20,000 nucleotides of DNA from an uncultured virus (IMG/VR IMGVR_UViG_3300033120_000711). Taxonomy: Duplodnaviria > Heunggongvirae > Uroviricota > Caudoviricetes. A program made the translations under genes and the position numbers. Under the pieces are notes generated by a model. It saw only the letters and a list, made by a program, of their open reading frames with translations, ran no database searches and was not told the origin of the DNA. Positions 1 to 20,000 of the stretch are shown here, in pieces. Where the stretch lies: IMG/VR virus record IMGVR_UViG_3300033120_000711. One strand, written 5' to 3'. The number at the start of each line of letters is the position of its first letter. Position 1 is the first letter of the stretch.

Positions 1-62
1 CCAAGTCCGGTTGCTTCCATTCCACGCTGAATAGCGCCATCCAAATCAAATTTCTCTGTCAT
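1..62 (-). CDS. 5' part of an ORF running off the window (MTEKFDLDGAIQRGMEATGLG...)
   Basis: ATG at 62 preceded by a GAGGAG SD and by the conserved TATA-like motif at 101-115; frame open to the window edge. Confidence 0.6.
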   Translation of the reverse strand, partial: MTEKFDLDGAIQRGMEATGL

Positions 63-113
63 AAAAGGGAACTCCTCTTGATACTTAAGTAATAACCTAA
101 TAGAATAAATAGT

Positions 114-380
114 TTACGGCCTACCACATAATCCTTCATAATTACCCCAACCGTTTTCGGGGTTAAACTGTTTATGCTTCTCGGGATTAGATAGCAGCTC
201 ATTTAGACCTGATGTTAACGGTTCGATCAACTCTTTTGCAGTCTTAATTCCGATTTCTTCAGGTCTCCAGATATACTTGTAAATTCCTGCTACGTTTGCT
301 ATCTGATTTAAATTATGTGTTATATTAGCTGAATATACAAGATCTCCTTCTATGGTTTCTAAATATACGTCTAGTGACAT
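114..380 (-). CDS. Conserved phage hypothetical protein (MSLDV...NITHNL...NPENGWG family), possibly C-terminally truncated
   Basis: Track ORF 114..416; ATG at 380 with GGAG SD is the better start; motifs recalled from a common phage family. Confidence 0.75.
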   Translation of the reverse strand: MSLDVYLETIEGDLVYSANITHNLNQIANVAGIYKYIWRPEEIGIKTAKELIEPLTSGLNELLSNPEKHKQFNPENGWGNYEGLCGRP

Positions 381-390
381 TTTTTTACTC

Positions 391-1089
391 CTACAAGTAT
401 TTCTCCAGTCCCTCATTATATATTTCTTCGTGGTCTCCTAAATATTGACCAGGTTTCTTATCTGCTCTTACGTATTTTGCCATAAAATCAAGTCGTCCTT
501 CTCTTTCAACTCTATAAACTGCTCCTTCCGCTAATTCTAAGGCTCCATGATGACCAAACTCTCCTATAAGTTTATCTACCTCTTGAATAGTTATGGGACC
601 TCCCTCGTGAAGAAGATAGGGTCTTGGGAAGAAAGAAGGAACAATGGAATTAAAAACATCTAATGTTTTAGCTCCACCGGGGCCTAATAGGTCAAATGCT
701 ACAAAAGGTTCATGTTGAAGTTTGTATTTTGTTCCATGAGCCTGGGCCATCCATTCTCCACACAATCTTTGATTATTTTCCAAGAACTCGAATTCATTTT
801 GATTTTTATAAAACCAATCAGAAAAGAGACGATGTTGTTTATATTTTGATGTATTTGCTTGCCATCCTTTACGGGTAACTGGTACTAAAATTTCATTAAT
901 TCGTGCTACCGCACAAGAGCTGCCATCTAATTTCTCTTGGATAATTATTTTATCGTTTTTGTCGCGCATCTTGCGAGTACAAATTTTATCCATTCCTTCA
1001 TTCACAAAGAAGTCTCCTTTTTCGGCGTGAGACCCAAGTAGATGAGGAATTCTGTGATAAGCTTTGCGATCTAGGATTTTGGTTGGAAT
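391..1089 (-). CDS. ATP-dependent RNA ligase (Rnl2-like nucleotidyltransferase domain)
   Basis: Motif I EKLDGS plus GEW, FVAFD, EGAVYR and AKYV. The frame stays open upstream of the track start (1005) through KILDRKAYHRIPHLLGS to an ATT at 1089 behind GAGGTGAT. Confidence 0.85.
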   Translation of the reverse strand: MPTKILDRKAYHRIPHLLGSHAEKGDFFVNEGMDKICTRKMRDKNDKIIIQEKLDGSSCAVARINEILVPVTRKGWQANTSKYKQHRLFSDWFYKNQNEFEFLENNQRLCGEWMAQAHGTKYKLQHEPFVAFDLLGPGGAKTLDVFNSIVPSFFPRPYLLHEGGPITIQEVDKLIGEFGHHGALELAEGAVYRVEREGRLDFMAKYVRADKKPGQYLGDHEEIYNEGLEKYL

Positions 1090-1093
1090 AGGA

Positions 1094-2179
1094 TCACCTC
1101 TTAAATTTTAAATCAAAATATTCTTTTGCGATTTCAGGATATTTAATTTCAAAATTCCTCATTGTTCTATATGCAATATGTTTCTCGCCATGCGCCTTAC
1201 AAAACTCTCTAAAAGACATTCTTTTGAAAAGTGCGGGCTGATTACACCATCTTGAGACATGAGTATATAATTTTTCAAATTTGCTTCCTTTAAAAGAATT
1301 ATAGCGCATTATATAGGGTTCACATTTATAGTTAATTAATAATTTTATTCTAAGGAGCATGTTTTCTATATCTTTTAAATCTTGTGATTCATGGGCAACT
1401 AAAACATATAGTTTTGTATTTTTATTTGTAATTTGTTTCCACATTTGTAATTTAGATTCAATTAAACTATAGTCTTTAATGTTATCAAAAGCAAATATAA
1501 AATCACCATCATACTTACATGAAGCTAATATTTGTGCGGTTTTCTCATTTAGTAGTCTTAGATCTAATCCTTGTTTAAATTGAAACTTTTTCTTTGTTGA
1601 AATTAAACTTTGTAGAATATCTGTATAATTATGGTATCCAAGGAAATTATCATCTAATAGACATATTAACTTTCTTTTTTGATCTATAAATTCGTTAATC
1701 GGAGAATGAAGCTCTACCTTATTATAATTTTTATTTACACAAAAATCACAATGTCTAAAACATCCTCGCGTAGTAAATCCTATTGAATAGTCAGTGTAAT
1801 ACTTTATTTTTTTTAAAGAAATTCCTGACTTAATTTGTTGTTCTATCCAATTATTATATAATGAATAATCGGGAAAGGAATGCTCTATTTTTTGTTCAAG
1901 CGGCACGGCATTTTCTAAGAAGAATCCAGTTCCGCCATATTCTAAATTGTGAATTTTATTTAAATCTATAGGTATTTTAGCGTCGGTAAATGCGCTGGAT
2001 AGAAAAATCTTATCATATTTTTCTAGATTATTATAATTTAAGAGTAAACCTGTATTATAACCTCTTGTTTTATAATATGAACTAATTTTCATTAAAGCTA
2101 GATTAGGAAACCTATGATTTTTTCGGCCTAGAAGGTCAGCATCTATAAGTCCAATTCTCTTCGAAATAAAATCACCCAT
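1094..2179 (-). CDS. Radical SAM protein with N-terminal FPNLALMKIS (B12-binding-like) region
   Basis: TRGCFRHCDFC (CxxxCxxC), LLDDNFL, QGLDLRL; 361 aa; ATG 18 nt after the promoter motif and no SD, so probably leaderless. Confidence 0.85.
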   Translation of the reverse strand: MGDFISKRIGLIDADLLGRKNHRFPNLALMKISSYYKTRGYNTGLLLNYNNLEKYDKIFLSSAFTDAKIPIDLNKIHNLEYGGTGFFLENAVPLEQKIEHSFPDYSLYNNWIEQQIKSGISLKKIKYYTDYSIGFTTRGCFRHCDFCVNKNYNKVELHSPINEFIDQKRKLICLLDDNFLGYHNYTDILQSLISTKKKFQFKQGLDLRLLNEKTAQILASCKYDGDFIFAFDNIKDYSLIESKLQMWKQITNKNTKLYVLVAHESQDLKDIENMLLRIKLLINYKCEPYIMRYNSFKGSKFEKLYTHVSRWCNQPALFKRMSFREFCKAHGEKHIAYRTMRNFEIKYPEIAKEYFDLKFKR

Positions 2180-2235
2180 GTAGGGTTTAACGTTTATAGA
2201 ATAAATAGTTATTGGTTAACTAAAATAGGGAGAGA

Positions 2236-2348
2236 TCCCAAGGGGAGAATTATTGAGTCCGAGAGGAGCAGCGGACTCCGCGTCGGAAGAGAGGCAGAAC
2301 GACGCGAGGGAAGGTAGCGAACGATGGATATAAAATATTCCCTTGGGA
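2236..2348 (-). ncRNA. Putative structured small RNA (closing stem plus two GC-rich hairpins)
   Basis: TCCCAAGGG(2236-2244)/CCCTTGGGA(2340-2348); GAGTCCG(2255-2261)/CGGACTC(2272-2278); CGCGTCG(2279-2285)/CGACGCG(2300-2306); minus-strand TATA-like motif at 2371-2385. Confidence 0.6.
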
Positions 2349-2393
2349 CAAACTAATTCTATTTTCTTAATAGTATAAATAGATTGCGCTTGT

Positions 2394-2795
2394 TTAAAGG
2401 GGATTCTCAGTGAAAATGTCATAATCTAGATCGCGACCCACGTTTTGAATTCGTCCAAATTCATCCCCGTAATACCATGCCTGTTTTCGAAGATCTGCTT
2501 TCTGCGCTTGTCGTCTTCTAGATCTTAATCTGTGATCTTTGCAATATTTACAGTGACCGCGACATGTCTGACGATATGGGTGGTAATCGCTCCAGAATGG
2601 TTCCGATGGTTGAGGGTTATTTAAATTTATATGTCTTCTTTTATCTAAATCAAATATTTCTGATTTGGTAGTATATTTTTGATATTTTATAGGAAATCTT
2701 CCAGTTTCTGTAGTAATCCATCCCTTAAATCCGGGTCCGCCTTCAGTGGGCTTCTTGTTGTAAGCCCTTCGTGTCCTAGTCAATTTTTTCACCAA
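2394..2795 (-). CDS. Basic hypothetical protein with CxxxCxxC-like cluster (CRGHCKYCKDH)
   Basis: ORF track; Arg/Lys-rich; abuts the upstream gene. Confidence 0.7.
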   Translation of the reverse strand: MVKKLTRTRRAYNKKPTEGGPGFKGWITTETGRFPIKYQKYTTKSEIFDLDKRRHINLNNPQPSEPFWSDYHPYRQTCRGHCKYCKDHRLRSRRRQAQKADLRKQAWYYGDEFGRIQNVGRDLDYDIFTENPL

Positions 2796-3005
2796 ATCCC
2801 GTGTTCTATAAGTATTCTTTCAATTTCTTCCGATGTTTTACCTATTTTAATAAGAAGCTCTATTACTTTTTGTGTATCTTTTTCCATCCTATCCATTTGA
2901 CGGTAATAAGATTCAGGTGTTGATTTTTTTTATGCTTGCCAGAGCCGTCTTTATATCTTCTAATGGATTGACATCTTTTTCTTCTTCCCATTGGTTGTTG
3001 GGCAT
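2789..3005 (-). pseudogene. About 71-aa ORF broken by one extra A in an A8 run (MPNNQWEEEKD...IEHGIW)
   Basis: GGTGA SD before ATG 3005; removing one base from the run at 2924-2931 gives a continuous frame whose stop overlaps the next gene start. Confidence 0.6.
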
Positions 3006-3014
3006 AATCATCAC

Positions 3015-3497
3015 CTATGAAAAATCCTCAAGATTATCAAGGTCTGGTTTGCCATCTTCAAATACCAGCTTAATTTTCTTAAAATCTTTAAGACTCCCAC
3101 ATAAAAGATAATCTAAAATCGACTCTACACAATCTTTCAACATTTTCCAGCATTCAATTTCAGTTACTTCTCGATTGATGCTCATTCCTCGGCCCAGGTA
3201 TTTATACCAGGAAACTTCTATATCTTTATATTTGAAATTAAATGGTTGAATTTTGTCCTCATCCCAATTATAAGCATTAACTTCAAAAACTTTATTTGAC
3301 CACTGCCATCCTGTATTTCTAAATGGGTTTTCTACTGAGATATCTTTATTATAAAAGAAGGACTCAGCTAAGTACTCTAGGGCGGCTTCAACATAGGTTG
3401 GACATTCTAATTCTTGAGAAGGTTGTCCAAAACACATCTGTCCAAGTTCTGGTTCATATTCTGTCCTTTTATTAGACCCCTCGCGACATCTACCCAT
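3015..3497 (-). CDS. Conserved phage hypothetical protein (ELGQMCFG...WYKYLGRG)
   Basis: ORF track; GAGGG SD. Confidence 0.75.
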   Translation of the reverse strand: MGRCREGSNKRTEYEPELGQMCFGQPSQELECPTYVEAALEYLAESFFYNKDISVENPFRNTGWQWSNKVFEVNAYNWDEDKIQPFNFKYKDIEVSWYKYLGRGMSINREVTEIECWKMLKDCVESILDYLLCGSLKDFKKIKLVFEDGKPDLDNLEDFS

Positions 3498-3521
3498 TCG
3501 TAATCCCTCATTACTCTTTAG

Positions 3522-4259
3522 TTAAACCGAGATGTACTTTGTGTAATTCGAATCAAATATCTCTATGATTCCATTTTCTATTGTAGCATATCTGAATCTT
3601 GTTTTATCAAATCCTATTTTACAATATGGATCAATCATATAGAAATCCTTTATTGGTCTACACCATACAGGAGGAGTATGACCTACTATTTGTATAATAT
3701 TTGGATGAGGCTTAATCCCCTCTCCCGGACGATACCATAATACGTTATCACCAGACCAAAGGTCAATTAAAGGAGTTTTATTCAATTCATCTTTAATGAG
3801 TTCAATGTTGTTCTCTCCTTTAAAATACACCTCAGATAATCCTGCATGGGTAATTAATACATTATCGTGAATTGCGGCGACTTTAAATTCTTTTTGGATT
3901 TCAAGAATCTTTTCCTGCTCATCAAAATTTACCATATTCTGAGGCCAGATCTGTTTATTAAGAATAATGGCTGCATCGTGATTACCAATTAACAATTCTG
4001 CACCATTCTTTTTTAATATATTTATACAATCTATTGCATTAAATCCAATATCCACCAGGTCTCCGGTAAAGATCAATCTGTCAACTTCCTTATCGTATTT
4101 AGAATGTCTAAGGACATTGGTAATGAGATGGGGTGATCCATGACAGTCAGATAAAACTATGCATCGTGACGAAGGAATCCTCCTTCCACAAAAATCTTCA
4201 ACCATTCTCCTGTGATTTTCACGTTGATAAGGGGGTAAACCGTTTCTAATAATAATCAC
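3522..4259 (-). CDS. Calcineurin-like metallophosphoesterase
   Basis: SDCHG, GDLVD, GNHD, THAG and GHT motifs in the canonical order. Confidence 0.9.
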   Translation of the reverse strand: MIIIRNGLPPYQRENHRRMVEDFCGRRIPSSRCIVLSDCHGSPHLITNVLRHSKYDKEVDRLIFTGDLVDIGFNAIDCINILKKNGAELLIGNHDAAIILNKQIWPQNMVNFDEQEKILEIQKEFKVAAIHDNVLITHAGLSEVYFKGENNIELIKDELNKTPLIDLWSGDNVLWYRPGEGIKPHPNIIQIVGHTPPVWCRPIKDFYMIDPYCKIGFDKTRFRYATIENGIIEIFDSNYTKYISV

Positions 4260-4402
4260 TACTCTAAATTTATATTTTTAATTTCCTCTTTTTTAAATCT
4301 TTCCCAAGATTCTTTTCTCTGCCTTAAGAATCTTTTAATTTGCCAGTATAAACACCCAGGACAGGCGTTGAATTTATTGAGTCGGGAATGGTACATTTTC
4401 AT
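4259..4402 (-). CDS. Small basic hypothetical protein, 47 aa (MKMYHSRLNKFNACPGCLYW...)
   Basis: Manual translation; fills the gap between neighbours; its TAG overlaps the next GTG. Confidence 0.5.
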   Translation of the reverse strand: MKMYHSRLNKFNACPGCLYWQIKRFLRQRKESWERFKKEEIKNINLE

Positions 4403-4616
4403 ATACTTTTCCAACTTTTATTATGTTTGCTTCCTTATCAAATAGAATATAGTCCTCTGGTATTCCATCATTTAGAAAACTATGAACCGCTCCAGCGATA
4501 ATAAATGATTTATCCTTTCTTGGTTGGGAAATCGTAAAATATAAATTTCCTGGACACGTTTTATGGAACTTTCTTCGAGCGGCCATCACGTTTTTACTTC
4601 TATAATATTTTTTCAT
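4374..4616 (-). CDS. Hypothetical protein
   Basis: ORF track; GAGGA SD. Confidence 0.7.
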   Translation of the reverse strand: MKKYYRSKNVMAARRKFHKTCPGNLYFTISQPRKDKSFIIAGAVHSFLNDGIPEDYILFDKEANIIKVGKVYENVPFPTQ

Positions 4617-4618
4617 TT

Positions 4619-4903
4619 TCAGTCCTCATAGAATTTCATAACTTCGTGTTCATATTTTTCTTCTATTTCTCTTTCTTTAGAGGGATTCTGTTCTCTCTTT
4701 ATCCACATTTTTCTTAACATCGTATTTTTGATTTCGTCTCGTTCTAGATAATATTTAATATCTATTTCTTGTAAATCTTTAATTAATTTTGGAAGCGATT
4801 TAAGATCTAGGGATATTCCACCGTCATCTCCAGAATCTATAATTATTTTTTCTCCTACATATGGTCCATAGTTATGTATATAAACTTTAACATCTTCACT
4901 CAT
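4619..4903 (-). CDS. Hypothetical protein
   Basis: ORF track; tight packing with neighbours. Confidence 0.7.
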   Translation of the reverse strand: MSEDVKVYIHNYGPYVGEKIIIDSGDDGGISLDLKSLPKLIKDLQEIDIKYYLERDEIKNTMLRKMWIKREQNPSKEREIEEKYEHEVMKFYED

Positions 4904-4925
4904 AAAATATCCATCCTTAAAAAAT

Positions 4926-5672
4926 TTAAAGAGGGTTCGGAACCCTCGTACTATATATCTTCTTTAGTGGTCTAATTTGTGGCTCATCCTTCTCGAACGC
5001 AAGTCTCAGATATATGGTCGTGGCTGGCTCATCATAATCAAGAGTTTCAACTTCATCGAACTTCTGATTGCTTTCTCCAGATAGTCCAGTTCCTCCACCA
5101 ATGAGATTCCTTGACGCACAAAGAGATCCTAAGTCCGTATTTGAAGAAACCGAAATCTCCGAGGTTGAAACATTACCATAAGAATTGCCGCTATATGTCA
5201 TGGAATTCCAATCAGAAACCGCATAAGCGTAGACTCCCGGCATTCTCCAAGGCTTTTCTGGCTCTTTTGGAGTGTAAGGCCAAGGGTTAGCATCTGGAAG
5301 CGTAATTGTGTGGTTGATAGAATATTTTTTAGTTCCCGGTCTAAATATCGCCCGGATTAATCCCATAGAGGAATTGTTTTCTATTTGTGCTTCTTTGGCC
5401 TCTTTAGAATCTATTCTATAGGCAGTAAATCTTTGGTTAGAATACTCTGGCCTTTCAAGAACTATATTCTTCCCGGATTCAATTCTATAAGATCCACAAA
5501 ATTCGTTATCAATGTAGACTTCTACATCGCAAGGTTTTCCGTGATTATTCTCTTTGTGATGATTAGAGAGTCTTAATGAATATTGTTGTCCATGTCTCAT
5601 TATGACATAATTCTCTGAAGTTTCGGAAAGACATTCAGGAACCCTTACTGAAAATCCATTTAGGCTTGCCAT
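4926..5672 (-). CDS. Hypothetical protein: beta-rich N-terminal domain plus low-complexity Ser-rich linker
   Basis: 248-aa ORF with AAGGAGA SD. Confidence 0.8.
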   Translation of the reverse strand: MASLNGFSVRVPECLSETSENYVIMRHGQQYSLRLSNHHKENNHGKPCDVEVYIDNEFCGSYRIESGKNIVLERPEYSNQRFTAYRIDSKEAKEAQIENNSSMGLIRAIFRPGTKKYSINHTITLPDANPWPYTPKEPEKPWRMPGVYAYAVSDWNSMTYSGNSYGNVSTSEISVSSNTDLGSLCASRNLIGGGTGLSGESNQKFDEVETLDYDEPATTIYLRLAFEKDEPQIRPLKKIYSTRVPNPL

Positions 5673-5689
5673 TTTATTTGTCTCCTTTA

Positions 5690-5707
5690 CATCCTAAATT
5701 TAGGATG
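5690..5707. promoter_or_regulatory. Perfect 18-bp palindrome CATCCTAAATTTAGGATG
   Basis: Self-complementary; lies between the tRNA cluster and the SD of the next gene. Confidence 0.5.
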
Positions 5708-5710
5708 GGA

Positions 5711-5840
5711 TGCTGTATTCCCGATTCGAACGGGAGTCTATCGGAATGGTCCGACCGCCCTGCTTTCAGCCTAATATCCAAGTTCATCTGGTAGCTTTTC
5801 TTTTTACCGGCCTACTTGCATACCATTAGACCAATACAGC
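5711..5840 (-). ncRNA. tRNA-like RNA (130 nt) with expanded D-arm region and non-canonical anticodon arm
   Basis: Acceptor GCTGTAT/ATACAGC plus A; T arm TCCCG-TTCGAAT-CGGGA; about 60 extra nt; lies 4 nt downstream of tRNA-Tyr. Confidence 0.65.
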
Positions 5841-5844
5841 AAAA

Positions 5845-5919
5845 TCCGCATTACAGGAATCGAACCTGCCTAAATATTCGGTCTACAGCCGAACGCTTGT
5901 GCCAATCAGCCAAATGCGG
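5845..5919 (-). tRNA. tRNA-Tyr(GTA), archaeal-type
   Basis: Acceptor CCGCATT/AATGCGG, A73; anticodon arm TTCGG-CTGTAGA-CCGAA; T arm GCAGG-TTCGATT-CCTGT; no CCA; no intron. Confidence 0.92.
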
Positions 5920-5969
5920 GCTTTATTTACTTGAATAGGTTTCGTTTTCGTAATAATCATCAGGTAGAT

Positions 5970-6200
5970 CTAAACTATCAAATTCAAAAGTCCTTGTCTT
6001 TTATATTCGCTTAATTCTTTTCTTAAATATTTAATCTCTTCTAACGCAGCTCCATATCCCCAAGTGGAGAAAATTAGATCTGATAATTCATAAGGTAAAA
6101 GATTCCCATCTTTTATCCACTTTTCAAACCTATTTGATAGATCCTCTGCTTTGTTCGCATCAAACTCTACCATTTCTCCCATTAAATTTTTGATCATCAA
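5970..6200 (-). CDS. Hypothetical protein inside the tRNA cluster
   Basis: ORF track; AGGAGA SD. Confidence 0.7.
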   Translation of the reverse strand: MMIKNLMGEMVEFDANKAEDLSNRFEKWIKDGNLLPYELSDLIFSTWGYGAALEEIKYLRKELSEYKRQGLLNLIV

Positions 6201-6215
6201 AATCTCCTGATTATA

Positions 6216-6289
6216 TGGACGGTGGTGGGGCTCGAACCCACAGCTTCTACCATGCCAAGGTAGCGGTCTTCCAATTGGCCTACACGCCC
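6216..6289 (-). tRNA. tRNA-Ala(GGC) with a 1-nt bulge in the acceptor stem
   Basis: GGGCGTG/CACCGTCC with G3:U70; anticodon arm CTACC-TTGGCAT-GGTAG; T arm GTGGG-TTCGAGC-CCCAC. Confidence 0.88.
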
Positions 6290-6292
6290 AAA

Positions 6293-6376
6293 TGCCACCT
6301 GTCGGATTTGAACCGACGAACCCCTACGGGAAAGGATCTTAAGTCCCTCGCGTTTTCCTGACTTCGCTAAGATGGC
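6293..6376 (-). tRNA. tRNA-Leu(TAA)
   Basis: Acceptor GCCATCT/AGGTGGC; anticodon arm AGGGA-CTTAAGA-TCCTT; long variable arm; T arm GTCGG-TTCAAAT-CCGAC. Confidence 0.95.
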
Positions 6377-6397
6377 ACAATACTATTAATGTCAAAA

Positions 6398-6414
6398 TAG
6401 TATTTATAGTTTTT
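6398..6414 (-). promoter_or_regulatory. BRE/TATA-like promoter of the tRNA cluster (AAAAACTATAAATACTA)
   Basis: Matches the recurrent motif; ends 22 nt upstream of tRNA-Leu. Confidence 0.65.
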
Positions 6415-6763
6415 GGTCTTGTAGCCACTTAATTGCTTTTAAGTAAGTATCTAAAAATGCCTCTGCAATTTTGTATTTACCAAAGGATCTAAAGTTTTTA
6501 TCCGAATAGCACTCAAATGGAATAGTAATTGTTACATAATGAGTATTATGAAATTTTTCCGCGATCCAATACCATTTCCTTCTCTCTATTTCTCTTTGGA
6601 TACACCCCTGAATATAGTCTGACTCGGGAGGACTGTCATCGTAATTTTGTGCCCAACGGTCGTAATTTCCATTATATTCTCCTCCAATGTAACCAAACTC
6701 TGAAATTTCCGTCCACAACTTAAAATCTACGGATTTAAGTTCTTTAAGTTTTTCTACTAACAT
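6404..6763 (-). CDS. Hypothetical protein, paralog of 8305..8667
   Basis: Shared D-x-x-QGC(I/L)QR-x-I-x-x-RKW-x-W and A-x-LD-x-Y motifs. Confidence 0.75.
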   Translation of the reverse strand: MLVEKLKELKSVDFKLWTEISEFGYIGGEYNGNYDRWAQNYDDSPPESDYIQGCIQREIERRKWYWIAEKFHNTHYVTITIPFECYSDKNFRSFGKYKIAEAFLDTYLKAIKWLQDQKL

Positions 6764-7044
6764 AAAAGTTCCTCAATAACTTTATCTATAAAATCATTTG
6801 TACAATGGTCGTCATATTTAAAACATTTTACCCATCGTCCGTCTATAGATTCCCATTTTTCTTTAATAGCTCCAACGTCAATCCCATGACAAATTCCGTG
6901 CCAAACATCTTCTTTACTTAATTCGGTTAATGTTACTAAACCAGAAAAATAAGGTAATGGATAATGTCTACAGGCAACTAATACTTTTAGGTTCCGAGGA
7001 AGTAAGTCCCATTTTTCCTGGTTAAAGTTTCCCTTCATTTCCAT
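6757..7044 (-). CDS. Putative winged-helix DNA-binding protein
   Basis: Helical segment YFSGLV..LSKEDVW..IDVGAI followed by a beta-hairpin KEKWESIDGRWVKCF. Confidence 0.5.
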   Translation of the reverse strand: MEMKGNFNQEKWDLLPRNLKVLVACRHYPLPYFSGLVTLTELSKEDVWHGICHGIDVGAIKEKWESIDGRWVKCFKYDDHCTNDFIDKVIEELLC

Positions 7045-8045
7045 TCCTCCTCGTCGTGACTACTTAATCCTACAATACTCCAATCTGTGACTCCATAGGA
7101 CATTACATTCCCTCCAGAACAGCCTCTATATCTACGAGGTCCAGTCATTGCCTCATCTACGATTTTATTGAATTTTGATACGACATCTTCTTTTTTAGGA
7201 GAAACCTTTTCTACAGGAGCAATACTTGGCGTCATTTCTTCTGTTATAGGATATCTAATACAATTTCTGCAAGATTTGTGCCAAACATTTGGTCCGAATC
7301 TAATTTCTTTAAACTCGTTCTCCCAAATATCCTTTAAAGATCTCTCAAAGAGATTTCCCTGGACTGAAACAGAACCAGAAGTTCTTTCGCTTAGACACGG
7401 AACAACGTCTCCATCTGCTGTAATTCCACAGGAAACCATTCCCGCAGAACAGGTGTGTTGATCTTGCAAATTATCAGCAAGTATGTATTTCATTCCTTTC
7501 AAGTCTCTAATTTTCTTTTTGAGATAAGAAATACCAGTAGGGTTTAATAAGAGATCTGACCCAGTATTCAACTGAATTTGCCAGGACTTAAATGATTGAG
7601 CAATTTCAGCTAATTTATCAAATTCCCAAATGTTGTGAGTTCCAAAATTTGTAACCATTACTACATCTCTATATGGTACTTTAGAAATATATGTTGGCTT
7701 AAGAAAATCATCGGGGTAATTCACAGATAATCCAATTATATTTAATCTACTAATCGCCTTAGATTTTCCGAGTAATTTTCCATTTGTTATGGCTCGAACG
7801 TCGCAATGATATAAAATTTTTAAATCATTAATTATAGATGCCAAATCGTTATCGTCAATTTCTCCTGGTTCTCCTCCGGACAAAGTAACTACTTCAACTC
7901 CATAAGACCCAATTTCTTTTGCGATATGAAGCATACGATCTATAGGTGGATTTGTACTTCTAAGTTCATTTTTAGATCCGCAGTAGTTACAATGTTTTCC
8001 ACATTTAAGTGTGATTTCCCAAATAATGTCTTTTAGTTTAAGCAT
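7035..8045 (-). CDS. Radical SAM/SPASM-type protein, splicease (PlpX)-like
   Basis: WEITLKCGKHCNYCGS, LSGGEP, WQIQL, CSAGMVSCGITADGDVVPCLS, GNL...IWE, CRNC; disordered C-terminal tail. Confidence 0.85.
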   Translation of the reverse strand: MLKLKDIIWEITLKCGKHCNYCGSKNELRSTNPPIDRMLHIAKEIGSYGVEVVTLSGGEPGEIDDNDLASIINDLKILYHCDVRAITNGKLLGKSKAISRLNIIGLSVNYPDDFLKPTYISKVPYRDVVMVTNFGTHNIWEFDKLAEIAQSFKSWQIQLNTGSDLLLNPTGISYLKKKIRDLKGMKYILADNLQDQHTCSAGMVSCGITADGDVVPCLSERTSGSVSVQGNLFERSLKDIWENEFKEIRFGPNVWHKSCRNCIRYPITEEMTPSIAPVEKVSPKKEDVVSKFNKIVDEAMTGPRRYRGCSGGNVMSYGVTDWSIVGLSSHDEEEWK

Positions 8046-8292
8046 CTTTTTTGATCTCCTTTATTGCTTCGTAGTTTCTTGAAATTAAACCCGCAACATA
8101 TTCTCTTGCTTCAGGGTTAAACATTTCATATTTATCAAAATCTGCTAAAACTTTGCTTTTTATCTTCTGTTTCTTTTCTAAATCTTTTATAGCGGTCTCT
8201 TTTTTCATTCCAACTCCATAGTTTCCCGGAGATTCAGTATCAAAAGCATAGTAAATCTTCTCTTTGCGAGGTTTAATAACTGTTATTACTAT
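8038..8292 (-). CDS. Hypothetical protein, 84 aa from a probable ATA start (56 aa from the internal ATG)
   Basis: Open frame IVITVIKPRKEKIYYAFD...KKDA*; GGAGATGAT SD 4 nt before ATA; missed by the ORF track. Confidence 0.6.
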   Translation of the reverse strand: MVITVIKPRKEKIYYAFDTESPGNYGVGMKKETAIKDLEKKQKIKSKVLADFDKYEMFNPEAREYVAGLISRNYEAIKEIKKDA

Positions 8293-8304
8293 TCAAATCA
8301 TCTC

Positions 8305-8667
8305 CTATAACCTTTTCTCTAGAATTTTAACTGTCTCGTTATAAGCATCTAATAATGCAATTGCAGGATCGTTCCTAGAAATAGTTGTAGTGACTTCATC
8401 AGAAATAAGTTCTCCGATGGAAACCTCATAACCAATTAATCTTTCCAGTAAGCCCGTAAATGGATTATACAACCCTGTTTGAGTTATTTTCCAGAACCAC
8501 TTTCTTTTTGTTATTGCTCTTTGGAGACATCCCTGTAACACATCTTTTTCTACTATTGGGTCAATACCCATTTTCTCGTCCATCGTAGCCAATATAATAC
8601 TCTGCCATTCTTTATAGGTTTTTTCGTCCTGAAGTTTTAGGACTTCCAATGCGGTATCAAATTCCAT
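8305..8667 (-). CDS. Hypothetical protein, paralog of 6404..6763
   Basis: Track ORF 8305..8736; ATG 8667 with GGGGA SD aligns with the paralog N-terminus. Confidence 0.75.
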   Translation of the reverse strand: MEFDTALEVLKLQDEKTYKEWQSIILATMDEKMGIDPIVEKDVLQGCLQRAITKRKWFWKITQTGLYNPFTGLLERLIGYEVSIGELISDEVTTTISRNDPAIALLDAYNETVKILEKRL

Positions 8668-8756
8668 ACTTTTTCCCCGTAATCTATTTATTCTATGAAA
8701 ATATATTCTATTTTGTCTAGTAAAGTAGATAGACAACAGAATCGTGTTCTACAGAG

Positions 8757-8933
8757 CTAGACCTCTTCTATTTCATTTCCTAAAAACCAAGTTATTTTAT
8801 CTCTGACTTGGAGTATCATAACCTTTACTCGTGGATCATTAATATCATCCCTCTGATATTGTTCGTCAAGGTAATCCAGGGCTTTTTCTAAAAGAGAAAG
8901 GCCATTATCTGTAACTCTATATTCTATTCCCAT
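8757..8933 (-). CDS. Hypothetical protein, 58 aa (MGIEYRVTDNG...)
   Basis: Manual translation; overlaps the end of the upstream gene. Confidence 0.6.
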   Translation of the reverse strand: MGIEYRVTDNGLSLLEKALDYLDEQYQRDDINDPRVKVMILQVRDKITWFLGNEIEEV

Positions 8934-9132
8934 CTTCCAAACCCCACGTCTTAATATCTTGTATTATATCCACTAATTTTTCATACTTAGAAAATATTGC
9001 TATTCCAGCAAGGGAAACATCAGGATTTTTAGACTCCATTGCTTTTCGGATGGTTTCAATAAGGTCTTTTTGAATTATTTCAAGATAAACACGGGTCACT
9101 GGAGGTTTCCCCGGACAACATCTATCTGTCAT
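8917..9132 (-). CDS. Hypothetical protein
   Basis: ORF track; GAGGTG SD; 3 nt after the radical SAM stop. Confidence 0.7.
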   Translation of the reverse strand: MTDRCCPGKPPVTRVYLEIIQKDLIETIRKAMESKNPDVSLAGIAIFSKYEKLVDIIQDIKTWGLEDGNRI

Positions 9133-9135
9133 ATT

Positions 9136-10155
9136 CTACACCTCGTACACTGGACAGGATCTGCAATTATTTAACAAGAGCTTTCTAAATGATTTAAATT
9201 CTGTGCTATACCAAACATTCTGAAGAAAATCTTCTGTCAAATTCAGGTTTCCAACAAAAGAGACTCCTTCGCAGAATGAACAAGGCCAAGCTTTTCCATT
9301 AACATCTATATAGATGCTAAATAAAGTAGACTCACACGGTTCTACATTCTGTTTTAGTCCTTTTAGCGCACCATACTTTGGGTTTCTATCTAAAAAATCT
9401 AAGAACTTTTTAGATGAGCACGAATCAAACCCAAATCTTATCCAGTTGTCTAGGCAATAGCTTGTGATAGTATCAAATTTTTCTTGATCTATCTTATTAT
9501 AGTTTTCCCCGCGTCCCTTCTTCTTTAAAGAAAGAAATACTATTGCATTCAGATCCTTCAATCTTGGGTCTGTCTCAATATCGTGTATGGTTTCCATACA
9601 ATTTTCATAAGTTTCTTCTGCCACCAGTTGGTGAATATTGACCTGTTTTAGACCTGCTTCAGTCAGCTTTTGGACAGCATCATAACACACATTCTTGTTA
9701 TCATATCGAGATACTGCTACAGCTCCGCAAACCTCAGCTAACTTAAAAGCCCATTCAGGAGTTAATCCCCATCCATTTATTGTAACATTAGGAACTACAC
9801 CATTATCTCTGCAATACCAGAAAATATCTAGCATATTTGGATTAGAATTTAAATCCCCAATTCCAAATGCAATTTGTAATATGGTATTTGGAAGATTACT
9901 AAAGACTTTTTTAAAAGTCTTAAGGTTCATATTCTTTCCGATGCTTGTATTGGATTTATAGCAGTGTGAGCAAGCCTTCCCTTCTATCCCATGACAAATT
10001 GTAGAGATTTCTATATCTGCAAGCTCTGGTCCTATTGGAGAATATTGTGGGTCATCATTAAACGTTTTTCCCCATCTTCTAAACTTTCCAGTAACATCAT
10101 CAAAATCATAGTTATAAAATGGGGTGCGAACTTCCTTAAAATCCATCTTTTTCAC
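9136..10155 (-). CDS. Radical SAM protein with twitch/SPASM-like C-terminus and atypical Cx7Cx2C motif
   Basis: DIEISTICHGIEGKACSHCYK; QIAFGIGD; PNVTING; CES...IDVNGKAWPCSFCE...CRSCP. Confidence 0.85.
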   Translation of the reverse strand: MKKMDFKEVRTPFYNYDFDDVTGKFRRWGKTFNDDPQYSPIGPELADIEISTICHGIEGKACSHCYKSNTSIGKNMNLKTFKKVFSNLPNTILQIAFGIGDLNSNPNMLDIFWYCRDNGVVPNVTINGWGLTPEWAFKLAEVCGAVAVSRYDNKNVCYDAVQKLTEAGLKQVNIHQLVAEETYENCMETIHDIETDPRLKDLNAIVFLSLKKKGRGENYNKIDQEKFDTITSYCLDNWIRFGFDSCSSKKFLDFLDRNPKYGALKGLKQNVEPCESTLFSIYIDVNGKAWPCSFCEGVSFVGNLNLTEDFLQNVWYSTEFKSFRKLLLNNCRSCPVYEV

Positions 10156-10396
10156 CCATTACGGTAAATTCATTTGTTAAATCGATCAAATCTTGGTCGT
10201 TTAATTCTTCAGCACGGACCTTAATTTTATCGAGCACGCTCTTTAATTGAAACACCATCTCTTTATCGAGTTTATATTGCTTACAATTTTTACTACACTC
10301 TTCAGATTCTAAAAATAGTAGATCCTCCTTTCCTCTAAATTTTACAATAAAGCTAGAAGAACTACTATTGGAAACAAAGCCATTTCTAATCTTCAT
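10136..10396 (-). CDS. FVSNSSS-motif protein 5 (MKIRNGFVSNSSSSSF)
   Basis: ATG 10396 with GGTGG SD; N-terminal motif. Confidence 0.8.
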   Translation of the reverse strand: MKIRNGFVSNSSSSSFIVKFRGKEDLLFLESEECSKNCKQYKLDKEMVFQLKSVLDKIKVRAEELNDQDLIDLTNEFTVMGEKDGF

Positions 10397-10751
10397 TTTG
10401 TAACCACCTTTTAAAACGATCATATGTCTTAAATTTTTCTTTAATTTCGTCCTTAGCGGTATCGTAATTTATACCTCTAGATTTGAATATGTAAGATAAA
10501 ATTTCGCCTTGGTCAAAAGCTAGAAGGTTACATACGGGACATAAAGTAGCCGGAACTTCTCCGTTCCACTCATCTATTTGTTTTCTAACTTCTGGAGAAA
10601 GACAAAATTCGTGAAATATATGTTCGTTCTCACATCTAATCATATTAAAATCAGAAAGACCAACCTCAAAACCCGCCTCTTCTCCACCGCAAATAGCACA
10701 TATAAACGAGCTTGAACTCGAATTACTTACAAACCCTGTTCTAGTAATCAT
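10386..10751 (-). CDS. FVSNSSS-motif protein 4 with RING-H2-like zinc finger
   Basis: MITRTGFVSNSSSSSF followed by C-x2-C-x18-C-x3-H-x2-H-x2-C-x20-C-x2-C. Confidence 0.8.
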   Translation of the reverse strand: MITRTGFVSNSSSSSFICAICGGEEAGFEVGLSDFNMIRCENEHIFHEFCLSPEVRKQIDEWNGEVPATLCPVCNLLAFDQGEILSYIFKSRGINYDTAKDEIKEKFKTYDRFKRWLQNED

Positions 10752-10924
10752 TCGTAAACCCTCTCATACTTATTAATAATTTTAGCTTCAACCATCTTGT
10801 CCAGCATATTTTCCAATTTGTTTCGATATTCTTCAAATATTTCTAAGGTTATTTCTGTTCCTTTATATTTTACAATAAAAGAGGCAGAAGAGGAATTACT
10901 TACAAATCCTTCTCTAATCTTCAT
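10748..10924 (-). CDS. FVSNSSS-motif protein 3 (MKIREGFVSNSSSASF), 58 aa
   Basis: ATG 10924 behind AGGTGAT SD. Confidence 0.8.
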   Translation of the reverse strand: MKIREGFVSNSSSASFIVKYKGTEITLEIFEEYRNKLENMLDKMVEAKIINKYERVYE

Positions 10925-10929
10925 TAAAA

Positions 10930-11364
10930 TCACCTGTTATAGAAATTAAATCTCCACTTAAACCTCTTGGACTCTCCTCCGTCTCGAAGGATATAATCAT
11001 AAATCTCCCCAAGAAGGGTTCCTTCTTCATCACCGAATTGAATCCCATTCTCTCCGGGTGCGAGGGATTTTGTTCTTTGCGGAGACCAAAACATCCCTTC
11101 TTTTTGTTCTTTTTCTCTAGCCTCGTGGCACATTAGATCTATTACCTCTTCAAGAGTTTGGCATTTAAACATTTTTCCACTATGATCTTGTCTAAACTCC
11201 TTTCCGATGATCCTAGTATCAAATTGTTCTTCAAATTCTTTTACTAATTGTGAATTTTCTTTTATAAATTCACAAAGATGAAGCCTCTCTTTAGTTTTAT
11301 TCTCAATAATAAAGCTCGTTGAGCTGCTATTTGACACAAATCCATCTCTAGTTTTAATGTCCAT
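10930..11364 (-). CDS. FVSNSSS-motif protein 2 (MDIKTRDGFVSNSSSTSF; possible ATT start at 11358)
   Basis: ORF track; N-terminal motif; GGAGG SD. Confidence 0.8.
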   Translation of the reverse strand: MDIKTRDGFVSNSSSTSFIIENKTKERLHLCEFIKENSQLVKEFEEQFDTRIIGKEFRQDHSGKMFKCQTLEEVIDLMCHEAREKEQKEGMFWSPQRTKSLAPGENGIQFGDEEGTLLGEIYDYILRDGGESKRFKWRFNFYNR

Positions 11365-11734
11365 TCCTCCTGCAATACTCTTTAAGGTCCTCTAAACTAC
11401 TGAACTGCTCTTTAATTTCTCTTCTATACATATTTAAATCTGATGTAGAAAGGATATATCGAATTAATATATGTTCTGGAATAATTTCTAAGTTACAAAT
11501 GGGACAGTACTTTTCTGGAATTTTATTAGGATTCTCTATTTCATCCAACTCTTCTATGGTAAGTCTCATCCCATCTGGAAGGCACCTAATATGAAATTCA
11601 TGCCCTATTTCACAACAGAACATATCATTTTCAGTTGGATCTGCATCACCAATCATTTCATTCTCTATTCCGCAGATTTGACAAAAAAACGAAGTTGAGG
11701 AGGAATTCGAAACAAAGCCAAATCTTCGTTTCAT
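11354..11734 (-). CDS. FVSNSSS-motif protein 1 with RING-H2-like zinc finger
   Basis: MKRRFGFVSNSSSTSF followed by C-x2-C-x19-C-x3-H-x2-H-x2-C-x25-C-x2-C. Confidence 0.8.
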   Translation of the reverse strand: MKRRFGFVSNSSSTSFFCQICGIENEMIGDADPTENDMFCCEIGHEFHIRCLPDGMRLTIEELDEIENPNKIPEKYCPICNLEIIPEHILIRYILSTSDLNMYRREIKEQFSSLEDLKEYCRRNGH

Positions 11735-11808
11735 CTATTCTCCCACCCAATTATGAGTCCAAATAGGAAAATCAGAACTATTTATTAAAGCAAATACTTC
11801 TTTCGAAT

Positions 11809-12249
11809 TCATTTTACCATCCACAGCATATCAATTGCAATTTCATACTTCTTTTCCATTCTTTCTCTTACATCATTAGGAAGATTTTTCATTCGTGGGA
11901 TACTTGAATTGTGTCGAACATCTTCCCACTTAACATTTATTGCGACTTTTCCTGCGTTAATAATTCTTCTAATGTAATCTTTGTATGGTTCATTTTTTAA
12001 ATGGGTCAGAGCAACTAATGCCTTGGATTCTTCTTCTGTCAATTTAATTCTATTTACAAGATCAGAAAGTTCTACTTGAGGACAGTCTTCAAGCACATCA
12101 TGAAGAACCGCAACAATTCTTTCTGATTCAGTATCCATCTGTGTCATTACATGCAACGGATGAAAAATGTAAGGCACTCCAACCTTATCAAGTTGTCCTC
12201 TATGAGCCCATACAGCAAAAGCGATCGCCTCTTCTAGTCTATTCAACAT
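11809..12249 (-). CDS. HD-domain hydrolase, stand-alone RelA/SpoT-hydrolase (SAH/Mesh1)-like
   Basis: AHRGQ-x-DK-x-G-x-PYI-x-HP, AVLHDVLED, VK-x-x-D-x-x-HN; ATG 12249 with GAGGT SD. Confidence 0.85.
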   Translation of the reverse strand: MLNRLEEAIAFAVWAHRGQLDKVGVPYIFHPLHVMTQMDTESERIVAVLHDVLEDCPQVELSDLVNRIKLTEEESKALVALTHLKNEPYKDYIRRIINAGKVAINVKWEDVRHNSSIPRMKNLPNDVRERMEKKYEIAIDMLWMVK

Positions 12250-12253
12250 AATA

Positions 12254-12523
12254 TTACCTCGGGTCCGTCGCTGGTACTCCACCGCATCTTTCTATAGCGA
12301 GTCCAATTTGGCAAGTAGCTGGAGGCTTAGGTCTTTCATACTCTGGTTCGGAATACCCTAGTTTCGTAAACCAGTCTGGACCGAACCTATCTCGCAAAAG
12401 CTTAACCTCATCCTCGCTAAGATCCTTTGGCAATAGCCCTCCAGACATGTTGAGCAAAAGATTATTGGTTTTATCTTTCCAATCAAAATTTTCTGGAATT
12501 GAATATGCTACCTTCTCTGCCAT
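12254..12523 (-). CDS. Hypothetical protein
   Basis: ORF track; TTAAATA box about 25 nt upstream. Confidence 0.7.
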   Translation of the reverse strand: MAEKVAYSIPENFDWKDKTNNLLLNMSGGLLPKDLSEDEVKLLRDRFGPDWFTKLGYSEPEYERPKPPATCQIGLAIERCGGVPATDPR

Positions 12524-12554
12524 GCTATCCTATTAGGTTTAATACTATTTAATC

Positions 12555-13307
12555 TTAACGCCTCATTGCAAACGGCAATCTTCTTTTAACAACTTCTTCT
12601 GCTTGCTTAACGTCTCCTCTATAGATATGAAGTGAATCGTTTTTATCTATTAGTCTATATATTTTACAATTATTTGGACCATACACGTATTTATTCATCA
12701 TCCAAATAATCGCGATGAGATTTGGTTGCCATGCATTAAACAAATCTCTAGACCTCCAATCCAAGTGAAGATCTACATAGTTAACCCCATCCTCTTCACC
12801 AATCCAACGATTCCATGCACGCTGAAAACAGGGGCTTGCATTACTTACTATATCTAATTTGGGTTCCCACGTAATTGCTTGAGACCTATTAGATCCAATT
12901 TTGTTGTTTATTTGATCCTCTAATTGGTCTCTAAGAACTTTTAATTGATCTGTGATTCCTTGATACTGTACTATCCTTTCTACATACAAATAAGTAAACT
13001 TCTTTTTTGGGGGCCAAGTATTATATTTGTTTAAAAGAAAATCTACATCAAACTCTCTTTTATACTGCTCTACAGATTTAAAAGAAAAATCAGGATGCAG
13101 TTTTTCTCTTGTTATTTGATTGATGGCGTTACCAGTTAATTCTATTGTCTGGCAAGAATCTTTGGCGTACTTAGGCTCTTTTGGATCTCCGAAGATAATA
13201 TCTACATCCGATTCCAAAACATTATCTATTGCAGTTAACCATGCAATATGAAAGTCACCTGATTTTACAGTAAAAAGCTTAGAAAGTTTTATCAAACTAA
13301 TCACCAC
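12555..13307 (-). CDS. thyA: Thymidylate synthase-like protein, archaeal type (start may be TTG at 13295)
   Basis: FTYLYVERI, SNRSQAITW, catalytic PCFQ, WRSRDLFNAWQPNL, SLHIY. Confidence 0.8.
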   Translation of the reverse strand: MVISLIKLSKLFTVKSGDFHIAWLTAIDNVLESDVDIIFGDPKEPKYAKDSCQTIELTGNAINQITREKLHPDFSFKSVEQYKREFDVDFLLNKYNTWPPKKKFTYLYVERIVQYQGITDQLKVLRDQLEDQINNKIGSNRSQAITWEPKLDIVSNASPCFQRAWNRWIGEEDGVNYVDLHLDWRSRDLFNAWQPNLIAIIWMMNKYVYGPNNCKIYRLIDKNDSLHIYRGDVKQAEEVVKRRLPFAMRR

Positions 13308-13516
13308 GCCGTTATAGAAATTGAGGTATTAAATATGAACAACAAGACAGAAAGCACAAGTAAAAAGGCCAAAATCACTACACAGAACCCTAAAAGAATA
13401 GCATATCGTTTATATGTTTGACTATCTTTTGGTGAGGCAGTTCCTCCTACTAAAGAAAGAATTCCTATCCCTATTGCGATCCAAACTCCACTTAAACAAG
13501 AAATTTCAACTACCAT
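13301..13516 (-). CDS. Small membrane protein (2 TM)
   Basis: Two hydrophobic stretches. Confidence 0.7.
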   Translation of the reverse strand: MVVEISCLSGVWIAIGIGILSLVGGTASPKDSQTYKRYAILLGFCVVILAFLLVLSVLLFIFNTSISITAW

Positions 13517-13706
13517 TTAATATACACGCTCCTATAAGACCAACTATAAATTGCAGGATTCCACTACAAAAGAATATTGATCCTAGCCATCCAACTATGT
13601 CTTTTCTTTTTGTTGAAAATATAAAATATAGAATAAATATTATACTAATCGCTACTTGGGTTATTCCACTTACGATAATAACAGAAAAAACATTATTAAT
13701 AGACAC
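13506..13706 (-). CDS. Small membrane protein (2 TM)
   Basis: Two hydrophobic stretches; GGAGA SD. Confidence 0.7.
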   Translation of the reverse strand: MSINNVFSVIIVSGITQVAISIIFILYFIFSTKRKDIVGWLGSIFFCSGILQFIVGLIGACILNGS

Positions 13707-13932
13707 ACTTATTCTCCAGAATTTTTGAACGCTCTATAATTTTTCTTTCATTAGATGTTACCCACTTATCAATATCATATTCTTCTGTTATCTCTTCTAA
13801 AATCTCCTCAATATCGTTTTGTGTCCAGAATTTATTAATATATAAAGAATCAATTAAATTAGCAATCTCGTCAAAAATGGTAACAATTAGATGTGATGGA
13901 AAGGTATCACAAGAAGCGAAACGTCTCAACAT
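13696..13932 (-). CDS. Hypothetical protein
   Basis: ORF track; GAGGAG SD. Confidence 0.7.
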   Translation of the reverse strand: MLRRFASCDTFPSHLIVTIFDEIANLIDSLYINKFWTQNDIEEILEEITEEYDIDKWVTSNERKIIERSKILENKCVY

Positions 13933-14130
13933 TTATAAACTCCTCTCTATTACTTTTAACCATTCTTTCGGATAAAACATTGGTTTACCAGTATCTAAAA
14001 TTGTGATGCAAACATCTTTAGACGTAGGAGTAAGAATATTAGTCACTTTTGCCTTCTTACCAACTAGACTATTCCCTTCGAAGTCATCTCCTTTGATTAT
14101 AAGGACAATATCACGAGGCTTTATCATCAT
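13933..14130 (-). CDS. Small SH3/KOW-like beta-barrel protein
   Basis: IKPRDIVLII...GKKAKV...V-x-I...YPKEWLKVI pattern. Confidence 0.55.
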   Translation of the reverse strand: MMIKPRDIVLIIKGDDFEGNSLVGKKAKVTNILTPTSKDVCITILDTGKPMFYPKEWLKVIERSL

Positions 14131-14335
14131 TTAAAACAATCTCCAGTCGCGCTAATCCTTTTTCGTCTCCATTAGGAATTAAATAATATTGACTTCCATC
14201 ATCCAATGTAACCACTCCATCTTTTGTTACATCAAATCCATGTGTCATAACTAAGAAAGATGTGTCCTGGACGCTAATAGATGGGTCTTCCATAGAAGAC
14301 AAAAGTAAAACTAATAGAGTTAATTGAGAAAGCAA
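14111..14335 (-). CDS. Hypothetical protein with hydrophobic N-terminus
   Basis: ORF track. Confidence 0.6.
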   Translation of the reverse strand: MLSQLTLLVLLLSSMEDPSISVQDTSFLVMTHGFDVTKDGVVTLDDGSQYYLIPNGDEKGLARLEIVLNDDKAS

Positions 14336-14336
14336 A

Positions 14337-14597
14337 TTAAGTACCTTGATATTTCTCTAACTGACATTTAACTTTTCTCAAGTCATCTTCAATTTTTGCT
14401 TTCTTTTGTAAGAGTTCCGAAACCTCTTCAATGAAGAGGTACTCTCCATTATCAAATAACTTTATTTTTCCTTTTCTCTCTCTTTTATCGTTTCCATAAG
14501 AAGTAATAACAAGAGTTGCGTAATCCATATTAGATCTTGATTTCAACCACCTAACCAAGATAAAATATGGAAGTAATTTTCCAAGCCAATTTAACAT
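14337..14597 (-). CDS. Hypothetical protein with C-terminal coiled coil
   Basis: Track ORF 14337..14666; ATG 14597 with GGAGA SD avoids overlap with the upstream gene. Confidence 0.7.
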   Translation of the reverse strand: MLNWLGKLLPYFILVRWLKSRSNMDYATLVITSYGNDKRERKGKIKLFDNGEYLFIEEVSELLQKKAKIEDDLRKVKCQLEKYQGT

Positions 14598-14599
14598 GT

Positions 14600-14812
14600 C
14601 TAATATCTCCTCAAATCCGCCAATGCGCGAGTAAGATCCATTGAAGCTCTTCGAACTGCCCCACATTCTTTTGGACAGGAAGGAGTGTAGGTATGTTTCT
14701 CTCCATAAGACTCATAAATAACTACTTTCTTCTGCTCAGTTTGGAGTTCCTTTACCTTATCTAAAAACCTTTTTGCCTCTTCAACTGCCTTATCTATTTT
14801 CTTTTTATCCAT
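14600..14812 (-). CDS. Conserved phage hypothetical protein (RRASMDLTRALADLR)
   Basis: ORF track; GAGGA SD. Confidence 0.75.
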   Translation of the reverse strand: MDKKKIDKAVEEAKRFLDKVKELQTEQKKVVIYESYGEKHTYTPSCPKECGAVRRASMDLTRALADLRRY

Positions 14813-14818
14813 AAAAAA

Positions 14819-15172
14819 TCATCCTCTCAAGTATTTTTCTCTATCTTCCGATCCCATCCAAGAAAAATCATCTTTAATAATTCTAGAATCTACTTTTGTT
14901 TTATATTCATTAAAATTAGGATTTTTACACCCATGTTCGTCAAAATTAAAAGAAAATTTAGTCATAGAACATTCGGGCATGTTTCTAATTTCATCCCAAA
15001 TAGAATTATCAAACATGAAGCCATTTATAATTTTTTGGAATGATTCGAAATCAATATTAAATTTAGTGGCACCTCTTATGTAACACAAGTTATATTCACC
15101 CTTTTTATTCCTTTTAATCTCTTCTGCCATTTTGTTAATAAACCAATTCCGAATATCCTTTTCTTTCGTCAT
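14819..15172 (-). CDS. Hypothetical protein
   Basis: ORF track; purine-rich SD. Confidence 0.7.
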   Translation of the reverse strand: MTKEKDIRNWFINKMAEEIKRNKKGEYNLCYIRGATKFNIDFESFQKIINGFMFDNSIWDEIRNMPECSMTKFSFNFDEHGCKNPNFNEYKTKVDSRIIKDDFSWMGSEDREKYLRG

Positions 15173-15189
15173 TTAATATCTCTCCCCTC

Positions 15190-15339
15190 TTAATTACTAC
15201 AAAACTGTTTAATGTGACTTCTACATCGTAAGGCAAATGCAGAAAATAACTCTCCTGTTTCTCTATTCATTACATGCCCGCAGACGGGACATGTAAATTT
15301 TGTCATATTCTCAATATAGTGCCATATGCCTAATACCAT
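15190..15339 (-). CDS. Small zinc-finger-like protein, 49 aa (FTCPVCG...H...C)
   Basis: Manual translation; ATG 21 nt after the promoter motif at 15360-15375. Confidence 0.55.
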   Translation of the reverse strand: MVLGIWHYIENMTKFTCPVCGHVMNRETGELFSAFALRCRSHIKQFCSN

Positions 15340-15403
15340 GTTAAATAACTAGGACTTCTTAGTATTAATAGTTTTCTGGGGTCATTAAGGTCCGCTACCT
15401 TAT

Positions 15404-15628
15404 CTACGTTTCCCGATGTAATTTCAAAATTGGCATATTACCTTCTTCGTTACCTTTTGGAATTGCTGATTCATAAATGGTAATTCGCGTTTCACCGCCA
15501 CACGCATTTGGCACATAAATTATTACTGTGTTGCCATCCTCGCTGAGTTTTACCATTTCCAAAAGTTGTTGTATTGGAGCTGGGCGATACGTTTGCGTTT
15601 CATCTTTTTCGTCTATTTGCAGTTTCAT
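15404..15628 (-). CDS. Hypothetical protein, 74 aa
   Basis: ATG 15628 with GAGAGGA SD. Confidence 0.7.
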   Translation of the reverse strand: MKLQIDEKDETQTYRPAPIQQLLEMVKLSEDGNTVIIYVPNACGGETRITIYESAIPKGNEEGNMPILKLHRET

Positions 15629-15767
15629 ATTATTCCTCTCCCTGCTTAGTATTAATAGTTTTCGAAACACTCACTACACATGATTTTTCCGTTTTCATAT
15701 TATTCCTCTCCCTGCTTAGTATTAATAGTTTTCGAAACACTCACTACACATGATTTTTCCGTTTTCA
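15623..15767. repeat. Perfect 70-bp tandem duplication with a 5-bp junction microhomology (TTTCA)
   Basis: 15623-15697 is identical to 15693-15767. Confidence 0.95.
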
Positions 15768-16048
15768 AGAGATAACATTTTGACTTTTCCACAAATAGGA
15801 CATATTTCTTCAATCCAAGAATAACATCCAAGTTCAAGACCTCTTAAGGGTTCTATAATATAACCCTCTTTAAGTCCTGTTATGTCTATTTCTTTTTGCC
15901 ATTTCACTCTAATATCAATCCAGTCATGAAAATCCGCTAATCCAGATTCCCAAGCCAACTTCTTAGCACTTTTGGCGGTCTTAGCAACTATAGAATATCC
16001 TTCACACTCATCCGGATCGGGTTTAATAAAGTAGCATCTAAGGGTCAT
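15722..16048 (-). CDS. Hypothetical protein with C-terminal zinc ribbon
   Basis: CPICG...CSEC; ATG at 16048. Confidence 0.75.
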   Translation of the reverse strand: MTLRCYFIKPDPDECEGYSIVAKTAKSAKKLAWESGLADFHDWIDIRVKWQKEIDITGLKEGYIIEPLRGLELGCYSWIEEICPICGKVKMLSLENGKIMCSECFENY

Positions 16049-16280
16049 TGAAAACCACATCGTATAATTGAAATTTAGGTTCTTTTGTAGTTATCACAAG
16101 GATACCATTATACCTTTCGAGGTCAGATTTAATTATGATGTTTGCGAAATCGTGGAGATCCAACCTCATATCTTTCGTGTAGTCCCTTGGAATATACGAA
16201 ATATAATCTTCCTCTGAAATTAATTCTTTTAATTCTCGCGGGGCATTGTTATAAGACCAAAATTGGATAAATTCATTCAT
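16038..16280 (-). CDS. Hypothetical protein
   Basis: ORF track; ATGA overlap with the upstream gene. Confidence 0.7.
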   Translation of the reverse strand: MNEFIQFWSYNNAPRELKELISEEDYISYIPRDYTKDMRLDLHDFANIIIKSDLERYNGILVITTKEPKFQLYDVVFNDP

Positions 16281-16495
16281 ATTTTTTCTCTTCCAAATTT
16301 ACACTCTTCGTTCTTAAACCTTTCTTCTTTTGTTGCATGTCTGATGTCGCGGTCGAATACAACAGATCTTTTACGGGTTTCATAATCGAATATTTCTCTT
16401 GGTGATTCTCCTGTAGTATCCCAAATGTAAGTAAGTCTCGCTCCAGCTACGTGATATCTACCATTAAACATAATTCGATCTTGGGTAATGATCAT
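16277..16495 (-). CDS. Hypothetical protein
   Basis: ORF track; GAGGA SD. Confidence 0.7.
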   Translation of the reverse strand: MIITQDRIMFNGRYHVAGARLTYIWDTTGESPREIFDYETRKRSVVFDRDIRHATKEERFKNEECKFGREKI

Positions 16496-16530
16496 TTAAC
16501 GATCCTCTTCTTCGTACATTGGTGCGGGAT

Positions 16531-16746
16531 CTAAAGAATTAAAAAACCTTTGTCCAATAATTCCAATAAGAGCCAAAAAAATCCAAATACAATATAACTG
16601 ATTTGATTATAACCAAAATCCATTTTAATTACTGCTGCCGCAGCCAAAGTTAAACCAACAAATCCAAATATTGTTGCAACTAGTCCTCCTCCCGCGCTAA
16701 TGATTAAAAGGATCGCATAAACTATAGGTTTTAGTATACTATTCAT
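16531..16746 (-). CDS. Small membrane protein (possible frameshift in a T7 run; alternative end at 16496)
   Basis: Hydrophobic; ATGA overlap with the helicase stop. Confidence 0.7.
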   Translation of the reverse strand: MNSILKPIVYAILLIISAGGGLVATIFGFVGLTLAAAAVIKMDFGYNQISYIVFGFFWLLLELLDKGFLIL

Positions 16747-18443
16747 TTCTCCATCACTCTCCTTGCCAGTACCTTCTCTGATAACTTTTCTTTCTTTTTT
16801 AATATTTTATTTATACGAGATTCAATTACACTGTTGCTGTTAAGCTCGTAGAATGTCATAGGATGTATTTGTCCTTTGCGCTCAATGCGGCCTCGAAGCT
16901 GTTCCATGCGGCTAAATGTCCATGAAGAATTTAATATTATCATCGATGAGCAATGTTGAAGGTTTAAACCTTCTTGAGCTTTTTCTGAAGCTAAAAGAAT
17001 CCTAGTATCTCCCCTAAACTTCTCAATTTCATCTTCTGTATTATAATCTCCCGCAACCATAGCACAATCTTCGTTCGTGAGACATCTTTTTACGAGTTCT
17101 AGAGCTTTTACATAAGTGGAAAATACAATTATTTTTTCCTTGCCAGATTCTTCTAAAATGTCTTTTACCTCTAAAAGACGGGGTGTTAACTCTATATCTT
17201 CTGGTTTGATCTTACCTTCTAATAACTCTTGAACTTTACTCGGAATATATTCAAGAAATAAGTTTTCTTTTCTCTCGACCTGACTCCATAAATCTAAGCC
17301 CCTTGGTGCATCCAAAATTTCTACTGGAAGCAGCGCGGGACTTATGAGATTTTCGCGACTGTATGTAAAATATTTTAGAATATTATCGGGGTCCTCTTTT
17401 GCCAATTCCAATAATCTTTTCTCAATTCGCTTTTGCTCCTTAGATAATTCTACAGTTCTAATAATTGTCGATGTTGGTGGAAGATTCAATACTTCACGCT
17501 TTTCTTTTCGGATCACAAGAGGCTTAATAAGATCTCTAAACTCATCCACATTACGTTCTCCTAAGATTTGCCAATAAGATCTCCCATTTGGTCCCTGTCT
17601 TAATTCTCTAACAAGAAACATTTCGGCAAATTTCTCATAAGATGGAACAAATCCCGGACTAACTATGTTTAATATCGTATAAAATTCTCCCAAATTATTA
17701 TCAACTGGCTGCCCCGTTAATCCAATACAAGAAAAAGCCTTATTTCTCAGATCTATACACGCCTTTGTTCGTTTAGATTCCCGATTTTTTATACGCATAA
17801 TTTCATCAAATATTAATAATCCATTTCCATTTAAATACAATTTGGCCTTATCGAGATCATTTTTTTGCCTCATTAAGTCATAAGAACAAATAACATATTG
17901 ACACTTTTTTGCAGTCCCCCATTGTTTCTCGCGTTTTTCTCTCGACCCATCTATCACTATTTTACTCGGATCTAGATTATTAAATTTTTTTAATTCATCA
18001 AACCATTGACCGCGTAGAGACGCAGGACAAACAACAAGAGTTCTTTGACCTAAATAATCAGCATACCCCATAGAAGTGGGACTTTTTCCGAGACCTATTG
18101 ATAGGGCTATTACACAGGATTGAGCGTTTTTAGCAAACTCTAAAGCCTCTTTTTGATAGTCAAGCAACATTTCAGATTTAAAATTATGCTTGAAAATTCT
18201 AGTGGGTTTAAACGTTGTTTTTTGGCTGTATTCGTCTAATACAGCTTTTGAAGGCTGTATCCCAAAAGATTCTAGGGCTTTAACTACGTGAGGTTGAAAA
18301 TCTTTTCGAATCCAAAAATGTCCAAAAGAATTATAATTAAACCCTAAAACGTTCAGATTTTTATAAAGTTTAGTCGAACTATCGGCTATGACAGCTAAAA
18401 CTTTTTCCTTAAAACCCTCTGGAACTCCATACATCATCTGCAA
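16743..18443 (-). CDS. SNF2-family (SF2) helicase/ATPase
   Basis: LLDYQ, GLGKS, LVVCPASL, DEIM (DExx), LTGQP, IVFS, EGLNLQ, QLRGRIERKGQ. Confidence 0.92.
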   Translation of the reverse strand: MQMMYGVPEGFKEKVLAVIADSSTKLYKNLNVLGFNYNSFGHFWIRKDFQPHVVKALESFGIQPSKAVLDEYSQKTTFKPTRIFKHNFKSEMLLDYQKEALEFAKNAQSCVIALSIGLGKSPTSMGYADYLGQRTLVVCPASLRGQWFDELKKFNNLDPSKIVIDGSREKREKQWGTAKKCQYVICSYDLMRQKNDLDKAKLYLNGNGLLIFDEIMRIKNRESKRTKACIDLRNKAFSCIGLTGQPVDNNLGEFYTILNIVSPGFVPSYEKFAEMFLVRELRQGPNGRSYWQILGERNVDEFRDLIKPLVIRKEKREVLNLPPTSTIIRTVELSKEQKRIEKRLLELAKEDPDNILKYFTYSRENLISPALLPVEILDAPRGLDLWSQVERKENLFLEYIPSKVQELLEGKIKPEDIELTPRLLEVKDILEESGKEKIIVFSTYVKALELVKRCLTNEDCAMVAGDYNTEDEIEKFRGDTRILLASEKAQEGLNLQHCSSMIILNSSWTFSRMEQLRGRIERKGQIHPMTFYELNSNSVIESRINKILKKKEKLSEKVLARRVMEK

Positions 18444-18557
18444 GTTTATCCTCCCTTAAATGCCACAATTATCTCTGAAACTATTTAAAACTGCCCGTCA
18501 AAAGATTTAAATAATATTAAAATAATATAATAGTTATATTTTTTTGAGGTATTTATA

Positions 18558-19310
18558 ATGGCTAAAAGAAATCTCACGGAGGAGAAGAGGCACATAATAA
18601 ACGAACAACAAAGAACTCGCCGCGAAATTGACGGAGATAGAATCCGAGAACGCGACAGAAAATATCGCCAACTAAATAGAGATAAAATAAATAAAAGATT
18701 GCGGGAATATTATGAGAAAAACAAAACTGACAAAGAAAAGATGGAGAAAATCCGGGAAAGTAAAAGAAGATTTGAAATTAACCAGAAACTTAGGGCATTA
18801 AATATAATAGGCGGATATCAGTGTTCCTTGTGTGATTGCAGCGACATAAACAAACTAACTATTGATCACATAGATAATTCGGGACACATTGACAAAAAGA
18901 ATGGGTTAAGAGTTGCTAGAGCAATAACCACAAATAAATTATCGGAAAAGCAGTTAACAAATTTAAGGGTTTTGTGTTGGAACCATAATTTATCAAGGTG
19001 TAGAAAATATCTAGATCTTCCTTATGAAAAACAAACTTACGGCCAAAGATATGCAGCCAAACTCTGGAAAGAAGCCTTTAATTTTTTTGGACCGTGCCAT
19101 TGTGGAGAGTCGGAGTTAAAATTTCTTACAATTTCCCACATTCATAATGATGGAGCGGAGCGCAGAAGAAAAGGAGAAAAGGTAGGAATAGGATTAATAA
19201 TAAAGTTCCGTAAGGCATCTTGGCCGGAATCTTTAAAAAAAGATTATTGTTTAGAATGTGCTAATTGTAATTGTTCAAAAATAGAAAATCACCCAAGATT
19301 AAGTCAATAA
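18558..19310 (+). CDS. HNH-like endonuclease with two tandem Cys/His modules and a basic N-terminal helix
   Basis: C..CDC..LTIDHIDNSG..LCWNHN and CHCG..LTISHIHNDG..ECANCN; GAGGT SD; upstream TTTAAATA box. Confidence 0.7.
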   Translation: MAKRNLTEEKRHIINEQQRTRREIDGDRIRERDRKYRQLNRDKINKRLREYYEKNKTDKEKMEKIRESKRRFEINQKLRALNIIGGYQCSLCDCSDINKLTIDHIDNSGHIDKKNGLRVARAITTNKLSEKQLTNLRVLCWNHNLSRCRKYLDLPYEKQTYGQRYAAKLWKEAFNFFGPCHCGESELKFLTISHIHNDGAERRRKGEKVGIGLIIKFRKASWPESLKKDYCLECANCNCSKIENHPRLSQ

Positions 19311-19328
19311 CTAACAAAATTTTATACT

Positions 19329-19844
19329 CTACCTCGCACTATTTTCCTGTATATAACTAAGAGAAAGTTGCTTCATTAACCAATCATATCTATATTTAAT
19401 TTCTCGTGCATCCCATAAAGCATGATGCTCAATTTTATCTGGAAGATCAGGTAATCTAACATTCCCATATTCTGTTGTCATTTGTTTTAGATCTAAACAA
19501 TACATAGGCCATCCAGTAGGTAAGTCTATCATCCGCCCAAAGAGTTGACACAATACAACCCAGCCATAGTCGGAATAATATCCAATCCAACTAGGGTTAC
19601 TTTTTTGACTTGCAAATTCAATTACCTCTTTAGCAATAACCTTTCTTCTTTTCCCGTTATTGAAATCTAAATGTTTTATAACATTATCCCAAACCCAATT
19701 ATCTGCAAGATGTAAGTTAATGTCTATAGGATCTACTACGGCATAATATTCTCTACCATCTTCCGCAACAATTCCTATACTCAAAAGTTGAATTGGATGC
19801 TCAGGACCAGCTTCTATAAATTCAGTATCAAGAAAATATTTCAT
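19329..19844 (-). CDS. DEDDh 3'-5' exoribonuclease, RNase AS/Rv2179c-like
   Basis: FLDTEF, SIGIVAEDGREYYA, WVVLCQLFG, HHALWDA. Confidence 0.88.
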   Translation of the reverse strand: MKYFLDTEFIEAGPEHPIQLLSIGIVAEDGREYYAVVDPIDINLHLADNWVWDNVIKHLDFNNGKRRKVIAKEVIEFASQKSNPSWIGYYSDYGWVVLCQLFGRMIDLPTGWPMYCLDLKQMTTEYGNVRLPDLPDKIEHHALWDAREIKYRYDWLMKQLSLSYIQENSAR

Positions 19845-19855
19845 AGTAATGCTCC

Positions 19856-19913
19856 TCAGTCTTCATCAAGATCAACCTCAATTACAATTGTATGATCAGA
19901 TCTTTTATGAATA
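19856..19913 (-). pseudogene. 3' end of a gene interrupted by the IS (..IHKRSDHTIVIEVDLDED*)
   Basis: Open frame from the IS junction to a TGA that overlaps the SD of the next gene. Confidence 0.4.
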
Positions 19914-20000
19914 GTGACCACTCCCCATCCTGAAGGGCGGGGCTTCTACGGCTCGAATTAACCTTAGAAAGTTAAGCTCACCGACAGACTGTAGTCCCAG
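19914..20000 (-). mobile_element. Right end of an IS200/IS605-family (tnpB) element; continues beyond the window
   Basis: Minus strand reads GAAGCCCCGCCCTTCAGGATGGGGAGTGGTCAC: a subterminal hairpin followed by terminal TCAC. Confidence 0.8.

What the first reader, a model, noticed from the sequence alone, without database searches (positions are those of the whole stretch)
9136..11734. Five tandem FVSNSSS-motif proteins coupled to a radical SAM enzyme: candidate virus-encoded protein-modification (RiPP-like) system
Seen: five consecutive overlapping or abutting genes all start M-x-x-R-x-G-F-V-S-N-S-S-S-[STA]-S-F and then diverge into different bodies (58-144 aa). The last one overlaps the start of a radical SAM/twitch gene. 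The motif is conserved at protein level, not DNA level: its serines switch between TCN and AGY codons (TCC AAT AGT AGT TCT; AGT AAT TCG AGT TCA; TCA AAT AGC AGC TCA; TCG AAT TCC TCC TCA). Known: SPASM/twitch radical SAMs typically modify peptides or proteins, for example Ser/Cys to formylglycine in anSME, or crosslinks and epimerizations in RiPPs. I recall similar N-termini on uncharacterized phage proteins but know of no assigned function. Inference: the motif is a portable N-terminal tag that the enzyme modifies or recognizes, so one maturase would serve a panel of effector proteins.
Basis: partly seen in the sequence, partly recalled or inferred. Interest (0 to 1): 0.9.

Follow-up and report, generated by a model that had tools for sequence, protein, structure and literature searches.

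The report
Phage protein tag with dedicated radical-SAM enzyme
Five neighbouring phage genes all begin with the same 16-residue serine-rich tag and sit next to a radical SAM enzyme that is predicted to grip that tag; the pairing recurs in many uncultured phages and in phage RB43 and has not been described in the papers searched.

Summary
Five consecutive minus-strand genes (11734..10136) start M-x-x-R-x-G-F-V-S-N-S-S-S-[STA]-S-F with mixed TCN/AGY serine codons. The last one overlaps a twitch-type radical SAM gene (9136..10146).

- **Linkage runs both ways.** 51 of 66 and 33 of 51 tag-selected viral loci carry this enzyme within 10 kb. 67 of 73 distinct enzymes fetched on their own have tagged genes within 10 kb, 276 of 277 on the same strand. 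No other gene family recurs.
- **Most exceptions are fragments.** RB43-like coliphages carry both parts about 20 kb apart.
- **The tag is portable.** It starts at residue 1 of about 24,000 protein clusters, on more than 100 unrelated bodies.
- **The tag is not part of the fold.** AlphaFold2 leaves residues 1-12 at pLDDT below 50.
- **The co-fold supports binding.** It places tag residues 1-19 in the enzyme's barrel, score 0.88 against 0.02 for the best control.
- **Four tag residues are fixed.** R4, N10, S11 and S12 essentially never vary.

Chemistry and biological role remain unknown. My best guess is an oxidative modification at N10-S12. No Pfam or NCBIfam family and no paper I could search describes the pair. 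Interest is high.

The parts
11354..11734 (-). Tagged gene 1, 126 aa. Tag MKRRFGFVSNSSSTSF, followed by a zinc-ribbon body (CxxC...H...CPxC) and a C-terminal three-helix part.
   Evidence: The tag HMM scores 50.1 bits. In the AF2 model, residues 1-12 have pLDDT below 50 and the body is folded. This is the most common body class (58 of 95 sources).
10930..11364 (-). Tagged gene 2, 144 aa. Tag M-DIKTRDGFVSNSSSTSF (one extra residue before the tag). The body is unrelated to gene 1.
   Evidence: Homologues with the same body: 14 of the 215 proteins held. No Pfam, PHROG or NCBIfam match.
10748..10924 (-). Tagged gene 3, 58 aa counted from ATG 10924. Tag MKIREGFVSNSSSASF.
   Evidence: The N-terminus matches phrog_7397 positions 1-28.
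10386..10751 (-). Tagged gene 4, 121 aa. Tag MITRTGFVSNSSSSSF. Zinc-ribbon body, a paralogue of gene 1 (38% identity).
10136..10396 (-). Tagged gene 5, 86 aa counted from ATG 10396. Tag MKIRNGFVSNSSSSSF. Its stop overlaps the enzyme's start.
   Evidence: The N-terminus matches phrog_7397.
9136..10146 (-). Radical SAM enzyme with a twitch-type (single auxiliary cluster) C-terminal domain, phrog_7293. It is the predicted tag-binding and tag-modifying enzyme.
   Evidence: Pfam SPASM and phrog_7293 at E 3.6e-88. Invariant C54/C62/C65 plus C246/C274/C292/C334. AF2 pLDDT 93.9. The nearest folds are peptide-modifying radical SAM enzymes. Co-fold with the tag scores 0.88 against 0.02.

Best explanation
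This is a two-part phage system. One part is a dedicated twitch-type radical SAM enzyme (9136..10146). The other is a family of otherwise unrelated small proteins that each carry the same 16-residue tag at residue 1: M-K-[IVT]-R-x-G-F-V-S-N-S-S-S-[ST]-S-F.

Proposed mechanism:
1. The tag is disordered on its own.
2. Tag residues 2-7 pair as a strand with the enzyme's short N-terminal beta-sheet (residues 22-29).
3. The rest of the tag, up to about residue 19, lies across the open end of the barrel, over the SAM site and next to the auxiliary cluster.
4. The 5'-deoxyadenosyl radical abstracts a hydrogen from the tag, most likely in the never-varying N10-S11-S12 stretch.
5. The fully Cys-ligated auxiliary cluster takes up an electron.
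6. The outcome is a two-electron oxidation: serine to a formylglycine-type aldehyde, or a cross-link within the tag.

One enzyme would thus mature every tagged protein of the phage (1 to about 15 per genome).

Shown by computation: the pairing of the genes, the portability and N-terminal position of the tag, the tag lying outside the fold, and the predicted binding mode.

Inferred: that binding leads to covalent modification, which residue is hit, the chemistry, and what the modified tag is for.
For: **Linkage from tag to enzyme**
- 51 of 66 loci fetched with the tagged proteins have a homologue of the enzyme within 10 kb.
- In a body-independent DNA-pattern scan, 33 of 51 distinct regions with at least 15 kb held have it. 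In 11 cases the nearest tagged gene is under 100 bp away.
- Of 27 records without it nearby, 7 carry it elsewhere, including all 4 that are at least 80% complete.

**Linkage from enzyme to tag**
- 72 of 80 loci fetched with the enzyme alone have tagged ORFs within 10 kb (67 of 73 distinct enzymes).
- 276 of 277 of these ORFs are on the enzyme's strand.
- 6 of the 8 remaining records have matches elsewhere in the record.

**Cultured phages**
- RB43 and Taquito have the enzyme (about 40% identity) and 2 tagged genes each, about 20-25 kb away.

**Specificity**
- Across 94 loci plus the window, only the enzyme family (70 sources) and tagged families recur.
- No other window gene is found in more than 6 loci.
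- The next families occur in 16 sources or fewer. The one I located lies antisense inside the enzyme gene.

**Portability**
- 363 tagged ORFs fall into 103 body families, 69 of them singletons.
- 24,213 clusters at 50% identity match the tag profile at E <= 0.001.
- In 136 of the 147 newly returned proteins among the best 150, there is one tag and it starts at residue 1.

**Not a fold element**
- In the AF2 model with 78 sequences, residues 1-12 have pLDDT below 50 while the body is folded.

**Predicted binding**
- ipSAE was 0.87, 0.88 and 0.89 in three runs. The best of 3 controls scored 0.02. This mark was reached by 116 of 157 solved complexes and 2 of 215 mismatched pairs.
- The runs agree in at least 59% of contacts. 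Partner pLDDT is 48-51.
- The interface is tag residues 1-19.
- 18 of the enzyme's 32 invariant columns lie among the 48 interface residues.

**Enzyme class**
- The nearest solved folds are peptide- or protein-modifying SPASM/twitch enzymes: SuiB, SkfB, CteB, anSME and EpeE, at TM 0.48-0.69 normalised to the query.

**Fixed tag residues**
- On 435 distinct tags, R4, N10 and S11 never vary and S12 varies once.
Against: - No modification has been observed. All evidence is genomic or predicted.
- The co-fold's partner pLDDT is only 48-51. The tool's calibration did not include ligands or user alignments.
- The tool gives no coordinates, so I cannot say which tag residue faces SAM.
- Conserved active-site residues would lie in any modelled interface, so the 18-of-32 overlap is not independent proof.
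- 18 of 51 regions and 15 of 66 loci lack the enzyme within 10 kb. One 75%-complete 301-kb record lacks it altogether.
- The window enzyme misses the Pfam Radical_SAM model.
- The only tag-enzyme fusion (P0137) is a singleton on a 2.2-kb contig. It lacks the enzyme's N-terminal strands, and 0 of 119 relatives are fused. It adds nothing.
- The enzyme-tag covariation (S147 with S6 tags: 3 of 5 against 4 of 95, Fisher p = 0.002) is not corrected for relatedness. Y171 also occurs with ordinary tags.
Confidence: 0.6

Rival explanations
1. Docking peptide rather than substrate. The tag only anchors the small proteins to the enzyme. They would act as interchangeable adaptors, regulators or inhibitors, while the enzyme's true substrate is something else, such as a host protein, a nucleic acid or a small molecule.
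For: The same linkage and co-fold data show association, not turnover. The bodies are diverse, as in adaptor families. Some bodies carry domains that bind other things: a zinc ribbon, a STAS-like DUF4325, and a Cas_Cmr3-like stretch.
Against: In the co-fold the tag fills the barrel opening and touches the C-terminal ends of all barrel strands and the auxiliary-cluster cysteines. That would block any other substrate. The tag's strictest conservation lies in N10-S12, not in the strand-pairing part, residues 2-7, where positions 3, 5 and 6 vary. Many bodies are only 40-70 residues beyond the tag.
Confidence: 0.15
2. The tag has another job and the enzyme is only a neighbour. The tag would be a targeting, stability or assembly signal, for example packaging into the capsid like the T4 internal-protein targeting sequence, or a degradation signal. 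The enzyme would merely travel in the same variable cassette.
For: The tag is always at residue 1, as N-terminal targeting signals are. The cassettes lie among small, fast-evolving genes. In RB43 the enzyme and the tagged genes are about 20 kb apart.
Against: Linkage holds across enzymes only 33-73% identical to the window's, and no other gene is shared. It also holds at whole-record level where local linkage fails. The co-fold is specific against 3 controls. No prohead-protease-type cleavage motif follows the tag; residues 17 onwards vary.
Confidence: 0.1
3. The motif is a structural or catalytic element of a shared fold. It would be the first beta-strand and a phosphate-binding-type loop of a divergent enzyme family, and the apparently diverse bodies would be one fold.
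For: The pattern of hydrophobic strand, small-residue loop and hydrophobic strand recalls nucleotide-binding loops (my recollection, not tested). The residues after the tag are hydrophobic, F-[IV]-[IVC].
Against: AF2 with a 78-sequence alignment leaves residues 1-12 at pLDDT below 50, with a block mean of 35 for residues 1-10. Bodies range from 45 to 420 aa, fall into 103 BLAST families, and have different Pfam hits where any exist. A 58-aa protein cannot hold such a fold.
Confidence: 0.03

Closest known systems
Anaerobic sulfatase-maturing enzymes (anSME / AtsB / AslB)
   Same: A SPASM-family radical SAM enzyme that acts on a short linear motif within a protein rather than a free peptide, and can oxidise a serine. 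anSME is among the top structural matches (4k36-4k39). Some sources label homologues of the window enzyme 'AslB'.
   Different: The anSME target motif (C/S)-x-(P/A)-x-R (recalled) is absent from the tag. anSME has two auxiliary clusters (recalled), whereas only four extra invariant cysteines are found here, enough for one cluster. Sequence identity is 13-15%. The substrates here are unrelated proteins sharing an N-terminal tag, not one enzyme family.
RiPP radical SAM maturases with cognate precursor families (SuiB/streptide, SkfB, CteB, PqqE)
   Same: The logic is the same: a conserved recognition sequence on the substrate, variable remainder, an adjacent maturase, and often several precursor genes in tandem. 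These are the best structural matches. The weak sequence matches are to the twitch enzymes BtrN and SkfB.
   Different: The conserved part is at residue 1 and seems to hold both the recognition and reaction sites. The variable part is a folded protein of up to about 400 aa. No RRE domain is present, only a three-strand N-terminal sheet. No protease or exporter is conserved nearby. All NCBIfam maturase models score far below their cut-offs.
T4 internal proteins with the capsid targeting sequence
   Same: Both are polymorphic sets of unrelated small phage proteins that share a short N-terminal tag and are encoded in variable regions of T4-like genomes (recalled knowledge).
   Different: There is no sequence likeness to that tag. 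There the partner is the prohead and its protease; here it is a radical SAM enzyme. Not tested beyond the absence of a conserved cleavage site after the tag.
Glycyl-radical enzyme activases
   Same: A radical SAM enzyme acting on a short motif of a protein. The tag contains R-x-G-F, which is faintly like the R-V-x-G-[FWY] glycyl-radical fingerprint (recalled).
   Different: G6 is replaceable by S, C, K, N, Y or F. The spacing differs. The tag is N-terminal and disordered rather than buried in a barrel.

Membership tests
Radical SAM superfamily (enzyme 9136..10146) | Three-cysteine motif binding the SAM cluster (canonical CxxxCxxC) | tested here: met
   C54, C62 and C65 are invariant in 57 homologues. 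The spacing of the first two cysteines varies from 3 (canonical, e.g. CHQGCKFC) to 12. The window copy is Cx7CxxC.
Radical SAM superfamily (enzyme 9136..10146) | Match to the Pfam Radical_SAM model (PF04055) | tested here: not met
   Only SPASM is reported for the window protein at E <= 0.01. Some homologues carry a precomputed PF04055 hit.
Radical SAM superfamily (enzyme 9136..10146) | Partial TIM-barrel fold like solved members | tested here: met
   The AF2 model has pLDDT 93.9 with six beta-alpha units. Foldseek gives probability 1.00 to SuiB, SkfB, anSME, viperin and others.
SPASM/twitch subgroup | C-terminal cysteine-rich domain (PF13186) | tested here: met
   29.4 bits against a cut-off of 21.5, residues 274-335.
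SPASM proper (two auxiliary clusters) | Seven or more conserved auxiliary cysteines | tested here: not met
   Only C246, C274, C292 and C334 are invariant outside the SAM motif. That is enough for one cluster, i.e. twitch-like.
anSME (formylglycine-generating) | Substrate motif (C/S)-x-(P/A)-x-R and a match to an anSME model | tested here: not met
   The tag has no such motif. No anSME model appears among the NCBIfam hits, and all hits are far below cut-off.
RiPP biosynthetic cluster | Short precursor peptide with a leader that is cleaved off, and a protease and/or exporter in the cluster | tested here: not met
   The tagged ORFs are 45-315 aa, median 133, and up to 422 aa in the protein database. 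No further family recurs in the neighbourhoods.
RiPP biosynthetic cluster | Covalent modification of the precursor by the maturase | not testable with these tools
   This needs mass spectrometry.
Glycyl-radical protein / activase pair | Invariant glycine as the radical site | tested here: not met
   G6 is replaced in 23 of 435 distinct tags, by S, C, K, Y, N and other residues.
PHROG families phrog_7397 (tag proteins) and phrog_7293 (enzyme) | Profile match | tested here: met
   The enzyme matches phrog_7293 at E 3.6e-88. Two of the five tagged proteins match the first 28-45 positions of phrog_7397. The RB43 protein P0217 matches phrog_7397 over its full length at E 4e-117. Both families are annotated 'unknown function'.

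The most novel reading that the evidence does not exclude
A virus-specific 'tag and modify' system. A 16-residue genetically portable N-terminal tag is converted by one phage radical SAM enzyme into a chemically new N-terminus, for example a serine-derived aldehyde or an Asn/Ser cross-link at the invariant N-S-S. This modification would arm, stabilise or direct a rapidly diversifying arsenal of host-takeover or anti-defence proteins. If so, it would be a previously unknown post-translational modification carried by tens of thousands of viral protein families. It would also be a ready-made enzyme and tag pair for protein engineering.
Probability: 0.35. Interest if true: 0.9.

Novelty: new variant of a known kind. 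Interest (0 to 1): 0.8.

Why it matters
- **Scale.** The tag marks about 24,000 clusters of phage proteins at 50% identity, almost all without any annotation. One shared handle gives a single experimental entry point to a large block of viral dark matter.
- **Reach of the known principle.** The pairing extends radical SAM maturation guided by a recognition sequence from peptides (RiPPs) and single enzyme families (sulfatases) to a panel of unrelated folded proteins in viruses.
- **Testability.** The system is present in RB43 and its relatives, which grow on laboratory E. coli, so it can be tested directly.
- **Possible tool.** If the product is a reactive or cross-linked N-terminus, the 16-residue tag and its enzyme could become a protein-labelling tool.

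Tried and rejected
- **DNA similarity to cultured phages.** Searching window 8000-13000 gave no match. tblastn of the 144-aa tagged protein against phages also gave none, probably because the low-complexity filter masks the tag.
- **RB43 neighbourhood.** No tagged gene lies within 5 kb of the RB43 enzyme, which at first looked like a counter-example. The whole-record search then found two tagged genes about 20-25 kb away.
- **PDB profile search with the enzyme.** The top hits are designed pentatricopeptide repeats whose scores are sums of one short repeated segment. I treat them as spurious.
- **Fold search with the zinc-ribbon body.** Nothing at E <= 0.001, only faint PHD/RING-like zinc fingers.
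- **Tag-enzyme fusion P0137.** Rejected as evidence. It is a singleton, lacks the enzyme's N-terminal strands, and 0 of 119 relatives are fused.
- **Enzyme-tag covariation.** Q171Y first looked compensatory for the G6S/S9A tags of L249, but it also occurs with ordinary tags. Only the weak S147 association remains.
- **Glycyl-radical idea.** Rejected because G6 varies.
- **Epimerase idea.** Judged less likely because there is no invariant non-ligand cysteine. This is inference only.
- **GTDB genome scan.** 9 confirmed loci, all on MAG contigs from unrelated phyla. This gives no sign of a cellular home.
- **Literature.** No paper holds the strings FVSNSSS or NSSSSSF. VSNSSS and SNSSSSS occur only in unrelated papers. 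Searches on radical SAM with RB43-type phages, phage RiPPs, N-terminal motifs and virion proteomes found no description of this pair (search listings only). In PMC11118758 I read passages only. Passages of PMC7029224 mention radical SAM cassettes in the variable region of pelagimyophages.
Full report
**Observation.** The window is phage-like. It is a long run of minus-strand genes that includes a helicase, an RNase H, an RNA-ligase-like protein, an HD phosphohydrolase, a thymidylate-synthase-like protein and many small ORFs without matches. Between 11734 and 10136 lie five consecutive, overlapping or abutting minus-strand genes. Their products all begin M-x-x-R-x-G-F-V-S-N-S-S-S-[STA]-S-F and then diverge to 28-38% identity. 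A degenerate DNA pattern for the motif matches five times, against none in 200 shuffles. The serines use both TCN and AGY codons at the same positions, so selection acts on the protein. The fifth gene overlaps the start of a 336-339-aa gene (9136..10146/10155). That gene matches Pfam SPASM and PHROG family phrog_7293.

**The enzyme.** I collected 57 homologues from viral contigs. The cysteines C54, C62 and C65 are invariant. The spacing between the first two ranges from the canonical three residues to twelve, and the window copy has seven. Four more cysteines (C246, C274, C292, C334) are invariant. That is enough for one fully ligated auxiliary cluster, i.e. a twitch-type domain rather than a full SPASM domain. 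The AF2 model is confident (pLDDT 93.9). It shows a three-strand N-terminal sheet, a six-unit partial barrel and the cysteine-rich C-terminal domain. The nearest solved structures are peptide- or protein-modifying enzymes: SuiB, SkfB, CteB, anSME and EpeE, at TM 0.48-0.69 normalised to the query and 12-16% identity. By sequence only the twitch enzymes BtrN and SkfB appear, and only weakly. NCBIfam maturase models all score far below their cut-offs.

**The tag.**
- A profile of the five proteins found more than 3350 proteins of 33-252 aa among 8000 candidates scored, and 95 proteins of 253-422 aa.
- In 195 of the 215 proteins listed by those two searches, the motif sits at the same offset from residue 1.
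- An exhaustive profile search with only the first 36 residues found 24,213 clusters at 50% identity with E <= 0.001.
- Of the 147 newly returned proteins among the best 150, 136 have one tag at residue 1. Eight more have a tag at residue 1 and a second one further in, probably two genes called as one.
- In viral loci, 363 tagged ORFs of 45-315 aa fall into 103 BLAST families by their bodies, 69 of them singletons.
- 59 of 63 tagged proteins scanned have no Pfam match.
- The ESM Atlas neighbours are 'hypothetical protein' clusters that are 92-100% viral.
- A scan of one genome per prokaryotic species found the motif only on MAG contigs of unrelated phyla.

**Is the tag part of a fold?** AF2 on the 126-aa zinc-ribbon protein with 78 homologues folds the body. 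Residues 1-12 stay at pLDDT below 50, with a block mean of 35 for residues 1-10. The most conserved segment of the family is therefore the least structured in the monomer. This is the signature of a linear motif that works by binding something else.

**Linkage.**
- From tag to enzyme: 51 of 66 loci fetched with the tagged proteins carry a homologue of the enzyme within 10 kb.
- That set was biased to the zinc-ribbon body, so I repeated the test with a DNA pattern covering the tag only. It gave 104 distinct regions, of which 51 had at least 15 kb held, and 33 of those carry the enzyme. The nearest tagged gene is often tens of bases away.
- Whole-record searches of 27 records without a nearby enzyme found it elsewhere in 7, including all four that are at least 80% complete. 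Most of the rest are 6-45% complete. One 75%-complete record lacks it.
- From enzyme to tag: 80 loci fetched with the enzyme profile alone hold 73 distinct enzymes. 67 of these have tagged ORFs within 10 kb (72 of 80 loci by regular expression). 276 of 277 of the ORFs are on the enzyme's strand, with a median of four per locus.
- Six of the eight remaining records have matches elsewhere in the record (one is a body-only match at a contig end). The two without are 9% and 14% complete.
- Specificity: across 94 loci and the window, the enzyme family occurs in 70 sources and tagged families in up to 58. No other window gene is shared with more than 6 loci. No other family reaches more than 16 sources, and the one I located lies antisense inside the enzyme gene. 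The association is therefore not a by-product of general synteny.
- Cultured phages: 173 records, almost all Pseudotevenvirus (RB43, KP27, GAP161 and relatives), carry the enzyme at about 40% identity. RB43 and Taquito each have two genes starting MKIRSGFVSNSSSSSF about 20-25 kb from it. One of these is the full-length founder type of phrog_7397.

**Predicted binding.** I co-folded the enzyme (57-row alignment) with residues 1-36 of the zinc-ribbon protein (76 rows), SAM and two 4Fe-4S clusters.
- The scores were 0.87, 0.88 and 0.89, against 0.02 for the best of three controls.
- That mark was reached by 116 of 157 solved complexes and 2 of 215 mismatched pairs in the tool's calibration. The calibration holds only roughly here.
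- The runs agree in at least 59% of contacts. The partner's pLDDT is 48-51.
- The interface is exactly tag residues 1-19.
- On the enzyme it comprises residues 22-29 and 32-35 (the edge of the N-terminal sheet, paired with tag residues 2-7), the C-terminal ends of all barrel strands (45, 47, 94-98, 121-125, 143-147, 171-175, 203-208), and the region of the auxiliary-cluster ligands (240-246, 269-275, 292-294).
- Eighteen of the enzyme's 32 invariant columns lie among these 48 residues. About 4.5 would be expected if they were placed at random, though conserved active-site residues would be expected in any such interface.
- The model supports binding. It does not show it, and it does not say which residue faces SAM.

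**Constraints on the chemistry.**
- On 435 distinct tags, R4, N10 and S11 never vary and S12 varies once. G6, S9, S13, S14, S15 and F16 tolerate substitutions.
- G6 is therefore not a glycyl-radical site.
- Tags with S6 tend to have A9 (6 of 10, against 3 of 412 for G6 tags), which suggests the two positions are neighbours in the bound state.
- All four tags of one phage (L249) are of this S6/A9 type.
- Enzymes with S147 instead of A147 are enriched among loci that have S6 tags (3 of 5 against 4 of 95, Fisher p = 0.002, uncorrected for relatedness). Position 147 lies in the predicted interface. This is weak support only. The Q171Y change that first looked compensatory also occurs with ordinary tags.
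- The auxiliary cluster has four cysteine ligands and no invariant spare cysteine. By analogy with known enzymes (recalled: anSME and BtrN use the auxiliary cluster as electron acceptor; epimerases need a cysteine hydrogen donor), this favours a two-electron oxidation or a cross-link over epimerisation or thioether formation.
- My best guess is an oxidation or cross-link centred on N10-S11-S12, for example serine to formylglycine. I put that specific chemistry at no more than about 0.3.

**What it is for.** This is unknown. The cassettes hold 1 to about 15 tagged genes, are highly polymorphic, and sit among small unannotated genes. This resembles phage arsenals for host takeover or counter-defence, but that is an analogy. 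A few bodies carry recognisable pieces: a STAS-like DUF4325, a Cas_Cmr3-like stretch, and a nucleoside 2-deoxyribosyltransferase-like domain just below its cut-off.

**Comparison with known systems.** The logic is that of a RiPP or anSME system: a recognition sequence plus a radical SAM maturase. Membership fails on several defining features.
- The substrates are proteins, not short precursors.
- There is no RRE, protease or exporter.
- There is no sulfatase motif.
- There is one auxiliary cluster rather than two.

Neither Pfam nor NCBIfam has a model for the tag. Both PHROG families are 'unknown function'. Seven searches of the paper library found no description. The library lacks most subscription journals, so prior description elsewhere cannot be excluded.

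**Verdict.** The functional pairing of tag and enzyme is very likely (about 0.85). That the tag is covalently modified is likely (about 0.6). The chemistry and the biological role are open. I rate it a new variant of a known kind, with high interest.

Noticed in passing
window 1094..2179 (-) and 7035..8045 (-): There are two further radical SAM genes within 9 kb of the finding. One is a phrog_9298-type gene (E 8e-52). The other is a canonical CxxxCxxC enzyme with a SPASM domain. The 7035 gene accompanies the tag system only in the closest relatives, in 4 of 94 representative loci. Its own substrate is unknown.
   Followed up: partly
L249 12067-13923 (+): All four tags of this phage are the variant M-K-x-R-Q-S-F-V-A-N-S-S-S-S-S-F (G6S together with S9A). 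Locus L047 has two such tags beside two ordinary ones. This points to concerted change within a genome and coupling between tag positions 6 and 9.
   Followed up: partly
protein P0137 (422 aa, metagenome contig of 2242 bp): A single protein joins a tagged N-terminus to the enzyme. The enzyme's N-terminal strands, which the co-fold pairs with the tag, are missing. None of 119 relatives is fused. It could be a real rearrangement or an assembly chimera.
   Followed up: yes
RB43 record 69359-71578 (L074 2860-5079, -): A 739-aa protein (phrog_2426, unknown function) lies between the two RB43 tagged genes. Its N-terminus has a DxSxS-type motif that reminds me of von Willebrand A domains (recalled, not tested).
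   Followed up: no
proteins P0204, P0142, P0184: A few tagged proteins carry recognisable domains after the tag. P0204 has a Cas_Cmr3-like stretch (43.6 bits). P0142 has a nucleoside 2-deoxyribosyltransferase-like domain (28.7 bits, cut-off 28.8). P0184 has a STAS-like DUF4325 (38.1 bits).
   Followed up: no
window 12555..13307 (-) and 11809..12282 (-): Directly upstream of the cassette lie a thymidylate-synthase-like protein, just below the Pfam cut-off (23.8 against 24.3 bits), and an HD-domain phosphohydrolase (phrog_990). The first could be a pyrimidine hydroxymethylase-type enzyme; this was not examined.
   Followed up: no
proteins P0132 and P0179: Two tagged proteins have 35-41 extra residues before the tag. 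One of them has a precomputed F-box-like Pfam hit (PF12937). They may be mis-called starts or come from a different kind of virus.
   Followed up: no
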